Made by a program: the position numbers and the translations under genes
Source of the DNA: Candidatus Sulfomarinibacteraceae bacterium
Lineage (GTDB): Bacteria > Acidobacteriota > Thermoanaerobaculia > Thermoanaerobaculales > Sulfomarinibacteraceae
Reading direction: 5' to 3'
Assembly: GCA_963714885.1 (NCBI GenBank)
Contig: CAVQQV010000038.1
Coordinates: 65,086-129,085 of the forward strand
DNA length: 64,000 nt
Notes under the pieces: generated by a model
What the model was told of the DNA's origin: nothing
What the model saw: the letters and a program-made list of their open reading frames with translations, nothing else
Databases searched by the model: none
Shown here: piece by piece, positions 1 to 64,000 of the stretch
Position numbering within the stretch: the first letter of the stretch is position 1
Layout of the letters: each line of letters opens with the position of its first letter

Positions 1-298
1 CGCGCCGGTGCTGACCCAGATCGTGTCGATTACCATCCGAGTGCGCCCCGAGATGGAGTGTTGGATTCACTACCGCGACAACAACGGCGCCGCAGGGGGC
101 AAGCTCCTTTCGGGCGGCACCGAAGAGACGATCTCGCTCGCGGGCCCGGTCAAGCTGACGGTCGGGGACGCCGGCGCGGCGAGCCTCGAGATCGCGGGAC
201 GCATCTACGACGATCTCGGCCGGCCGGGACAGGTGGTCCACACCGAGGTCAACTCGGAGGGTCTCGTGGTCCTCGGGCCGAGGCCTCGCGATGGCTGA
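1..298 (+). CDS. RodZ-like protein, C-terminal DUF4115-type domain only (5' end lies outside the window)
   Basis: The frame is open from the window edge to the TGA at 296-298. The tail ITIRVRPEMECWIHYRDNNG...KLTVGDAGAASLEIAGR fits the beta-rich DUF4115 pattern (W..v..dG...l..G....g.p..l.lGnag.v.l..nG) seen at RodZ C-termini. Confidence 0.5.
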   Translation, partial: APVLTQIVSITIRVRPEMECWIHYRDNNGAAGGKLLSGGTEETISLAGPVKLTVGDAGAASLEIAGRIYDDLGRPGQVVHTEVNSEGLVVLGPRPRDG

Positions 299-1370
299 CA
301 ACAGGGCCACGGCCGCGTCCGATCTGATTCGCGGGATTGTCCGCGGCGAGGTGCCGCGGCAGGTCCGCCTGTTCGCCGCCCAGGGCCTGCTTCCGGTTTC
401 GCGCGAAGACCTCTTGAGTCTGCAGACCGTCCTGACCTCCGATCCCGACACCGAGTTGGCGGAGGTGGCGGCGAGTTCACTGCGGGGCGAAGACGTGGAG
501 ACGATCTTGACCTGGCTCCGCGGCAGCCCGCCGGACCCACTCGTCCTCGACCATCTCATTCGTGTCCTCGACGACGAGGCCGTCTGGGCGGCGGTGGCCA
601 GCCACCCAAACGTGTCGGACGAGACCCTGCGGGTGCTCGCCCGCAATGCGACCCATGTCGTGCAGGACATCATCATCACCAACCAGATGCGGCTGTTCAG
701 CTGTCTCGAAATCCTCGACGACCTTCGCGCCAACCCTCAGGCTCACCAGGTGATTCTGCGCAGGGTCCGCGAGTTCGAGGAGGAGTTCATTGAGAAGGTG
801 CTGGCCGAGGAGGAGGAGGCCCTCGAGGCCGCCGGCAGAAGCATCGAAGAGGCCATCGACTCCCTCCACGCCATCGGGGCTCACATCCCCAATGAGGACA
901 CGATGCCCTATCCGGAATCCGAGGACCCGGCCCTGGTCGACGCCATCAAACGGGCGGGGCAGCAGTCCGCCCATTTCCGCCTCCTCAAGATGAGCGTCCA
1001 CCAGAGAATCATCTGCGCTTTGAGAGGAACGAGGGAGGAGCGGGCCATCCTCATCAACAGCCGCAACCGGCTGCTTCAGCGTTCGGTGCTGGCCAGCCCC
1101 AAACTCACCGACCTCGAAGTGGAACGATTCGCCGCCTCGCGCAGCGTTGCCGACGAGGTGATTGCGGGAATCGCCGCCAACCGCCGCTGGATGCGCCTCT
1201 ACCCGATCATCGTCGCGCTCGTCCTCAACCCGAAGACCCCGGTCTACACGGCCGGCAAGATCATTCCTCTGCTGTCGCCGCGGGACAAGATGAAGGTCTC
1301 GCGCGATCGCAATCTCAACCGCGCGACCCGAGAAATGGCGCAGCGGCTGATGAGCACCCGGCGAGAGTAA
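291..1370 (+). CDS. Hypothetical alpha-helical repeat protein (LRV/HEAT-like repeats)
   Basis: A 359-aa ORF whose ATG overlaps the upstream stop. It carries repeated motifs such as ASHPNVSDETLRVLA, LRANPQAHQVIL and LVLNPKTPVYTA. The opposite-strand ORF 477..1478 is an R/G/H/D-rich shadow. Confidence 0.55.
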   Translation: MADNRATAASDLIRGIVRGEVPRQVRLFAAQGLLPVSREDLLSLQTVLTSDPDTELAEVAASSLRGEDVETILTWLRGSPPDPLVLDHLIRVLDDEAVWAAVASHPNVSDETLRVLARNATHVVQDIIITNQMRLFSCLEILDDLRANPQAHQVILRRVREFEEEFIEKVLAEEEEALEAAGRSIEEAIDSLHAIGAHIPNEDTMPYPESEDPALVDAIKRAGQQSAHFRLLKMSVHQRIICALRGTREERAILINSRNRLLQRSVLASPKLTDLEVERFAASRSVADEVIAGIAANRRWMRLYPIIVALVLNPKTPVYTAGKIIPLLSPRDKMKVSRDRNLNRATREMAQRLMSTRRE

Positions 1371-1503
1371 GCGGAGCTTTCGGACGGCTCTTCGGTTCAA
1401 GGTCACCGCGCTTGCAACCTCGATATGCTCTCCTATCTTGGAGCCGTTGCACCACTTCAGGGGACGTGGTACGTTCAAATGGTCACAGACGGAGTGATCG
1501 AGT

Positions 1504-2163
1504 ATGCGTCACAAGTTGACACATTATGACACGCTTGGGATCGAACGCGACGCTACGGACCAGCAGGTCCGAGCGGCGTTTCGAAAGCTCGCGTTGAAGT
1601 ACCACCCGGACAAATTCACGGGTGAGGCACGGGTGACTGCGGAAGAGAAGTTTCAGAGTATTACCGAGGCCTTCAATGTTCTCAGCCATCCCTCGAGCAG
1701 GGACAAGTACGACATCGAGATTTCCAAGGGCACGGATGTCAAAAAAATGGACCCCAGGGAAATCTCCCGTCGTCTCGCGGCAAAGGGCTCCCAGTGTCTG
1801 CGGGAGGGCAGCGCGGCGGAGGCGCTCGAACACCTCAAGAGTGCAATCGATCACGACGACGAAAACTCGCGCGCCCACTATTTTTACGCCTTGACCTTGG
1901 CTCGCGTGCCCAGCAAGGTGCGGGACGCGCTCCGTCACATGGAACGGGCATCTGCGCTCGAGCCCTCCAATGGAGCCATGAAGGCGGAGGCCGCCGGTCT
2001 GGCGCTGGCCGCTGGAATGAAGAGTCGAGCGGCTCGACTGGCCGAAGAGGCTCTGGCCCTCGACCCGACCAGCGCCAAAGCGAGCGAGGTCTTGAGCCAG
2101 GCCGGTAGCGACGAAAACGAAAAAGGTGGCGGCCTGTTTCAACGGCTCAGGCGCCGGGGTTGA
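1504..2163 (+). CDS. J-domain (DnaJ-like) protein with C-terminal TPR repeats
   Basis: The N-terminus HYDTLGIERDATDQQVRAAFRKLALKYHPDKF contains the HPD J-domain signature. The C-terminal half is TPR-like (AHYFYALTLARV..., ALEPSNGAMKAEAA). Confidence 0.85.
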   Translation: MRHKLTHYDTLGIERDATDQQVRAAFRKLALKYHPDKFTGEARVTAEEKFQSITEAFNVLSHPSSRDKYDIEISKGTDVKKMDPREISRRLAAKGSQCLREGSAAEALEHLKSAIDHDDENSRAHYFYALTLARVPSKVRDALRHMERASALEPSNGAMKAEAAGLALAAGMKSRAARLAEEALALDPTSAKASEVLSQAGSDENEKGGGLFQRLRRRG

Positions 2164-2169
2164 TGAACG

Positions 2170-2980
2170 GTGATGGTTGATATCCACAATCGATTCGAGA
2201 TCGAGTCCGGCGGCCGGACCGACGTCGGAATGAAACGCCGGGTCAACGAGGACGTGTTCGTCCTCGATCCGCAGCACGGCGTCTTTCTGGTGGCCGACGG
2301 CATGGGCGGTCACGCGGCGGGAGAGGTCGCGTCCCGGGTCGCCACCGAGGAGATCCTGCAGGCTCTTTCAACCTCCGTCAACGGTGCCGACGAGACCTGG
2401 CCGGAACACTGGGACCCGGCACTCAGCGCTCCGGCGAACTCAGTCGTCGATGCTGTCGTCGCGGGCCACCACCGGGTCACCCAGGAGATGCACAACGACG
2501 CCGACCTCAAGGGCATGGGCACCACGGTCGTCGTTGCGGTCCACCAACGAATCGACGACAAACTGGTCATCTGCCACGTCGGCGACAGCCGCGCCTATCG
2601 GCTGCGGCTCGGCGAGTTGACGCTGATGACCAACGACCACTCGTGGGTCCACGAACAGGTGACTGCAGGTTTTTTGACTGAAGAGGCGGCGCGCAACCAC
2701 CCACTGAAGAACGTAGTTACCCAGGCGCTCGGCGGCAGCAGCGAGCCAAGGGTCGACGTCATCGGAAACCCAACTTCGTGATGGCGATCTCTACCTGTTG
2801 TGTTCGGACGGGCTCAACTCCATGCTGACCGACGACGAGATCGCCGGGCTCCTCGAGGCCAACGGCTCCTTGGACGAATCCTGCGAGCGGTTGATCAATG
2901 CGGCCAACCAGCGCGGGGGCAACGACAACATCAGCGTCGTGCTGCTGCGGTCGCGTCGGGTCGTCCCTCCCGCCTCGTGA
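2170..2980 (+). CDS. PP2C-family Ser/Thr protein phosphatase (one frameshift near 2764 as assembled)
   Basis: ORF 2170..2781 has RTDVGMKRRVNEDVF...VADGMGGHAAGEVAS. ORF 2798..2980, in another frame, supplies the C-terminal motifs DGDLYLLCSDGL...GGNDNISVVLL. Joining them needs a 1-nt shift around ATCGGAAAC. Confidence 0.85.
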
Positions 2981-3091
2981 GTGCGAGATCTTCCGGATTC
3001 TGAGACCGCTCCGGACGCACAGCCTGCATATCTCGCAGAATATTTCGCGGAATGTGGATCAACCGCTGTCGGTTGAGGACCACAGGAGAGC

Positions 3092-4776
3092 ATGATGGGC
3101 GAATTCACACTCGACAGGAACCCCTCCTTCCCCGGGATCGAAGGACAGTTGGTGCTGCTGATTCTCGACGGCGTCGGGCTCTACAAGGGCCGGACCGAGG
3201 GCTACGAAGGCAACGCGGTCGATCTGGCGTCGACGCCCACTCTCGACCGCCTCCTCGCCGAAGCGCCCATCTGTCATGAGGCTCAAGGCCCACGGTACTG
3301 CGGTCGGCCTACCGAGCGATGACGACATGGGGAATTCCGAGGTCGGCCACAACGCCATGGGCGCGGGCCGAGTCTTCGTCCAGGGCGCGCAACTGGTCAA
3401 CCGGGCGATCGCCGACGGGACGATGTTCTCCGGGGCCGGTGTGGAAGGACCTCGTGGCGCGGGTCATCCAGAGGGATTCGACCTTTCATTTGATCGGTCT
3501 TCTGTCCGACGGCTATGTCCACAGCCACATCGATCACGTCGTGACGATGATCCGGCGGCTGGTGGAGGAGGGCGTCAAGAGGATCAGGGTCCACGCTCTG
3601 GCAGACGGACGCGATGTCGACCCGGTCTCCTACCATGTCTACATCGATCGCCTCGAGACCGTCCTCGCCGAGGCGAAGGGCCGCCGGCGTCGACGCGGCG
3701 GTGGCGTCCGGCGGCGGCCGCATGCAGATCACGATGGACCGCTACGAGGCCGATTGGGAGATGGTGCGTCGTGGGTGGATGACCCACGTTGCGGCGACGC
3801 CAGGACGTTTCCCACCGCTGCCGAGGCCTTGCGGACCCTCAGGGCCGAGAAGCCCGGAATCATCGACCAGGATCTGCCGCCCTTCGTGATCGCAGATGCC
3901 GACGGCGCACCCATCGGCCCGATCGAGGACGGCGATTCGGTGGTGTTCTTCAATTACCGCGGCGACCGCGCGATCGAGATCTCGCGGGCATTCACCGACC
4001 CGGACTTTTCGTTTTTCGACCGCGGGCGCGTGCCCGACGTCATGTATGCGGGGATGATGGAGTACGACGGGGACCTCAAAATACCCCCGCTTTACCTGGT
4101 GACGCCGCCGGCGATTTCGCACACGGTTTCCGAGTACCTGGTTCACAACGGCGTGAGCCAGTTGGCAACGGCGGAGACCCAGAAATTCGGCCACGTGACG
4201 TACTTCTGGAACGGCAACAACTCCGAGAAATTCGACGCGGTCCTGGAGGATTGGGTGGAAGTGCCGAGCAGCAATGAGCCGTTCGAACAACAACCGCAGA
4301 TGAAGGCCCGCGAGGTCTGTGAGGTGGTGGTTCGGGACCTCGAAAAAAGGGGTCACCGTTTCATCAGGGCCAACTTCGCGAACGGCGACATGGTTGGTCA
4401 CACCGGGTCACTGGCGTCGGCTGTGGCTGCGGTCGAGGTGGTCGACGAGTGTGTCGGAAGGATCGAGCGGGCGGTTGCCGAGGCCGGAGCGACACTCATC
4501 GTCACCGCCGACCACGGAAACTCGGACATGATGTGGGAGGTCGACAAAAAGACCGGCAAAGTCAAGCGCGACGCCGAGGGGCGGCCGATGATCAAAACCA
4601 GCCATACCCTGTCACCGGTTCCCCTGTGCGTGGTCGGCGCCGGAATCGACGGACTCATCGCCAACCCGGCGGTCGCCCAACCGGGTCTCGGAAACATCGC
4701 CGCAACCCTTTTGTTTCTCCTGGGGTTCGATCCTCCGCCGGACTACCTGCCGGCGCTGGTGGTCGGCGGGAAGTAG
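3092..4776 (+). pseudogene. gpmI: 2,3-bisphosphoglycerate-independent phosphoglycerate mutase, broken by about 4 frameshifts as assembled
   Basis: Homologous segments lie in three frames. They are LILDGVGL...STPTLDRL (3092 frame), KAHGTAVGLPSDDDMGNSEVGHNAMGAGR (3276 frame), FHLIGLLSDGYVHSH...ALADGRDV (3319 frame) and [18 protein letters not shown] (3614 frame). The 3319 frame then resumes to the end (FFNYRGDRAIE...TADHGNSD...). Shifts are near 3270, 3430, 3678 and 3790. Confidence 0.85.
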
Positions 4777-4808
4777 ATTTCGACTCGAATCCGGGTTAAA
4801 GTCGCAAA

Positions 4809-5765
4809 ATGGCATCACCCACGCCCCCGTTCCTCGAGCCCATCGAAGAGGTTCGATCCCGCGTATTGGAGTTGGAATCCGCCGGGACCTCCGGCCACGG
4901 GACCGAAGCCGACCTGCTGGCCGCCAAAAAAGAGCTTGACGCGGTGGTCAGACGAGTCTTCTCCCAGCTGACCCCGTGGCAGCAGTGCCAACTTGCGCGC
5001 CACCCCGACCGGCCGCACACGATGGCCTACACCCACAGTATCTTCACCGATTTCACCGAGCTTCATGGCGACCGCAGGTATGCAGATGACCCGGCGATCG
5101 TGGCTGGACTCGCGCGCTTCGAGGGAGACCCGGTGGTTGTGGTGGGGCACCAGAAGGGGAGGGACACGGCCGAGAAGCTCCGCCGGAATTTTGGCATGCC
5201 TCGACCCGAAGGCTACCGCAAGGCAATACGAATCATGAGCCTCGGCGCCCGCTTCAGGCGCCCGATCATCTCGTTCATCGACACCCCGGGTGCTTATCCC
5301 GGCATCGATGCGGAGGAGCGCGGACAGGCTGAAGCCATCGCCCACAACCTGATCGAGATGGCCGCCTTGTCGGTGCCGATCATCGTCGTGGTCACCGGCG
5401 AGGGCGGATCCGGCGGCGCGCTCGCGCTCGGCATCGGTGATCGCGTCCTGATGCTCGAGCACGCGATCTACTCGGTGATCTCTCCGGAAGGCTGCGCAGC
5501 CATCTTGTGGAAGGACCAGGCGCGGGCCGCCGATGCTGCTGCCGCCCTTCGCCTCACCGCCAAGGATCTCAAGGGCTTCAACGTCATCGACGAGATCATC
5601 CCGGAACCGATCGGCGGCGCCCACATGGATCCGGTGTTGATGGCCGACACCATCTCGACCGCGATCCGACGCAACCTCAAGGGATTGCGGAAACTCAAAC
5701 CCGAGGCCCTGGTGGCCCGGCGCCTCAAGAAGTTCCAGGCGATGGGCATCTTCAGCGACCGCTGA
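4809..5765 (+). CDS. accA: Acetyl-CoA carboxylase carboxyltransferase subunit alpha
   Basis: An intact 318-aa ORF with ARHPDRPHT, GHQKGRDTAEKLRRNFGMP.PEGYRKA, FIDTPGAYPGIDAEERGQAEAIA and GEGGSGGALA. Confidence 0.92.
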   Translation: MASPTPPFLEPIEEVRSRVLELESAGTSGHGTEADLLAAKKELDAVVRRVFSQLTPWQQCQLARHPDRPHTMAYTHSIFTDFTELHGDRRYADDPAIVAGLARFEGDPVVVVGHQKGRDTAEKLRRNFGMPRPEGYRKAIRIMSLGARFRRPIISFIDTPGAYPGIDAEERGQAEAIAHNLIEMAALSVPIIVVVTGEGGSGGALALGIGDRVLMLEHAIYSVISPEGCAAILWKDQARAADAAAALRLTAKDLKGFNVIDEIIPEPIGGAHMDPVLMADTISTAIRRNLKGLRKLKPEALVARRLKKFQAMGIFSDR

Positions 5766-5832
5766 AAAAAGGGCCGATGGACGTATCACACCCTCGCCCG
5801 GCCACTCGTCGGTTGTCGACCGGGGGCCCCCG

Positions 5833-7782
5833 ATGAGCGTGGGTTCCCGCCGGTGGATACGCCGGTTTTCGGCCCTGGCCATTGTTGCGGTACTGCTGGT
5901 CCTCGGTGGGCTGGTCGTCCAGCGTATCGAGCGGTTTCACCCACCCGTGCCGTCGCTGGACGACGACGCCGTTTCCGGCGGCAGCGCCGATCGGGCGGTT
6001 GGTGTCTACAGGGGCTTCGAGTTTGTCGAACGCGTGGCCGGAAAGAAGATCTTCGAACTCCTGTCGAAGCGGACCCTCGGACTGTCATCCGGTTGGCACG
6101 AAATCGAAGGGGTGCGGTTGCAGTTCTTCCGCGAAGGGGAGACCGGCCCGGTTCTGACCTGCGACGGCGCCCGTTTCAACATTCAGACGCGAGACGCGGA
6201 ACTCGGCGGAAGCATCCGGATCGATTTCCCGAGCGGCGCGAGCCTCACCACCGACGCCGGAAGCTTCGAAGCGAGTTCACGGCGGTTCACGGCCACCGCC
6301 GAAGTGTTGTTCGTGTCCGGGACGACCTTCGGGCGGGCGGATTCGGCAGCCTACGACCTGGAGCACGACGAAATCGTGCTCGAAAACGGTCTGACTCTGC
6401 GGACCGCGACCGGAGCCACGTTGTCGGCACCCAGCGCGATCTACAGCCGCGGCGAAGGCGTCATGTCCTTCCCATTGGGGGGACGGATGACGATGGGCCA
6501 ATCGGAGCTCGAGGCGCCCCTCATGCGGGTTGACCTCGAGCCCGACGACGGTCCGCCGCAACGGATCGAGCTCGATGGGGGAGTGACCGCTCGCTCCACC
6601 GCGCCCAACGGCGATGGTCTGGTCGTGGCCCGGATGGAGAAGATCGTTGCCGTGCGCGACGGTACGGGGCGTTGGCAGGTGGACGCAACCACCCATGGAC
6701 CGTGGGTCGATGTCCGATTCATCGGCGGCGAGGGGTACTACGAACGCGAACTCAAGGCGTGGGTGCTGCGCGGCGTCGTCGGCGACGAGGGCCTGATCAA
6801 CCTTCGCGCCGAAAACCGGGTCTGCATCAGGGAGGTTCCGACGGAGGGTCCGGTTCGGCTTGGGGAGGCGGAGGAGGCCCGGGTGTGGTTCTCCGAAGGC
6901 CAGGCCACCGACGTGGAGATGCTGAGAAACGTCGTGATCCAGGGAGAGGGCGTCCAGGGGAGGGGCTATCGGGCCCGCCTGTCCCCACAGGCGGGGCTGC
7001 TGATGCTCCACGGAGACCCGGCGGGGCCTGGACGCGTGCTGCTGCTCTCCGAACGCGGGCGCCTGAGCTGCGACCAGGCGCAGCTTTACAACAACGAAGG
7101 GCGATCCGAAGCCCGCGGCAACGTGCAAGGCCAGATCTTCAACGTGTCGTTGATCGGAAGATCAGCGGCGGACGCATCTCAACCCACCCATTTTGCGTCA
7201 GAGATCCTCGACGTGACCGACAAGGGGGGCATCTACCACCTGCGCGAGAACACCCGGTTGTGGCAGGGTCACCGCCTCTTGTTGGCGGATGACGTGGTGT
7301 ACCACCAGGATGCGGCGACGGTACGGGCGACCGGACATGTGCGGACCACCTTTCCGGCTTCGCAGTTGAACCTCGAGGGCGACGAGGGAGAGGACGTGGT
7401 GGTCGTGGCGAGATCGCTTGATTTCGACGACAACGAGGGCACCGCAATTTATCGCGGCAATGTTCGGTATTCGGATCCGGGTCACACGCTGGCGGCGGCG
7501 GAGTTGAGTGTGTTCTTCGACGATGCCAACCAGGTCACATCGGTTGAGGCCGTGGGATCGGTCGAGCTGGTGATCGTGGAAAGTGGCCGGCGTATGACGG
7601 GGCAGTTCGCGCGCCGGGAGGTCAAGACCCAACTGGTCACCATCACCGGGTCGCCCGTCCGGCTGACCGATCCCGGCGGAAATGAGGTCTCCGGGTCTTC
7701 GTTGACCTGGAATCAGGCCGATGGTACGGTCTCGGTCGCCGGAGGAACCGAAACCATCTACTACCCTGAGGAGACACCCTGA
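5833..7782 (+). CDS. Membrane-anchored OstA/LptA-like protein occupying the lptC-lptA position (possible LptC-LptA fusion)
   Basis: A 649-aa ORF with an N-terminal TM helix ([18 protein letters not shown]) followed by long beta-rich repeats. These repeats have the LptC/LptA flavour (..A..a.yd...d.i.L.g.V.l...g..l.a....y). It lies immediately upstream of lptB-rpoN. Confidence 0.5.
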
Positions 7783-8513
7783 GTCCGAAAGCCCTCGATC
7801 TGGCCGCACACGGTCTGCGGAAGGCATACCGCGGAAGGTGGGTGGTTGACGGTATCACCCTCGATATCGCCCCCGGCGAGATCGTCGGTCTCCTGGGACC
7901 GAACGGCGCCGGCAAGACCACGACCTTCTACATGATGGTGGGTCTGGTGCAGCCCAACGAGGGCCGGGTCATCCTCGGTGACCGCGACATCACATCCGAA
8001 CCGATGTATCGTCGCGCACGGATGGGAGTGGCCTACCTCGCACAGGAGCCCAGCTCCTTCAGACACCTCTCGGTCGAGGACAATATCTGGCTCATCCTGG
8101 AGGCCCTCGGCGTCGATGCCAGGGACGCCCACCGCAGGATCGATGGGCTGCTCGAGGATTTCGGGCTTTCCGATCTGAGGAATCAGCGGGCGGAGACTCT
8201 GTCCGGCGGTGAGCGGCGACGTCTCGAGGTGGCGCGAGCGCTGGCCACCAAACCGACATTCATTCTTCTCGATGAGCCCTTCGCCGGCATCGACCCGCTG
8301 GCGGTGCTCGATCTCCAACGCATCATCAAACGTCTTAAATCTCTGGGAATAGGCGTTTTAATTACTGACCACAACGTTCGTGAAACATTGAAGATCACCG
8401 ACCGCGCCTATATAATCAAAGACGGCAAGATTTTTGCTACGGGAGACCCCGTTGATCTGTCAGAAAACCGGGACGTCCGTCGAATCTACCTCGGCGAGGA
8501 ATTCAGGCTCTGA
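7779..8513 (+). CDS. lptB: LPS export ABC transporter ATP-binding protein LptB
   Basis: It has Walker [14 protein letters not shown], signature [15 protein letters not shown] and Walker [13 protein letters not shown]. The conserved N-terminal strand ([18 protein letters not shown]) lies upstream of the first GTG (7842). In that frame the only start-like codon after the stop at 7767 is CTG 7779. Confidence 0.85.
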
Positions 8514-8597
8514 CCCGGCACGAGGCTGACGGGTCACGCCGCGACCTGCCCCCGAGAGTGGATACGACGCCGCCTCGCGAAGAGGTTATTTCACTCA

Positions 8598-10128
8598 ATG
8601 GCCCTGGAACAGAAACTTCGGTTGAAGCTGGCGCAACGGCTGGTGATGACTCCGTCACTGCAGCAGGCGATCAAGCTGCTGCAGCTGTCACGTCTGGAGC
8701 TCGAAGAAACCCTCGCCCAGGAGATTCTCGAGAACCCGATGCTCGAGGTCGAGGAATCACAGGACGATGTGCCCGACAACAGCGGCGACGAGCCGACTCG
8801 ACGAGACCGAACGGTCAACATCGGAGGAGACTGCGGCCGCCGAAGAGAGCGCGGAAGTGCTGGACATCCAGAGCGACGACCCGCTGCCCACGGAAGAAGA
8901 GTCCTACGGCGACATCGACCTCGAGGCGTTCTTTTCTGACTATCTCGGCGACGGACGCAACGAGGGCCCGTCGATGTCGGCGCCGTCACTGGAAAACGAC
9001 AACCGCATGGAGAACATCGTCTCGGCCGGCGCAGGGCTGTACGATCACCTGCTCTGGCAGCTCCACATGCTCGACTGCACTCCCGACGTGTTCGAGGTCT
9101 GCGACTTCATCGTCGGCAATCTCGACGAGGACGGCTTCCTCCGGGCGACCCGCGAGGAGATCCGCCTCGGAACCGGCTGCAGCGACGAGGTTGTCACGAG
9201 GGCCCTGGGAGTCGTCAGGTCTCTGGACCCACCCGGGATCGCCACGACCACGTTGCAGGAGTGTCTGGGCGTTCAGGTCGAACACCTTCTGCGCGAAAGT
9301 CTCGACAACTCAGATGTGTCGCTCCTCAACCAGGCCCACTGTGTGATCACCGAGCATTGGGACAATCTTCTCCACCAGCGGTGGGAGGTGCTGGCAAAGG
9401 CCCTGGGTTGTTCGGAGGTTGGGGAGATCAAACCGATCCTGGATGTCATCCAGGGGCTGGAGCCGAAACCGGGACGGAGGTATCGGCAGAGCGACAACCA
9501 GTACATCGAGCCCGACGTGTACGTGCGCAAGATCGACGACGAGTACGTCATCACGCTGAACGACGACGGGCTGCCGCGGCTCCGGATCAACACCCGCTAC
9601 CAGTCCATGCTGAGAGCGAGAAACCTCGATCCGCAGGCCAACGAGTACCTGCGCGACAAAATGCGATCCGCCCTGTGGCTGATGAAGAGCATCGATCAGC
9701 GGCAGCGCACCATCTACAAGGTGGCGCGGAGCATCGTCAGCTTCCAGGACGGGTTCCTCGATCACGGCATCGAACACCTGCGACCGATGGTCCTCCGTCA
9801 GGTGGCCGAAGACATCGGGATGCACGAGTCGACGATATCCCGCGTGGTGAGCAACAAGTACATGTACACGCCGCGGGGTCTTTTCCCGATGAAGTACTTC
9901 TTTCACTCGGGCGTCGACTCGGCGCGCGGTGAAAACGTGTCATCCATGGTCGTCAAGGAACGGATCCGAAAAGTGGTGGAGGCGGAGGACCCGGAACGGC
10001 CGCTGTCCGATTCGAAAATCATGCGAATGCTGCAGAAAGAAGGGATACGATTGGCGCGCCGGACGGTCGCCAAGTATCGCGAAGAGATGATGATCCCGTC
10101 GTCCGACAAGCGAAAGAAAGTGTTTTAG
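8598..10128 (+). CDS. rpoN: RNA polymerase sigma-54 factor (one frameshift near 8795 as assembled)
   Basis: The N-terminus MALEQKLRLKLAQRLVMTPSLQQAIKLLQLSRLEL is region I. ORF 8767..10128 carries the core-binding region, HTH and the RpoN box (ARRTVAKYRE). Confidence 0.92.
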
Positions 10129-10141
10129 CACCAGGGAGTTC

Positions 10142-10693
10142 ATGATGAAAATCGACTATATCGCCCGCAAGGTGGATCTCACCGAACAATCGCGCCAACT
10201 CGCCGAAAAGAAGCTGGCAAAGATCACGAAGTACTTCAACGACATTCTCGATGTCAGGCTCGAGGTCGAGCTCGAGCGCCACCTGCACGTGGTCGACCTG
10301 TCGATCAAGGGCAAGGATTTCGACGTCCAGGCGACGGCGCAGAACAAGGACCTGACGACCGCGATCCAGGACGCGGTGGACAAGATCGAGATCCAGGCCC
10401 GGCGGGCCAAGGCGCGGCTCAAGGACCACAAGAAGCGCGCCGGCTCCGAAGCCAAGATCGACACCGGATGGGCGGTCGACGTGATCGAGCGTGATTCGAT
10501 GAAGTCCGGGCAACCGAGAATCGTCGAACGAAGCTCCATTCCGATCAAACCCATGGCGATCGAGGAGGCGGTCCTGCAGCTGGACGATTCTCCATACGAC
10601 TTCCTGGTTTTTCGCAACGCCTCCACGGACAAGGTCAATGTGTTGTACCGTCGCGATGACAAAAACCTGGGATTGATCACCCCCGAGCTCTGA
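10142..10693 (+). CDS. hpf: Ribosome hibernation-promoting factor (long HPF)
   Basis: A 183-aa ORF downstream of rpoN. It has an S30AE-type N-domain (LEVELERHLHVVDLSIKGKDF) and the long-HPF C-domain (IVERSSIPIKPMAIEEAVLQLD...FLVFRN). Confidence 0.88.
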   Translation: MMKIDYIARKVDLTEQSRQLAEKKLAKITKYFNDILDVRLEVELERHLHVVDLSIKGKDFDVQATAQNKDLTTAIQDAVDKIEIQARRAKARLKDHKKRAGSEAKIDTGWAVDVIERDSMKSGQPRIVERSSIPIKPMAIEEAVLQLDDSPYDFLVFRNASTDKVNVLYRRDDKNLGLITPEL

Positions 10694-11157
10694 TGAAGAT
10701 CCACAAACTGATTGAACCGGAGTACGTCTTCCTCGACCTTGAAGCGGATGACGTGTCATCCGCCCTGACCGCGGTCGCCGGTGCGGTTGCGCCGGGCCTC
10801 GGTCTCGACGAGACGGAGGTGGTGAACGCCCTTCTCGAACGGGAGGCTCTCGGATCCACCTCGGTGGGCGATGGTTTTGCCATCCCTCACTGCAAGATTC
10901 AGGGGCTGAATCGAATCGCCATCGCCCTCGCCCGTCTGACGACCAGCGTCGGATTCGGTCCGGACGCCGACCAACCGGTGTCCTTTCTCTTCGTGGTTCT
11001 GTCGCCTCCCGACCAGCCGGCTGCCCACCTCCAGGTGCTGTCACAGATCGCGCGGGTCTTGAAACGGAGCGACCTGCGCACCGAGTTGCTGGTCGCCGAA
11101 GACCGGAGCGCGGTCGCCGACGCCATCTGCAGGACCGCCAACTCGGAGGGACTGTGA
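10693..11157 (+). CDS. ptsN: PTS EIIA-Ntr nitrogen-regulatory protein
   Basis: A 154-aa ORF in the conserved position. The phosphorylatable-His motif is GDGFAIPHCKI. Confidence 0.85.
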   Translation: MKIHKLIEPEYVFLDLEADDVSSALTAVAGAVAPGLGLDETEVVNALLEREALGSTSVGDGFAIPHCKIQGLNRIAIALARLTTSVGFGPDADQPVSFLFVVLSPPDQPAAHLQVLSQIARVLKRSDLRTELLVAEDRSAVADAICRTANSEGL

Positions 11158-12146
11158 CGCAAACGCGATCCGTCACCATTGAAGACATGCTGGCGGAGCC
11201 TCGACTTGCCGCCCTCGAGTTCGAAGTGGTCGCGGGCTCGTCAGGGCTCAAAGAGCGGAGAATCACCAATCCGAGAATCCAGAAGCCGGGGCTCGCCCTC
11301 GCCGGATACCTGCCCTACGTCAAAGCGGGCCGGCTGCAGATCCTGGGCGAGTCGGAGTACGACTACCTGGCCACGTTCGCACCCGCGGAAGCCGAGCAGC
11401 GCCTGCGCTGTCTGATGGAGCTCGATATCCCGTGCGTGGTGTCGACCAAGGGCAAACACCCGTCCGCCGGGGTGTTGGAGGCTGCGGCATCAGCCAACCT
11501 TCCGTTGCTGATGACCCAGACTGCGACTTCGAAAACGATCGAGGCCATTTCCGACTATCTCGAGGATGCCCTCGCACCCCGCATTCAACTCCACGGCGTG
11601 CTCATCGATGTCTTTTCCCTGGGGACCCTGATCATCGGCGACCCGGGGATCGGCAAGAGCGAGTGCGCCCTGGAGCTGGTCTATCGAGGCCACAGACTGG
11701 TCGCCGACGACACGGTCTCGATTCGGCGGACTCACCACCAGGGGCTGCTCGGCAGTCCGCATGAGTTGCTGGAGAACTATCTCGAACTGCGCGGCGTGGG
11801 CATCATCGACGTCAGGAAACACTTCGGAATGACGGCGACATCTCCCAAGGTGGCGGTGTCCCTGGTCATCCAGCTCACCAAGCTCACGCCTCAGGCCCGC
11901 GAGATGGAACAGCGCTGGCGCGAACAGATGATGGAGCGGCCGAGCGCATGGACGTCGACCGAGAGCATTCTCGGGATCGAGGTGCCCAAGTACACCATGG
12001 TGGTGGCTCCGGGCCGCGATCTGGCGATCATGGTCGAGACCGCAGTCCGAAAATGCCTGCTCGCACAGCGCGGGATCCAGGATGAACGAGGATTCCTCGA
12101 GAACATCAACCTGATGGCCCAGGGAGGCAGCGGTGACGCGGACTGA
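11154..12146 (+). CDS. hprK: HPr kinase/phosphorylase
   Basis: Motifs present: LHGVLIDVFSLGTLIIGDPGIGKSECALELV.RGHRLVADD and LELRGVGIIDV. Confidence 0.92.
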   Translation: MTQTRSVTIEDMLAEPRLAALEFEVVAGSSGLKERRITNPRIQKPGLALAGYLPYVKAGRLQILGESEYDYLATFAPAEAEQRLRCLMELDIPCVVSTKGKHPSAGVLEAAASANLPLLMTQTATSKTIEAISDYLEDALAPRIQLHGVLIDVFSLGTLIIGDPGIGKSECALELVYRGHRLVADDTVSIRRTHHQGLLGSPHELLENYLELRGVGIIDVRKHFGMTATSPKVAVSLVIQLTKLTPQAREMEQRWREQMMERPSAWTSTESILGIEVPKYTMVVAPGRDLAIMVETAVRKCLLAQRGIQDERGFLENINLMAQGGSGDAD

Positions 12147-13011
12147 GACCAGCTTCAGCGGACCATTTGTCGTGACCGGCTTGTCCGGCGCCGGGAAGAC
12201 CGTGCTCAGCCGGTGTTTCGAGGATATGGGCTACGTCTGCGTCGACAACATTCCGCTCGACCTCGTGCCGCTGCTGTTCGCCCGGACCGAAGGCGAAATG
12301 AACCGCCTGGTGATCGTCCTCGACGTTCGAACACACGGGATGATCCAGCTCTTTCCGCAGTTTTTCAGCGACCTCAAATCAAAGTACGACGGTGTTCGCC
12401 TGGTGTTTGTCGAAGCCTCACCGGAGATCATCCTGCGCAGATACTCGGTGGCCCGGCGTCCACACCCCCTCCGCGACCTCAGCCTCGAGCAGGCCATCAC
12501 CGAGGAGCGAACCACCCTGGCCGAGGTCCGCGACCTGGCGGACCTCATCATCGACACCACCAACTTGTCGCCCCACGACCTCCGCCGGCAGGTCCTGACC
12601 CTCGGCGGATGGGAATCCGATCGCCCGCAGCTGACCGTCGAGGTACAGAGCTTTTCCTACCTGCAGGGCGTGCCGGCCACGGCGAGCCTGGTGTTCGATG
12701 TGAGATTTCTGCCCAACCCGTTTTTTGAACAGAACCTCAGGACTCTGGCGGGCGACGACGAACAGGTCGCCACGTGGTTGAGCGGGTTTCCCGAGGTCGA
12801 CGATGCGGTGACGCGAATCGTGGACCTGATAACTTATCTTCTACCCCGGTACGCCGAAGAAATGAAGACGCATGTCGGCATCGCACTGGGATGCACCGGC
12901 GGTCGGCACCGTTCGGTTTACGTCGCAGACCGGGTGGCCCGGACGCTCACCGACGCCGGTCACGAGGTCGTTGTCCACCACCGTGACAAGGAACGTTGGA
13001 GGTACTCATGA
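12133..13011 (+). CDS. rapZ: RNase adapter protein RapZ
   Basis: P-loop VVTGLSGAGKTV plus CVDNIP, IDTT.LSPHDLR, FDVRFLPNPF and LGCTGGRHRSV. Confidence 0.92.
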   Translation: MTRTETSFSGPFVVTGLSGAGKTVLSRCFEDMGYVCVDNIPLDLVPLLFARTEGEMNRLVIVLDVRTHGMIQLFPQFFSDLKSKYDGVRLVFVEASPEIILRRYSVARRPHPLRDLSLEQAITEERTTLAEVRDLADLIIDTTNLSPHDLRRQVLTLGGWESDRPQLTVEVQSFSYLQGVPATASLVFDVRFLPNPFFEQNLRTLAGDDEQVATWLSGFPEVDDAVTRIVDLITYLLPRYAEEMKTHVGIALGCTGGRHRSVYVADRVARTLTDAGHEVVVHHRDKERWRYS

Positions 13012-13427
13012 TTCCAGTCCTGGTCCTCACCCACGGCAACCTCGCAACCGAGCTGCTGGAGGCCGCGCGGACCATCGATCCCTCCATCTCCGAGCAGACA
13101 TCGGCCATGCCTTTGCCATGGGACGTGGACTCCGACGAGGCCTCCCGATCACTCAAGAAAGAGCTTCGGGAGCTCGACCAGGGCGAGGGCACGCTTGTCC
13201 TGACCGACATGTTCGGCGGCACCGCCACCAATCTGGCGCTTCCACTCCTCGAGCCCGGAAAGGTCGAGGTGGTGACCGGCGTCAATCTCCCGATGCTGGT
13301 CAAGCTCGGTTCACTCCAGGGCCGGGCCATGTCGCTACACGACCTTGCCGAAGGCCTGACGACCGCCGGTCAGAAGAGCATCCGGGTGGCGAGCGAGTTT
13401 CTGCATTCCAAAACTTCGTCAAAATAG
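13008..13427 (+). CDS. PTS EIIA component, mannose/fructose family
   Basis: MIPVLVLTHGNLATELL carries the active-site His near the N-terminus, and DMFGGT is present. The ATG at 13008 overlaps the rapZ stop (ATGA) and follows a GGAGG. The listed ORF starts at TTG 12996. Confidence 0.8.
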   Translation: MIPVLVLTHGNLATELLEAARTIDPSISEQTSAMPLPWDVDSDEASRSLKKELRELDQGEGTLVLTDMFGGTATNLALPLLEPGKVEVVTGVNLPMLVKLGSLQGRAMSLHDLAEGLTTAGQKSIRVASEFLHSKTSSK

Positions 13428-13542
13428 CTCCGTTCCGAGCCCGTTCAGCGGCTCGGCGGATACAATGGAACTGAATAGACCGGTCGCACAGTGTCTGAAG
13501 AACCCCTCTGCGACCGCCAATCACGGTAGGAGTTGAAGAGCA

Positions 13543-13812
13543 ATGACGCGGGAGCAGGTGATGATTACGAACAAGCTCGGGCTGCATGCCCGGGCCGCGG
13601 CCAAGCTCGTCCATACGGCCAGCGCCTTCGAAGCGGAGATCTACATCGGCACGGAGCACGAGGAGGTCAACGCCAAGTCGATCCTCGGCATCCTCACCCT
13701 GGCCGCCACCAAGGGGACCCCGCTGATCGTTCGTGCCGACGGCGTCGATGAAAAGGCCGCGGTCGAAGCCATCGCGGCTCTCTTCGCCGACAAATTCGGA
13801 GAGGGCCAGTGA
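13543..13812 (+). CDS. ptsH: Phosphocarrier protein HPr
   Basis: An 89-aa ORF with NKLGLHARAAAKLV (His site) and NAKSILGILTL (Ser site, matching the HprK target). Confidence 0.92.
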   Translation: MTREQVMITNKLGLHARAAAKLVHTASAFEAEIYIGTEHEEVNAKSILGILTLAATKGTPLIVRADGVDEKAAVEAIAALFADKFGEGQ

Positions 13813-15574
13813 GCCGTGCTCTCAGCGGCCTCGGGGTGAGCCCGGGTATTGCCATCGGCGAACCGGTGGTGCATGAGACGCGACCCATATCAACTCTTCG
13901 TATCACGATCCCGACCGAGATGGTCGAAGCGGAGGTCGAACGATTCCGGACCGCGGTGGCTGCGACCATCGAGCGCATCGGTGAGAACCGCGACCGGGCT
14001 GCGGCCCAGATGGGGGAGGAGTACGCCGCGATCTTCGAGGCGCATCAACTGATCGCCTCCGATCCCACGTTCACCGGCCCCGTGGAACGGGTGATTCGCG
14101 AACAGGAGGTCAACGCCGGCTGGGCCATCGACCAGGTTCTGGAGCCGCTGATTTCACGTTTCGAGGCCCTGCCCGACGAGTATCTCGCGGATCGGAAACT
14201 GGATGTTCTCGATGTCGCGACCCAGATCCACAACCAGCTTCACGGACCGGACCTCGTCCAACTCGGCAACCTCGACCACCCGGTGATCCTGGTCGCCGAC
14301 GATCTGCCGCCTTCGACCGCGGTCCAGCTCCCGCTCGACAAGATGTTGGGGTTCGCGCTCGAGATGGGCGGGCCGACGTCCCACACGACCATCATCGCGC
14401 GCGCTTTGGGCATCCCGGTGATCGTCGGTGCGCGGGGCGTCTGCGAGCAGGCCAAAAAATCGCGGCGGATCGCCATCGACGCCTTCGAAGGCAAGATCAT
14501 TCTCGACCCCAACCCGGCCGAACTCAGCGAGTATGAGTCGCGGCAACGCGAGTACGAGGAACATCAGACCGGCCTGCTGCAGATGCGAGGTCTCTCTACG
14601 GTGACGCGGGACGGCCGCATCATCGAACTGCACGCCAACATCGAGCTGGCGGCGGAGGTCGAACAGGCCCTGCACTGGAACGTTTCCGGGGTCGGGCTCT
14701 ACCGATCCGAATTCCTCTATATGAGGATGAGCCCGGCCCTGCCGTCGGTCGACGACCACCTCGAGACCTATCGCGAAATGGTCTCCAAGATGGGCCCCGC
14801 ACCCGTCACCATCCGGACATTCGACCTCGGCGGACGAAAACTCGCGCGAGAGATCATCGGCGCCGATACCGAGGCGAACCCGGTACTGGGTCTGCGCGGG
14901 ATTCGCCTGTGTTTTTCGCGGCCCGAGTTCTTTCGCACCCAACTGAGGGCGATCCTCCGCGTGGCCGGGGAGTTTCCTCTGGGAAGGGTGCGGATTCTCT
15001 TCCCGCTCATCAGCGGCATCGAGGAATTCCGGATCGCGAGACTCCTGGTTCGCGAGATCGTTGCCGATCTCGAGAAGGACAACCTGCCAGTACACCGAAA
15101 CGTTCCCCTCGGAGCCATGATCGAGGTTCCTTCGGCGGCCGTGATGGCCCGCGATCTTGCGCGCGAGGTGGACTTCATGTCCATCGGCACCAACGACCTC
15201 ATCCAGTACTCGCTGGCCGTTGACCGCTCCAATAATCTGGTGGCCGATCTCTACAAACCTACCCACCCAGCTGTTCTTCGTCTCATTTCAGAAGTGATTT
15301 CTGCGGGACGTGACGAGGGCGTTGACGTCTCGATGTGCGGCGAAATGGCGGCTGACCCGTTGATGGTCCCGGTCCTGGTCGGTCTCGGTCTCGAGAAATT
15401 CAGCATGAACCCGCACGCCGTCCCGGTGGTTCGGGCCCTGATCCGGCAACTTTCGTACCGTGAGGCGACCCACATCGCGCGCAGGCTCTCAAGCTCGTGA
15501 CTGCCCGCGATGTCGAGGAATACCTTCTCGAGCAACTTGCGTTTCTTCTCGCGAAGACCAAGATTCACGTGTAG
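13809..15574 (+). CDS. ptsI: Phosphoenolpyruvate-protein phosphotransferase (Enzyme I); C-terminal frameshift near 15480 as assembled
   Basis: Motifs present: GGPTSHTTIIARALGIP, GLYRSEFLYM, IRTFDLGGRK, FMSIGTNDLIQY and MCGEMA. The listed ORF stops at 15500. A -1 frame continues as QALKLVTARDVEEYLLEQLAFLLAKTKIHV* to 15574, which resembles the usual EI tail. Confidence 0.9.
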
Positions 15575-15582
15575 GGGATCCG

Positions 15583-15955
15583 ATGGGCATACGCACACCA
15601 CGCATGATCGACAAACCATGGGGCCACGAAGAGATCTTCGCGGAAACCGAGATCTACGTCGGCAAGATCCTCGCGATTCGTGCGGGACAGGCCTTGAGCC
15701 TCCAGTATCACGAGGTCAAGGACGAAACGCTGCGGGTACTTGACGGCGAGATGGACATGATCACGGGACCGGACGTCGACCACCTGCGAACCGCTTCGAA
15801 TGGTGGCCGGTGACGTCTTTCACGTGGCGCCGGAGGAACTCCACCGCATGGTCGCGATCACCGATTGCCGCCTCCTCGAGGTGTCGACCAACCACCTCGA
15901 CGACGTGGTGCGTCTCGAGGACAGATATGGCAGAAAGGGAACCAGTGCGCCGTAA
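15583..15955 (+). CDS. Cupin-domain protein (type II phosphomannose-isomerase-like cupin); one frameshift near 15788
   Basis: KPWGHEEIFAETEIYVGKILAIRAGQALSLQYHEVKDETLRVLDG lies in the 15460 ORF frame. The second cupin half, VAGDVFHVAPEELHRMVAITDCRLLEVST, lies in another frame and ends at TAA 15953-15955. Confidence 0.75.
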
Positions 15956-15998
15956 GCGGCGTCATACTGGATGTGGCCACCGGGCTGAGGGAGCCGTC

Positions 15999-16685
15999 AT
16001 GAGTTCACAGAGTCGATTGAACATTCGCATCGCATCCGCGGCCGCACTCGGTCTGAGTGTCGGGCTGTGGGCGTTTGCAGCCGACCCCCCGACGCCGACC
16101 CCGACCCCGACCAAGACAACGCGGCCGGCCGGAGGCACGTCGCTCAATGAAATGGCGAAGGATACCGAGCTCAAGGGCGGCGAAGAGGGAAAGACGATCG
16201 TGATCACCAACGAGAATCTCTCCGAGTACGCCGAGAAGGGCTCGGTCACAGCTGCCTCCGGAGCGGACACGCCGAATCGCCGCCCGGTCCGCGACCCCAT
16301 GAAGGTCGAGATCGTCCCACCGAGCGACCCGGAGCACACCGACGAACGGCGTCGATATTGGCAGAACCAGTACAAGAGCCAGATTGATATGGTCTCTTCG
16401 CTGCGTTATCAGATCACGGTGCTCGACGGCGAGATCCCTGGGCTGTGGCGGGACTTTTATGCCTGGGACGATCCCATGTACCGCGACGGCGTGATCAAAC
16501 CCAAGCTCGATGCGGCCACCGCGAGGAGAGCGAAGATCGAGGCAGATCTGGTTGCAGCTGAAAAAAGACTGAGCGAAATCAAGGAACAGGCTCGCCAGGA
16601 CGGCGCGGAACCGGGGTGGTTCAGGGGCATGAAGATACCGACTCCGTATCCGCCGACACCGACGCCTGGAATCATCGTCTACTGA
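15999..16685 (+). CDS. Secreted hypothetical protein with Pro/Thr-rich linkers
   Basis: The ATG at 15999 precedes a signal-peptide-like segment (RIASAAALGLSVGLWAFAADPP). PTPTPTPT stretches occur near both ends, and a coiled-coil-like segment (AKIEADLVAAEKRLSEIKEQ) is present. The listed ORF starts further upstream at 15810. Confidence 0.55.
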   Translation: MSSQSRLNIRIASAAALGLSVGLWAFAADPPTPTPTPTKTTRPAGGTSLNEMAKDTELKGGEEGKTIVITNENLSEYAEKGSVTAASGADTPNRRPVRDPMKVEIVPPSDPEHTDERRRYWQNQYKSQIDMVSSLRYQITVLDGEIPGLWRDFYAWDDPMYRDGVIKPKLDAATARRAKIEADLVAAEKRLSEIKEQARQDGAEPGWFRGMKIPTPYPPTPTPGIIVY

Positions 16686-16759
16686 CGTTTCCCGCCCGCG
16701 AAGGCTTGCCGCGCCGGAGCCGCGCAGTTACACTCTCCGCGGAGCGGAGAATATTGCGA

Positions 16760-18106
16760 ATGAGAACCTATTTCATTGAGACCTGGGGCTGTCAGATGAA
16801 TCAGCACGACAGCGAGCTGATCGAGGGGCAGCTGCGCGAACAGGGCATGGCCCCGGCCGTGGATGCGGAAACTGCGGACCTGGTGATCCTCAACACCTGC
16901 TCGGTTCGCGACCGCCCGGTGCAGAAGATCGTCAGCCGGATCGGCGTGTTGGAAAAGCTCGAGCGGCCCCCGATCATTGGCGTCTGCGGCTGCGTCGCGC
17001 AACAGGAAGGAGCGTCTCTTCTCGGCCGCTCACGCAGCGTCGGCTTCGTCCTCGGACCGGGCGAGATCGGCAGAATCGGGGAGGCCGTGCGCGCGGTCGA
17101 TCAGGGCGACCGGCCGGTGTTGACGGGTTTTGACGCCGAACGCGAACACAACTTCCAGACGATATTCCGAAAGAGCTCGACCCGCGGCATGGTCACGGTC
17201 GTGGAGGGCTGTAACGAGTTCTGCACTTTCTGTGTGGTTCCATACACCCGCGGTCGCGAACTCAGCCGGCCGATGGAGGATGTCCTGGGTGAAGTGCGGG
17301 CCCTCGCGAGCACGGGCCTCAAGGAGGTCGAACTCCTCGGTCAGACCATCAACTCCTACCAGTGTCCACTGACCGGCGCTGACTTTGCCGCCCTGCTCGA
17401 GGCGGTCGCCGCCATCGAGCCCCTGCAGCGCGTCCGCTACATCACCTCCCATCCACGCCACTTCAACCAGCGCACAATCGAGGTCCTGGCCGCCAATCCG
17501 AAGGTCTCGCGGTACCTCCACCTGCCGTTCCAGTCGGGCTCGGACGAAATTCTCAAACGGATGCACCGCCGCTACACGAGGGATGAGTTTCTGGAGCTGC
17601 TGCGGCGGATCCGTGAGGCGGTGCCCGACATCAACCTTTCGACCGATGTCATCGTCGGTTTTCCGGGAGAGACCGAAGAGGACTTCGAGCACTCTCTGTC
17701 GGTCCTCGCCGAGGTACGGTTCGGCCAGGTGTTCGCGTTTGCCTTTTCCTCCAGGCCGAACACCCCGGCCGCGCGCTACGACGATCAGGTCGACGAAGAG
17801 GTCAAAAAGGGCCGGCTGCACCGTCTCTTCGATCTCACGGAACGTATCTCCCACGAGCTCAACGAGCGGCTCGTCGGACAGGTGGCCCCGGTTCTGATCG
17901 ATGGCGACAGCCGGCGCAATCCCTTGCACTGGCAGGGTAGGGGAGAGGACAACCGGGTCGTCAACTTCCCCAAGACCGGACGCGAGGTGGTTGGCGATAT
18001 TGTCGATGTGCAGATCATCCGCGCCGGGTCGCACTCCCTCTCCGGCGAAGCCGCCGGGCCGTCACTTTCGTTGCCGGTCTTCGACGCCGTCGATGGCGCC
18101 GCTTGA
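16760..18106 (+). CDS. miaB: tRNA-2-methylthio-N6-dimethylallyladenosine synthase
   Basis: MRTYFIETWGCQMNQHDSE, the radical-SAM motif EGCNEFCTFCVVPYTRG and a C-terminal TRAM domain are present. The start is taken at ATG 16760 within ORF 16616..18106. Confidence 0.9.
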   Translation: MRTYFIETWGCQMNQHDSELIEGQLREQGMAPAVDAETADLVILNTCSVRDRPVQKIVSRIGVLEKLERPPIIGVCGCVAQQEGASLLGRSRSVGFVLGPGEIGRIGEAVRAVDQGDRPVLTGFDAEREHNFQTIFRKSSTRGMVTVVEGCNEFCTFCVVPYTRGRELSRPMEDVLGEVRALASTGLKEVELLGQTINSYQCPLTGADFAALLEAVAAIEPLQRVRYITSHPRHFNQRTIEVLAANPKVSRYLHLPFQSGSDEILKRMHRRYTRDEFLELLRRIREAVPDINLSTDVIVGFPGETEEDFEHSLSVLAEVRFGQVFAFAFSSRPNTPAARYDDQVDEEVKKGRLHRLFDLTERISHELNERLVGQVAPVLIDGDSRRNPLHWQGRGEDNRVVNFPKTGREVVGDIVDVQIIRAGSHSLSGEAAGPSLSLPVFDAVDGAA

Positions 18107-18137
18107 CATCGGCGCCCGGTACCCACAGATTGGGGAG

Positions 18138-18638
18138 ATGAACGACCCCCTTGATCCTCGGTCCGCCGTCAAAATGACGATTCGTGGCCTGGTGATGGAC
18201 CCGACGTCCAACACGCCGGTGGTGGTGCTCGAAAACCCGGATGGCAACCTGCTGCTGCCGATCTGGATCGGAGTCTGTGAGGCGAACTCGATCGCGCTCG
18301 AGATCGAGGGAGTAGCGGTCCCCCGGCCGATGACCCACGATCTCATTCGCGACCTCCTCGCCACCGCCGGGTGCGTCGTCGATCACATCTTCATCCACAC
18401 CCTCGAAGACAGCGTGTTCAAGGCGTCGATTCAACTGCGAGACGCCAACGCGGTGGTTCACTCCGTCGACTCACGGCCGTCCGACGCCATCGCCATCGCC
18501 CTCCGGGCAAAGGTCGATGTGTTGGTCGATCCGGTGGTCCTCGAACACGGGATCCTCAATGCAACCACGGTCGAGGAGACGATTCGCGAGCTTCTGGAAA
18601 AGATGCGTCCGGAGGACATGGGCGAATACGAAATGTGA
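18138..18638 (+). CDS. Bifunctional nuclease family protein (DUF151)
   Basis: Motifs present: LLLPIWIGVCEANSIALEIEGVAVPRPMTHDL and RPSDAIAIALRAKVDV. The start is taken at ATG 18138 within ORF 17901..18638. Confidence 0.8.
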   Translation: MNDPLDPRSAVKMTIRGLVMDPTSNTPVVVLENPDGNLLLPIWIGVCEANSIALEIEGVAVPRPMTHDLIRDLLATAGCVVDHIFIHTLEDSVFKASIQLRDANAVVHSVDSRPSDAIAIALRAKVDVLVDPVVLEHGILNATTVEETIRELLEKMRPEDMGEYEM

Positions 18639-18713
18639 TGGGGGCCGGCGTTTCCTCAGGAGTCGGTCCACCACCTCGTCTTCCATGAGATCGAGTTCCC
18701 CGGAGTCGGCTCG

Positions 18714-18743
18714 TTGACACCCCAAACCGGGCGCCCCTATAGT
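18714..18743 (+). promoter_or_regulatory. Sigma70-type promoter candidate for parAB (TTGACA-18 nt-TATAGT)
   Basis: TTGACA lies at 18714-18719 and TATAGT at 18738-18743, 43 nt upstream of the parA ATG. This is sequence match only. Confidence 0.45.
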
Positions 18744-18785
18744 GGGCCCAGCACTGTCGCAGCTCCTGCGGAACCCGGAGACTTC

Positions 18786-19548
18786 ATGAGGATCGCCATT
18801 ACGAATCAAAAAGGTGGTGTGGGCAAAACCACCACTGCCATCAATCTCGCAGCTGGTCTGGCCCAGAAGGGTCTGAAAACACTGCTCATCGATCTCGACC
18901 CGCAGGCCAACTCGACCATGTCCAACATCGATCTGGACCAGATCAACGGCCACATGTACGACGTCCTGCGGGCGACCTCGCGGCTTGACGATGTCATCGT
19001 GGCGGCGACCCAGGAAAACCTTTGGGTGGCGCCGTCCCGGATCGCCATGGCCAAGCTCGAGGTCCACATCGCCGGTGAACTCGACGCCCCCTATCGGCTC
19101 AAGGACGCCATCGAGGCCCTCGAGACCCACTTCGACGCGATCATCATCGACACGCCGCCGACCCTTGGGCTGCTCACGGTCAATGCGCTGGTGGCGGCGA
19201 CCCACGTGTTGGTGCCCATCCAGGCCTCGTACTTCGCGCTCGAGGGGACCGACGATCTTCTCGAGACCATCGACAAGATCAAGACTGCGCCCCAACACCG
19301 ATCTCCAGATGCTCGGGATCGTCGTGACCATGTTCGATCGGCGCACCGTCCTCGCGCGCCAGGTGCGCGAGCAGATCGACGAGGTGTTTGGCGACCTCGT
19401 GTTCGAAACCAATATCACCAAGTCCGTGCGCCTCGAAGAATCTCCTGCGCATCGGACCAGCATCTTTACCCATGCGCCGTCGTCCAGCGGCGCCTACGAG
19501 TATTATCGTCTGTGCGAGGAGGTTCTCCAGCGTGTCGGCTCCGAGTAA
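18786..19548 (+). CDS. parA: Chromosome partitioning ATPase ParA/Soj (one frameshift near 19285)
   Basis: MRIAITNQKGGVGKTTTAINLA and IIIDTPPTLG lie in the 18714 frame. The C-terminal third (LQMLGIVVTMFDRRT...ITKSVRLEESP..) lies in the 18985 frame and ends at 19548. Confidence 0.9.
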
Positions 19549-20432
19549 AACCAAAGTGGGTCTTCCACCCAATCGTCGGATGCGCCACGATCGGCACTTC
19601 GTCGACGAGCTCGCCCAGCGGATGGGGGAGGGTATCGGCCGCATGGTCCGCATCACCGCCATCACCAGCAACCAGGATCAGCCGCGCTCGAACCTCGGTG
19701 ATCTCGAGGATCTCCAGTCCTCCATCGACACTCACGGGGTTCTCGAGCCTCTCCTGGTGCGCAACCTCGGCCAGGGAAAGTACGAGTTGGTCTCCGGCGA
19801 ACGCCGTTTTCACGCAGCCATGGCGGTCGGTCTCACCGAGGTCCCGTGTATCGAGCTGACGGTCAACGATCAACAGGCCCTCGAGATCGCGCTGATCGAA
19901 AATCTCCAGCGAAAGGACTTGACGGCCTTTGAAGAGGGCGACGGTTATCGGACCCTGATCGACAAAGTACAGCTATACCCACGAACAGGTGGCCAACGCC
20001 GTCGGCCGTTCGCGGGTGACGGTCACCGAGGCGCTGACCATGCTCCGGATCCCAGATTCGATTCGCGATCTGTGTCGGCATGCCGACATCACAGCCAAGG
20101 GCATGTTGCTCGAAATCGCCAGGGCGGGCGACGAGGCATCCATGGCAGAGCTGGTGAGGGAAATCGTCGAACACCGCCTCGATCGGGCGGCGCTGCGCGA
20201 TCGTCGCCACGGCGGTACCGATTCTTCCGAGCCCGACGCCGGTTCGCCCGGAGAGCAGACTTCGGACTTGAAACCGTTTCGTTTTCAGTTCCGTAACCCC
20301 GAACGGTCGTTCTCGGTTTCTCTCGCGTTCCGCACCGAGACCCAACCAGAGCCCCGTGAGGTGATCGAAGCTTTGCGGGCTTTGATTCGCGACCTCGAGG
20401 CCGACCTCGAAGCGGGAACCCCCGACGCCTGA
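19532..20432 (+). CDS. parB: Chromosome partitioning protein ParB/Spo0J (one frameshift at the AAA run 19964-19966)
   Basis: GVLEPLLVR...YELVSGERRFHAA and ALIENLQRKDL lie in the 19388 frame. The HTH part (EQVANAVGRSRVTVTEALTMLRIP) lies in the 19989 frame. The GTG start at 19532 overlaps the parA end. Confidence 0.9.
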
Positions 20433-20636
20433 GGGGAGTCACCGATTTCATTGTTTTCAGGGTTGTTTCATATTTAGGTTTACATAATATATCTTATCGG
20501 ACATTGCATTTGGACACGCCATCTGTGGATTTCTCCTCCCCTGTGGAAAAGTTGCGGAGAATTTCAACCCGCACCGCAACCAAAGCGGTTGCCCCATGTC
20601 CTGAAACGCCAAAGCGTGTAAAATCCGTAGGATGTT

Positions 20637-20822
20637 AGCCCGCTCTTCTCACCAGCTCTCGACTGCGGCCGACGATGCGGCCTACCCAGACGTGTTTTCT
20701 CGCTCTGGGGTGCTCAACGTACTGCAAGAAAAAAGCACGCCTCCGCGCCCCAAAGCGAGAAAGCCCGTCTGGCCACGGCGCCTCGTCACCCTCGTGACGA
20801 AACCTGGTAAGAAGAGCGGGTT
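20637..20822 (+). ncRNA. Candidate structured RNA with 6S-like architecture (closing stem, large central bubble, apical arm)
   Basis: 20637-20655 pairs with 20804-20822 (19 positions, 1 mismatch, 1 G-U). The apical arm pairs 20686-20692/20766-20772 (7 bp), 20696-20704/20754-20762 (9 bp) and 20707-20713/20745-20751 (7 bp including 1 G-U). About 30 unpaired nt on each side lie between the two arms, each with a small local hairpin. The two G-U pairs would be A-C on the other strand, which favours the plus strand. TAAAAT at 20619-20624 is a possible -10 element. Confidence 0.35.
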
Positions 20823-20855
20823 CGGTGAAGTCACCCCTCCGCGTCCGGGGAACCG

Positions 20856-23310
20856 GTGATGAGGTTCTTCGGAGTCATTGACCGCCTCACAGTTCGTGAG
20901 ATCTTCGCTCCCACCGTCCTCGGGTTCATGACCTATACCTTTCTGGTGGTCATCCGCGGTTTCTACAACCTCATCGAACAGGTCCTGGTGCGCGGTGTCG
21001 CGGTAGCTGATGCCGCCAAGGTTCTGTTCATCACGCTGCCGCACGTGGTCGTTCTGACGATCCCGATGAGTTTTCTCTTCGGCGTCCTGTTGGCCGCCGG
21101 TAGAATGAACGCCGACAGTGAGTTGGTGGCCCTGCAGGCCGGTGGAATCCCAATCAGACGGTTGCTGCGGCCGATTCTCGTTTTTGCGGTCGCCCTTGCC
21201 GCATTCAATGCCTATCTCTACCTTTTCGTCATTCCAGATTCCAGCACGCAGCTGCGCGAACTCAAGGTCAAGCTCTTTGCAGGCGCCAAAAACCTCGGCA
21301 GAATCGACCCACAGGTCTTCCACGAGGAAATCCCGAACACCCTCTTGTATTTGAGGGATGCAGATACCGAAACCGGCGAATGGCAGGACATCATGCTGTT
21401 CGACAACAGCAACCCGGGCGAAGAGCGGCTGACCCTGGCGCGCACCGGGAGGATGGTGTCCTCCGGGGCCGCCGGGAGTGTGGACGCCAGCCCTACCTCC
21501 GGCGAGTTGCCCGAAGCCGACCAGTGGATCCGGCTCGAAGAGGTGGTCACCCACCAGTTTTCGCGTGACGATCCGGAAACCTATCGGGTCAACCGAACGA
21601 AATCGCAGCTGATTCGGCCGTCCTTCGACGGTGGCGGCACCACTCACTATCGCCTCAGCATGCGCGAGCGATCGAGCCGGGACCTGGTCAAGTTTCTGCT
21701 CGGTGGACCTCTGGTCGACGCCGAGGGGCAGCCAGAAACGGGCGGTCCCGACCTCGAACTCTCACGCCGGCACGCGGGAATCGAGCTCAACAAACGGCTG
21801 GCGATCCCCTTCGCGTGCGTGGTTTTCGGGCTGCTTGCCCTGCCGCTCGGAGTCGGATCGGGGTCCGGCGGACGGGGCCGTGGATTCGTGATCTCGGTGG
21901 GCGTCGTCCTCGCCTACTATCTGGTCAACAACCAGGGCGAGGTGCTTGCGATCGAGGGCGCGGTCCCGACCTGGGTCGGCATCTGGCTGCCGAACATCAT
22001 CCTGTCGGTGGTCGCGCTCGTCCTCATGGTCCGGATGGGCCGTTGGCTTGGTGAGCGGGAACCTCGCGTGAACATCTTCGTCCGTGGGGTCAGATCGATC
22101 CGGACCTGGTGGCAAGACCTCCGTCGGCGGCCAAAGGCGACGTCCGGCCAGTTTACGGATGAGTTGACGGGCAGCGTCCCGATCGCGATTCAGCGCCGCC
22201 GTTACGCCAACATCTTTCCGGCCCTTATGGATCGGTACCTGACGCGCCGCCTCCTGCCTCCCCTGTTTCTCGTCTTGTGCAGCACGGCGCTGCTCTACGT
22301 GGTGATTGATCTCAGTGACGCCATCGAGGACATGACCAAGAACCACATCTCGGCCGACCTGATCCTGAGCTACTACGCCAACCGGATTCCGCAGGTGTTT
22401 CTGGATGTCACACCGATGGCGCTGATGATTTCGGTGCTGATCCTGCTCACCGTGATGGAGCAACAACGTGAACTCACCGCGCTCAAGGCGGCTGGGAATC
22501 TCGCTCTACCGTCTGGCGGTCCCGGTTCTTCTGGTGGCTGCCGTCGCCGCCGGCGGGTTGTGGATGCTGGGCGAGTTCATCGTGCCCGACGCCAACCGCG
22601 AAGCGCAACGCCTGCGGGATGTCATCAGGGGCGCCGACACCTCCCGTTCCTACCGTTCGAGCGATCGCCAGTGGTTGCTCTCACGGGACGACGAATCGCT
22701 CTACAATTTCCTGCGCTACGACGGGGAGACCCAGACCCTCATCCGCTTGACGATGTTTCAGATCGACGAAGACATGAACTTGAAATTTCATCTCTCCACC
22801 CGCCGCGCACGCTTTCTCGACGGAAAGTGGATTGCCGACTCCGGGTGGTTCCGACAGTTCTATCCGGATGGAACCGATGTCTTTCGACGCATCGAGGCAC
22901 CGATGGAGCTCAAGATCGAGGAGGATCCGGCATACTTCGGCCAGGAGTACCGGCAGCCGTCGGAAATGACCGTCGGCGAGCTTCGCAACTACATCCTCGA
23001 GCTCGTCGATTCCGGCTATCGTCCTGCAAACCTGGTCGTCCAGTGGCACCAGAAGTTCACCTACCCGCTTTCTGCCTTCGTCATGGTGTTGCTCTCTCTT
23101 CCATTTGCCCTCAGCCGCGGCGGCAGGCGGATCAGCACCATGCAGGGCGTGGCCCTTGCCCTGACGCTCGGAATCGCCTACTTCATGTTGGTGGCTCTTT
23201 TCGGCAAGTTGGGCGAGGTCGAAGTGCTGCCGCCGATCATCGGAGCGTGGTCGCCGGTGGTCCTGGCAACGCTCTTCGCGGTCAATCGGTTGACGACTAT
23301 CCGTACGTAA
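20856..23310 (+). CDS. LptF/LptG-family LPS export permease, apparently a single LptF-LptG fusion (one frameshift near 22495)
   Basis: The first YjgP/YjgQ unit begins MRFFGVIDRLTVREIF and runs to about 22055. An Arg-rich linker of about 60 aa has no stop. The second unit begins MDRYLTRRLLPPLF and continues in ORF 22468..23310 after RELTALKAAG|ISLYRL. Confidence 0.75.
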
Positions 23311-24442
23311 GCGGCGCTTCCCCAATGTCGGCATGCCGACACCTGGCTGAGGCAAGCGCGTGGAATCTTCGCCTCACCGGGTGGAGATCGACACCGCGCT
23401 GGCCGGGGTGATTGCGGTTTGTCAGCAGCACCCAGATCCCCGCGCCCGAGGGTTCGGCCCACACCGAGACTCCGGTGAACCCGGTGTGTCCGAAAGCGGT
23501 GGCCGGCAAGGAGTCGCCGGCCGAACAGCCTCGGGTGGCGGCCATCTGCCAGCCCCATCCTCGTTCCTGCGCGAGCCCGCCCGTCTGTGACGTCACCGCC
23601 GGCCCGACCTCCTCGGACGTCAGGAGATTCGTGCCGCCACCACAGTATTCCGCCGTCAACCGCCGGACGCCGCGAACGGTGCCGAAGAGGCCAGCGTTCC
23701 CCGCCGCACCTCCAAAGAACCGGGCGTTGCCGTCATCCGGCAGCCCCCTTCCTACGGCCGGGATCCACCCCGGATCGAGACCGAGATCCAGCACCAGGCG
23801 CTGTTCGGCCAGAGCCCGCGAGGCTCCTCCGGCCAGCGAGTCCGGAGGGTGGAATCGGGGTTGAATCCGAGATCGTTCTCCAGGCCCGCCGGCACCAGCA
23901 CCCGGTTGCGAAACAGGCGTTCGAGATCAGAACCGGACACTTCTTCGAGCATCATACCGAGGATGATGAAACCCACACAGGAGTAGATCACCCGTTCGAC
24001 CGGGTCGGGACTCCAACTCGATTTGCCGCAGCACCTGCGCCAGCATTTGTGCGCCGGCCCTCGGCCAGACAGTAGAACGGCAGCCAGGCGGGGAGACCGG
24101 AGGAGTGGGTGAGGAGGTGGTGGATCTCGAGTTCGCCCACCGGAGATCTCGTGGTCTCGCGGAGCACCTCCCCCACCCTGGTGTCCGGCGCGAGAACGGC
24201 TTCTCGGAAGGCCAACAATGACAAGGTCGTGGTGACCAGGGGTTTGGTCAGCGACGCCAGGTCGAACCAGGTGTCGGTCGTGACATCGCGCGGGCGAGTC
24301 CCGAACTCTTCGCCGCCCCTCGACGCAACTCGACACTTCTCCCCCGGCGCGCCCCCACTCCGCGATCTGCGCCCGGAAAGCGCCCCGCCGCAACCGCTCG
24401 CGCCAGGAGTTCCCGCACTCTCTGATCTGCGCCTCCGGTCAC
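23297..24442 (-). pseudogene. Serine hydrolase (class C beta-lactamase/PBP4-like family), at least 5 frameshifts as assembled
   Basis: Fragments lie in three frames. They are [18 protein letters not shown] (24442 frame), [15 protein letters not shown] with the SxxK motif (23988..24827 frame), [22 protein letters not shown] (23752..24393 frame) and FGHTGFTGVSVWAEP...VLLTNRNHP (23297..23794 frame). Confidence 0.75.
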
Positions 24443-24827
24443 TTTTCGAGGTCCGTCGACCGGCGTCGGACGGTGGTTTTCGTCGACGTTGACGTAGGTG
24501 ATCTCGGCTTCGGTGACCTGGACCTCGCTCCTCCCGGTTCCAGTGACGGGCGGCGGAGACCTTGACCTTGACGGTGATCGAGGTCCGGCCCACCCGCACG
24601 AGCGAGGTGTAGAACGACACCAGATCGCCGACGAAGACCGGCTCCAGAAAGACGACCTCGTTCATGGCCACGGTCACCACCCGGTGCGCTCCCTGGAACA
24701 GGGCCTCCTCGGCCCCGGCCTGGTCCATATAGGACAGGATGACCCCACCGAAAATGGTGCCCGCAGGGTTGGTGTCGCGGGGCATCATGAGGACCCGGCT
24801 CTTGGGCTGGAAGCGGCTGTCGTCCAT
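24439..24827 (-). CDS. Acyl-CoA thioesterase (hotdog fold, YciA-like), C-terminal frameshifts as assembled
   Basis: Motifs present: [25 protein letters not shown] and [37 protein letters not shown]. The tail [23 protein letters not shown] lies in another frame. The inferred stop 24439-24441 overlaps the hydrolase GTG (GTGA). Confidence 0.75.
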
Positions 24828-24917
24828 GGGGCTCCTCCGAAGTGCTCTCCGGTGAGTATATCCCCACGCGGCGGTGGTCGATTGTTCGGTTCATCCGCAA
24901 TTGCATGAGATCGAGAA

Positions 24918-25289
24918 TTGTACGGAAGAGTTCGCAGAGTCTGCGACAGCGGCAGTTACCCGGGGCCGGAACAGGAACAGGTTTCAGCGGCAGCGGGTGA
25001 TGCCATTTCACTTGTCCTGCGGGTGCCGGCACCGCTCAAGTCGATTGCCGATCAGGTGATCCGTTCAGCGAGTTCCGTACCGGCCAACCTCGCCGAAGGC
25101 CACGGGCGGTCCGGACGCGACCGGTTGCACTTCTGGAGGATTGCTTACGCATCGGCCAAGGAGGTCGCTAGCCACCTACGGCTTCTGGAACGAGCCGGGG
25201 TCGTTAACACCTCCAAAACCATAAGGGTGCTCGAGACATTCGATCAGGTCCGCGCCATGACCTGGCGGCTCATTCACCCGAAGACGTGA
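24918..25289 (+). CDS. Four-helix-bundle protein (23S rRNA intervening-sequence protein family)
   Basis: IADQVIRSASSVPANLAEGHGRSGRDRLHFWRIAYASAKEVASHLRLL matches the family core (dQl.RAa.Si..NiAEG....s.k....f..iA.gS..E). The N-terminus and start codon are uncertain. Confidence 0.65.
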   Translation: MYGRVRRVCDSGSYPGPEQEQVSAAAGDAISLVLRVPAPLKSIADQVIRSASSVPANLAEGHGRSGRDRLHFWRIAYASAKEVASHLRLLERAGVVNTSKTIRVLETFDQVRAMTWRLIHPKT

Positions 25290-25422
25290 ATGGTCACGAT
25301 TACGCACCCGGTCCCGACCGGCGGCTGTCGCCGGAGACCGCCGCTGATCCTGCCCCTGTCACCAGTCGCTGCTCCGGTCGCGGGTTCTGGAAGGTGTTCG
25401 ATGAGGGAGGCGTCTTCGCCGG

Positions 25423-25974
25423 CTATTCTGACGCGATGCTCTCCTCGTCCTTGACCAACTCCTCCGGGTCCGGGAGGTCCTCCGGCCGTTCGAGCCCGAA
25501 GTGGAGGAGGAACTCGCGCGACGTGCGGTAGAGGAACGGCTTGCCCACCACTTTCTTCCGCCCGGCCATCCGCAGCAGTCGTCGATCCAGCAGGGTCCGG
25601 ACCGTGCTCGCCGAGTTTGCACCGCGGATGAAGTTCAACTCCGGCAGGGTCACCGGTTGCCGGTGGGCGATGATCGCGAGCACCTCGAGCGCGGCCTGCG
25701 ACAGCCTTTGGCGGGCGGCGATGCCGTGGAACGCTCTCAGGTAGGGGTCGAGCTCCGGCGGTGTCACGCAGCGCCAGCCGTCCGCCACCTTCTCCAGCCT
25801 GAGCCCGCTGTCGGGGCGGTCCCACACACCGGAGATCGTCTGCAGCGCCTCGAGGACGCTCTCCGCGCCGGCTTCGCGATCGTCCAGCGCCTCAGCCAGG
25901 GCGGTCACGGTCACGGGGCCACTGGCGGTCAAGAGAATGGCTTCGACGGTCGCCAACAGTTCGTCAGGTGTCAC
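25423..25974 (-). CDS. scpB: Segregation and condensation protein B
   Basis: Motifs present: LLATVEAILLTASGPVTV..LAEAL, LSQAALEVLAIIAHRQPVTLPELNFIRG and GRKKVVGKPFLYRTS.EFL. The GTG at 25974 overlaps the scpA end. Confidence 0.88.
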   Translation of the reverse strand: MTPDELLATVEAILLTASGPVTVTALAEALDDREAGAESVLEALQTISGVWDRPDSGLRLEKVADGWRCVTPPELDPYLRAFHGIAARQRLSQAALEVLAIIAHRQPVTLPELNFIRGANSASTVRTLLDRRLLRMAGRKKVVGKPFLYRTSREFLLHFGLERPEDLPDPEELVKDEESIASE

Positions 25975-26746
25975 TGGGTATTTCCTCGTGCAGCATCTGG
26001 GTCGACGTGAGTTGTTGGTCCCCCGGACGAAGATAGATCTCGGCGAACGCCATCCTTTGTTCGGCAAACACGCCGCGGAGACGCACCAACTCGAGGGTGG
26101 CCACCATCACCGCCGCGATCTCCTCGGGATCGGATCTCGAATGGAGGTGACGCAACAGAGGCACCAACCCGTCTTCGAGGACTCGACTGTAGATGTCCTG
26201 CATCTTCTGCTGCACGTTGTAACGCAATGGCAGGACCTGAAGCGGTGCCGGATGGGCTGAGGCAAATCTCTGCATGACGCTGAGGTAGGTCTCGGCGAGA
26301 AGACGAAGGTCCACGTCCGCCCAATCCAACTCCGGTTCCTCCCCGGTTTCGAACGCGGTCTTCAGCGTCGGGGTCCACAGACACCGCCTCACGGTGTCCG
26401 TGTCGTACAGGAAGGACGCAAGCTCCTTCACCCGGCGATAGGCCAGCAGGCGTTCCACCAACTCGTCGCGGGGGTCCTCCTCCCCTTCGGCGACCGTCGG
26501 CAACAGCATCTTCGATTTCAGGTGGAGCAGCCACGAAGCCATCCACAGGAACTCGCCGGCGACGTCGAGATCGAGTTCCTGCATGGAGCGTAGGTGCGCG
26601 TTGAACTGATCGCAGATACTGAATATCGGGATGTCGTAGATCGATACCTCATTCTTGCGAATGAGATGCAGCAGCAGATCCAGCGGACCGCTGAACACCG
26701 TCAACTCCACTGGTGGGCTGAAAAGCTCTTCGGCAGGCATCGTCAT
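25964..26746 (-). CDS. scpA: Segregation and condensation protein A
   Basis: FSGPLDLLLHLIRKNEVSIYDIPIFSICDQF and AGEFLWMASWLLHLKSKMLLP are present. The start is taken at ATG 26746; ATG 26800 and the ORF start 26908 are alternatives. Confidence 0.85.
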   Translation of the reverse strand: MTMPAEELFSPPVELTVFSGPLDLLLHLIRKNEVSIYDIPIFSICDQFNAHLRSMQELDLDVAGEFLWMASWLLHLKSKMLLPTVAEGEEDPRDELVERLLAYRRVKELASFLYDTDTVRRCLWTPTLKTAFETGEEPELDWADVDLRLLAETYLSVMQRFASAHPAPLQVLPLRYNVQQKMQDIYSRVLEDGLVPLLRHLHSRSDPEEIAAVMVATLELVRLRGVFAEQRMAFAEIYLRPGDQQLTSTQMLHEEIPSDT

Positions 26747-26847
26747 CGGGCGGGAGTATACAGGCTCTCCCGTCGCCGTGCTCGCAGCCGGTTCTTCCAT
26801 CCAAATGGCAGTGTTAAACTCTCCGGCGCTCGTAAACAGGAGGCCCG

Positions 26848-27445
26848 ATGGAGCACTGGGACGGACAGATGGACCTGTTCGATGCCAACCCGCAGCGGGA
26901 GGTGTCACCGGATCAGAAGGTGGTGGTGTTCGACCTCGAGACCCAGCGGTCGTTTGCCGAAGTCGGCGGGCGCAGCCAGCTTCACAAGTTGGGCGTGTCG
27001 ATCGGCGTCGCCTATAGCTACGACCTCGATGAATTTCTCGTCGTCAACGAAGACGAGATCCAGCAGCTGATCGATCTGTTTGGTCGAGGCCGATCTCGTC
27101 GTCGGCTACAACATCCGCGGCTTCGACTACGAGGTGCTGCGGGCCTACACCGATCAGGATCTGCAAAAACTGCCGACCTTCGACATCATGTACGACCTCG
27201 AAGAACGCCTCGGCTTCCGGCCCAAACTCGAAAGCGTGGCCTCCCCCACTCTCGGCGTCGGCAAGAGCGCCGACGGACTTCAGGCCCTCGAATGGTGGCG
27301 CCTCGGTGAAGTCGAGAAGATCGCCGACTACTGCCGAGAGGACGTCCGCGTCACGCGGGACCTCTACAACTTCGGCAAACGTCATCGATGGGTTCACGTC
27401 GACCGCTTCGGCGGCAAACCGCGGAAGGTCGAAGTGAATTGGTAA
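26848..27445 (+). CDS. RNase H-like fold 3'-5' exonuclease-domain protein (one frameshift near 27080)
   Basis: VVVFDLETQ is ExoI-like (DxE). VVGYNIRGFDYEVL (ExoII-like) and YCREDVRVTRDLY (ExoIII-like) lie in the second frame (27080..27445). Confidence 0.6.
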
Positions 27446-27454
27446 ATTCTGAGA

Positions 27455-28801
27455 TTATTCTTTAATTTCAACGATTTTTTTGCGACAAACGATTACGAGC
27501 TGATCTCTCCCCGGGATACCGAGTGATTTGAAGAGCGGGGACGCGGCGGCCGGGGCTGAACCCAGCGAGGCCAGCGTCGACCGGTACTCACGAAGGGCCC
27601 GGTTGGACCGTCCGTCCGCCTCGAGGGCGACCGCCAGCAGAAAGCGGATCTCGGGCACCCCCGGGTCGAGATACAAGGCCCCGCGATAGGCGTCGGCGGC
27701 GTCCTTGTATGCCGTCAATCGCGACGCGGCAAAACCCACCAGGGCGTGGGTCACCGGGTTCTCCGGGAAATCGTGCCGCAGCGTCAATGCAATCCCGCGC
27801 GCGGTTTCGAAATCGGCGGCCGTCAACGCATTCAGAATGAGGCGGATGCGCTCGTCCGGCGCCCGCTGATCCGCGGCCTCCTCGGACACGGCGGGCGGGA
27901 GCGCCTGGTCCGGCCCCCTGCGTCCGGAGTCGCCGGCGTTTCGCTGAACCGGTCGGGAGACACCGCCACCCGCTCGCAGATCGACGGCCGGGGCGGGCCA
28001 CCGGTAACAGAAACACGACCCGAGATCCCGCGGGCGAAGGGACGCATCGAGTGACAACAGGCTCTCGCTCGGGCCGAGGAACAAAACGCCGTCCGGCGCC
28101 AGCGACTGCTCGACGGTTTGAACGACCTTCCGCTGCTGCTCGGGCCGGAAATAGATCAGCACATTCCGTAAAAAAATCACGTCGAACGGGCCCTGTTCGA
28201 GAACCGCGTCGCGGTCGACCAGGTTCAACCTTCGATAGGCGATCCGGCCGAGCAGTTTCGGGTCCACCTGCCAGCGATCGTTGCAGCGGTTGAATCGGGA
28301 CGCCAGGACATCGGCAGGCACGGCAGCCACCGCGCGTTCGCCATAATGTCCGAGCCGGGCCTCGTCCAACGCCTGGTCATCGACATCGGTCGCGAGAATC
28401 GTCCAGTCCCAGGTGCTCACCACCGGGTGTGAGGCAAGGACTATGGCGAGCGTGACCGCCTCCTCACCACGCGCACAACCGGCACACCACACCTTGAGGC
28501 GACGGTCGCGTCGGATCGCCACCAGCTCCTCCAGGATCGTATGGCTCAGCGCATCCATCTGACCCCGGCCGCGGAACAGGTAGGACTCCTTGACGGTGAT
28601 TCGAGCGAGCAGGTGCCGCCATTCGGGAGAGTCGGACCTCACCGTCAACATGTCCAGGTACTCCTCGAACCCGGCCAGCCTCAAGGATGCGATCTGTTCA
28701 CGGGCGATGACCGCCAGCTGGCCGTAGTTCCGCGGAGAGACCACGAACCCACTCGCCTCCTCGATCATGCGGGCCAGTTCGGCGACCGCCGCGTCCATCA
28801 C
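27455..28801 (-). CDS. cheR: Chemotaxis protein methyltransferase CheR with C-terminal TPR domain
   Basis: ESYLFRG, LKVWCAGCARGEEAVTLAI and FDVIFLRNVLIYF are CheR SAM-MTase motifs. The C-terminal ~120 aa are TPR-like (AYKDAADAYRGALYLDPG). Confidence 0.88.
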   Translation of the reverse strand: MMDAAVAELARMIEEASGFVVSPRNYGQLAVIAREQIASLRLAGFEEYLDMLTVRSDSPEWRHLLARITVKESYLFRGRGQMDALSHTILEELVAIRRDRRLKVWCAGCARGEEAVTLAIVLASHPVVSTWDWTILATDVDDQALDEARLGHYGERAVAAVPADVLASRFNRCNDRWQVDPKLLGRIAYRRLNLVDRDAVLEQGPFDVIFLRNVLIYFRPEQQRKVVQTVEQSLAPDGVLFLGPSESLLSLDASLRPRDLGSCFCYRWPAPAVDLRAGGGVSRPVQRNAGDSGRRGPDQALPPAVSEEAADQRAPDERIRLILNALTAADFETARGIALTLRHDFPENPVTHALVGFAASRLTAYKDAADAYRGALYLDPGVPEIRFLLAVALEADGRSNRALREYRSTLASLGSAPAAASPLFKSLGIPGRDQLVIVCRKKIVEIKE

Positions 28802-29820
28802 CGGGCCCCTGATGCGTGGGTCAGAAGACGTCCTATCTGGGCCGGGGTCAGGGTGAAGGTCGCGGCACCCATTTCGATCGCCGCACGGGGCATTCCAAAG
28901 ACCGCGCAGCTCGCCGCGTCCTGGGCGATGGTGAGAAAATTCGCACGGCGGAGGTCAAAAAGACCAACCGCGCCGTCGGAGCCCATCCCCGAAAGTTGCA
29001 CGGCGGCCGCCGTGCCCGGTGGGTGGTCCAGAAGACTCCGGAACAGAGTCTCCACCGACGGGCTGTGGCCGTTGACCGGCGGCCCATTACGGTCCAACGC
29101 AAGGCTGCCATCCCTCCTGAGCACCATGTGTCCGCCGGCCGGAGCGAGACGCACCGAACCCGGCGCCAGCCGTTCCCCGTCGCGGGCGACCGCCACATCG
29201 AGCCCGCTCTCGGCCGCCAGCCACTCGGCGAGGACGGTTTCGAATCCCGCGGCGATGTGCTGGACGACAGCGATCCCGATCCCGGCGCCTCCAGCGAGAG
29301 CGCGCAGCAACTCGCACAAAGCACCGGGCCCCCCGGTCGACGCGCCGATGGCCACAAAGCGCAGTCCGCGCCGGATCGCCGGCACCTCAATGGGTTGGGC
29401 CGAACCGGGGTCATGGATGTCGGTTTTTTTGCAGACTTCGACGATCGCGGTCCCGAGCGCCCTCCCGAGATCGGCCCACCCGTCGGGGTGGTCGGGTTTG
29501 GGGTGGACCGCGATCACACCGAGGCCGTGGGCCGCAAAGGCGATGCGCGTGGTGTCGGTGCGGAGCGGTGGAATCATCGCGAAGATCGGCGTCCTTTCCA
29601 CCTCCGCCACCGCCTCGATCAGTTCGCGTCCGCCGAGACCCGCCAGATCGAGATCCATGACCAGCGCGTCTGGCCGCGTCCCGCGGACCAGCTCCACCAA
29701 CTTCACACCGTCATCGGTCTCGCCGACAATCTCGATCTTCTCGAACGCACCGAGAAGCCGCCGCAGGACGGTGCGCACGGTTGCCGAGCGGTCCGCCACT
29801 ACCAGCCGTACGCCGGTCAT
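28798..29820 (-). CDS. cheB: Protein-glutamate methylesterase/glutaminase CheB (REC + esterase)
   Basis: RLVVADRSATVR...DALVMDLDL is the REC domain. AIGASTGGPGAL, VVQHIAAGF, LSGMGSDG and FGMPRAAIE are CheB catalytic motifs. Confidence 0.9.
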   Translation of the reverse strand: MTGVRLVVADRSATVRTVLRRLLGAFEKIEIVGETDDGVKLVELVRGTRPDALVMDLDLAGLGGRELIEAVAEVERTPIFAMIPPLRTDTTRIAFAAHGLGVIAVHPKPDHPDGWADLGRALGTAIVEVCKKTDIHDPGSAQPIEVPAIRRGLRFVAIGASTGGPGALCELLRALAGGAGIGIAVVQHIAAGFETVLAEWLAAESGLDVAVARDGERLAPGSVRLAPAGGHMVLRRDGSLALDRNGPPVNGHSPSVETLFRSLLDHPPGTAAAVQLSGMGSDGAVGLFDLRRANFLTIAQDAASCAVFGMPRAAIEMGAATFTLTPAQIGRLLTHASGAR

Positions 29821-31828
29821 CCGTCGCCCGCCACCCGGCGGACCAATGCCACCAGTTCGCGGGCGTCGAGGCCCTGTTTCGTGAGGTAGGCGTCGGCACC
29901 CGCCTCGAGCCCGGCCAGCCGATCCGCCGGTCGGTCGAGGGTCGAAACGACCACGATCGGCAGGTCCGCAAACGCCGGGTCCTCGCGAATCGCCCGCGTC
30001 AGACCCAACCCGTCCATGCCGGGCATCTCGATGTCGGTGACCACGCAGTCCATCGGGCGGGAGGCGAGGGCGTGCAACGCGTCTTCGGCCGACCCGACGC
30101 CGGTGACCGCGATACCGGCATCCTCCAGGAGCCGGCGCACCATCTCCCGAGTGACGTCCGAGTCGTCCACCAGGAGCGCCCTGATGGGACGCACGGTGCG
30201 GCGCACGCCGTCCCGGCTCACCGGGTCGAACGGGGTCCCGAGACCGAGCCGCTGCAGCGACAGCACCGCCACCGGCCTGCCCGAGGCCAGCAGGGCAATT
30301 CCCTCCACCCCGGCAGGGGCGCCCGCCGCCGCCGGAATCGGGCGGACGATGACCTCTTCCTCCCCGACAACGTCATCGGCGACAACGCCGACAAAGGCCC
30401 CCCCGACGACCGTCTCCACCAGCACGGCGCCGCCTCTCGAGTCCTCGCCCGCGAGGTCTGAAAGGAACCTGGGGAAGATCGACTGTCCCCGGATCTCGAT
30501 TCTTCGCCGGCCGTTCTCCTCCGTGACGGCGCCCGGAGGCAGGCGGCGAAAGGCCTGGATCGGCGCCGCCGGCAGCGCGAGCTGGTGTTCGCCGACCCTG
30601 AGGACGAGGACGCGATCGCCGCGGCGGGCAATCGGGACCTCGACCGTCACCGTAGTCCCGCGCCCCAACTGCGACTCGAGCCACACGTCTCCGCCCACCG
30701 CTCGCACCGCGGCCGCGACGGCATCGAGACCGACCCCACGGCCCGAGACCTGCGACGTCTCGTCGCGGGTGGTGAAACCGGGGAGCAGCAGCAGGTGGAG
30801 AGCCTCCGCATCCACCAGACCGGCCGCCTCGGTCGGGCTCGATGAAGCCCCTCTCGACCGCCGCTGCGACAACTGATCCGGCCTCGATTCCGCGGCCGTC
30901 GTCGCGCACCACCAGACGGACCCGGTCGCCGTCGGTCGAGGCCTCGAGCCGCACCTCCGCGGTTTCGGCCTTGCCGGCCAGACGACGGTCTCCGGGCGTC
31001 TCCACTCCGTGGTCCACCGCGTTGCGCACGAGGTGGAGAAATGCCTCGCGCAGAGCATTCGAGATTCTCCGGTCGAGCTGGGCGTCGCCGGCGTCGGCGG
31101 TGACCTCGACCCGCTTGCCGAGCGAGTCCGCGAGCTCTCGCGCATGATCCGCGAGCAACCGCACGAATGGCCGGATCGGTTGGATCTGCAGGTGAAGTAA
31201 CGTGTCGAGCTGGCGGTCGGCCAAACGCCGGAGGATCCGCTGTCCTCCCTCGAGTTCGAGCCCCACCTGTCGCAACGACGTCGCGAGGGTCGCCAGCACC
31301 TGCTCCGGCGCGCGGTCGCCGACTCCGCGTTCGGCCAGCGTCGCCAACCTGAAAATGCGGTCGGCCAGACCCTCGGCCGCCACCGCGATCACCCGCAGCC
31401 TGGCCCCCCGGTCGGCAAGATCGTCGACCACCCCGGCCTTGACCCGCATGTTCTCGCCCGGTGCCCGCCGTTTCTTGGAGGTTGATCGCCGATCGGGCTG
31501 CGGAGCGCTGCTCTCTTCGGCTCCGGGAGCACCGCCTGAAAGCGACTCAACCAAGGTGGCGATCGCGGTGCAGCACGATGCCAGCTCGTCCCGTTGATCC
31601 GCGGCGTCTACCGCCGCGAGGTCCTCGGCGCGGTGGCACAGGTCGGAGATCTCTCCCGAGACCCATCATCCGGCTCGCGCCCTTGAGGGCGTGGAGCTCC
31701 CTCCGCAACCCGACCACGGCCAGGTCATCGGTCCCGATCCGGCCCACCAGCTCGATCACGCGTTCGAGGCGCTCCCCGGCCTCCTCGAGGAACAGCGCGA
31801 TCAGGTCAGCATCGTCTCGAGCGGTCAC
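29817..31828 (-). CDS. cheA: Histidine kinase CheA fused to a C-terminal receiver (2 frameshifts near 31650 and 30855)
   Basis: The Hpt domain is LRRELHALKGASRMMGL (31828 frame). HLVRNAVDHGVE (N box) and VVRDDGRGI lie in the 30373..31554 frame. SGRGVGLDAV, a CheW-like P5 domain and the REC domain (ALLVDDSDVTRE...TDIEMPGMDG) lie in the 29817..31145 frame. Confidence 0.88.
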
Positions 31829-31834
31829 CGCGGC

Positions 31835-33472
31835 TCAGATCTTGGTCCAGTTGCGGAGGTTCACGTCGACCCCGAGGGTCCCGATCATCGACCCCCGGTA
31901 ATCCTGGACCGCCACGGCGATAGTGAAACAGGGGTCTCCGGTGAGCAGGGATTCGTAGGCCGGCGTCACCGCCGACCGTCCGTCCCTCGTCACCGCCTGA
32001 TACCACGGGCGATCGGCGTAGGACTGACCGATCGCGACACTGCCCGGCAGACGGCGGTCCCCCACCCGCTCCCGGTTGACGCAGAATGCCACCATGGCAC
32101 CCGAGAGGTCCACGAGGTACGCCAGCTCGAGGAACGGACACTCTTCCAGGAGGTCTTCCAGAAGACCCTCCACCGCTTCGAGGTTGCCCGAGTAGTCGCG
32201 GAGCGCGATGGTCCATTTGAGCAGTTGGTGCCGCAGCGAGTGCTGTGAATCGATGCGAAAGCTCTGAGTCAGGAGCTGGATGGACAGGGCGAGTTGGTTG
32301 AGGCGTTCCGCGGCCTCGGTGTAGCGGTTGAGGCCGTCGGCGATGCGATGGATCACCTCCCCCACCTCGCGCAGCGTCCCGGCCACCTGGTCTGAAGCGC
32401 CGCGTTGCTCCTGGGTGGCCAGCGAGATCTCGCGGGCAGTCCGGGCGGTCTCGGTCAGCGCCCCGCGCAGCTCAGCGATGGCGTCCTGCGCCGACCGGCT
32501 CTGTTCGAGGACCTGATGGGCGGCCTTGCTCCCCTCTTCCGTCGCCAGCACCACGCCGCGGATCGAGTTGGTGAACTCGTCGAGGTGGGCGCGCACCGAG
32601 TCCACCGACTCGCGCGACCGTTCGGCCAGACGCCGCACCTCTTCGGCCACCACCGAAAATCGTTCGCCGTGCTCGCCGGCGGACGACGCTTCGATCGCGG
32701 CGTTCAACGACAGGATGTGGGTCTCCTGAGCAATCTCGGTGATCAGATCGAGCACCCGGTAGATCTCCCGCGAGCGGCTGCCGAGGGTGTCGGCGCGGCC
32801 GGCGATGGCGTCCATGTGCTGTCGCACGGCGTCCACCCCGGCGACCGCCGACTCCACCGAAGCGGCCCCCTCGTCTCCGGCGGTCTCGGAGCGGGCCGCC
32901 AACTCCGCCTGCGCCGCCGAGTTGGCGGCGATCTGACCGGCGGTCCTCGCCAACTCTTCTGTGCTGGCGGTGATTTCGACCACTGCCGCCGCCTGCTGGC
33001 TCGACGCCGACGCCAGCTCGGAGGAGGTCCGTTTCACGGTTCCCGCCGCCCCTGCGACCTCGACCGAGGCCGACTGAATCTGCTGAATCAGGGCCGCCAG
33101 AGCGCGACTCGCACCGCGGACGGCGTCGCGCATCTCGTCCGGCAGTTCGGCCACCGGCGCTGCAGCCGCCACGAGGTCGCCGGAACGGAGCTCGTCGAGC
33201 GCGAGCGCAAGGGCGGCGTTCTGGCTTGCGAAAGTCTGTTCGAGCTCGCGCAGGCGCCTGCCGGCACGCCACTGCGGGAGGTGGACCGCAAACACGTAGA
33301 TTGTGATCGCCAACAACCCGATCACCAGAAAGGCCCTGATGTAGAGCTCACCGTGGGGTTGATCGGCCGAGGCCTCCAACAGGCCGCCTCCTGCGAGAAC
33401 CAGACCCACCAGCAGGGCGGCGCCCAACCACCGGCGCAGCGCTGCCGAAAATTGACCCTCAAGCATCTCCAC
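31835..33472 (-). CDS. Methyl-accepting chemotaxis protein with minimal periplasmic loop and C-terminal Cache/PAS-like domain
   Basis: Two TM helices are separated by about 14 aa. The MA signalling hairpin is EIAQETHILSLNAAIEASSAGEHGERFSVVAEEVRRLAERS. The C-terminal ~150 aa contain a YADRPWYQ-type motif. Confidence 0.88.
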   Translation of the reverse strand: MEMLEGQFSAALRRWLGAALLVGLVLAGGGLLEASADQPHGELYIRAFLVIGLLAITIYVFAVHLPQWRAGRRLRELEQTFASQNAALALALDELRSGDLVAAAAPVAELPDEMRDAVRGASRALAALIQQIQSASVEVAGAAGTVKRTSSELASASSQQAAAVVEITASTEELARTAGQIAANSAAQAELAARSETAGDEGAASVESAVAGVDAVRQHMDAIAGRADTLGSRSREIYRVLDLITEIAQETHILSLNAAIEASSAGEHGERFSVVAEEVRRLAERSRESVDSVRAHLDEFTNSIRGVVLATEEGSKAAHQVLEQSRSAQDAIAELRGALTETARTAREISLATQEQRGASDQVAGTLREVGEVIHRIADGLNRYTEAAERLNQLALSIQLLTQSFRIDSQHSLRHQLLKWTIALRDYSGNLEAVEGLLEDLLEECPFLELAYLVDLSGAMVAFCVNRERVGDRRLPGSVAIGQSYADRPWYQAVTRDGRSAVTPAYESLLTGDPCFTIAVAVQDYRGSMIGTLGVDVNLRNWTKI

Positions 33473-33923
33473 TCCCTTCGACCGACCGGCCGCCTTCGAA
33501 CAGAACCCCGGTGTTGATCACCTTGATCGTCTCGCCCTCGAGATCGACTGTGCCCGCAACCAGGCTGTCGCAGGGACCGTCAGAGATCTCTCCCGCCAGG
33601 TTCTGCACCCGCAGGGCCTCGTTGACCGCAAGACCGACGGCGGTCCAGGAGTCCCGTTTACCGCGCCCGAGGATCACCGTCGTCCGGTGGTGGGACTGGG
33701 GCGCCTCCCCCTCGGCCAGCGAGTGGAGATCGAGAATCGCCAGCGGCTCGCCGGCGTACTGCGCGAGCCCCAGGAGATGGGGTTGTCCGCCGGGCACCGG
33801 GTAACAGGCCAGCCCGCGGACCACGTGCCGTACCTGGGCTGCGGGCACGGCGTAGCACGAACCGCCGGAACGCACCAGAAGAAAGCGTCGATCTCCCTCA
33901 GCAACAGGGACTTCGATGTCCAT
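33459..33923 (-). CDS. cheW: Chemotaxis coupling protein CheW
   Basis: FLLVRSGGSCYAVPAAQVRHVV, LLGLAQYAGEPLAILDL and LAVNEALRV form a CheW-like domain. ATG 33923 has a GAGG upstream. The listed ORF begins at 33977, which would overlap the upstream gene by 41 nt. Confidence 0.85.
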   Translation of the reverse strand: MDIEVPVAEGDRRFLLVRSGGSCYAVPAAQVRHVVRGLACYPVPGGQPHLLGLAQYAGEPLAILDLHSLAEGEAPQSHHRTTVILGRGKRDSWTAVGLAVNEALRVQNLAGEISDGPCDSLVAGTVDLEGETIKVINTGVLFEGGRSVEGSGDA

Positions 33924-33936
33924 GGGCCTCAGGATA

Positions 33937-34815
33937 TCACCCCGCCTCACGACCTCCGTCGCGAACCTCGGAGGCACCCGCCGCCGATCCGGATTCAGAC
34001 CAGTCGAGCTCCGATCCCCGCAGGGAATGCGGAATCAGGAAGACCCCCATCATCACAACCCAGCCGAGCGCCACGGCCACCCTCGTGCGCAGGCCCTTGA
34101 CGGCCGCAACGGTGGCGGGAAGCCATGCCAGAAAGGCGATCAGGGTCTTGTTGTCGGTCAGATCGGTACCAAAGGGCCACCCCGTCCAGTAGGCTCCGAA
34201 GGCGAATTTTTGAACCAAGGGGCCGAGGAAGAGCCCCCCTATCACCAGCAGCCCCATGGCGGTGAGCACCAGACCGCGTCCGCGCGGCGCGCTCCGACGA
34301 GCGACTTCGAAAAGAGCGCGGGTCGAAACCAACATGCTGGCAAACATCGCCAGAATATGAGGCACCAGAACTGCCGCCGGGACCGGATCCCGGAATCGGG
34401 CGACCACCGTTTCACCGGGCGGTACCTGCACCTCGATCCCGCCCGTCTCGACGCGGATCGTGTACTCGACCTTGGCGGCCGCCGGCAGACGGGAGATCGA
34501 GGCTTCCAGACGGCCTGACGAGGACGGTTCCATCACCATTGTCCGGTACGGCTCATCGGTGGGGTACCTCCGCCACTCGACCGCAACCCGGGCGTCACCC
34601 GCCGGCTGCGGCAGTGAGATCACGAGCGAGTCCCGGCCCTCGTTCGACCGCGGCAACCGGTAACGCAGTTCCTGCCCGTCCGCAAGCGTCACCGCGCCGC
34701 GAGACGGATGGCTGGGACCGGTGATCCTCTGAAAGAAGGCCAGCGCCACAGTTACGATGAACGCGGCGACCCACAGCGCTGCCGACAGCCCCCGCCCTTT
34801 TCGCTGTCCCATCAA
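33937..34815 (-). CDS. Hypothetical integral membrane protein (N-terminal anchor, ~130-aa extracytoplasmic beta-rich domain, about 5 TM helices)
   Basis: A 292-aa ORF packed tightly between the cDPG-synthetase-like gene (stop 34816) and cheW. Hydrophobic segments include ALWVAAFIVTVALAFF, VLVPHILAMFASMLV, LVLTAMGLLVIGGLFLG, LIAFLAWLPATVAA and LGWVVMMGVFLI. I recognise no family. Confidence 0.6.
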   Translation of the reverse strand: MMGQRKGRGLSAALWVAAFIVTVALAFFQRITGPSHPSRGAVTLADGQELRYRLPRSNEGRDSLVISLPQPAGDARVAVEWRRYPTDEPYRTMVMEPSSSGRLEASISRLPAAAKVEYTIRVETGGIEVQVPPGETVVARFRDPVPAAVLVPHILAMFASMLVSTRALFEVARRSAPRGRGLVLTAMGLLVIGGLFLGPLVQKFAFGAYWTGWPFGTDLTDNKTLIAFLAWLPATVAAVKGLRTRVAVALGWVVMMGVFLIPHSLRGSELDWSESGSAAGASEVRDGGREAG

Positions 34816-36138
34816 TCAGCGGTTTTCGAACACCCGGCCGACCATCTCCTCGATGACGCCGGGCTCGACCTCTTCAAGCTCATAGCGGACATTGGCGATG
34901 GGCTTGTTGACCTTGATGATCCGCTTGAGGTCGATGGGCGTCCCCTCGACGACCACGTCGGCATCGGTTGCGTTGATGGTTTCCTCGAGCTCGCGAACCT
35001 GCTGCTCGCCATACCCCATGGCGGGCAGGATCTTGGCTGCATTCGGGAACTTGGCGTAGACCTCCTTGATCGAGCCGACAGCGTACGGGCGCGCATCGAC
35101 GATCTCGGCTGCGCCCGCCTGTTTGGCGGCAAACCAGCCGGCGCCGTACTCCATCCCGCCGTGAGTCAGGGTCGGCCCATCCTCCACCACCAGCGCCCTT
35201 TTGCCCGCGATCAGCTTCGGGTCATCGACGGTGATCACGGATCGGCATTTGATGACCTTTGCCGCAGGGTTGGCCGTGTGGCAGGTGTCGAGCACCTGCT
35301 CCACCTTGATCGGGTCCGCGGTGTCGACCTTGTTGACGATCAAAAGGTGTGAGATCCGGAGGTTGGTCTCGCCGGGGTAATAGGACACCTCGTGGCCCGC
35401 CCGGTGGGGATCGACGAGCGTGATGTGGAGGTCCGGACGGTAGAACGGCGTGTCGTTGTTGCCGCCGTCCCACAGAATCACATCGGCCTCCTTCTCGGCC
35501 TCACGCACGATCTTCTCGTAGTCCACACCGGCATAGACCACAAAACCGTTGTCGATGTGCGGTTCGTACTCCTCGCGCTCCTCAATCGTGCACTGGTGGC
35601 GGTCGAGGTCCTCGTAGGTCTCGAAACGCTGGCACGCTTGTTTGGCGAGATCGCCGTACGGCATGGGGTGGCGGATCGCGACGACCCTCTTGCCCATCGC
35701 CTTGAGCATTCTCGACACGTACCGGGTGGTCTGTGATTTGCCGACGCCGGTGCGCACCGCGGTAATGGCGATCACGGGCAGGGTCGACTCGATCATCGTC
35801 TTGGTGGCCGAGCAGATGCCGAAGTGCGGCCCCCAGCCGATGACCTGGCTGCCCTTGTTCATCACGTAGGTGTGGGGCACATCGGAGTAGCTGAACCACA
35901 CCTCGTCCACGTCGTTTTCTTTGATCACCTTTTCCAGGTCACTTTCGGGGAGAATCGGGATCCCATCCGGATACAGCGAACCGGCGAGCACCGGAGGGTA
36001 AACGCGATCTTCGATATCGGGAATCTGGGTGGCGGTGAAGGCGACGACGTCGTAGTCCTCGTTGTCTCTGAACAGGCAGTTGAAGTTGTGGAAATCTCGT
36101 CCAGCCGCGCCCATGATGACGACCTTGGTTCGTGCCAT
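34816..36138 (-). CDS. Cyclic 2,3-diphosphoglycerate synthetase-like P-loop protein (COG2403-type)
   Basis: ATG 36138 is preceded by AGGAGG. MARTKVVIMGAAGRDFHNFN, the P-loop ITAVRTGVGKSQTT, VILWDGGNND and LIVNKVD resemble archaeal cDPG synthetase and the 'predicted GTPase' family. The listed ORF extends to 36435 through repeat DNA. Confidence 0.7.
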   Translation of the reverse strand: MARTKVVIMGAAGRDFHNFNCLFRDNEDYDVVAFTATQIPDIEDRVYPPVLAGSLYPDGIPILPESDLEKVIKENDVDEVWFSYSDVPHTYVMNKGSQVIGWGPHFGICSATKTMIESTLPVIAITAVRTGVGKSQTTRYVSRMLKAMGKRVVAIRHPMPYGDLAKQACQRFETYEDLDRHQCTIEEREEYEPHIDNGFVVYAGVDYEKIVREAEKEADVILWDGGNNDTPFYRPDLHITLVDPHRAGHEVSYYPGETNLRISHLLIVNKVDTADPIKVEQVLDTCHTANPAAKVIKCRSVITVDDPKLIAGKRALVVEDGPTLTHGGMEYGAGWFAAKQAGAAEIVDARPYAVGSIKEVYAKFPNAAKILPAMGYGEQQVRELEETINATDADVVVEGTPIDLKRIIKVNKPIANVRYELEEVEPGVIEEMVGRVFENR

Positions 36139-36221
36139 GATTGTCCTCCTAAGGGAACCATCGTTGTGGCGTCCTCGCCCGATGGTGAGCCGCCGGGTGA
36201 AGCTGAACCGGCAGCGGGGGG

Positions 36222-36230
36222 ATTCTATCA
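36222..36230 (-). promoter_or_regulatory. Extended -10 element candidate (TGATAGAAT) for the cDPG-synthetase-like/che operon
   Basis: The reverse complement of 36222-36230 is TGATAGAAT (TGnTAnAAT). It lies 84 nt upstream of ATG 36138 and 16 nt downstream of heptamer array A. Confidence 0.35.
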
Positions 36231-36246
36231 CTGCCCCCGAGCCCCC

Positions 36247-36281
36247 ATTTCGGATTTCGGATTTCGGATTTCGGATTTCAG
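36247..36281. repeat. Heptanucleotide tandem array A: (ATTTCGG)x4 + ATTTCAG
   Basis: The plus strand reads ATTTCGG ATTTCGG ATTTCGG ATTTCGG ATTTCAG followed by GCCC. It is intergenic. Confidence 0.95.
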
Positions 36282-36498
36282 GCCCGTCAACGGCCTGCCC
36301 AGGGGAGAGCGTCAGACGACTCCCCCACGGGCGGTCAGTCGCAGAAAGCGCTCCGCCGCACGCGGGCCGTTTCCGCGCGTCCTTCCCGAGAGGAGCCAGG
36401 CACGCGGCCCGTCGGACGGGCCGGATGCCAGGCACCTCCGCCGCACGCGGTCACACCAACGTGAGCACTCAGGTGTTTCCCGTCGGTGGGAGGCTGGT

Positions 36499-36535
36499 CC
36501 GAAAATTCCGAAATCCGAAATCCGAAATCCGAAAT
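36499..36535. repeat. Heptanucleotide tandem array B: CCGAAAATT + (CCGAAAT)x4, the inverted complement of array A
   Basis: 36508-36535 is the exact reverse complement of 36247-36274 (28 nt). The array ends 4 nt before the guaA stop codon (36540-36542). Confidence 0.95.
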
Positions 36536-36539
36536 CTGC

Positions 36540-38073
36540 CTACTCCCACTCAATCGTGCCCGGGGGCTTCGAGGTCACGTCGTAGACCACCCGGTTGATC
36601 CCGGCGACCTCGTTGACCACCCGGCGGGCGATGCGATCGAGGATCTCGGGGGGGAAACGATACCAGTCGGCGGTCATGAAATCGGTGGTGGTGACGGCTC
36701 TCACGGCCAGCACGTTCTCGTAGGTCCGCGAGTCGCCCATGACGCCGACGCTCTTCACCGGCAACAGCACGCACAGGGCTTGCGAGATCTCGTCGTACAG
36801 TCCGTTCGAGCGGATCTCCTCGATGACGATGGCGTCGGCCTCCTGGAGGGTGTGCACGCGTTCGCGGGTGACCTCGCCGAGGACCCTGACCGCCAGACCG
36901 GGCCCCGGGAAGGGGTGCCGCCAGACGAAGTCGTGGGGCAGACCGAGCTCCTCCCCCACCCTTCGTCACCTCGTCCTTGAAGAGGTCACGCAGCGGTTCG
37001 ACCAGCTCCAGACCGAGCCGGTCGGGCAGACCGCCGACGTTGTGGTGGGTCTTGATGACCGCCGCCGTGCCGCGCACTCCGGAGCATTCGATGACGTCCG
37101 GATAGAGGGTCCCCTGCGCCAGAAACCGGGCGTCGGGGAATCGTGCCGCCTCTGTCTCGAAGACCTCCACGAACTCGCGGCCGATGATCTTGCGTTTGGT
37201 TTCCGGGTCGTCCACGCCTTCGAGGGCTGAAAAGAACCGGTCGGCGGCGTCGACGCGGTCGAGCTTGAGCCCAAACTCCTCGAAGCTGCGCTCCACCGCG
37301 TCGCCCTCGTCCTGCCGCAGCAGCCCGGTATCGACAAAGATCGGGACCAGACGGTCGCCGACGGCCTCGCGCAAGAGCATCGCGGTCACCGACGAATCCA
37401 CCCCGCCTGAAACGCCGCAGATCACCCGGCCTTCCGTCAGACGGTCGGCGAGCTTCGCCACCAACTCGTGGCGGATCACCGACGGGCTCCAGTCGCGGCG
37501 CGCGCCGGCGAGGGCGATGAACTGCTCGAGCATCCGCGTCCCGTGGGGGGTGTGCCGGACCTCGGGGTGGAACTGCAGACCCACGAATCGCCTTTTCGGG
37601 TCGAAGATGGCCGCCACCTCGGTGGTGGGAGTACGGGCCAGGACCTCAAAACCATCGGGGACCCGTTCCACCAGATCGCCGTGGCTCATCCACACCGGCT
37701 GTTTCCGGGGCGTACCGATAAACACCGGCTCCTCGACGACGACCTCGAGCTCCGCGAAACCGTACTCGCGGTGCGACGAGGCCCGCACGTGCCCGCCGAG
37801 GTCGCGCGCCATGAGGTGGAGGCCGTAGCAGATACCCAGAACCGGAACACCAAGAGAGAAAACCGTCCCGTCGACCTGCGGCGCCCCGTCCTCGAAGACG
37901 CTGGCCGGCCCGCCCGAAAGCACAACCGCAATCGGCGCCAAAGCCTCGATCTCACGTGCCGGAAGGTCGCCGCGTTCGATGACCGTCTTGACCCCAAGCT
38001 CCCGCAAACGGCGCGTGATCAGCTGCGTGTACTGCGACCCGAAATCGAGGATGAGAATGACCTGGTGCTGCAT
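36540..38073 (-). CDS. guaA: GMP synthase (glutamine-hydrolysing), one frameshift near 36960
   Basis: [21 protein letters not shown] and GICYGLHLM form the GATase domain. [13 protein letters not shown] is the PP-loop. The C-terminal dimerisation domain ([12 protein letters not shown]...[10 protein letters not shown]) lies in ORF 36540..36959. The start ATG is at 38073. Confidence 0.93.
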
Positions 38074-38130
38074 GCAAGCTCCCCGGCGCGGTGACGCCAG
38101 CTTTTGTTGGGGCGGAGGATAACAGACACA

Positions 38131-38167
38131 GAATTCGGAATTAGGAATTAGGAATTCGGAATTTCGG
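38131..38167. repeat. Heptanucleotide tandem array C: GAATTCG GAATTAG GAATTAG GAATTCG GAATTTC GG
   Basis: Five 7-nt units lie 58-94 nt upstream of the guaA ATG. The terminal CGGAATTTCGGCCC resembles the ends of arrays A and B. Confidence 0.9.
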
Positions 38168-38425
38168 CCCAGCGTCCCACCGACAGTGAACGATCGAGTA
38201 CTCAGGCGCGTGCGGAAACGAGTCGCGTGCGGTGGAGGTGCCATTTGTCGCATTGTTTGAACTCGACACGTTCACTCGGCATCGAATCGCTTAGGGCAAA
38301 CAATGCGACGGGTGGCTCCTCTCGGGAAGTAAGTACGGAAAGTCGGCGAAGGGCGGAGATTGATCTCCCTCGTAAGAGCCATGAGATGATGGAATGCGGG
38401 CGGGGCGAAAAGGAAATAATCAAGA

Positions 38426-38929
38426 ATGATCAACTGGCTCCGCCGTGTCACTCCCGACCTCTTCCTCGCCGCCGTGGTGGCCCTCCTCATCACTCTTGCT
38501 CTCGACAAGCTCGACACGATCGAAAGCGACCGGATCGTCGGCGGCGTGCGGTGGGCGGCCCGAGACGGACTGACGATCGACGAACGGATCGGGGTCTTCG
38601 AGCAGTTCATCCGGCGTTCGATCTTCGTTCATCAACGGGCGGCGATCGGGGTCCTCGAGCAGTCCATCCGGCGTTCCATCTTCTTTCATCAACCGGTTCT
38701 GGTGGCCGGCGCGGCGATCATTGTCGGATTCATCTGCCGCAATCGACGCTGGGCGTGGCTGACCGCCATCATGGCGATCGTGCCTGCGTTGCTCATGGGC
38801 GCAGGGTTCCTGGTCGACTGCCCCCCTCCCCGGTTCGGTCGTGATGGCGTCCTATGTGACATTGGCGGTCTTCCTCGCCTCCCTCAGCGTTGTCGTCCGA
38901 AACCGATTGGTCCCCGCAGTTGCGCGTGA
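38426..38929 (+). CDS. Hypothetical membrane protein containing an in-frame 57-nt tandem duplication
   Basis: A 167-aa ORF with TM-like segments (LFLAAVVALLITLAL, VLVAGAAIIVGFI, LTAIMAIVPALLMGAGFLV). The C-terminus is uncertain. After the C-run at 38821-38830 another frame encodes a further TM-like segment (SYVTLAVFLASLSVVV). Confidence 0.45.
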   Translation: MINWLRRVTPDLFLAAVVALLITLALDKLDTIESDRIVGGVRWAARDGLTIDERIGVFEQFIRRSIFVHQRAAIGVLEQSIRRSIFFHQPVLVAGAAIIVGFICRNRRWAWLTAIMAIVPALLMGAGFLVDCPPPRFGRDGVLCDIGGLPRLPQRCRPKPIGPRSCA

Positions 38930-38959
38930 ATCACCGTGAGTCCGGCCGGTCACCGGTAT

Positions 38960-38988
38960 TTGACCTGACCCCCGAGCGAAGCTAGGAT
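38960..38988 (+). promoter_or_regulatory. Sigma70-type promoter candidate for the nuo cluster (TTGACC-17 nt-TAGGAT)
   Basis: TTGACC lies at 38960-38965 and TAGGAT at 38983-38988, 37 nt upstream of the nuoA ATG. This is sequence match only. Confidence 0.35.
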
Positions 38989-39024
38989 TCTCTCCGGATT
39001 ACTTGGTCGTTCAAAGGAAGCTTC

Positions 39025-39440
39025 ATGGCGCAACAGTTTCTGCCGGTGCTCATGATCTCTGCTGGTGGCCGGTACCTTCGCCGCGCTGCTGCTCGGCATC
39101 GCCGCCCTGCTCGGCCAACGGACGCGCCAGCGGACCACGGCCAGGGCCGAAAGCTACGAGTCGGGCGTGCCGTTGCTCGACCGCGCCCGCAAGCGGATCT
39201 CCATCAAGTTCTACCTCGTCGCGCTGGTCTTTGTCGTGCTCGACGTCGAGGTGGCCTTTCTCTATCCATGGGCCGTCAACTACCGCGATCTCACGAGCAC
39301 CGGTTCCCTGGTGCCGTTGTGGGACATGGTGGCCTTTCTCGGCCTCCTCGCGCTGACCTACGCCTATCTCTGGCGCAAGGGCGTCTTCGACTGGGGCCGG
39401 CGACGGTCGCCTGCGCCCGAAGAGGGACACCGCTCCATGA
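39025..39440 (+). CDS. nuoA: NADH-quinone oxidoreductase subunit A (2 frameshifts as assembled)
   Basis: MAQQFLPVLMI lies in the 39025 frame. AGTFAALLLGIAALLG...YESGVP...KFYLVALVFVVLDVEVAFLYPWA...YLWRKGVFDW lies in the 39065 frame. A third frame ends at TGA 39438-39440 and overlaps the nuoE ATG (ATGA). Confidence 0.85.
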
Positions 39441-39975
39441 CCGAGGCGTCGACGACCACCCCTCACCGTCGCGCCAGCCGACGAAGTCGCGGAGGTCGTT
39501 TTCGACGACGTCGATGGAGCGGGAGATCGACGCCATCTGCAGCCGCTATCCGGAGACCAAGCGCGGTGCGGCGTTGTTGCCGGTGCTGTGGCTGTGCCAG
39601 GAAAAGTGGGGCTGGATCTCGCCGGGAATCATGCGAGCCGTCGGTGAGCGCCTCGAGCTCGCGCCCGCCTTCGTCGAGGGCGTCGTCACCTTCTACACCA
39701 TGTACCAGCGGCGGCCCCCGGGCCGCTACCTCCTCCAGGTCTGCACCACCCTGTCGTGCCAGCTGTGCGGCACCCCAAGCCTCGTGGAGCACCTGAAGAA
39801 GAAGCTCGGCATCGGTTTCGGCGAGACCACACCGGACGGCAACTTCACCCTGGTGGATGTTCAATGTCTCGGCGCCTGTGGTGAGGCGCCGGTCCTCCAG
39901 ATCAATAACGACTACTACACGGATCTCAACCCCGAGACGCTGGAGACCCTCCTCGACGGGCTCGCCTCGCAATGA
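39437..39975 (+). CDS. nuoE: NADH-quinone oxidoreductase subunit E (N-terminal frameshifts as assembled)
   Basis: REIDAICSRYPETKRGAALLPVLWLCQEKWGWI, LQVCTTLSCQLCG and VQCLGACGEAPVLQINNDYY are present (2Fe-2S Cys pattern). The N-terminal ~25 aa require frame changes near 39465 and 39510. Confidence 0.85.
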
Positions 39976-41304
39976 ACGAGCCCATCCTCCTCCGCGCCCG
40001 CGGGACCAAGAACTCGCGCAGCCTCGCGACCTATGTCAAGGCGGGCGGCTATCGCGCCCTCGACAAGGCGCTGGGGATGGACCCGGCCGAGGTCATCGCC
40101 GAGGTCAAGGCGTCGGGTGTCCGGGGGCGCGGCGGCGCGGGCTTCCCGGCCGGAGTCAAGTGGGGCTTCGTACCCAAGGACTCGCCCAAACCGAAATATC
40201 TGATCTGCAACGCCGACGAGTCGGAGCCCGGGACCTTCAAGGACCGCGAGCTCATCCTGGTGGACCCGCACATGGTCCTGGAGGGGATCGCCATCGCCTC
40301 CTATGCGATCGGGGCCCACACCGCCTACATCTACATCAGGGGCGAGTTCGTCCGCGAGACCGCGATCCTGGAGGCGGCGATCGCCGAGGCGCGGAAGAAG
40401 AACTACCTGGGACCGAAGGTGCTGGGCCACGCCTACGACCTCGAGATCCACATCCACCGCGGCGCCGGGGCCTACATCTGCGGCGAGGAGACCGCCCTCA
40501 TCGAGTCTCTCGAGGGCAAACGCGGCCTCCCCCGCCTCAAACCGCCCTTTCCGGCGGTGGTCGGTGTGTTCGGGTGTCCCACGGTCGTCAACAACGTCGA
40601 GACCCTGGCCTGCATCCCGCACATCATCGAACGCGGCGCCGCATGGTTCGCCGGCATCGGCACCGAACGCAGCACCGGAACCAAGCTCTTCTGCGTTTCA
40701 GGGCACGTCGAGCGACCCGGGGTCTACGAAGAACCGATGGGGATCACCTTCCGCGAGATCATCGAGGATCGCTGCGGCGGTATCCGCGGCGGCCGCGCAT
40801 TGAAGGCCTTCATTCCGGGCGGTTCGTCGGCCCCGATTCTGCCCGCCGACAAGGTGGACACACCGGCCGATTTCGACTCGGTGGCCGCGGCGGGGTCGAT
40901 GCTCGGCTCCGGCGGCCTCATCGTCATGGACGACACCGTGAACATGGTGTGGGCGCTGGAGAATCTCCTGGTCTTCTACGCCCACGAGTCGTGCGGCCAG
41001 TGCACCCCCTGCCGCGAGGGCTCCGACTGGGCGGTCGACATCGTCCGCCGCATCCGCCGCGGGTTCGGCCACCCCGAAGACCTCGATACGCTGCGCCGTA
41101 TCGCCCGTTACGCATCTCAGGGCATGACCATCTGCCCGCTCGGCGACGCGTTCTGCGGGCCCATTACGCAGTTTTCTCGACCATTTCGGTCACGAGTTTG
41201 AAGAGGCCATCGCCAAAGCCCGGTCGCAGGCGGCGCGGCACCTTCCGATCCTGCCCGTCCGAGCCGGAGGCGATCTCTTCCTCGATGCGGAACGGCAACC
41301 GTGA
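39972..41304 (+). CDS. nuoF: NADH-quinone oxidoreductase subunit F (C-terminal frameshift near 41168)
   Basis: Motifs present: GVRGRGGAGFPAGVKW, YLICNADESEPGTFKDR, GAGAYICGEETALIESLEG and ESCGQCTPCREG. The tail SFLDHFGHEFEEAI... lies in the -1 frame and ends at TGA 41302-41304, overlapping the nuoG GTG. Confidence 0.92.
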
Positions 41305-42890
41305 TCACGCTGACCATCGACGGCACCACGGTCTCGGTCTCCGAGGGCACCAACCTCGTCGAGGCGGCGGCCCGCGCCGGCATCGAGATCCCGACCTATT
41401 GCTATCACCCCGGAATGACCGTCGTCGGCCAGTGCCGGATCTGTTTTGTCGAGGTCGAGGGCATGCCGCGGCTCGTTACCGGGTGTTCGACCCCCGCCCA
41501 GGACGGGATGGCGGTCTCCACGACGTCGGAGCGGGTCCGCGAGGCGCGCGCCGCGGTGATGGAGTTCCTGCTCGAAAACCACCCATTGGACTGTCCGGTG
41601 TGCGACCAGGCCGGCGAGTGCGGTCTCCAGGACTACTCGGTCGAGCACGGTCTCGACACCACCCACATGGTGGACGAACGGCGCACCTACCCGGGTTTCG
41701 AGCGCCGGATGATCGGTCCGCACGTGGTGCAGAACCAGAACCGGTGCATCCACTGCACGCGGTGCATCCGCTTCACGACCGAGGTTTCCGAAACCGCCGA
41801 TCTCACGATGAAGAGCCGCGGCAACCACTCCTTCATCGACACCTTCGACTCGCAGCCCTTAGACAACCCGTGGTCGGCGTGCGTGGCCGACGTCTGCCCG
41901 GTGGGCGCGCTGACGGTGAAGGAGTTTCGCTTTCGCGCCCGCGTCTGGCACCTCGAGGAGACGCCCAGCGTGTGCCCCGGCTGCAGTATCGGCTGCAACA
42001 TCGACCTCGGCCACCTCGACCGCGTCGTCCACCGTTTCGTGCCGAGAACCAACGCCGAGATCAACGGCTGGTGGATGTGTGATTACGGCCGGTTTCTGGC
42101 CGAGGGTCTCAACGACCGCGAGGTCGAGCGCCCGCTGCTGCGCTCAGACGGCCGCGACCACCCGATGGCGTGGCCCGCCGCCCTCGAAAAGCTCGCGGAT
42201 GAACTCAAAAACGCCCCCAAACCGGTGGTGGTGGCATCGGCCAACCTCACCAACGAGGCCCTCTTCGCCCTCAAACGGAACCTCGTCGACGGCGCCCGCA
42301 TGGAGGTCGTCGTCCCCATCCACACCGGACCGACCCGCCGGATGAAAAACGGCCGCGGCGAGTGGATCGAAAGCTCGGCTGCCCACCCCAACAGCTCCGG
42401 CGCCCGCCACCTGGGTCTGGCGACGGCCGACGGCGCCAGCCTCGAGGCCTATATTCGGGACGGCGCCGGGCCGTTTCTGATCCTCGACGCCCACGCCCAC
42501 CCCTGGCTGACGACGGACGCCGCCGCGGCGGCGATCGCCGGTCGCTGGGTCGCCGTGCTCGCGCGCACCCGCACGCCGCTGGTAGACGCCGCCGCAATGG
42601 TTCTGCCGGCCGCATCGTGGGCAGAGACCGAGGGCACCTACACGTCTTCGACCGGCCACATCCAGTTGGCAAAAAGGGCGCTGGCCCCGCAGGCCCAGGC
42701 GCGCCCGGCGTGGGAGGTCGTGTTCGGCCTCGCCCTCGCCCTCGGTCTCGAGCAGGAGCGGCAGGTGTCGCCGCACATCCTGTTTGCCGAAATGGCGGCG
42801 GAAGTGGCCGCCTATCGGGGTCTGGTCTGGGGAGGACTGACGGACGGCAGGCCGCTGCCGATCCGGCTGGAGGTGCCGGGTGTGGGCTGA
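41301..42890 (+). CDS. nuoG: NADH-quinone oxidoreductase subunit G (short, 529-aa form)
   Basis: Motifs present: YCYHPGMTVVGQCRICFVEV, HPLDCPVCDQAGECGLQD, NRCIHCTRCIRF, CPVGALT and CPGCSIGCN. A truncated molybdopterin-like domain follows. Confidence 0.88.
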   Translation: MITLTIDGTTVSVSEGTNLVEAAARAGIEIPTYCYHPGMTVVGQCRICFVEVEGMPRLVTGCSTPAQDGMAVSTTSERVREARAAVMEFLLENHPLDCPVCDQAGECGLQDYSVEHGLDTTHMVDERRTYPGFERRMIGPHVVQNQNRCIHCTRCIRFTTEVSETADLTMKSRGNHSFIDTFDSQPLDNPWSACVADVCPVGALTVKEFRFRARVWHLEETPSVCPGCSIGCNIDLGHLDRVVHRFVPRTNAEINGWWMCDYGRFLAEGLNDREVERPLLRSDGRDHPMAWPAALEKLADELKNAPKPVVVASANLTNEALFALKRNLVDGARMEVVVPIHTGPTRRMKNGRGEWIESSAAHPNSSGARHLGLATADGASLEAYIRDGAGPFLILDAHAHPWLTTDAAAAAIAGRWVAVLARTRTPLVDAAAMVLPAASWAETEGTYTSSTGHIQLAKRALAPQAQARPAWEVVFGLALALGLEQERQVSPHILFAEMAAEVAAYRGLVWGGLTDGRPLPIRLEVPGVG

Positions 42891-43932
42891 TGTCGCAGTC
42901 ATTGGCATCAAGCTCGCTTTCGGGCTGGCGGTCCTGTTGACCACTGTGCCGATCATGGTGTGGGTGGAACGGCGGGGTTCGGCCCTCATCCAGGACCGCC
43001 TCGGACCGAACAGGGTCGGCCCCTTCGGGCTCCTGCAACCGGTGGTTGATGTCGTCAAGCTGATCGCGAAAGAAAACCTCATGCCGTCGCGGGCTCAGAA
43101 ATGGCTCTTTCTCCTCGCACCGATGTTCGCTATCACCATCGCGCTGAGCACCTTTGTGGCCGTTCCCATAGGCGCCGACAGCGGGCTCGAACTGTTCGGT
43201 CATAAGGTCAATGGTCTGATCGTGGCCCCGGACCTCAACATCGGCATTCTCTACATCTTCGCCATCGCCTCGCTCGGGGTCTACCCGCTGGTCCTGGCAG
43301 GCTGGTCCTCCGCCAGCAAGTTCGCCCTCTATGGGGGCATCCGGGCGTCGGCCCAGGCGATTTCGTACGAACTCGCGATGACTTTGGCGGCGGTCGGGGT
43401 GCTGATGGCCGCCAGCTCGCTCCACCTCCAGGAGGTGGTGACGACGCAGGGGGGCAGCTGGCTTGCGTACCTTCCCCACTGGAATGTCTTCACCCAACCG
43501 ATCGGCGCCCTGGTCTTCGTGGTCGCAGCGTTCGCCGAAACCAACCGCGTACCCTTCGACCTCCCGGAGGCGGAGGCGGAGCTGGTAGCGGGTTACCACA
43601 CCGAGTACTCGTCCCTGTCGTTTGCCGCCTTCTACATGAGCGAGTACATCCACATGACGGTGGCCTCGGCCCTGATCACGCTGCTCTACTTCGGCGGTTG
43701 GAACCTCCCCTGGATCGACGTGCCATTGACCGGTTGGCCGGGCGCGCTGCTCTCGCTGTCGGTGTTCGCGTTCAAGGTGGCCTTCTTTCTCTGGTTCTTC
43801 GTCTGGGTTCGCTGGACCGTTCCGCGTTTTCGATTCGACCAACTGATGGCGCTCGGGTGGAAGGTGATGATTCCTCTGGCTGTCGTCAATTTTCTGTGGG
43901 TTGGGGTCGCCCTGGCCCTCGGGTACCTGTAG
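42880..43932 (+). CDS. nuoH: NADH-quinone oxidoreductase subunit H
   Basis: Motifs present: VWVERRGSALIQDRLGPNRVGPFGLLQP..D..KL..KE, GWSSASKFALYGGIRA.AQ.ISYE and ETNR.PFDLPEAE.ELV.GYHTEYS. Confidence 0.93.
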   Translation: MWADVAVIGIKLAFGLAVLLTTVPIMVWVERRGSALIQDRLGPNRVGPFGLLQPVVDVVKLIAKENLMPSRAQKWLFLLAPMFAITIALSTFVAVPIGADSGLELFGHKVNGLIVAPDLNIGILYIFAIASLGVYPLVLAGWSSASKFALYGGIRASAQAISYELAMTLAAVGVLMAASSLHLQEVVTTQGGSWLAYLPHWNVFTQPIGALVFVVAAFAETNRVPFDLPEAEAELVAGYHTEYSSLSFAAFYMSEYIHMTVASALITLLYFGGWNLPWIDVPLTGWPGALLSLSVFAFKVAFFLWFFVWVRWTVPRFRFDQLMALGWKVMIPLAVVNFLWVGVALALGYL

Positions 43933-43941
43933 GGTGCGGCG

Positions 43942-44445
43942 ATGGTGATGTGGGTCTTTCTCGCAGCAGCGGCCATTGCGATCCTTTTCGCCCTGATCGC
44001 CGTCGTCGCCCGCAACCCCATGACCAACGTCATCGCCCTGGTCGTCATGTTCTTCGCCATGGCGGCCGTGTTCGCGCTGTTGGGGATGGATTTTCTCGCC
44101 GCCATCCAGGTCATCGTCTACTCGGGCGCGATCCTGGTCCTGTTTCTGTTCGTCATCATGCTGCTCAACATCCGTAGGGTCGATCGGCTGGGCAGCGGTA
44201 GGCCTTTCCAGGCCTTCATCGGCACCCTGGTGGCGGCCGCCATCGGCGCCATGGTGCTGGTGATTGTCGGACTCCTCGTCCCCGAACAGGGCGCGGTGCT
44301 ACCGGGCGCCGCCGCCGCGGGCACCGCCGTGCCGATCGGCAGGGCCCTCCTCAGCACCCACCTCTTCGCCTTCGAGTTCATCACCCTGCTGCTGGTGGCA
44401 GCCATCGTCGGCGCCGTCTATCTGGGAAAGAGGGATCTGCGATGA
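43942..44445 (+). CDS. nuoJ: NADH-quinone oxidoreductase subunit J
   Basis: A 167-aa hydrophobic ORF in the conserved position, with [23 protein letters not shown]. Confidence 0.88.
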
Positions 44446-44789
44446 ACGCGCCCGACCTGGTCGCGATCCCCTACACGTGGGTCCTGGCGCTTTCAGCGGT
44501 GCTGTTTGCCATCGGCACCCTGGGGGTCCTCCTGCGCCGCAACGCCATCGCCATCTTTCTGTCTCTGGAGATCATGCTCAACTCGGCAAACCTCGCCTTT
44601 GCGGCCTTCGCTTTCCGCTACGCCACCGGCCACGCCACGGCCGCGGCGGCGATCGACGGCCAGGTGTTCATCTTCTTTGTCATCGCGGTCGCCGCCGCCG
44701 AGGCGGCGGTCGGTCTGGCTCTGTTTATCGCGCTCTATCGTCACAAGGAAACCATCGATGTGGACCGTTTCAACATACTCCGCTGGTAG
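44442..44789 (+). CDS. nuoK: NADH-quinone oxidoreductase subunit K
   Basis: A 115-aa ORF with [14 protein letters not shown] and [15 protein letters not shown]. Confidence 0.9.
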
Positions 44790-44795
44790 GCGCCG

Positions 44796-46790
44796 GTGAT
44801 CCTCGGCTCCCTGTGGCTGATCCCCGCCTTGTGTCTCGCGGGCGCGCTCGCCAACCTGGCGCTGGGCGCCGTGCGCGCGCCGAAGGCGGTGGTCACGGTG
44901 GTCGGTGTGGGTTCGGTCGGGGCGGCCACGGTCGCGGCCTATGCGGCGCTGTGGCAGTACCTCCATCAATCTATCGACGTCGTGGTCGAGCCCTACTTCA
45001 CCTGGATCTCGGCCGGCAGCATCACCATCGACGCGTCGCTCCAGCTCGACCCGCTGTCGGCGGTGATGATCGCCTTTGTCACCTTTGTGGGTCTGCTCAT
45101 TCACCTCTATTCGGTGGGCTACATGCACGGCGAGAGCGACCGCGGCTACGCGCGCTACTTCGCCTATCTCAACCTCTTCATGTTCGCCATGTTGCTGCTG
45201 GTTTTGGGTTCCAACCTGGTCGTGCTGTTCGTCGGTTGGGAGGGGGTCGGGCTCTGCTCGTATCTTTTGATCGGCTTTTACTACACCAAGAACTGGTGTG
45301 CCGCCGCCGGCAGCAAGGCCTTTATCGTCAACCGCATCGGCGACCTCGGCTTTCTGATCGCGGTGTTCGTCACCCTCGCGGTCTTCGGCAGCACCGAGTA
45401 CTCGACGGTATTTGCCACCGCCGCCGCCCACCCCGAACAATTCGCCGCCGCCGCCACGGTCATCGGTCTGCTGCTCTTCGTCGGCGCCGTCGGTAAGTCC
45501 GCTCAGATCCCGCTTTACGTGTGGCTGCCGGACGCCATGGCCGGACCGACCCCGGTGTCGGCGCTGATCCACGCCGCGACCATGGTCACCGCCGGCGTCT
45601 ACATTGTGGTGCGAGCCAACGTCTTCTATCGCCTCAGCCCGACGGCGATGCTCACGGTCGCCGTGGTCGGCGGCGTGACGGCGATTTTCGCTGCGACCAT
45701 CGGTCTGGTCCAGAACGACATCAAAAAGGTCCTCGCCTACTCCACCGTCTCGCAGCTCGGTTACATGTTTCTCGCCGCCGGCGTCGGCGCTTTTGTAATC
45801 GCCATCTTCCACGTCGTGACCCACGCCTTCTTCAAGGCCTGTCTGTTCCTCGGTTCGGGGTCGGTGATCCACGCCTGCGACGGCGAACAGGACATGCGGA
45901 AAATGGGCGGGCTCAGACGGCACATGCCGATCACCTATTGGACCTTCTTCGCCGCCACCCTGGCGATCGCCGGGATCCCTCTGTTTGCCGGGTTCTTCTC
46001 CAAGGACGAGATCCTGGCGCGGGCCTTTGCCGCCGGCGAGGGAGATCTCAACGGGTTCGGTAACGTCTACACCGGGCTGTGGGTGCTGGGGATGGTGGCG
46101 GCCCTGTTGACCGCCTTCTACATGTTCCGCGCGCTGTATATGACCTTCCGGGGCGACTATCGCGGCGGCGCGGAGAAGGAGCACCACCTCCACGAGTCGC
46201 CGCGGACCATGACGCTGCCGCTGATCGTCCTCGGCATTCTGTCCGCCGTCGGCGGTTTCGTGGGTTTTCCGGGCCAGCTCTTTCACGTCTCCGGGCTCAA
46301 CCTGATCGACAGATTTCTTGAACCGGTGATCCTACCCCTCGGCGGCGCCGCGGCCCACGGGGCCGAGGCCGTCGCCGAGCACGGTTCGCACGGGCTGACG
46401 CTGGGCGTCGAGTGGTTGCTGGTCCTCGGATCGGTGGCGGTGGCGGTGGCCGGGATCGTGATCGCCCGCCGCTTCTACCTGGGCCCCGAGGCCTTCAACG
46501 CCCCGCACAGGCTCGCCCAGAGGTTGCCGTTCTTCCACAAGCTCCTGCTCAACAAGTACTGGATCGACGAGATCTACGGCGCCGTCGTGATCGCGCCGAT
46601 CCGGCAATTCGCGGTGTTCTGTTGGCAGGTGGTGGACAACCTGATCATCGACACTCTCTTCGTCAACGGTTCGGCCTTCGCCGTCGAACTCACCGGCGAC
46701 CTGCTGCGCTTCACGACCACCGGCAACGTCCGCAACTACGCCATGACCGTGGCGCTGGCGGTCCTCGCCCTGGCGGTGCTGCTGTGGTGA
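44796..46790 (+). CDS. nuoL: NADH-quinone oxidoreductase subunit L
   Basis: An intact 664-aa ORF with FVGWEGVGLCSYLLIGFYY, GKSAQIPLYVWLPDAMAGPTPVSALIHAATMVTAGVY and AYSTVSQLGYM. Confidence 0.93.
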   Translation: MILGSLWLIPALCLAGALANLALGAVRAPKAVVTVVGVGSVGAATVAAYAALWQYLHQSIDVVVEPYFTWISAGSITIDASLQLDPLSAVMIAFVTFVGLLIHLYSVGYMHGESDRGYARYFAYLNLFMFAMLLLVLGSNLVVLFVGWEGVGLCSYLLIGFYYTKNWCAAAGSKAFIVNRIGDLGFLIAVFVTLAVFGSTEYSTVFATAAAHPEQFAAAATVIGLLLFVGAVGKSAQIPLYVWLPDAMAGPTPVSALIHAATMVTAGVYIVVRANVFYRLSPTAMLTVAVVGGVTAIFAATIGLVQNDIKKVLAYSTVSQLGYMFLAAGVGAFVIAIFHVVTHAFFKACLFLGSGSVIHACDGEQDMRKMGGLRRHMPITYWTFFAATLAIAGIPLFAGFFSKDEILARAFAAGEGDLNGFGNVYTGLWVLGMVAALLTAFYMFRALYMTFRGDYRGGAEKEHHLHESPRTMTLPLIVLGILSAVGGFVGFPGQLFHVSGLNLIDRFLEPVILPLGGAAAHGAEAVAEHGSHGLTLGVEWLLVLGSVAVAVAGIVIARRFYLGPEAFNAPHRLAQRLPFFHKLLLNKYWIDEIYGAVVIAPIRQFAVFCWQVVDNLIIDTLFVNGSAFAVELTGDLLRFTTTGNVRNYAMTVALAVLALAVLLW

Positions 46791-46802
46791 CGGGGGGGAC
46801 CG

Positions 46803-48296
46803 GTGTCTGATCACGTCCTGACCATCGTCATCCTGGCGCCGGCGGCGTTTGCGATCCTCCTGCTGCCGATTCCCAGAGTGTGGAAACGGGTCCACCGCGT
46901 CCTCACCATCATCGCCTCGTCGATCATGTTCGCCTTCTCGCTCAAGCTGTGGCTCGGCTTCGACCCCAACGACCCCGGCTTCCAGTTCGTCGACTCCTTC
47001 GCGTGGATACCCCAGTTCGGCATCAGCTTCAACGTCGGGGTCGACGGCATTTCGATCCTTCTCGTGCTCCTCACAACCCTGTTGCTGCCGGTCGTGGTGC
47101 TGGCCGCGTGGCGTTTGAACATCGAGCACATCAAATCGCTCCACATCTCGCTGCTCCTCCTGACCACCGGGATGATCGGCACCTTTGCCGCCCTCGATCT
47201 CTTCCTCTTCTACGTGTTCTGGGAGATCACCCTGATCCCGATGTACTTCATCATCGGCGTGTGGGGCGGGCCGCGCCGGATCTACGCGTCGGTGAAGTTC
47301 TTCCTCTTCACGTTGGCTGGTTCGGTCCTGATGCTGGTGGCGGTGCTCTACCTGACGTGGTTCCACCACCAACAGACCGGCATCTGGTCGTACAACTACC
47401 TCGATCTCCTCACCACGGCGCCCCTCCTCTCCGTTTCCGGAGGCCTGTTGGCGCCCGGGATGCTGGTGTTCGCAGCGTTTGCGGTCGCCTTCGCGGTCAA
47501 GGTCCCGATCTTCCCTCTCCACACCTGGCTCCCCGATGCCCACGTCGAGGCGCCCAGCACCGGTTCGGTCATCCTCGCCGGCGTGCTCCTCAAGATGGGG
47601 GGCTACGGTTTCATCCGCTTCAACCGGGCCTTGCTCCCGGATGCCTGGGACCTCTTCATACCGCTCGTGATGGTGCTGGCGGTGATCGGCATCGTCTACG
47701 GGGCCCTGGTGGCGATGGTGCAGACCGATGTCAAAAAGCTCGTGGCCTACTCCTCGGTCAGCCACATGGGCTTTGTCATGCTCGGGCTGGCGGCCGGGAC
47801 CCAGGCCTCGACCCAGGGCGCGATCTTGCAGATGGTGAATCACGGTCTCTCCACCGGCGGCCTCTTCCTGCTGGTCGGGATGCTCTACCAACGCCGCCAC
47901 ACGCGGATGATCGCCGACTTCGGCGGGCTGGCCGGTGTCATCCCGATCTTCACCGGGTGTTTTCTCTTTGTCACCCTGTCGTCCATCGGTCTTCCCGGGC
48001 TCAACGGCTTTGTCGGCGAGTTTCTGATCCTCGGCGGTTCGTGGGGCGTCTTCCCGACAGCGGTGGTGTGCGGCGGGCTCGGCATCATCCTCGGTGCCGT
48101 CTACATGCTGTGGATGGTGCAACGCGTGTTCTGGGGCCCCCTCGACAACCCCGCCAACCAGACGCTGCCGGACCTCTCCATCCGTGAGTTCTTCGTGATG
48201 TTCCCGCTGCTGGTCCTCATCGTGTGGATCGGCGTCCACCCCATGACCTTCCTGTCGCCGATGGAGGCCGCCGTCCGCCTCCTGTTGGCGCGGTAG
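46803..48296 (+). CDS. nuoM: NADH-quinone oxidoreductase subunit M
   Basis: An intact 497-aa ORF with [42 protein letters not shown]-like and [11 protein letters not shown]. Confidence 0.93.
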   Translation: [497 protein letters not shown]

Positions 48297-48309
48297 AGGG
48301 AGGCAGGAG

Positions 48310-49759
48310 ATGTTGACCCCCACCGCCTCTGATCTCCAAGCCCTGGCCCCGGAGATCATCCTGACGATCGCGGCCGGGCTGGTGCTCATCGTCGAGGCGT
48401 TCCTGCCGACGCTCCGTCGATACCTCTCCGAACTCACCCTGGTCGCCGTCGGCGCCGCGATCTGGGCCAGAGTGACCATGCCCCTGCCGGGGCCGGTGTG
48501 GTCGGACGCTCTCCACATCGACGGTCTCGCGTCCTACGTCGACATCTACATCCTGGTGGCACTTTTCATGACCGTGTGGATGGCCGGCCCCTTCCTGCGT
48601 CGTGTCAAAGCCGACCACGGCGAGTTCTACACCCTCCTGCTACTGGCAGCGGTCGGAGCCATGGTGATGGCGGCGTCGGTCAACCTCCTGACCATCTTTC
48701 TGGGGCTCGAACTGCTGTCGATCCCGCTCTACGTCCTCAACGCCTTTCTCCGCCGCACCGCCATCAGTCTCGAGGCCGGACTCAAGTACTTCGTGGTGGG
48801 GGCCTTCGCCTCGGCCTTCGTGGTTTACGGGATGGCGCTGTTGTACGGAGCCACCGCCACCATGAACATCGTCGACATCGGCGCGAGCGTGGTCGCGGCC
48901 GGGGCCCTCAACCCCCTCACCGCGGTCGGTCTCGCGATGGTGGTCGGCGGTCTCGCCTTCAAGCTCGCCCTGGTGCCCTGCCACGCATGGGCGCCCGATG
49001 TCTATCAAGGGTCGCCGACCCCGGTCACCGCCTTCCTGTCGGTGGTGCCGAAGGGGGCGGCCCTGATCGTGTTGCTGCGGCTGGCTGTCGGCATGGACCT
49101 CGTGGCGTTGTCGCCGAGCTGGGTGATCGGCACCAGCATCATCGCCGTCGCTTCGCAGATCCTCGGCAATCTGGTCGCCATCGTGCAGCGCGATGTCAAA
49201 CGCATGCTCGCCTACTCGGGCATTGCCCACATGGGATATGCCCTGGTGGCGGTGATCGTCGCCGGCCCCGAAGGGGGCACGGCCGTGCTGGTCTACTTCG
49301 CCGCCTACACGTTGATGAATATGGGCGCCTTTGCCGCGATCGCCCTGATGTCCGAACGCGAGGACCGGCCGCATCTGATCGACGACCTCAAGGGACAGGG
49401 GTACAACCGCCCGATGGCAGCGCTGGTCCTCACGGTCTGCCTCTTCTCACTTGCCGGTCTGCCGCCGTTTCTCGGCTTCACGGCCAAGTTCATGGTGTTC
49501 CGCGCCGCCGTCAATGCCGGCTTCGTGTGGCTCGCCGTGATCGGCGTCGCCAACTCGCTGCTATCCGCTTTCTACTATCTTCGGGTAATCTACGCTCTGT
49601 ACATGGAACCGCTGCCCGAACGGGAACCGAGGTTGGAGCTGTCGCTTCCCATCGCGGCGGTGGCGACTGTCGCCGCCCTCGGCGTCCTCGTTTTCGGGGA
49701 TCTTTCCAGGCCCCGTGCTCGACGCCGCCGCGAGCGCCATTCTCAGTCTGGTGAGGTAA
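48310..49759 (+). CDS. nuoN: NADH-quinone oxidoreductase subunit N (C-terminal frameshift at the GGGG run 49696-49699)
   Basis: FKLALVPCHAWAPDVYQGSPTPVTAFLS and AYSGIAHMGY are present. The listed ORF runs on to 49815. Removing one G gives the typical tail VFGIFPGPVLDAAASAILSLVR* ending at TAA 49757-49759. Confidence 0.9.
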
Positions 49760-49766
49760 CACACAC

Positions 49767-50423
49767 ATGGCGGCCTACAAGCGAAACATCGACACCGCGA
49801 ACATCTCCGAGCTGACGATTTCGCGCCTTTCGATCTATCTCCGGTGCGTGGACCAGCTCCTGGAGCTCGGCTTCGAGACGGTCTCCAGCCAGGATCTCGC
49901 GAAGCGGTTCAACCTCAACTCGGCTCAGATCCGCAAGGACCTCGCCTACTTCGGCGAGTTCGGGGTGCGCGGGGTGGGCTACAACGTTCGCGAGCTCCGC
50001 CAGTACATCATCGAGATCCTCGGGCTCGACCGCGAACACCGGATCGCGATCGTCGGCGCCGGCAATCTCGGTTACGCCCTCGGCCACTACTCGGGTTTTT
50101 CCACCGGCAACTTCCTGGTGGTGGCGGTGTTGGATTCCGACCCCACCCGGATCGGCGACGCCACGCCGTCCGGTCTGCTCGTCGAGGACCAGGAGCGCCT
50201 CGCGGAGATCGTTGTCCAGCGCCACGTCGAGATCGGCGTCATTACCACCCCGGCCAACGCCGCGCAGCGGGTCTGCGACCAGATGGTCGCGGCCGGTCTG
50301 CGAACGATCCTCAACTTTGCCCCGATCCGGGTCAGGGCGCCGGAAAACGTCCTGGCGAAAACCGTCGACCTCAAGGTCCACCTCGAAGAACTCAGCTTCT
50401 TCCTCGCCAACCATGATGAATGA
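49767..50423 (+). CDS. rex: Redox-sensing transcriptional repressor Rex
   Basis: ISRLSIYLRCVDQL...VSSQDLAKRF..NSAQIRKDLAYFGEFGVRGVGYNV forms the winged helix. IAIVGAGNLGYAL is the Rossmann NADH site. Confidence 0.9.
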   Translation: MAAYKRNIDTANISELTISRLSIYLRCVDQLLELGFETVSSQDLAKRFNLNSAQIRKDLAYFGEFGVRGVGYNVRELRQYIIEILGLDREHRIAIVGAGNLGYALGHYSGFSTGNFLVVAVLDSDPTRIGDATPSGLLVEDQERLAEIVVQRHVEIGVITTPANAAQRVCDQMVAAGLRTILNFAPIRVRAPENVLAKTVDLKVHLEELSFFLANHDE

Positions 50424-50465
50424 CCGCGTGTGGACCCCAGGGGCGGGTGAGGCTAGACTGAACTG

Positions 50466-52151
50466 ATGCACGAGCCTGAGACTATCGGCAAGTACGAGGT
50501 GATCGAACAGGTCGCCGTCGGCGGCTTCGGCGTCATCTACAAGGGCTGGGACCCCTTTATCAAACGCACGGTGGCGATCAAGATGTGCGCCACTCCCGAC
50601 GACGAGGTGCGCCAGCGCTTTCAGCAGGAGGCCGAGTTCGTCGGTAACCTGGTCCACCGCAACATCACCCTGGTCTTCGACTACGGGGTCGAGGACGGGG
50701 TCCCCTACATCGTGCAGGAGTTCCTCTCCGGCTTCGACGTCGACGAACTGCTCAAGGCCGGCGTCGTGCAGGGAGAAGACTCGATCATCTCCATTCTCCT
50801 GCAAACGGCGGAGGGTCTCGAGTTCGCCCACGAGCGGGGCATCGTCCACCGCGACATCAAACCCTCGAATATCAGGGTGCTCGAGGACGGCACCGTCAAG
50901 ATCATGGATTTCGGGATCGCCAAGTCCATCCTCGCAGCCAGCAAGCTGACCCAGACCGGCATCGCTCTCGGCACGGCCGGGTATCTCGCGCCTGAACAGA
51001 TCCAGGGCCGGACCGTTGACGCCCGCACCGACATCTTCGCCCTCGGCGTGGTCGCTTATGAGTTGGTCACCGGAGTGCGGCCATTCGAAAGCGCCACCCT
51101 GAGCAACGTGCTCTACAAGATCCTCAACGAAGAACCCAAGTACCCGGCTGACTCCGACGTGCACTGTTCGGAGCCCCTCGACGGCGTCATCCGCAGGTGC
51201 CTGGCGAAAGAGCCGGCCGACCGTTATCAGGACGCAAGCGAATTGTTGGCGGTGCTGCGACAGATCGCGGCCGACGCCACGCCCGAGGCGGCCACCACCA
51301 AGGAGCTGACCACCGGGATATTGCGGCGGGTCATGAAGGACATGCCCAATTCCGCGGCGCCCGCCGGTGAGGACGCCACCCAGCGGGTCCGCACGCCGCG
51401 GTCGTCGCCGCCCAGACCGGCACCGACTCCACAGAACACCAGGCTGAGCCGCACACCGGAAACGTCGGAGCCCGAAAAAGACCGCCGCAGCCCGACCGTC
51501 TACATCTTCACCGTCTTGCTGGCCCTGCTGGTGGCCGCGGCGGCGACCCTCTACCTGTCGAAGGACGCCCAGAATCTGGTGTTCGGCGAGGCCGGAGCGC
51601 CGTGGATCCCGACGCCCACGCCCACCCCCACCAACACTGCGACGCCCACCATCACCCCAACCGTCACCGCGACCCCCACCATCACCCCCGAACCGAGTCC
51701 GACGGCCACGCCGGCGCCGATCTCGGTCCGCCTGGTGGTCGACCCACCCGCCGATGTGACCATCGACGGCCGGCCCTTCGGCGACGGCCGCACCGCGGGC
51801 GGCACCGTGCGGCTGCGACCGGGAAACCACACCTTCACCGTTGCAGTGCCCGATTTTCCGGTCAAGACCCTGACCCGTGAGGTCACCGCCGAGACCAAGG
51901 TGCTCTCGCTGACGGTCGAGGTCGGTCAGATCTCGGTCCTGTTGGACCCCTCCCTGGCGCCGCCGGGTGGAATCGCCTTTCTCGACGGCAACGCGCTGGG
52001 CCCCATCCCTCTCGTGCGCTACAAGGTGCCCGCGGGCGAACACGAGTTGGTGGTCCGCTGGGACGGCAGACGCCCGTTCCGCAGCACCGTGGTGATTCCG
52101 CGCCTCCCCAACCAGGGTCTTCGCGTGGTGGTTGCACCTCCAAGCGACTGA
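50466..52151 (+). CDS. Ser/Thr protein kinase with TM segment, Pro/Thr-rich linker and PEGA-like C-terminal domains
   Basis: GGFGVIYKG, VAIKM, HRDIKPSNI, DFGIAK and APEQ are Hanks kinase motifs. The TM segment is VYIFTVLLALLVAAAATLYL. The linker PTPTPTPTNTATPTITPTVTATPTITP follows, then two beta-rich PEGA-like repeats. Confidence 0.88.
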   Translation: MHEPETIGKYEVIEQVAVGGFGVIYKGWDPFIKRTVAIKMCATPDDEVRQRFQQEAEFVGNLVHRNITLVFDYGVEDGVPYIVQEFLSGFDVDELLKAGVVQGEDSIISILLQTAEGLEFAHERGIVHRDIKPSNIRVLEDGTVKIMDFGIAKSILAASKLTQTGIALGTAGYLAPEQIQGRTVDARTDIFALGVVAYELVTGVRPFESATLSNVLYKILNEEPKYPADSDVHCSEPLDGVIRRCLAKEPADRYQDASELLAVLRQIAADATPEAATTKELTTGILRRVMKDMPNSAAPAGEDATQRVRTPRSSPPRPAPTPQNTRLSRTPETSEPEKDRRSPTVYIFTVLLALLVAAAATLYLSKDAQNLVFGEAGAPWIPTPTPTPTNTATPTITPTVTATPTITPEPSPTATPAPISVRLVVDPPADVTIDGRPFGDGRTAGGTVRLRPGNHTFTVAVPDFPVKTLTREVTAETKVLSLTVEVGQISVLLDPSLAPPGGIAFLDGNALGPIPLVRYKVPAGEHELVVRWDGRRPFRSTVVIPRLPNQGLRVVVAPPSD

Positions 52152-52212
52152 AACCCACCGGCGCCGCGCCAGCGGAATGGACCTCGAGCTGAATTCGAGT
52201 TAGAGTGATGCC

Positions 52213-53850
52213 ATGTCGAGACTCTGCAGATTCTGCTGTGCGTTCGCGCTTCTCTCAACATTGGCGCTGCCGGTCGTGGTGTCCGCCCAGGAGACCACGC
52301 CCAGCGAGGAACTCGCCCTCGAGGCCTACCGCAAGGGCGCGTCGGAAAAGGCGGTCGAGCTCTACACGGCGGCGCTGTCGGAGACCGACGACCCCGCCCA
52401 CCGCGCCCGGATCCAGGTCCAGATCGCCTGGAATCTCTTCACCATGGGCCGCCCGGACGAGGTCCGGACCCACTTCCGGATCGCCTTGACCGAGGAGCCC
52501 AATCTGAGTCTTCCTGGCGACTACTACACGCCCGAGTTCCTGGAGATTTTCGAACAGGCGAGGCGTACGAACTACGAGGCGGGAGCCGACGGTGGCGCCC
52601 CGCTTCCCGACCTCGAGGCGACCGTCGCCAGCATCAACGACCGGATCGTCTCCGAGGCCGACCTCGAAGGCGCCCTGGTCGATGTCGACAGGCTGATGCA
52701 GGCCTACCCTCGGGACGGGCGGCTCATCCCTCTCAAGAGCCAGGTCCTGACGCTGCTCGGTCGCACCGAGGAGGCGTCGCTGCTCGCCAGCTCGCGCAAC
52801 GGAGCGATCGACAACCAGATCTACGACGACAGCGTGTCGGCAACCGATCTCGTCCTGCGCGCCAACCGCCTGCTCGAACAGGGCGACGCAACCACCGCCC
52901 TGCAGCTCTCGCGCCAGGCCGTCACCCTCTCGCCCAACAATTACATGGCCCTCGAGCTCATGGCCGAGGCCGCGCAGAAGGTGGCGGACTGGAAATCGGC
53001 CGAGTACGCCCTCAAGAGCGCGCTCTCCCTGCAGCCCGACAACATCGATCTCAAGCTCCGTCTCGGAGAGGTCTACCTGGCGACGTTCGAGGCTTCGGCC
53101 GCCCGCGACGTCTTCAAGTCACTCACCGATCAATACCCCAACTCGGACCGCCCCTGGGCCGCTCTCGGCCTGCTCGAGGCCCGGCTGGGGAACTTTGACC
53201 GGGCCCTCGAAGCGCTGGCGTTGGCGATCCACGAGAACTCCCTCCTTCCGGAGGTTCAGCTTGCCAACGGCGAGCTGTTGCTGATGCGGGGTGATATCGA
53301 CGGCGCCCTGCAGTCCCTCCAGGCGGCGGCGAACCTGCTGCGCAACGATCCGCAACTCGAGGCTCGGCTCGGCCAGGCGATGCTCGCCAAGGGCCGCGCC
53401 GCGGATGCCCTGACCCACCTCAGGGCCGCCGTCGACGGCGGTTTCGACAAGCCCGATGTGCAACGATCGCTGGCCCTGGCCCTCGCCCTCAACGAGATGT
53501 ATGCGGAGAGCCAGCGGGTCATCGATGCCGCCGGAGGGGATGACCCGACCGGCGACCGCGAGGTTGTCCTCGGTTACCTCGAGCTGCAGCGGGGGAACTT
53601 CTCGAGCGCCGAACAGATCCTCGCGGCGAGCGCCGAATCGCGACCCGGCGACCCCGCCTCGGTCAACATCCTGGCGGCTGCGATCTACCCTCAGCAGCGG
53701 TACGACGAATCCGTCGCTCTGCTCGCGCGGGCGAATGGGCTCGACGCCCAGTCGACGGTCATCGAGGACAACCTGATCAAGGCCAGGGCCGCCGCGGCGG
53801 CAGAGGCGCTCGGCGCCAACGCGCGCGACGTCCGCCCCCAACCGCAGTAA
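52213..53850 (+). CDS. Secreted TPR-repeat protein
   Basis: The signal peptide is MSRLCRFCCAFALLSTLALPVVVSAQE. Numerous TPR-like units follow along the 545 aa (e.g. AEYALKSALSLQPDNIDLKLRLGEVYL). Confidence 0.8.
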   Translation: MSRLCRFCCAFALLSTLALPVVVSAQETTPSEELALEAYRKGASEKAVELYTAALSETDDPAHRARIQVQIAWNLFTMGRPDEVRTHFRIALTEEPNLSLPGDYYTPEFLEIFEQARRTNYEAGADGGAPLPDLEATVASINDRIVSEADLEGALVDVDRLMQAYPRDGRLIPLKSQVLTLLGRTEEASLLASSRNGAIDNQIYDDSVSATDLVLRANRLLEQGDATTALQLSRQAVTLSPNNYMALELMAEAAQKVADWKSAEYALKSALSLQPDNIDLKLRLGEVYLATFEASAARDVFKSLTDQYPNSDRPWAALGLLEARLGNFDRALEALALAIHENSLLPEVQLANGELLLMRGDIDGALQSLQAAANLLRNDPQLEARLGQAMLAKGRAADALTHLRAAVDGGFDKPDVQRSLALALALNEMYAESQRVIDAAGGDDPTGDREVVLGYLELQRGNFSSAEQILAASAESRPGDPASVNILAAAIYPQQRYDESVALLARANGLDAQSTVIEDNLIKARAAAAAEALGANARDVRPQPQ

Positions 53851-53890
53851 CGTTGGACGTTCGTTCGGGAAATGTCGGGCGCCTCTGAAG

Positions 53891-53962
53891 GTGGGCCAAG
53901 GCCCACCCTACTTCGACCCACATAGACCGAGCGGTCCCGTAGGGTGGGCCGTTGGCCCACCA
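53891..53962. repeat. Nested-palindrome intergenic repeat, copy 1 (REP/MITE-like)
   Basis: The sequence is GTGGGCCAAGGCCCACCCTACTTCG...CCCGTAGGGTGGGCCGTTGGCCCACC. Each end is itself a hairpin, and the two ends are inverted copies of each other. It lies between the convergent TPR gene and the glycosyltransferase. Confidence 0.85.
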
Positions 53963-53981
53963 TCGAGAGAGCGCTACAAGG

Positions 53982-55152
53982 TCAGAACGTTTTTCCGAGG
54001 AAGGTCAGGAGCTGATCGGCGGCCAGTTCCGGGGTGTGCTCGGCTTCATAGGTTTCACGTGCGGCACTGCCGCCGCCGCGCCCACGCCTCCCCGCCATCC
54101 GCCGCTACGGCGAGCAGCCGCGCCAGCTCCGCCGGGGCCGACGGTCCGGGGGTGAGTCTGGGGGCGGCGGGCTCGGGCAACTCGAGGAACTGGCGTTGTC
54201 CCCCGACCGCAACCGGCGTGCCGCAGGCGAGAAAGCGGACGGCTGCAGCCGAGGTCTCCCCGGCCGAGGGCGTCCGAAGAACCACCCCGAGGTCGGCCGC
54301 GGCGGGCACCGAGGGAAAGTCATCGGGGGCGATCCATCCGGTGGCGATGACCCGGTCTCCGATCCCCGCCGCCTCCGCTGCCCGCTTCAAATCCGACCCG
54401 GCTGCACCCTCCCCCACCAGCACCAGACGCGCAGCCACCCCTGCCCGGGTTGCCGCCGCGACACCCCCGAGAATGGCCGCCAGCCCCTTTTCGGGGGTCA
54501 AGAATCCCAGATGCATGAGCGCGACTTCTCCGTCTTCGAGCCCGAGCCGGGTCCGGATCGCGCCACGGTCGACACCGCCGGGGTCGGCGACGGGCAGTCC
54601 GATCCGGCCGACAGCGAGACCCGGCGCGTCGCGCCGCACGATGTCAGTTGCCCACCGGGAATGGACGATCACGGCATCGGCGCGGGCGGCAAACGGCTGC
54701 CAGGCAGGAAACAGGAAGGGGTCGCGCCGCCCCGTGAACCCGACCTCGCGGGCGGAGGCGAGGGCCGCGCCAGGCTCGCCGTGGGCCTCACGGAGTCGCT
54801 CTTCGAGCGCTCTCGGGTCGATGTCCGAGGCGGCCGCCTCGACCAGAAGGTGGTGGAGCACGAGGTCGTGGAGCACGACAGCGGTCCGCGGCCGACCCAA
54901 CCGTTCGAGCAGCCACAGGTGATGAGGGTTGTTGCCGAGGTGGACCAGCGACACCTCGTCCGGCGCGGCCTCCGTACCGGTCGGGACCAGCTCCACCCTT
55001 CCCGCAAGCGGCCAGTCGTCAGGCGGGCGCCACTCCATTGGTTCGACGACCCGGACCTGGGCTCGCGATCCCAGGGCCCCGAGGAGTTCCACCGCGTAGT
55101 CGCTCACTCCGGAGCGGACCGGCGGCAACGGCGACGCCCACAGGATCTTCAT
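53982..55152 (-). CDS. Glycosyltransferase (GT-B fold, GT4-like); C-terminal frameshift near 54070
   Basis: MKILWASPLPPVRSGVSDYA is the N-terminus, and a GT1/4-type C-domain follows (GFLTPEKG..., VVLRTPSAGETSAA). The listed ORF stops at 54055. Another frame gives the typical tail AARETYEAEHTPELAADQLLTFLGKTF* ending at 53982. Confidence 0.75.
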
Positions 55153-55207
55153 GCTGCGACACTAGCAGGACCCAGGAACATTTTTCCTCCTTTTTCTGAC
55201 CACTGCT

Positions 55208-55513
55208 GTGGCCACCCACAGCGGTCGTCAGAAAAAGAAACGGTACTATACGAAAGTGAGCCCACTGCGATTTCTCACCATCGTCATCTACATCGGCTAC
55301 CTGGTCAACGTCGGCCTGTTGTTCGTCGTGGTGCCGTGGTCCCAGGTCTGGGGCCTGGTGCTGACAATGTGTCCGACCCGAATCGCAGCTCTTCTCGGTC
55401 TGCCCTGGGTGCGCGGCGCCTTGTCGGCTTTCGGTGTCCTCCACCTGTTGCTGGTCGATATGGGAACTGGTCTACCCGACACTCCTGACACCCATCCTTC
55501 TCACCGGGAATGA
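55208..55513 (+). CDS. Small hypothetical membrane protein (start uncertain; GTG 55256 is an alternative)
   Basis: Two TM-like segments are present (FLTIVIYIGYLVNVGLLFVVV, ALSAFGVLHLLLV). The listed start lies inside a 21-bp-arm palindrome, so a later start is more plausible. Confidence 0.3.
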   Translation: MATHSGRQKKKRYYTKVSPLRFLTIVIYIGYLVNVGLLFVVVPWSQVWGLVLTMCPTRIAALLGLPWVRGALSAFGVLHLLLVDMGTGLPDTPDTHPSHRE

Positions 55514-55570
55514 ATCTCAAGACGTTCCTGGGTCTTGATCTGACACCTCGTCGACCCTAAACTCGGCATC

Positions 55571-55942
55571 GTGGGGCGCCGAATCCTGATCGTCGACGAC
55601 GAGCCGTACATCCTGCGCATCTTGTCGTTCAAGCTCCGCCGGGAAGGTTTCACGACCTTCGAGGCGGAGTCCGCCGAGGCGGCCGAGTCTCTGCTCGGGG
55701 AACACGAGATCGATCTGGTTCTGCTCGACGTCGCCCTGGCGACGCCGACCAACGGCTTCGATCTCGCGGCAAAGCTGCGCCGGAACTCGCGAACCCAACA
55801 CCTTCCGATCATCATGCTGACCGCCAGGGGCTTTGCCACGGACGTCCTCCGCGGCCGCGAGGTCGGTGCGGCGGGCTACATCACGAAGCCGTTCACCGCC
55901 GAGGAAGTGGTGCGCCGGGTCCAGTCACTGCTCGACCCGTGA
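55571..55942 (+). CDS. Single-domain CheY-like response regulator
   Basis: RILIVDDEPYILR, DLVLLDVAL (phospho-Asp), IIMLTA and GYITKPF are present. The start is GTG. Confidence 0.88.
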   Translation: MGRRILIVDDEPYILRILSFKLRREGFTTFEAESAEAAESLLGEHEIDLVLLDVALATPTNGFDLAAKLRRNSRTQHLPIIMLTARGFATDVLRGREVGAAGYITKPFTAEEVVRRVQSLLDP

Positions 55943-55991
55943 CCTGCCGGCAAATAACTGTCTGTCCACACCTCCACGACCGCCTCTCTTC

Positions 55992-56020
55992 TTGACGGCC
56001 GCAACCGCGCCACGTAGGCT
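55992..56020 (+). promoter_or_regulatory. Sigma70-type promoter candidate for ileS-lspA-lgt-rluD (TTGACG-17 nt-TAGGCT)
   Basis: TTGACG lies at 55992-55997 and TAGGCT at 56015-56020. A GGAGG at 56029-56033 precedes ATG 56044. This is sequence match only. Confidence 0.35.
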
Positions 56021-56043
56021 CGCAAGCCGGAGGCGGAGACCTG

Positions 56044-58863
56044 ATGTATCGAAAAACACTGAACCTTCCCAAAACCGACTTCTCGATGCGCGCCAAGCTG
56101 CCGCAGCGGGAACCGGAAATGCTGGCCCACTGGCAAGCGACCGATCTCTACTCGAAGATCCGCGAGGCCCGCAAGGGTTCGCCGCGTTTCATCCTCCACG
56201 ACGGTCCGCCCTATGCGAACGGATCGATCCACGTCGGCACCGCCCTCAACAAGATCCTCAAGGACATCGTGGTCAAGTCGCGCACGATGCTCGGGTTCGA
56301 CAGCCCCTACGTGCCGGGCTGGGACTGCCACGGCCTGCCGATCGAACACCACGTCGACAAGGAACTGGGGCCGAAAAAGGCCGACATGAGCGTCTCCGAG
56401 ATCCGGGCGGCCTGCCGCGCCTATGCTGAGCGGTTCTACAAGCTGCAGCGCGACGAATTCACCCGTCTCGGCGTCCTCGGTCAGTGGAACGACCCCTACC
56501 TGACGATGGCCAACGACTACGAGGCGGACATCGCGTCCGCCCTCCACGGTTTCATGCTCGCGGGCTATGTCGAACGGGGACGCAAACCGGTCCACTGGTG
56601 TTCGGAGTGCCGGACCGCCCTCGCCGAGGCGGAGGTCGAATACCACGACCACTCCAGCCCCTCGGTCACCGTCGCGTTCAGCCTCGTGGACGATGCCCGG
56701 GAACGCCTCGAAATTGCAGCGGGCGACCCGGCCGCCGCCCTGATCTGGACCACCACGCCGTGGACCCTGCCCGCCAACCTGGCGATCGCCCTCCACCCGG
56801 ACTTCGACTACTCCCTGGTCCGTGCCGATGGTTCGCTCTACATCGTCGCCACCGATCTCCTCGCCGCCAACGCCGAGTCCGCAGGGTGGAGCGAGATCGA
56901 GACCCTCAAGACCTTCAAGGGCGGGCTCCTCGAAAACACCCACTACCTCCACCCTCTGACCGGCAACCAGGGGCTGTTCATCGTCGCGCCCCACGTGACC
57001 CTCGAGCAGGGCACCGGGCTCGTCCACACCGCCCCCGGGCACGGCGCCGAGGACTTCGTGATCGGCCAGCAGTACGGTCTCGAGCCGTATGCCCCGGTCG
57101 GCGACGACGGCAGATTCACGTCCGAGGTCCCGGAGTGGGCCGGGCTCCATGTCCTCGAAGCCAACAAACCCATCATCGAGCGCCTCCGCGAACTCGGCGT
57201 GCTGGTCGCCCACAGCGTTGTCTCGCACTCCTATCCCCACTGCTGGCGATCGAAGAACCCGGTCATCTTCCGCGCCACCAACCAGTGGTTCATCCGCATG
57301 GACCGCCACGACCTGCGGCAGCGATCGCTGGACGCCATCAGCGAAGCGGGTTGGCTGCCGCGGTGGGGCGAGGCGCGCATCCGCGGGATGGTGGAGAACC
57401 GCCCCGACTGGTGCATCTCACGGCAACGGATGTGGGGCGTGCCGATCACTGTCATGACCTGCGACAGCTGCGGCGCCGCCGCCATCGACGAGACGGTCTT
57501 CGATCACATCCGCGAAGTGTTCATTGCGGAAAGCTCCGACGCCTGGTACACCCGCGAGGCCCACGAACTGCTCCCCCCGGGTTACTGCTGCAACGATTGC
57601 GGCGCAACGGCATTTTCAAAGGACTACGACATCCTCGACGTGTGGTTCGACTCCGGGGTCAGCCACCTCGCGGTGTGCGACACCGAACGCTACGGGCTCG
57701 ACTGGCCGGCCGACCTCTACCTCGAGGGGCAGGACCAGTACCGCGGGTGGTTCCAGTCATCCCTGGTCGTATCGGTCGGGCTCAAGGGCGCTCCCCCCTA
57801 CCGGAAGGTGGTCACGCACGGCTTTGTGGTCGATGCCGAGGGCCACAAGATGTCGAAGTCGGTGGGCAACGTCGTGACGCCCGGCGAGATCCTCAAGCAG
57901 TACGGTGCGGACATCCTCCGGTTGTGGACGGCGATGGTCGATTTTCGGGAGGACATCCGGATCTCGGATGAGATCCTCGCACGCAACGCTGAGGCCTACC
58001 GCAAGGTCCGCAACACCCTGCGGTTTCTTCTCGGCAATCTCTCGGACTTCGATCCCGCGACCGACGCCGTCCCCGCCGCCGACCTCTCAGGTCTCGACGC
58101 CTCCGTGCTGCGGTCCTGCAGCCGGCTGATGACCGAAGTGGCCGCCGCCTACCAGAACTACGAACTGGCGTCCCTCTCGCACAGGATCGTCAACTTCTGC
58201 ACGGTCGACCTCTCGAGCCTCTACCTCGATGTCAGCAAAGACCGCTTGTACTGCGATCACCCGGACGACCCCGCCCGCCGCGCCAACCAGACCGTGGTCT
58301 ATCGGGTTGCGGAGTGCCTGTGTTCGGCGCTCGCTCCAATCCTCTCGTTCACCGCGGAGGAGGTCTGGCAGCTGCTGCCGGGCGCGCGCGAGGAGTCGGT
58401 CCACCTCGCGACCTTCCCGTCCTTCGAAGACGTGCCGGAGGCGCCGGACGCCGACATCCGCGTGGGCCGCCTGCTCGGTTTGAGGGAGCGCGTTTTGGCT
58501 GCCCTCGAGGAGCTTCGGCAAGAGAGCGTCATCGGCAAGGCCGAAGAAGCCAGGGTCACGCTCGGCGGAGACACCACCCTCCTCGAAGAGGACCTCGGTG
58601 CCACAGGCACGAACCTGGCCGGTCTTTTGATCGTGTCTCGGGCGGACATGGGACCGTGCGCCGGCGGTCTCGACGTCCCCGGCTACCCCGGGCTCAAGGT
58701 GGCCGTCGAACCGTATGAGGCCGCGACCTGCAGCCGCTGTTGGCGGCGCTTTGACGAACTGGTGGCGGATGAAGAGTTGCCGGATCTGTGCCCGCGTTGC
58801 CACGACGTGGTGGGGAGGCTCCTTGCCGAGGGGCGCGCAGAGCTCAGGGAGCCGGCGGAGTGA
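56044..58863 (+). CDS. ileS: Isoleucine-tRNA ligase (type 1, C-terminal zinc-finger)
   Basis: An intact 939-aa ORF with [19 protein letters not shown] (HIGH), GWDCHGLP, the editing domain, KMSKSVGN (KMSKS) and CSRCW...CPRC. Confidence 0.95.
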
Positions 58864-59369
58864 TGCGCAACGTCATCCCATGGATTACCGCCCTGATCGT
58901 CGTGATCGCGGACCGGGTCACCAAGAACATGCTGATGGACCGTCTCGATCCCGGGGGTTGGATCGAGGTGATGCCCGGCTTCGCCCTCACCCACGTCCAC
59001 AACCCGGGGATCGCTTTCAGCCTCTTTGCCGGCGGCGGGCCCCTGACCCGCGTCCTGCTCCACCTCGTGATCTTCACCTCGGTCGTGATCATTGCCGCCA
59101 TGTTGGTGCGCCACGCCCACAACAGCCGGCTGGCTGGGGTGGCCTTCGGTCTCATCCTCGGCGGCGCGCTCGGTAATCTGTTCGACCGCGTGCTCTACGG
59201 TTGGGTGGTGGATTTCCTCCATGTGTGGGTGCGCATCGGTGATCGATCCTGGGCGTGGCCCGACTTCAACGTCGCCGATGCCTCCATCACCTGTGGGGCG
59301 ATCCTGCTCATCATCAGCGAGATCCTTACGGGCCGCGAAAAGGAAGACGATGCACCCGATCCTGCTTGA
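58863..59369 (+). CDS. lspA: Lipoprotein signal peptidase II
   Basis: DRVTKNM, NPGIAFSLF, GGALGNLFDRV.YG.VVDF and WP.FNVADA are present. ATG 58863 overlaps the ileS stop. Confidence 0.9.
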   Translation: MRNVIPWITALIVVIADRVTKNMLMDRLDPGGWIEVMPGFALTHVHNPGIAFSLFAGGGPLTRVLLHLVIFTSVVIIAAMLVRHAHNSRLAGVAFGLILGGALGNLFDRVLYGWVVDFLHVWVRIGDRSWAWPDFNVADASITCGAILLIISEILTGREKEDDAPDPA

Positions 59370-60133
59370 CCTCGGGTTCTTCCAACTGCCCACCTACGGG
59401 CTGCTGCTGGCGACTGGAGTTGTCGCGGCCCTGTGGACCCTGTCCCTGCGCGCCGACCGCGCCGGGATGGAGGGCGCCCACCTGGTGGATTTTACGCTGT
59501 GGCTGGTCATCTGGGCTCTGGTCGGGGCCAAGTTGCTGCTCGTCATCGTCGAGCTTCCGCGCTACCTTCGCGACCCCGCCTCGCTCCTCGGCGTCTTCCG
59601 CGCCGGTGGGGTCTTTCTCGGGGGATTCATCGCCGCCGTCATCGCCGCGGTGGTGCTCCTGCGCCGCTACAAGCTGCGGGCGCTGCCGACCTTTGACGTG
59701 ATCACTCCCATCGCTGGCCCTCGGCCACGTATCGGCCGGATCGGTTGTCTGATGGCCGGGTGCTGTTGGGGCGCCGCCTGCGACCTGCCGTGGGCCATCA
59801 CCTACACCGATCCCGTGGCCGCCGAACGTCTCGGGAACGCCCCTCTTTCACGCGGTTCACCCGTTCCCGATCTACAGCGCGTTGTTCAATCTCGGCCTTT
59901 ACCTGCTGCTGGCGCCTCTGTTCAAGCGACCTCACGCTCGGGCGGGACGGTCTTCGCCACCTATCTGGTCCTGTACGGCATCGGCCGTTTCGCACTCGAG
60001 TGGACGCGCGGTGACGTTGCCCGCGGGTTTCGTCCTCGACGGTCTTCTCTCCACCAGCCAGCTGATAGCGCTCGGGATGATCCTGATCGGCGCCGGCCTC
60101 CACATCTGGATCAGCCGGCGCAAGACCCCGTGA
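59350..60133 (+). pseudogene. lgt: Prolipoprotein diacylglyceryl transferase, at least 5 indels as assembled
   Basis: MHPILLDLGFFQLPTYGLLLATG begins the gene, and IGRIGCLMAGCCWG is present. A compensated frame excursion occurs at 59706-59730, where PSLALGHV is expected. HPFPIYSALFNLGLYLLL lies in the 59882 frame. VFATYLVLYGIGRFALEWTRGD lies in the 59092 frame. The tail LSTSQLIALGMILIG is back in the 59882 frame. Confidence 0.85.
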
Positions 60134-61090
60134 CCACCCGGCACGACCTTACGGTTGCGCCACATCTCGACGGTTTGCGTCTCGACAGCTGCATCGCGGA
60201 GCTGGTGCCCGAGTGGTCGCGGTCGCGCGCCCGCAAGCTCATCGACGGCGGCCACGTCACAGTCAACGGCGAAGCGGCCAGGCCCTCCCTCAAGGTCCGC
60301 GAGGGTGACCGATATTCTGGTTCTCGAACCGCCACCGGCGCCCCTCGACACCGAGCCCGAGGACATCCCCCTCGACATCGTGTCTCGAGGACGAGGATCT
60401 GCTGGTCATCAACAAACCCACCGGGTTGGTGATCCACCCCGCCGCCGGCAACCCGCAGGGGGACGCTGGTCAACGCTCTCCTCCACCACTGCACGGACCT
60501 CTCGGGGATCGGCGGCGTCGAGCGGCCCGGCATCGTCCACCGACTCGACAAGGAAACCACCGGGCTGCTGGTGGTGGCGAAGACCGACCGCGCCCATCTC
60601 GCGCTCTCTCTGGCTTTCAAAAAACGCGAGATCGCCAAGACCTATCTCGCGGTCTGCTACGGCGTTCCGGCCCGAGCGCGACGGCGTGATCGACGCCCCC
60701 ATCGACCGCCACCCGAAGGAACGTCAGCAGATGGCGGTGGTGGCAACGGGCCGCCCGGCCAGGACTCTCTATCACGTCGAGGAGGCCTTCGCCGACACCA
60801 GTCTCGTCAGCTGTCGGCTGATCACCGGGCGAACCCACCAGATCCGGGTCCACATGGCCCATCGCGGGCACGCCCTGGTGGGCGATCCCCTCTACTCCGG
60901 GCGACAGTGGCGCAACCTCTCCAACCCGGATGCGCAGATCGCCTGCCGGACCTTTCCCCGTCAGGCTCTGCACGCGTGGCGCCTCGGCTTCACCCACCCG
61001 GTGACCCGCGAGAACGTCGAGTTCGAGGCCCCGGTCCCCGACGACATGGTCGGGCTGATCGAAGTTCTGCGCGCTGCGGAGCTGATCTGA
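60130..61090 (+). pseudogene. rluD: RluA-family 23S rRNA pseudouridine synthase (RluD-like), about 4 frameshifts as assembled
   Basis: The S4 domain is [74 protein letters not shown] and [22 protein letters not shown] are distributed over all three frames. Shifts are near 60305, 60375, 60465 and 60675. Confidence 0.88.
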
Positions 61091-61094
61091 TCGT

Positions 61095-61162
61095 TGGCCA
61101 AGGCCCACCCTACTTCGGACCCTCAATTTGCGCGGACCCGTAGGGTGGGCTTCAGCCCACCT
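61095..61162. repeat. Nested-palindrome intergenic repeat, copy 2 (REP/MITE-like)
   Basis: The sequence is TTGGCCAAGGCCCACCCTACTTCGG...CCCGTAGGGTGGGCTTCAGCCCACC. The left 25 nt match copy 1 at 24 of 25 positions, and the right arm is shared. It lies between the convergent rluD and DUF2064 genes. Confidence 0.85.
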
Positions 61163-61822
61163 TCAGTGTCGTCCGGGTGCGGTCGGTGATTTCAATGCGC
61201 TCAGGAGCTGCTGGCGGAGGTCGGGTGTGACCCGAGGGTCGGCGAGGGCGGCGCGGAGATCGCCCTCGGTGTCGATGTCGTCAAGTGCGTCGATTTCGAC
61301 CCACGCGGCGCCGAGGCTCTCGAGTCTCTGCCGGGTTGCCGCCAGGGTGCGGCAACTCGACCAGGGTATGCCGGTGAACAGATCCACTCCGGGTCGCCGT
61401 TGCGCCACCATCCAATAGCCTCCGTCGGCGGCGGGACCCAGAACCACAGCTGCGTCCCGGAGGGCTTTCACAGCGCCTGTGAGGTGTTCCCGCCGCAGCA
61501 GCGGACAGTCCGACCCGACGATGACCACGCGATCAAAGCCATCGCCGAAACGCCGGTCGAAAGCATCCCGCATTCGCGCGCCCAGATCATCCCCTCGCTG
61601 CACTTCCCACCGCTGGGCGTGACCCGCTGTCCAGCCCGGCGACGGCGGCTCTGCGAACGACACCACCAGGTCAAAGCCCGCATCGGCCGCAACCGCCAGG
61701 GTGCGCTCGAGGAGGGCCGCATACACGGAGCAGGCGGCCGCCTCACCGATCGCCGCCGCCAGCCGGGTCTTGACTCGGCCCGGCACCGGTTCGCGCGCGA
61801 AAACCACCACCGCGGTCTTCAC
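61163..61822 (-). CDS. DUF2064-family transferase-like protein (TIGR04282-type, 'rSAM/selenodomain-associated transferase 1'-like)
   Basis: The GTG at 61822 overlaps the upstream stop (GTGA). KTAVVVFAREPVPGRVKTRLAAAIGEAAA..YAALLERTL and VVIVGSDCP.L are characteristic of DUF2064. Confidence 0.7.
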   Translation of the reverse strand: MKTAVVVFAREPVPGRVKTRLAAAIGEAAACSVYAALLERTLAVAADAGFDLVVSFAEPPSPGWTAGHAQRWEVQRGDDLGARMRDAFDRRFGDGFDRVVIVGSDCPLLRREHLTGAVKALRDAAVVLGPAADGGYWMVAQRRPGVDLFTGIPWSSCRTLAATRQRLESLGAAWVEIDALDDIDTEGDLRAALADPRVTPDLRQQLLSALKSPTAPGRH

Positions 61823-62516
61823 CGGGCGTTTCCGTACCACCGCGCCAGCGTCCCCGGCGGCACACCGAAGCGGAAGAGCCAAGGGAAGACGAGCATCATC
61901 AGCCGGGCGCGGACCGGGTAGGCGTCCGTGCGCCGTGCCGTCGTGCGGATCTCCAGCGGCAACCGGCGGATCCTCCCAACCTTGCGGCAGCTCGCGGGCG
62001 AACGCCAGGTCCTCCATCAACGGGATATCGGGGAAGCCGCCCACTCGATCAAAGACCTCGCGGCGCACCGCAAACGCCTGATCTCCATAGGGCAGCCGCA
62101 GGCCCCGCGAGCGGAGGTCGAGGGTCCGCAGCCAAATCCGTGTGGACTGGAGACGACCCGGCTTCCGGAGGACGGCTCGGTGTGCAGGCGGAAACATGCG
62201 AGCGAGATTCGCTGGGTCCGCGAGGGCGGTCGCAACGGCGTCGTGCCAACCGAGCGGCAAACGGCAGTCGGCGTGGAGAAAGAGAAGCCATTCGGCTTGG
62301 GTCGCCGCAGCTCCCCGGTCGAGCTGGCCTCCGCGCCCGGGTGGCCCCTCCACCACCAGAGCGCCCATCGATCGGGCGCGGCGCACCGTCTCGTCGGCGC
62401 TGCCGCCGTCCGAGACCACCACCTCGACGTCCCGGCGCTCGACCCACGGCCTGCAGACAGGACTCGATCGTCCGTTCTTCATTCAGGGTCGGGATGACGA
62501 CGCTCAGCTCCGGCAT
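61819..62516 (-). pseudogene. Family 2 glycosyltransferase (TIGR04283-like partner of DUF2064), at least 4 frameshifts as assembled
   Basis: MPELSVVIPTLNEERTIESCLQAV, VEVVVSDGGSADETV, WLLFLHADCRLP, LPYGDQAFAVRREVFDRVGGFPDIPLMEDLAFAREL and the tail VGRIRRLPLEIRTTARR...WYGNAR* lie in different frames. Confidence 0.7.
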
Positions 62517-62557
62517 GGGGCGCGATTGTATCCCGGGAATCCGTTATCATCCGGCCC

Positions 62558-62918
62558 ATGGAACCTATCGCTCCACTCACCGAGATTTCGTCAGAGGGTC
62601 TCTGTTTCACCTACAAGGAAGGGCCGTTCGACGAAGAGGGCATCCTTCTCAAGCTCTCCGATGGCCAGATCCGCGCCTACAAGAACGAGTGCCGCCACCT
62701 CCCCATGCGGCTCGACGACCGCGAACCGCGGGATTTCTGGGACCCGAGCAAGACCCACCTGGTGTGCAACTCGCACGGCGCCCGTTACCGTCCGGCCGAT
62801 GGCCTGTGTGTCAGTGGCCCTTGCGAGGGCTCGCACTCTGCGGCCGCTGCCGATCGTGGTCGAAGACGGCGTCGTCTATCTCGACACCTCGCAGGTGGGT
62901 GGATTTTTCGCAGTGTAA
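62558..62918 (+). CDS. Rieske (2Fe-2S) domain protein (one frameshift near 62830)
   Basis: CRHLPMRL (CxH) and CNSHGARY (CxxH) are present. The C-terminus LRPLPIVVEDGVVYLD lies in the 62142..62918 frame and ends at TAA 62916-62918. Confidence 0.8.
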
Positions 62919-62961
62919 TTCCCGTGGCCGGGAATCGGGGATTCCCGGCCACGGGAATTAC
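62915..62961. terminator. Perfect 22-bp-stem palindrome between convergent genes (putative bidirectional terminator)
   Basis: GTAATTCCCGTGGCCGGGAATC (62915-62936), a GGG loop, then GATTCCCGGCCACGGGAATTAC (62940-62961). The arms are exact reverse complements. They contain both stop codons (62916-62918 plus strand, 62958-60 minus strand). There is no U-tract. Confidence 0.55.
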
Positions 62962-63764
62962 ATGGAACGAACGAACTCGTCCATGCGGTCGAAGGCCTCG
63001 CCGATCGAACCCACGCTCCACAACAGTGGCTGGTAGGTGGTGATCGGATAGGAGGTGTCCTTGGCCTGCCAGGGGTCGAACGGCCGGATCTCCACCGCCC
63101 CCGACAGTGAATGTTCGAGCTCGCCAAAGCTCGACAGCAGTCCAGCGCCGTAGGCCCGCAACCCGCCGTCCTCGACCAGGACACCGTACTCGATGGTGAA
63201 CCAATAGAGAGTGGCCAGCTGCTCCACCTGTTGGTCGTTTGCGGTCAGCGACCCCTCACCGATCTTCTGCGAGAGATCGGCAAACTGGGGGATCGCGAGC
63301 ATCGGTGCGTGCCCCATCAGCTCGTGCACGATGTCGGGTTCGGGAGTGTAGAGGGGCTCGGAGTGGTGGCGGATGTACTGGGTCGCGCAGAAGACGCGCC
63401 GCGACAGGGCGCCGAGGAATTCCCGGGCCGAAACCAGCCCCGCCACCGGCTGCAGCGAGAACCCCGTCCGTTGGCTGAGAAACGCGCTCACGTCGGCGAG
63501 TTGGGGCACCTCGTCGGGGAGGTAGCCGATGGCGCCCGAAACCTCGAGAAAGTCGCGACAGGCGTGGGTCGGATACAGCGCCGTCAATTTTTCGAACACG
63601 GTCGACCAGGTCTCGCCCTCCGACTCCGTGTACTGGACCCGTTTGGGAGGTTCGCCCGATCCCAGGGGCGGCGCGAGGAGGGCGATCTCGTCCCTCCGGC
63701 GGCGGTAATCCGGGTCGCTGAACCCGGGATGGTCGGCCTCGAGCTCGACGATGTGATCGCGCAT
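62958..63764 (-). CDS. phhA: Phenylalanine-4-hydroxylase (monomeric bacterial type)
   Basis: DHPGFSDPDYRRRRDEIA, YTPEPDIVHELMGHAPML and LYWFTIEYGL-like are aromatic amino-acid hydroxylase iron-site motifs. ATG 63764 is preceded by GGAGG. The listed ORF starts at 63836. Confidence 0.9.
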   Translation of the reverse strand: MRDHIVELEADHPGFSDPDYRRRRDEIALLAPPLGSGEPPKRVQYTESEGETWSTVFEKLTALYPTHACRDFLEVSGAIGYLPDEVPQLADVSAFLSQRTGFSLQPVAGLVSAREFLGALSRRVFCATQYIRHHSEPLYTPEPDIVHELMGHAPMLAIPQFADLSQKIGEGSLTANDQQVEQLATLYWFTIEYGVLVEDGGLRAYGAGLLSSFGELEHSLSGAVEIRPFDPWQAKDTSYPITTYQPLLWSVGSIGEAFDRMDEFVRSM

Positions 63765-63893
63765 GGTCCTCCCCGTTTCGGTCTCCGTCAGCACTATGCC
63801 ACGCCGCCGAAACGGGTGCAAGGCAGTTCGCGGCAACCGATACCGACGCGATAACGGAAATTTTCGTTAATGTACGAGCCGGAGGACCGTTTC

Positions 63894-64000
63894 ATGGTTG
63901 ACGACGAAGATCAGGAGGAACCTGTGGAAGTAGCTCTCGCCAATCAACAAACGGACCCAGGCGGATGGCTCGAGACCATCTACCGCGAGCACTCGAGGAC
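63894..64000 (+). CDS. Hypothetical protein, N-terminal fragment (runs off the window end)
   Basis: ATG 63894 follows a GGAGGA 7 nt upstream. The frame is open to the window end (MVDDEDQEEPVEVALANQQTDPGGWLETIYREHSR). It is too short to assign. Confidence 0.4.
   Translation, partial: MVDDEDQEEPVEVALANQQTDPGGWLETIYREHSR

Follow-up and report, generated by a model that had tools for sequence, protein, structure and literature searches.

A COG2403 and membrane-protein gene pair beside a Wsp-like che module in a Sulfomarinibacteraceae genome: probably two separable units in a conserved neighborhood

In a 64,000-nucleotide stretch from a Candidatus Sulfomarinibacteraceae bacterium (contig CAVQQV010000038.1), hereafter the window, a gene for a COG2403-like enzyme and a gene for a membrane protein directly precede a set of che genes. 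This raises the question of whether all seven genes form one operon, and whether the first two supply the input or the output of the chemosensory pathway, as a first-pass annotation had suggested. Our results favor, with reasonable confidence, a different explanation: two separable units in a conserved neighborhood, one composed of the COG2403 gene and the membrane-protein gene, and the other of a Wsp-like che module. The features are as follows.

36222..36230, minus strand: extended -10 promoter-like element TGATAGAAT of the COG2403-like gene, read directly in the sequence
36139..36221, minus strand: conserved 5' leader of the COG2403-like gene, from the alignment of related loci
34816..36138, minus strand: P-loop protein of the COG2403 family, 440 aa, distantly related to cyclic 2,3-diphosphoglycerate synthetase (cDPGS)
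33937..34812, minus strand: membrane protein, 291 aa, uncharacterized family (ORF and AF2 model)
33931..33939, minus strand: promoter-like element TGATATCCT, 7 nt ahead of the cheW ATG and across the stop codon of the membrane gene
33459..33923, minus strand: cheW, 154 aa (Pfam CheW, E=1.4e-15)
31835..33466, minus strand: mcp, 543 aa (Pfam MCPsignal, E=2e-28; MCP hits in PDB)
29817..31828, minus strand: cheA-REC hybrid kinase gene (Pfam Hpt, HATPase_c, CheW and Response_reg), interrupted here
28798..29820, minus strand: cheB, REC and methylesterase, 340 aa (Pfam Response_reg and CheB_methylest, E=5e-52; NCBIfam PRK12555)
27455..28801, minus strand: cheR with C-terminal TPR domain, 448 aa (Pfam CheR, E=1.5e-46)

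The seven ORFs lie head to tail on the minus strand, and their positions, order and junctions agree with the first-pass annotation, except for the cheW/mcp overlap. This is 8 nt instead of 14 nt if mcp starts at ATG 33466, the more likely start, which is preceded by GGAG and gives a protein of 543 aa like those of the relatives. The TGA of the COG2403-like gene (34816-34818) is followed by a TTG (34815) and the ATG (34812) of the membrane gene, leaving a gap of 3 nt in the window. The membrane-gene stop (33937-33939) and the cheW ATG (33923), a start consistent with the relatives (146-152 aa), are 13 nt apart. There are 6 nt between the mcp stop (31835) and the cheA GTG (31828), and cheA/cheB (29817-29820) and cheB/cheR (28798-28801) overlap by 4 nt each, as first described. 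The remaining window genes are housekeeping genes (rpoN, PTS, lpt, scpAB, guaA, nuo, ileS and others); in agreement with the first-pass annotation, no flagellar or pilus genes were found in the window, nor was a REC-GGDEF or other output gene.

The Che set had been called complete, and the Pfam domains of CheW, MCP, CheA-REC, CheB and CheR-TPR are indeed all present, with weak TPR matches at residues 352-411 of CheR, but the reading frame of cheA is broken. The MCP has two N-terminal TM segments separated by a loop of about 10 aa, which bears out the reported lack of a periplasmic sensor. In addition, residues 401-540 at its C terminus carry a Cache/PDC-like domain (dCache_1 at E=7e-8, which misses the Pfam cut-off; MCP-like_PDC_1, E=1e-4), also listed for the MCPs of all relatives. 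REC-GGDEF genes are located between cheB and cheR in two relatives (L087 and L090), the first of which has an additional short CheW-like ORF. The argument that the Che set must find its input or output outside is weakened because the MCP has this sensor-like domain and L087 and L090 encode REC-GGDEF proteins.

The COG2403-like protein is 81-95% identical across the clade, with 82-95% identity to its matches in Thermoanaerobaculales and Holophagae MAGs. It has a collinear profile match to the cDPGS 9sxb (E=5e-8), and the top PDB folds for its AF2 model (pLDDT 83) are cDPGS 8oru/8ork (E=2.5e-16, 14% identity). The NCBI name carried by the relatives' proteins is an annotation label. The element TGATAGAAT was located at 36222-36230, upstream of the first gene, as previously noted, and TGnTAnnAT occurs at the same position in 13 related loci. 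The leader contains a hairpin, P1 (36189-36215), with an 8-bp stem and an invariant 11-nt loop (TTCAGCYTYAC), then a second hairpin of variable sequence and finally GGAGG-N6-ATG. RNAalifold returned 8 base pairs, with compensatory changes in 3, and Rfam had no match. Of the 17 COG2403-bearing relative loci that were fetched (counting L003, a duplicate of L002), 15 contain the leader motif once each, L088 and L161 lacking an exact match, and it is absent from all other fetched loci.

The membrane protein has no family in Pfam or NCBIfam, although its own family comprises 715 clusters at 50% identity. In its AF2 model (pLDDT 93), a TM helix at the N terminus is followed by an Ig-like beta-sandwich on the periplasmic side and a bundle of four TM helices. 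A Foldseek search against PDB gave generic Ig/CBM folds and nothing else. Invariant residues are placed in periplasm-side segments by the model and the positive-inside rule. About 70 distant homologues (36-49% identity) were found in at least eight phyla, including Ignavibacteriota, Bacteroidota, Aminicenantes, Gemmatimonadota, Zixibacteria and Calditrichota. Neither COG2403 nor che genes lie within 10 kb of them, and their neighbors differ (M28 peptidase, OPT transporter, Dxs, SDR).

Synteny was compared in 17 Thermoanaerobaculia-type loci, the window and 16 related genomes. Genes of the che set follow COG2403 in 14 loci and are absent from three: L085 has COG2403 and the membrane gene, L009 has these two with a PAS histidine kinase between them, and L088 has COG2403 alone. 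The membrane gene is missing in two loci, L088 and L087, the latter with COG2403 and che. COG2403 is upstream of che in all 14 che-bearing loci, and the module adjoins the membrane gene in 13 of them (membrane-protein identity 46-81%), an arrangement that is also compatible with a functional tie. In L009, L021 and L161 COG2403 is separated from the membrane gene by a PAS histidine kinase with REC, and in L086 by an opposite-strand FKBP gene. Upstream of COG2403, guaA was seen in 13/17 loci, L090 having guaA and the contigs of L006, L009 and L087 starting just upstream of COG2403. This guaA adjacency and that of RNaseH-like/scpAB downstream are about as conserved as che synteny, and therefore gene order by itself is no sign of a functional unit. 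The proposed synteny with che thus stands for 14 of the 17 clade loci, but the parts are separable and the distant membrane-protein homologues have neither neighbor.

TGATAGAAT had been regarded as the sole promoter-like element, but a second one, TGATATCCT, is present at 33931-33939. It is one of only two matches to TGNTATNCT on both strands of the whole window; the second precedes guaA and is kept in relatives too, at variable distance. In 12 of the 14 che-bearing loci (the window, L001, L002, L004-L008, L021, L089, L090 and, as a variant, L161), a motif TGnTA(T/A)(C/G)CT precedes the cheW start by 6-9 nt. Its spacing is fixed to the cheW start and not to the membrane-gene stop, and the flanking sequence is unalignable among these loci. 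There is no conserved Shine-Dalgarno between motif and start codon, either at cheW or at the membrane gene of the three relatives (L002, L004 and L089) in which TAGAAT-N6-7-ATG precedes that gene. This conservation suggests that TGATATCCT is a candidate separate che promoter, probably giving a leaderless cheW mRNA. The motif may also have a function other than that of a promoter. Between 33923 and 34816 the window holds this candidate promoter and no terminator, while an intrinsic terminator directly follows COG2403 in seven relatives (L002, L004, L086-L090).

Among the other explanations, a single seven-gene operon with its sole promoter at 36222-36230, in which the cheW motif would be some other signal, such as a regulator site or an element of translational coupling, is unlikely. 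It agrees with the gaps of 3 nt and 13 nt and with the consensus scan of the window junctions, which found no terminator and, under a strict sigma-70 consensus, no promoter at any of them, the one before cheW included. However, the fixed distance of the motif from the cheW start, its promoter-like recurrence at variable distance before guaA and the terminators after COG2403 in relatives argue against it. Co-transcription of all seven genes by read-through is nevertheless likely in the window, because a terminator is absent and the gap is only 13 nt.

In a narrower form of the role first suggested, the membrane protein might assist the Che module as a periplasmic sensor or be its target; the Ig-like domain and a conserved site facing the periplasm would then provide the input that is missing from the MCP, through contact of membrane segments. 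The position of its gene directly upstream of cheW in 13/14 che-bearing loci across large divergence, the 10-aa periplasmic loop of the MCP, the periplasm-side invariant residues and the second signaling gene, the PAS histidine kinase, adjoining the membrane gene in L009, L021 and L161 are consistent with such a role. We nonetheless consider it improbable, since the che module occurs without the membrane gene in L087 and the reverse holds in L085 and L009, che neighbors are lacking around some 70 homologues from other phyla, cheW has its own conserved promoter-like element and the MCP carries its own sensor-like domain.

The state of cheA could be taken to indicate a true pseudogene in a decaying Che module, as the given sequence contains two frameshifts. 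Its 2012 nt are no multiple of 3 and are split over three frames (Hpt; the N-terminal half of HATPase; the C-terminal half of HATPase with CheW and REC) by single extra bases at ~31655 and ~30831 that are absent in L005, L007, L001 and L006. Relatives have an intact CheA of 670-682 aa and an intact guaA. Compared with L005, however, coding regions of the window contain 15 or more uncompensated single-base insertions and no such deletions. They also affect guaA, several nuo genes and the RNaseH-like gene, with a strong bias to insertions and no tie to homopolymer runs. Apart from the extra bases, the CheA protein is 90-96% identical to that of L005, its three segments joined give the full-length domain set without internal stop, and the adjoining che genes are intact. 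Pseudogenization is hence quite improbable, and the breaks are most likely assembly errors.

That the pathway has the COG2403-like enzyme as its output or input, for instance through a phosphorylated metabolite made or consumed under Che control, is very improbable: COG2403 precedes che in 14/14 che-bearing loci, L087 too, but keeps 81-95% identity with or without che (L085, L088, L009), has its own promoter-like element and leader, has its own terminator in seven relatives, is set apart by the opposite-strand gene in L086 and adjoins guaA almost as constantly as che. Synteny is conserved at the clade level, and an input or output link of the upstream genes to Che is not demonstrated by these sequences; with separable parts and guaA/scpAB adjacency as conserved, the role first suggested for the two genes is unsupported.

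In the two-unit explanation, the units lie head to tail in a conserved chromosomal neighborhood of Thermoanaerobaculia-type Acidobacteriota that reads guaA, COG2403, membrane gene, che where present, RNaseH-like, scpAB. The first unit would consist of the strongly conserved COG2403 P-loop enzyme gene, with its own putative extended -10 promoter and structured leader, translationally coupled in this genome (TGA-TTG-ATG) to the gene for a predicted periplasm-facing protein of a widespread uncharacterized family. The second would be an ACF ('alternative cellular function') Wsp-like module of cheW, mcp, cheA-REC, cheB and cheR-TPR, with its own conserved candidate promoter over the membrane-gene stop and a probably leaderless cheW mRNA; read-through from the first unit may add to che transcription. 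Sensing by the MCP may involve the cytoplasmic Cache/PDC-like domain at its C terminus, its membrane segments or both, and CheA-REC would hand the phosphate to a response regulator, in relatives presumably the diguanylate cyclase of REC-GGDEF type whose gene lies between cheB and cheR, and in this genome either encoded elsewhere or lost. Adaptation would be performed by CheB and CheR-TPR.

Three known systems are closest to this region. In promoters of leaderless mRNAs, described in Actinobacteria and Deinococcus, a -10 element precedes the start codon by about 7 nt. TGnTATCCT 6-9 nt before the cheW start codon and TAGAAT-N6-7-ATG before the membrane gene of three relatives resemble it, although the window element is partly within the upstream coding sequence and is predicted here from sequence. 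The cDPGS of Methanothermus fervidus (PDB 8ork, 8oru, 9sxb; PMC10690619) is the best full-length fold match of the COG2403-like protein; the lengths are similar (~440 vs 436-460 aa) and the P-loop and the next domain match collinearly, but the structure-based identity is just 14% and the sequence match consists of two segments. The protein is, by this similarity, a remote cDPGS homologue, which does not imply cDPG synthesis by this bacterial protein; according to that study, cDPG is known only from hyperthermophilic methanogens (PMC10690619).

Judged by architecture alone, the Che module is a Wsp-like, ACF-type, non-motility system. CheR-TPR fusions and multidomain response regulators are markers of ACF-type pathways (PMC3447774), whose prototype is Wsp of Pseudomonas (WspA-F, WspR). 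The window differs from Wsp in its gene order, its single CheW, the lack of a REC-GGDEF gene, an MCP with a C-terminal Cache/PDC-like domain instead of a periplasmic one, and its acidobacterial host. Both have a hybrid CheA that ends in a receiver domain, a CheR-TPR fusion, CheB, CheW and a single dedicated membrane MCP, with no motility genes nearby. The relatives L087 and L090 are like Wsp in having a REC-GGDEF gene inside the cluster, comparable to WspR, and the second short CheW-like ORF of L087 resembles WspB/WspD.

By their architecture, the che genes of the window form a recognizable Wsp/ACF-like system in a conserved syntenic slot. The first-pass annotation had described seven tightly packed genes as one operon and proposed the first two as input or output of the chemosensory pathway. 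Its observation was largely right, but a functional link of the two upstream genes to che is not supported. ORF calls gave the same seven consecutive minus-strand ORFs, from 36138 down to 27455, and Pfam bore out the Che domain set (W, MCP, A-REC, B, R-TPR):

34816-36138, minus strand: COG2403-like gene; a weak CobW-type P-loop match is its only Pfam match
33937-34815 (ATG at 34812), minus strand: membrane gene; no Pfam match
33459-33923, minus strand: cheW; Pfam CheW
31835-33466/72, minus strand: mcp; Pfam MCPsignal and C-terminal dCache_1 / MCP-like_PDC_1, the latter below the Pfam cut-off
29817-31828, minus strand: cheA; Pfam Hpt, HATPase_c, CheW and Response_reg
28798-29820, minus strand: cheB; Pfam Response_reg and CheB_methylest
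27455-28801, minus strand: cheR; Pfam CheR and TPR

The genes share one strand with short or overlapping spacing, and a consensus scan found no terminator-like site at any of the junctions. Read in the sequence, the junctions are as first described, except that an 8-nt overlap of mcp with cheW is more likely than the 14 nt given before; the ATG at 33466, which yields 543 aa as in all relatives, is more likely to be the mcp start. The window has a G+C content of about 65%, and its other genes are housekeeping genes: iPGM, accA, lptD/A, rpoN, hpf, PTS genes, rapZ, miaB, lptFG, scpAB, guaA, the nuo operon, a Ser/Thr kinase, ileS and a stand-alone receiver. No motility genes were detected among the scanned window ORFs, in agreement with the first reading, and no tRNA genes were found in the window. 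The stand-alone receiver-domain protein (55544-55942, plus strand) adjoins ileS-lspA-lgt and keeps this position in two of the fetched loci of relatives (L002 and L004). It may be a phosphotransfer partner, although it is unlinked to the che cluster.

The label of a cDPG-synthetase-like P-loop protein for the first gene is correct as remote homology, because a collinear profile match and the best full-length fold match both point to this enzyme. Proteins of Thermoanaerobaculales and Holophagae MAGs match the 440-aa protein at 82-95% identity. A profile built from them is collinear with the M. fervidus cDPG synthetase 9sxb at the P-loop and the next domain (E=5e-8), with GVGKS aligned to the P-loop of 9sxb. 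Its AF2 model (pLDDT 83) has cDPGS 8oru as top full-length Foldseek match (E=2.5e-16, identity 14%), followed by LpxK, HypB and MeaB. The protein thus has both the Walker A P-loop and the two collinear domains of the cDPGS fold, and any cDPGS activity is putative. Literature searches on COG2403, and on chemotaxis in Sulfomarinibacter or Thermoanaerobaculia, turned up no relevant paper.

Loci came from three sources: COG2403 homologues, a genome-wide scan with the membrane-protein profile, and incidental finds. They include 17 distinct COG2403-bearing loci, counting the window, all of Thermoanaerobaculia type. The common gene order is guaA, COG2403, membrane gene, cheW, mcp, cheA-REC, (cheB), (cheR), a convergent RNaseH-like gene and scpAB. 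Every element of the arrangement is individually dispensable among the 17 loci, and COG2403 and the membrane gene occur independently of the che genes. The departures from the common order are:

L085: membrane gene directly followed by the RNaseH-like gene; che genes absent
L009: a PAS-HisKA-HATPase-REC kinase gene separates COG2403 from the membrane gene; che genes absent within 10 kb
L088: SpoIIE and SSF genes after COG2403; neither membrane gene nor che genes
L087: che genes directly after COG2403; membrane gene absent
L086: opposite-strand FKBP gene between COG2403 and the membrane gene
L021 and L161: PAS kinase gene also between COG2403 and the membrane gene
L002, L004, L021 and L089: cheB and cheR absent
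L007: cheR present, cheB absent

The PAS-PAS-HisKA-HATPase-REC hybrid kinase in the slot between COG2403 and the membrane gene lies at 1653-3677 in L009, 7861-9816 in L021 and about 4540-6660 in L161, where its presence is deduced from a gap of equal size. The kinase-bearing loci belong to a deeper branch of the clade, and the kinase is a second, independent signalling gene in this slot.

The question raised by the first reading was whether the two upstream genes keep company with che in relatives. They do in 14 of the 17 clade loci, but each part is dispensable there, and the linkage is absent in about 70 distant homologues of the membrane protein. For both reasons the linkage of COG2403, membrane gene and che is, judged by gene order, a clade-level arrangement, conserved no better than the adjacency of guaA or scpAB. 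The evidence points to ordinary clade-level synteny.

Transcription signals also argue for two units. The promoter-like element TGATAGAAT at 36222-36230 is real and is kept as TGnTAnnAT in 13 relatives, but it is not the sole such element, as had been thought, for a conserved motif precedes cheW as well. In 12 of the 14 che-bearing loci TGnTAT[C/G]CT is found 6-9 nt before the cheW start. Two signals of the window are placed as follows:

36139-36221, minus strand: COG2403 leader, conserved in relatives
33931-33939, minus strand: cheW-proximal motif TGATATCCT, overlapping the membrane-gene stop

The cheW-proximal motif is also present in L001, L002, L004-L008, L021, L089 and L090, with the variant TGCTAACCT in L161. 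Its flanks are unalignable, and its spacing is fixed to the cheW start and not to the upstream stop codon. The pattern TGNTATNCT has only two matches in the window, both strands counted; the second copy (38116-38124) is upstream of guaA, as in relatives. We read the cheW-proximal motif as an extended -10 element that would drive transcription of a leaderless or near-leaderless mRNA. A consensus promoter/terminator scan gave nothing at the seven-gene junctions, being too strict for elements of the TGnTATCCT type; the motif surfaced only through comparison with relatives. This internal conserved motif speaks, on comparative grounds, against a single promoter for all seven genes.

A clear stem-loop with T-run follows COG2403 in L002, L004, L086, L087, L088, L089 and L090, and COG2403 is predicted to be monocistronic in these relatives. 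In three of them such a terminator is followed by TAGAAT-N6-7-ATG at the membrane gene:

L002, 11315-11388: terminator, then TAGAAT before the membrane-gene ATG
L004, 11318-11416: terminator, then TAGAAT before the membrane-gene ATG
L089, 10315-10384: terminator, then TAGAAT before the membrane-gene ATG

Extended -10 promoters thus appear to be positioned for leaderless transcripts in the clade, where such transcripts may be common. The proposed link had been said to fall if a terminator or an independent promoter were shown between 33923 and 34816. The 13-nt gap between membrane gene and cheW holds no terminator, but the putative promoter motif lies before cheW, and relatives carry terminators after COG2403. 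Because the gap lacks a terminator, read-through from upstream into the che genes probably occurs in the window. For annotation, the cluster is best given as two units, COG2403 with the membrane gene and the che module.

Tandem heptamer arrays are present directly upstream of promoter-like -10 elements in the window (36245-36280, 36500-36537 and 38131-38165) and in L005 (8366-8560), the closest representative genome. They are also found upstream of COG2403 in L001, L004, L007 and L008, and upstream of cheW in L006. The heptamer differs among genomes at one locus: CGAAATC/GATTTCG in the window, TGCATCC/GGATGCA in L005, ATTCCTC in L001 and L007, TAATTCA in L004 and AAAACTC in L008; before guaA the window has AATTCCG/T. 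In both the window and L005 the spacer between guaA and COG2403 is bordered by two arrays that are inverted with respect to each other.

The COG2403 leader occupies the same position in L001, L002, L004-L009, L021, L085-L087, L089, L090, L106 and L161. Its hairpin at 36189-36215 has an 8-bp stem in which three pairs are compensatory, capped by the invariant loop TTCAGCYTYAC (11 nt). A second, sequence-variable and apparently covarying hairpin follows, and then GGAGG (Shine-Dalgarno) and the ATG. Each COG2403 locus has the loop motif once, and the other fetched loci lack it. Rfam yielded no meaningful match, for the leader or elsewhere, at the gathering threshold over the whole window, nor at the E-value threshold over 36100-36560. 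At least 120 metagenome matches to the loop motif GGTTCAGCYTYACCCG were listed, of which 118 look like chance; these have no adjoining COG2403 homologue, and nearly all lack a 7-8 bp stem. True instances among those listed are only L106 and L161, and the scan is therefore uninformative about how far the leader is spread. We take the leader as a candidate for a new cis-regulatory RNA tied to the COG2403 gene alone, and this conserved, unclassified hairpin may merit separate study.

The membrane protein (291 aa) belongs to a sizeable family, with 2772 matches and, at 50% identity, 715 clusters. No Pfam or NCBIfam family was found in the window protein or shared among 70 diverse members, in which scattered matches cover one or two members per family. 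In the confident AF2 model (pLDDT 93) one TM helix at the N-terminus precedes an Ig-like beta-sandwich (residues 37-141), and four more TM helices follow. Invariant in the family are H152, Q201, D217, T219, D220, K222, S263, the loop WTGxPFGxDLTDNKT, IPHSxxGSE and, in the sandwich, K114, Y117 and R139; H262 is nearly invariant. By the positive-inside rule all invariant residues would face the periplasm. Foldseek against the PDB returned generic Ig/CBM folds over the Ig-like domain only, with none over the TM bundle, and the profile gave nothing meaningful against the PDB. The family is widespread without a Pfam model, in Acidobacteriota and FCB-group phyla (homologues in L005-L084). Outside the clade, none of about 70 homologues (identity 36-49%) has a COG2403 or che gene within 10 kb; the groups represented include Ignavibacteriota, Bacteroidota, Aminicenantes, Gemmatimonadota, Zixibacteria, Calditrichota and Eisenbacteria. 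Neighbour clustering around them found heterogeneous genes and no conserved partner hinting at function.

We consider it unlikely that a Wsp-like module was recruited beside this periplasm-facing protein and uses it as envelope-side sensor or target, and a functional tie of the membrane protein to the Che module is likewise unlikely. If recruitment were true, it would give a first functional handle on a family with an Ig-like domain, a 4-TM bundle and invariant His/Asp/Lys, and an example of an MCP getting periplasmic input via a separate membrane partner. Were the link real for both upstream genes, two uncharacterized, strongly conserved proteins would gain a role in signalling.

The cheA interval (2012 nt) is read in three frames, for Hpt, for the first half of HATPase_c, and for the remaining HATPase_c-CheW-REC. 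In a DNA alignment with four relatives, the cheA of the window has exactly two surplus bases, at about 31655 and 30831. Against L005 (84-89% DNA identity), the coding regions of the window have at least 15 uncompensated insertions of one base and not one uncompensated deletion of a single base. The insertions, which break the genes and are not linked to homopolymer runs, are at 23840-24527, 27076 (RNaseH-like gene), 30831, 31655, 36966 (guaA), 38820-39511 (six sites in nuoA-E) and 41169; the beta-lactamase-like gene has several. In relatives guaA (510 aa) and cheA (670-682 aa) are intact. Because the same single-base insertions are spread across guaA, nuo and other genes, we favour insertion-biased assembly error, resembling an unpolished long-read assembly, over programmed frameshifting or pseudogenization of cheA. 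True pseudogenization, which the broken frames could also reflect, is a minor alternative. Polishing of cheA, guaA and several nuo genes is due before any pseudogene claim.

Formal class assignment of Che systems follows the scheme of Wuichet and Zhulin, with class-specific CheA/CheW/CheB/CheR models and the MCP heptad class. The window module fits the ACF/Wsp type, with hybrid CheA-REC, CheR-TPR, a single dedicated MCP and no motility genes. The third cheA frame segment ends in the CheA receiver (Response_reg, E=2e-24); relatives have this architecture too. CheR (E=1.5e-46) carries several weak TPR matches at residues 352-411, and TPR_Slam or TPR_16 is listed for CheR of L090 and L001; NCBIfam gave generic CheB/CheR/MCP matches only, below their cut-offs. 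CheR-TPR fusions are reported predominantly from 'alternative cellular function' clusters, with multidomain response regulators (PMC3447774).

The MCP lacks a periplasmic domain, as first noted, but it does have a candidate sensor: at its C-terminus lies a Cache/PDC-like module, about 140 aa long (residues ~401-543, window 31835-32266), present in all relatives' MCPs. No further TM segment follows it and it is presumably cytoplasmic, to our knowledge an unusual receptor layout. The scanned window ORFs include no GGDEF gene, and the cluster does not encode the multidomain response regulator of ACF clusters. The first reading was thus right that the window holds no known output gene, so the output lies elsewhere or was lost. 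With the MCP module and a REC-GGDEF gene in relatives, the upstream genes are no longer needed as the missing input or output.

In two relatives the interval from cheB to cheR contains a REC-GGDEF (WspR-like) gene:

L087, 7976-9418: REC-GGDEF gene, with an additional short CheW-like ORF in this locus
L090, 12839-14272: REC-GGDEF gene

By analogy this is the Wsp pattern, with a diguanylate cyclase as putative output, and the module in relatives is probably tied to c-di-GMP. The window cluster differs from them, since its cheB and cheR overlap by 4 nt and leave no place for such a gene.

Follow-up and report, generated by a model that had tools for sequence, protein, structure and literature searches.

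Heptamer arrays around guaA in an acidobacterial genome are probably end modules of a mosaic intergenic repeat element

Background

Repeats of the REP/BIME and ERIC types, known from enterobacteria, are intergenic, transcribed and hairpin-forming; they are mosaics that can point either way, frequently lie directly behind stop codons and vary between strains. Intergenic heptamers, in turn, are the commonest long simple repeats in prokaryotes. According to the summary of Mrazek 2007 in PMC4679880, heptamers form, in many prokaryotes, the most abundant class of long simple sequence repeats (SSRs), with polymerase slippage as a proposed origin, and the cyanobacterial STRR (Mazel 1990, as cited in PMC4692102 and PMC4679880) are tandem heptamers dispersed in intergenic DNA, with several unit families per genome.

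The GGGAATC repeats of Xanthomonas and the GGGGAYT repeats of Nostoc have a period of 7, consist mostly of about four units and are intergenic; there are 70-75 convergent (inverted) pairs per genome, and close relatives differ strongly in the length and sequence of the arrays (Rehm et al. 2015, PMC4692102). In heptamers of the Xanthomonas type the G-rich strand is sense where an array directly follows a stop codon, and antisense where it precedes an ORF (PMC4692102). TAACTGA repeats, which are found in Beggiatoaceae, Cyanobacteria and Bacteroidetes, comprise 2-6 intergenic copies just upstream of start codons, are hardly ever inverted (one indirect set among 170) and are suspected of a role at the RNA level (MacGregor 2015, PMC4679880).

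Here we analyse three heptamer arrays around guaA in a window of 64 kb, that is, the whole stretch of DNA under study. They fall into a known class of heptameric intergenic repeats, alongside the cyanobacterial STRR and Xanthomonas GGGAATC. With a probability of roughly 0.6, we consider them to be the terminal heptamer modules of an intergenic mosaic repeat, present here in two copies, whose likely role is that of a stem-forming RNA or single-stranded DNA (ssDNA) and an indel hotspot.

Results

Tandem Repeats Finder reports exactly three high-scoring period-7 arrays in the window, at the places where the original prediction had put them. The arrays and the adjoining genes are:

36247-36279, minus strand: array A, ATTTCGG x4.7, 100% (Tandem Repeats Finder, inverted repeats)
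36504-36536, minus strand: array B (Tandem Repeats Finder 36507-36536, TCCGAAA x4.3, 100%; inverted repeat with array A)
38131-38167, plus strand: array C (Tandem Repeats Finder 38131-38163, GAATTAG/GAATTCG x4.7, 92%; inverted repeat)
36540-38073, minus strand: guaA, GMP synthase (translation, Pfam domains of orthologs)
34816-36138, minus strand: cDPG-synthase-like gene, predicted GTPase (translation, source names of homologs)

These arrays are far beyond chance: a two-unit 14-mer with up to 3 mismatches matches the window at the three arrays and otherwise only at scattered positions with 3 mismatches, and none of 100 dinucleotide shuffles reaches the observed count. In the sense of guaA, array B reads GATTTCG x4.6, then GGAATTTTCGG, and array A reads as CGAAATC repeats, while array C is made of the units GAATTCG GAATTAG GAATTAG GAATTCG GAATTTCGG. 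The distance from array B to the guaA stop codon (36540-36542) is 3-4 nt, and that from the end of array C to the guaA ATG (38073) is 57 nt. Alignment of guaA itself to four relatives shows that its reading frame is interrupted by a 1-nt insertion near 36965.

Arrays B and C are inverted relative to one another, as had been claimed for the arrays on either side of guaA (83% over 36 nt); arrays A and B, however, match each other far more closely in inverted orientation (97% over 32 nt). By inverted-repeat search and alignment the likeness between the B side and the C side extends for about 200 nt past the arrays. The terminal unit described as shared by all three arrays is the junction to a conserved head box that adjoins them (consensus CCAGCsTCCCACCGAC). 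The stronger A/B pair, the extended likeness and the head-box junction had all been missed.

Past the arrays, alignment of the two sides yields blocks in the same order, which define two copies of one element:

36247-36536, minus strand: element 1 (copy 1), about 290 nt (alignment with copy 2, inverted repeats)
36390-36438, minus strand: central hairpin of the element 1 core unit (inverted repeat, alignment)
38131-38420, plus strand: element 2 (copy 2) (alignment with copy 1; nhmmer)
38207-38334, plus strand: core repeat unit of the family, in element 2 (inverted repeat)

Element 1 fills the spacer between guaA and the cDPG-synthase-like gene downstream of it, with array B as its 5' and array A as its 3' arm. 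Array B is followed by the head box CCAGCCTCCCACCGAC, by GAGTGCTCA, by a short-hairpin core unit (GCGGCGGAGGTGCC..CTCCTCTCGGGAAG), by further hairpins and finally by array A; the copy of the family core pattern lies at 36385-36444. The base of the central hairpin (GGAGGTGCC/GGCTCCTC) is common to copy 2, whereas the distal stem is different. Element 2 is the inverted copy upstream of guaA. Its head is array C, followed by the head box CCCAGCGTCCCACCGAC (38168-38184), GAGTACTCA, GCGGAAACGAGTCGCGT, a long-hairpin core unit (GCGGTGGAGGTGCC, a hairpin at 38235-38321, and GGCTCCTCTCGGGAAG) and a tail, and no clear partner array was found at its far end. A profile built from 133 family members matches 38209-38332 in an nhmmer search (E = 6e-29). 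Against Rfam 15 the window gave no match at the gathering thresholds and only chance-level matches at E up to 5.

The core pattern is present on at least 120 metagenome contigs, often in several copies per contig or as tandem 121-nt units, and amounts to at least 144 copies when metagenome contigs, related genome loci and the window are counted together. Related copies are present in Ca. Sulfomarinibacteraceae MAGs, and the element is abundant in its lineage (Acidobacteriota, Thermoanaerobaculia, probably Ca. Sulfomarinibacteraceae). Heptamer arrays as such are found in MAG loci of many phyla, at least 118 in all. The core is intergenic in 137 of 144 copies and its orientation relative to the flanking genes is random (52 co-directional, 51 anti-directional). 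We therefore rejected the idea that the core is a cis-regulatory leader, which had been suggested by the fact that both copies in the window point to a gene. RNAalifold analysis of an alignment of 114 core copies shows seven pairs with compensatory changes and several conserved G.U positions. A CRISPR-like reading of the tandem 121-nt units was discarded too, as the apparent spacers are conserved, covarying hairpins. Matches in viral contigs numbered 36 among 2.9 million, had no 32-33-nt mode and in several cases look like coding repeats; a phage origin of the arrays is thus not supported. A literature search on the exact heptamer strings returned human primer sequences only.

A Tandem Repeats Finder census, run on sequence that had been chosen for the core and not for arrays, found a period of 7 in 227 arrays, of 6 in 44 and of 8 in 76. 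The period-7 arrays have a sharp length mode at 32-34 nt (85 of 227), and in this lineage their units are mostly of the type G(G/A)AWTTN and are constantly associated with the head box CCCACC... Neighbouring arrays are inverted far more often than direct (47:6, 21:3 and 5:0), and close pairs (up to 700 nt apart) face inward (G..C) in 62 cases versus 8. At spacings of 700-5000 nt the outward-facing arrangement (C..G) is the commonest, with 20 cases. The position of guaA between outward-facing arrays is accordingly a by-product of its lying between two neighbouring elements. Arrays that follow a stop codon carry GGAWTTC in sense (64:10) and mostly start at -2 to +5 nt (48 of 64). About 70% of all arrays, array C included, are solo. 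Divergent intergenic regions are not depleted of arrays (23 of 136, background 106 of 783), a result more in keeping with a generic filler or mobile element than with a dedicated 3'-UTR device.

These regularities bear on another explanation, namely that the arrays are a neutral by-product: simple sequence repeats made by slippage, functionless and unlinked to the neighbouring repeat modules. The abundance of heptamers among long SSRs and the slippage proposed for them (Mrazek 2007, in the summary given in PMC4679880) are in line with such an origin, and so is the finding that each array has homogenised units, which vary from one ortholog to the next. Yet slippage would be expected to produce a monotonic decay in length and not a sharp 32-34-nt mode, and it does not account for the pair polarity (62:8), for the strand bias of 64:10 with starts within 5 nt of stop codons, for matched arms that change together across species or for the constant association with the head box. 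We consider this explanation very improbable.

How stable is the arrangement across species? Inverted arrays bracket the spacer between guaA and the cDPG-synthase-like gene in five of eight species-level orthologs, with units as different as GATTTCG, GAATTAG/GAATGAG, AGTCGAC, GAATGAT and the hexamer GCGTCC, indicating that the pairing of the arms is maintained; the three orthologous spacers that lack the bracket indicate that it is not essential. RNA folding closes the whole spacer of the window with an A:B stem of about 29 bp (z = -7.2), and all four spacers that were folded (window, L243, L244 and L245) close with the array stem. The A:B stem has no following U-tract and is thus not a canonical intrinsic terminator. 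Upstream of guaA, array C is missing in three related species (L243, L244, L245), which is the outcome of the comparison of orthologous guaA loci that the original prediction had called for. In each of the nine related loci that cover guaA and the downstream gene, the two keep one relative orientation; there is no recombinase gene among the neighbours of guaA, and B and C are complementary at 83% over 36 nt only. These observations do not support the recombinational role that had been proposed or the notion of an invertible segment.

Comparison with three strains of 98-99% identity to the window (L001-L003) shows that the arrays are sites of change. At the position of array C strain L001 has 25 nt of AATTCGG and a 5-kb island between direct array copies, which encodes a reprolysin-like peptidase, a remnant of an M14-like peptidase, a secreted protein and a weak CopG-like ORF. 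No integrase was found in the 5-kb island, and recombination between the two direct array copies, by deletion or insertion, accounts for it, so that we rejected a mobile origin. Strain L002 (98.6% identical) lacks array A and keeps GTGATAGAAT; strain L003 has unchanged arms and a different interior. Short-read contigs end at the arrays.

Could the element then be a true MITE, a non-autonomous transposon moved by a candidate transposase, with the heptamer arrays plus head box as terminal inverted repeats and each locus an independent insertion? Much of its anatomy is of this kind. It is small (290 nt) and non-coding, has terminal inverted repeats (97% over 32 nt) with a fixed polarity (62:8), has at least 144 core copies in random orientation to genes, and differs in content between strains at one site. 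Moreover, identical arm-plus-interior copies occupy two sites on one contig (L079), and a composite element (L140) has an inverted head at its far end. Finally, a gene for an IS200-type Y1 transposase lies inside the orthologous spacer of L286, abutting an array; transposases of this type create no target duplications and work on hairpins in a strand-specific manner, and the conserved G.T/G.U pairs of the core would agree with such an enzyme. Against this, target-site duplications were sought at all inspected junctions (element 1, orthologs, L079/L043/L094) and none was found. Other copies of the L286-type IS have their own ends (CCGGCTTTAGCCGG hairpins and a GGTTGAC end), no IS copy with inspected flanks has an array at the GGTTGAC end, and the 2 Mb of array-rich loci contain no further Y1 gene. 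In one IS copy, in L290, a short array and a head-like box lie upstream of the other end. The occurrence of AGTCGAC, GCGTCC and GATTTCG with matched arms at one orthologous position would be hard to reconcile with a single sequence-specific transposase, and most arrays are solo. Hence, we regard a MITE proper as unlikely.

The original prediction had read the arrays as covering the -35/UP region of two promoters, each with an extended -10 box:

38116-38124, minus strand: TGTTATCCT, probable extended -10 of guaA, 42 nt upstream of the ATG (conserved)
36222-36230, minus strand: TGATAGAAT, probable extended -10 of the cDPG-synthase-like gene (conserved)

The boxes are located as claimed, 6 nt from array C and 16 nt from array A, respectively. 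Orthologous loci carry TGTTATCCT, TGCTATCCT, TGGTATTCT or TGCTATGCT at the same place upstream of guaA, and TGnTATnCT is kept in L001, L199, L209, L243, L244 and L245. The box of the cDPG-synthase-like gene reads TGATAGAAT, TGGTAGAAT, TGCTATGAT or TGCTAGGAT, again at the same place, and is kept in L001-L003, L243-L247, L284, L286 and L287, in strain L002 even though everything upstream of the box has been replaced. Judged by this conservation both TGnTAnnnT boxes probably represent genuine extended -10 promoters, and their -35/UP position is indeed taken up by the arrays. A scan for consensus promoters and terminators found nothing, and the lack of a -35/-10 pair is expected of the extended -10 type.

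It is a further step to regard the arrays as promoter modules specific to guaA and the cDPG-synthase-like gene, acting as substitutes for a -35 or UP element or as copy-number tuners. This would agree with the short distances to the boxes, with a promoter-proximal arm that ends 11-21 nt from the cDPG -10 box in five species, and with an array C whose unit number varies between strains (25 versus 37 nt). It would also agree with the frequency of an outward TGnTAnnnT within 45 nt of the outer array end, which is 15 of 255 as compared to 0-2 in three controls. These 15 cases represent about seven independent loci, and some are leaderless. However, the arrays are not conserved with the promoters, as would be expected of an UP element or a phase-variable promoter repeat: array C is absent from the guaA promoters of the three species mentioned above, and strain L002 has an intact -10 box without array A. 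In L244 the promoter-proximal array is G+C-rich (GGACGC) and thus no UP element, the 7-bp period is out of helical phase, and the 6% of arrays that abut a TGnTAnnnT box are far outnumbered by those that abut stop codons. These findings, together with the occurrence of arrays in at least 118 MAG loci, speak against a locus-specific regulatory role and make such modules improbable.

The heptads might also be tandem binding sites for a protein, as operators or as a sponge, on DNA for an omega-type ribbon-helix-helix repressor or on RNA for CsrA (GGA), RNase E (RN|WUU), S1 or a cold-shock protein. The units of the lineage are dominated by G(G/A)AWTTN, and both GGA and an RNase E-like motif are presumably present in every unit of this type. 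The weak CopG-like ORF of L001 (E = 0.005, below the Pfam cut-off) is located next to the head of copy 2, and S1, Csp or CsrA have been proposed for TAACTGA repeats (MacGregor 2015, PMC4679880). Then again, orthologous arrays of AGTCGAC and GCGTCC lack GGA and RNase E-like motifs, the CopG-like ORF is missing from the window, and paired arms would be double-stranded and so closed to single-strand binders. Such a function appears extremely improbable.

Discussion

The most likely role of the arrays is to be part of a stem-forming RNA or ssDNA repeat element that is also an indel hotspot. We envisage that arrays A and B pair on the guaA transcript or on ssDNA and form a stem of about 30 bp that would close the guaA-cDPG spacer. 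Array C is the head of a second copy, which lies upstream of guaA and runs the other way. Each element would take up all of the dispensable spacer, from the stop codon to the -10 box. This would explain why arrays abut both stop codons and -10 boxes, since an extended -10 promoter needs no -35 element. Pairing at the RNA level, as predicted by folding, may be the selected property; a stem-loop in a 3'-UTR or between cistrons could protect the transcript, terminate it or be processed, for example by RNase III. The repeats may grow by 7-nt slippage while template switching or selection keeps the arms complementary, and as patches of homology the arrays might drive indels and the exchange of interiors between copies. 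Extrusion of a DNA cruciform is unlikely given the 225-nt interior, which does not in itself prove a role in RNA. Since about 70% of the arrays are solo, pairing is not the whole story.

But why should the arms be of nearly constant length and orientation? The 8:1 preference for a 5' G-rich arm and the 32-34-nt mode are explained neither by stem stability nor by slippage. Any mechanism has to account for these two features, for the start of arrays near stop codons and for arms that stay complementary although their units are replaced. Stem-dependent 3'-end formation, RNase III processing and strand-specific ssDNA transposition are the candidates to which the regularities point. One may go further and suppose that the heptamer arms, of a constant length of some 33 nt, placed exactly at stop codons and with the G-rich one invariably on the 5' side, are a structured class that spans phyla and is read by a conserved machine, be it a strand-specific ssDNA transposase or nickase or a factor of RNA processing or termination, with arms evolving in concert. 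This is possible but doubtful. If true, it would provide a mechanism for the 35-year-old puzzle of the STRR and other heptamer repeats, and the covarying 121-nt core would be a new structured RNA or ssDNA module.

For the guaA locus our analysis removes the tempting but wrong story of a special repeat-based switch and assigns the arrays to the real units. More generally, the arrays mark the sites of insertion differences between close strains and the break points of short-read assemblies, which matters for binning and for the comparison of strains in this sediment lineage.

By analogy, the element is comparable to REP/BIME or to MITEs. With REP/BIME and ERIC it shares mosaic combinations of modules, here in the form of mosaic clusters together with a covarying hairpin. 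REP stems, however, are unique imperfect palindromes of 20-40 nt whereas the stems here are tandem repeats, and REP are tied to RAYT transposases whereas no RAYT gene flanked by family repeats was found in the loci examined. With MITEs such as Correia/NEMIS and Nezha it has in common that it is small, non-coding, bounded by terminal inverted repeats, present in many copies and polymorphic between strains. It differs from them in that it has no target-site duplications, that its ends are internally repetitive and that the end sequence differs between orthologous sites; no autonomous element with matching ends was found in the loci examined.

The arrays are closest to the heptameric repeats. Like STRR they are dispersed intergenic tandem heptamers, but STRR arrays are often much longer, and neither a fixed 32-34-nt mode nor an inward polarity was found reported for STRR in the literature searched. 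One of our loci, L120, carries an ATTGGTC array, which we take to be the STRR2 unit TTGGTCA. As with TAACTGA, one heptamer occurs across distant phyla; here, in contrast, the arrays stand behind stop codons and often form inverted pairs. With Xanthomonas GGGAATC the arrays share the period of 7, the intergenic site, convergent pairs, variation and a similar unit (here CGGAATT/CGGATTT). The number of units (4.3-4.7 at 92-100%, with a family mode of 32-34 nt), the pairing (A/B and 62 inward pairs) and the differences between strains are those of the class, and so is the polarity at stop codons, with GATTTCG of array B in sense and arrays A and C reading CGAAATC and CCGAATT in the sense of the following gene. 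A G-quadruplex, claimed for Xanthomonas and Nostoc and requiring four or more tracts of three or more G, does not apply here, where the tracts are GG only; as the orthologous arms AGTCGAC and GAATGAT have no G-tracts, it cannot be a common property. Unlike those of Xanthomonas and Nostoc, the present arrays come with a head box and a structured core repeat attached, and they reside in other host phyla.

Heptamer arrays and element copies at the guaA locus

TRF finds exactly three strong period-7 tandem arrays in the 64 kb of the window, and a two-unit probe with at most 3 mismatches gives perfect or near-perfect matches in the window at these arrays only, a match count that no dinucleotide shuffle reached.

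Arrays (by TRF), genes and element copies at the guaA locus
36247-36279: array A, ATTTCGG, 4.7 units
36507-36536: array B, TCCGAAA, 4.3 units
38131-38163: array C, GAATTAG/GAATTCG, 4.7 units
38073-36540, minus strand: guaA
36138-34816, minus strand: cDPG-synthase-like gene (predicted GTPase; cDPG gene)
36247-36536, minus strand: element copy 1
38131-38420, plus strand: element copy 2

Array B lies 3-4 nt beyond the guaA stop and array C 57 nt from the guaA ATG, while the extended -10-like boxes of guaA (TGTTATCCT) and of the cDPG gene (TGATAGAAT) are 6 nt from array C and 16 nt from array A, respectively. The arrays and distances of the original prediction are thus all reproduced. It did not note that the best inverted pair in a repeat search is A with B (97% over 32 nt, 225 nt apart), compared to only 83% complementarity between B and C, nor that the similarity runs far past the arrays. 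When 36247-36536 is reverse-complemented, it aligns with 38131-38420 in ordered blocks, namely the heptamer array, CCAGCsTCCCACCGAC, GAGTrCTCA, CGCGTGCGGyGGAGGTGCC, a hairpin with a conserved base and a divergent distal stem, and TGGCTCCTCTCGGGAAG. The window therefore holds two oppositely oriented copies of one element of ~290 nt; A and B form the two ends of copy 1, and C forms the head of copy 2.

Two features of nearby coding sequences were noted in passing. An extra base in guaA (36955-36970, minus strand; GAGGTGACGAAGGGTG versus GAGGTG-CGACGGGTG in relatives) shifts the frame after ...RDLFKDEV, where four of four relatives compared are in frame, and is either an assembly error or the mark of a recent pseudogene; in the same-locus strain L001 guaA is broken elsewhere and is called there as two ORFs. 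ORF 38426-38929, a small membrane protein, contains a 53-nt direct repeat (38587-38696, 57-nt spacing, 91% identical) that duplicates 19 codons, and its L001 counterpart has a single repeat copy and a different C-terminus.

A dispersed mosaic repeat

The core unit of the element (window 38207-38334, loci L123-L242) consists of GCGGCGGAGGTGCC, a covarying hairpin of ~70 nt, GGCTCCTCTCGGGAAG and GCGGAWACGnnnCGCGT. A pattern made from two conserved core blocks and scanned against metagenome contigs is present on at least 120 of them; counting related genome loci and the window there are at least 144 core copies; a contig often holds several of them, and some are arranged as tandem units of 121 nt. 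Related copies occur in Ca. Sulfomarinibacteraceae MAGs, and homologs of the neighbouring gene are named Thermoanaerobaculales or Holophagae. The elements of this family are mosaics. Their modules are a heptamer array, whose unit is drawn from several related ones, a head hairpin (CCCACC..GGGTGGG) with GAGTGCTCA, a GCGGAAACGnnnCGCGT box, core units, single or multiple, and others. In the long core hairpin, 114 aligned units show compensatory changes at seven pairs and conservation of several G.U positions, which argues for a strand-specific structure; the G.U pairs are conserved on one strand. A leader or riboswitch function of the core was rejected, since the 144 copies lie in either orientation relative to flanking genes (52 co-directional versus 51 anti for the upstream gene, 57 versus 58 for the downstream gene). 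The core, 137 of whose 144 copies are intergenic, behaves as a dispersed repeat. Only two family copies are present in the 64-kb window, both beside guaA, and a comparison of element and core with Rfam found nothing similar.

Heptamer arrays as a class

Three AWTTCGG units in a row were looked for in species-representative genomes and occur at no fewer than 118 loci (L005-L122), the listed ones being from Acidobacteriota, Verrucomicrobiota, Planctomycetota, Chloroflexota, Bacteroidota, Clostridia, CPR and others. All listed loci are from MAGs, with no isolate genome among them, for which the order of scanning or the uncultured state of these phyla could account. The length of perfect arrays peaks sharply at 32-33 nt (53 of the 118 listed loci), independent of G+C content and phylum. 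The metagenome loci, 661 kb selected by the core and not by arrays, agree: TRF reports 227 arrays of period 7, as compared to 44 and 76 of periods 6 and 8, respectively, with a period-7 length mode of 32-34 nt (85/227) and units of one family, G(G/A)AWTTN.

Where two neighbouring arrays have related units, inverted arrangements exceed direct ones by 47:6 and 21:3, and by 5:0 at guaA loci. With orientation defined by the G-rich strand, 62 pairs at most 700 nt apart face inward and 8 outward; at 700-5000 nt the outward arrangement is commonest (20 cases). The bracketing of guaA by B and C is one such outward case, in which a gene is located between two elements; a microcompartment shell gene in L094 is another. 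Arrays are also polar with respect to genes: within 45 nt after the stop of a confident ORF, GGAWTTC is in sense in 64 cases versus 10, and 48 of the 64 start -2 to +5 nt from the stop.

Array-bearing loci (L014, L043, L064, L098, L118, L120 and others) frequently have additional heptamer arrays with unrelated units, often as inverted pairs of ~33 nt; such units include CGGATGG, GAGTGGA, AGTGACG, TAGTGGT and ATTGGTC, the last of which we take to be the cyanobacterial STRR2 unit. In the Planctomycetota MAG locus L016 (7228-7283), an AATTCGG array begins 4 nt past a stop codon whose preceding residues, ...TIEWE, are those of the guaA C-terminus. The same gene end with the same repeat in two phyla may be fortuitous or may hint at transfer.

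Variation between strains and species

An identical cDPG-like protein is encoded on four other assemblies (L001-L004), whose coding DNA is 98-99.7% identical to the window and whose arrays nevertheless differ. L001, a 98%-identical strain, carries a 5-kb island (2907-7975) exactly at array C, opposite window 38149-38156, flanked by direct copies of GGTGTGGG..GTCGAAATTCCGAATTCC (array and head), with 25 nt of AATTCGG in the array adjoining guaA. On the island are genes for a metallopeptidase of reprolysin type and for a secreted protein, the remnant of an M14-like peptidase gene, and an ORF with weak CopG similarity; a recombinase was not found in it. The L001 assembly contains many frameshifts. 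L003 retains both arms around an unrelated 160-nt interior, L002 is without array A and diverges directly upstream of GTGATAGAAT, and L004 ends 15 nt before array A. The arrays are hotspots of structural difference between strains. Another small strain-specific insert, without heptamer arrays, is the ~520-nt segment at window 24870-25416 that is missing from L001; by eye, the product of its ORF looks like a four-helix bundle of the 23S rRNA intervening-sequence family.

The guaA-to-cDPG arrangement was compared across eight species-level orthologs. Seven of them retain the extended -10-like box of the cDPG gene (TGATAGAAT, TGGTAGAAT, TGCTATGAT, TGCTAGGAT), L285 having only an imperfect TGTATCAT, and that of guaA was read in four (TGTTATCCT, TGCTATCCT, TGGTATTCT, TGCTATGCT). 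This conservation supports both boxes as probable promoters, and to this extent the original prediction stands. Arrays upstream of guaA are confined to the clade of the window (window, L001, L199, L209), where the unit varies (GAATTAG, AATTCGG, GAATGAG, AATTTTG); none is present there in L243, L244 or L245. In the guaA-cDPG spacer, by comparison, inverted tandem arrays are present in five of the eight orthologs. The first arm directly follows the guaA stop, the second is 11-21 nt ahead of the -10 box, and the units are unrelated between species.

Unit of the spacer arrays
Window: GATTTCG
L243: GAATTAG/GAATGAG
L245: AGTCGAC
L286: GAATGAT
L244: hexamer GCGTCC

All four spacers folded as RNA in guaA sense are closed by an array stem of 29-33 bp (z-scores: window -7.2, L243 -5.8, L245 -3.9, L244 -2.8). 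Arm complementarity is thus kept while arm sequence turns over. The spacers of the other three of the eight orthologs hold ordinary hairpins or a single array; the architecture is common at this site and not obligatory.

A hairpin of 8 bp, GCCGG-TTCAGCyTyACC-CCGGC, is conserved in the cDPG 5' UTR (window 36189-36215, minus strand), its loop being invariant. In nine or more orthologs read it follows the extended -10 box at a distance of a few bases, and in the five aligned it has two pairs with compensatory changes. It has no match in Rfam and may be a leader or regulatory motif of the gene family.

A TGnTAnnnT box lies within 45 nt outward of the outer end of 15 of 255 arrays, as opposed to 2, 1 and 0 in three controls; these 15 represent about seven independent loci, and in several of them an ATG follows the box by 6-8 nt. 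Taken jointly with stop-codon adjacency, we read this as elements filling the whole dispensable spacer, extended -10 promoters tolerating replacement of the -35 region. The arrays as promoter modules are a weakened reading, given that orthologous promoters occur without arrays, that L002 is without array A and that the promoter-proximal arm of L244 is G+C-rich.

Mechanism

The arrays are terminal, polar, length-constrained and usually inward-paired modules of a dispersed mosaic repeat. We infer that the maintained property is pairing of the arms, which would fold 3' UTRs and intercistronic spacers into an RNA stem-loop; arrays would grow by seven-base slippage, and the arms would be matched by template switching or selection. 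Parallels to such stem-loops are REP/BIME elements and the RNase III sites of phages.

True transposition is the chief rival; it would accord with the fixed polarity of the arrays, with identical copies at different sites (L079) and with an IS200-type Y1 transposase inside the L286 spacer, adjoining an array. Target duplications, however, were not found, and orthologous arms carry unrelated units. The transposase gene (L286 1463-1906, with CCGGCTTTAGCCGG end hairpins) lies in the array-bracketed spacer with its right end (GGTTGAC) directly at the array, and its close homologs are almost only on contigs of 0.6-1 kb, so that it is a multicopy IS. Yet this IS has its own ends, other inspected copies are without an array at the GGTTGAC end, one (L290) has a short array and a head-like box upstream of its other end, and 2 Mb of array-rich DNA contained no further Y1 copy. 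The arm-pairing model has gaps too. A purely 3'-UTR function is incomplete, because arrays are not depleted in divergent spacers and most are solo. Neither model explains the 32-34-nt mode and the 8:1 polarity, which are the interesting points for any mechanism.

Comparison with published heptamer repeats

A literature search for the unit strings of the window in a bacterial context found none. The GGGAATC repeats of Xanthomonas and those of Nostoc have the same features as the window-type arrays: they are mostly of four units, form 70-75 convergent pairs, lie in sense at most 50 bp from a stop codon or antisense upstream of ORFs, are transcribed and vary among close relatives (Rehm et al., PMC4692102). 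In addition, heptamers are the most frequent type of long SSR among prokaryotes (Mrazek 2007, as summarised in PMC4679880). The locus-specific regulation or recombination originally predicted is not supported, and the arrays of the window are new but ordinary members of a known, widespread and still unexplained repeat class, carried here in a lineage-specific mosaic element.
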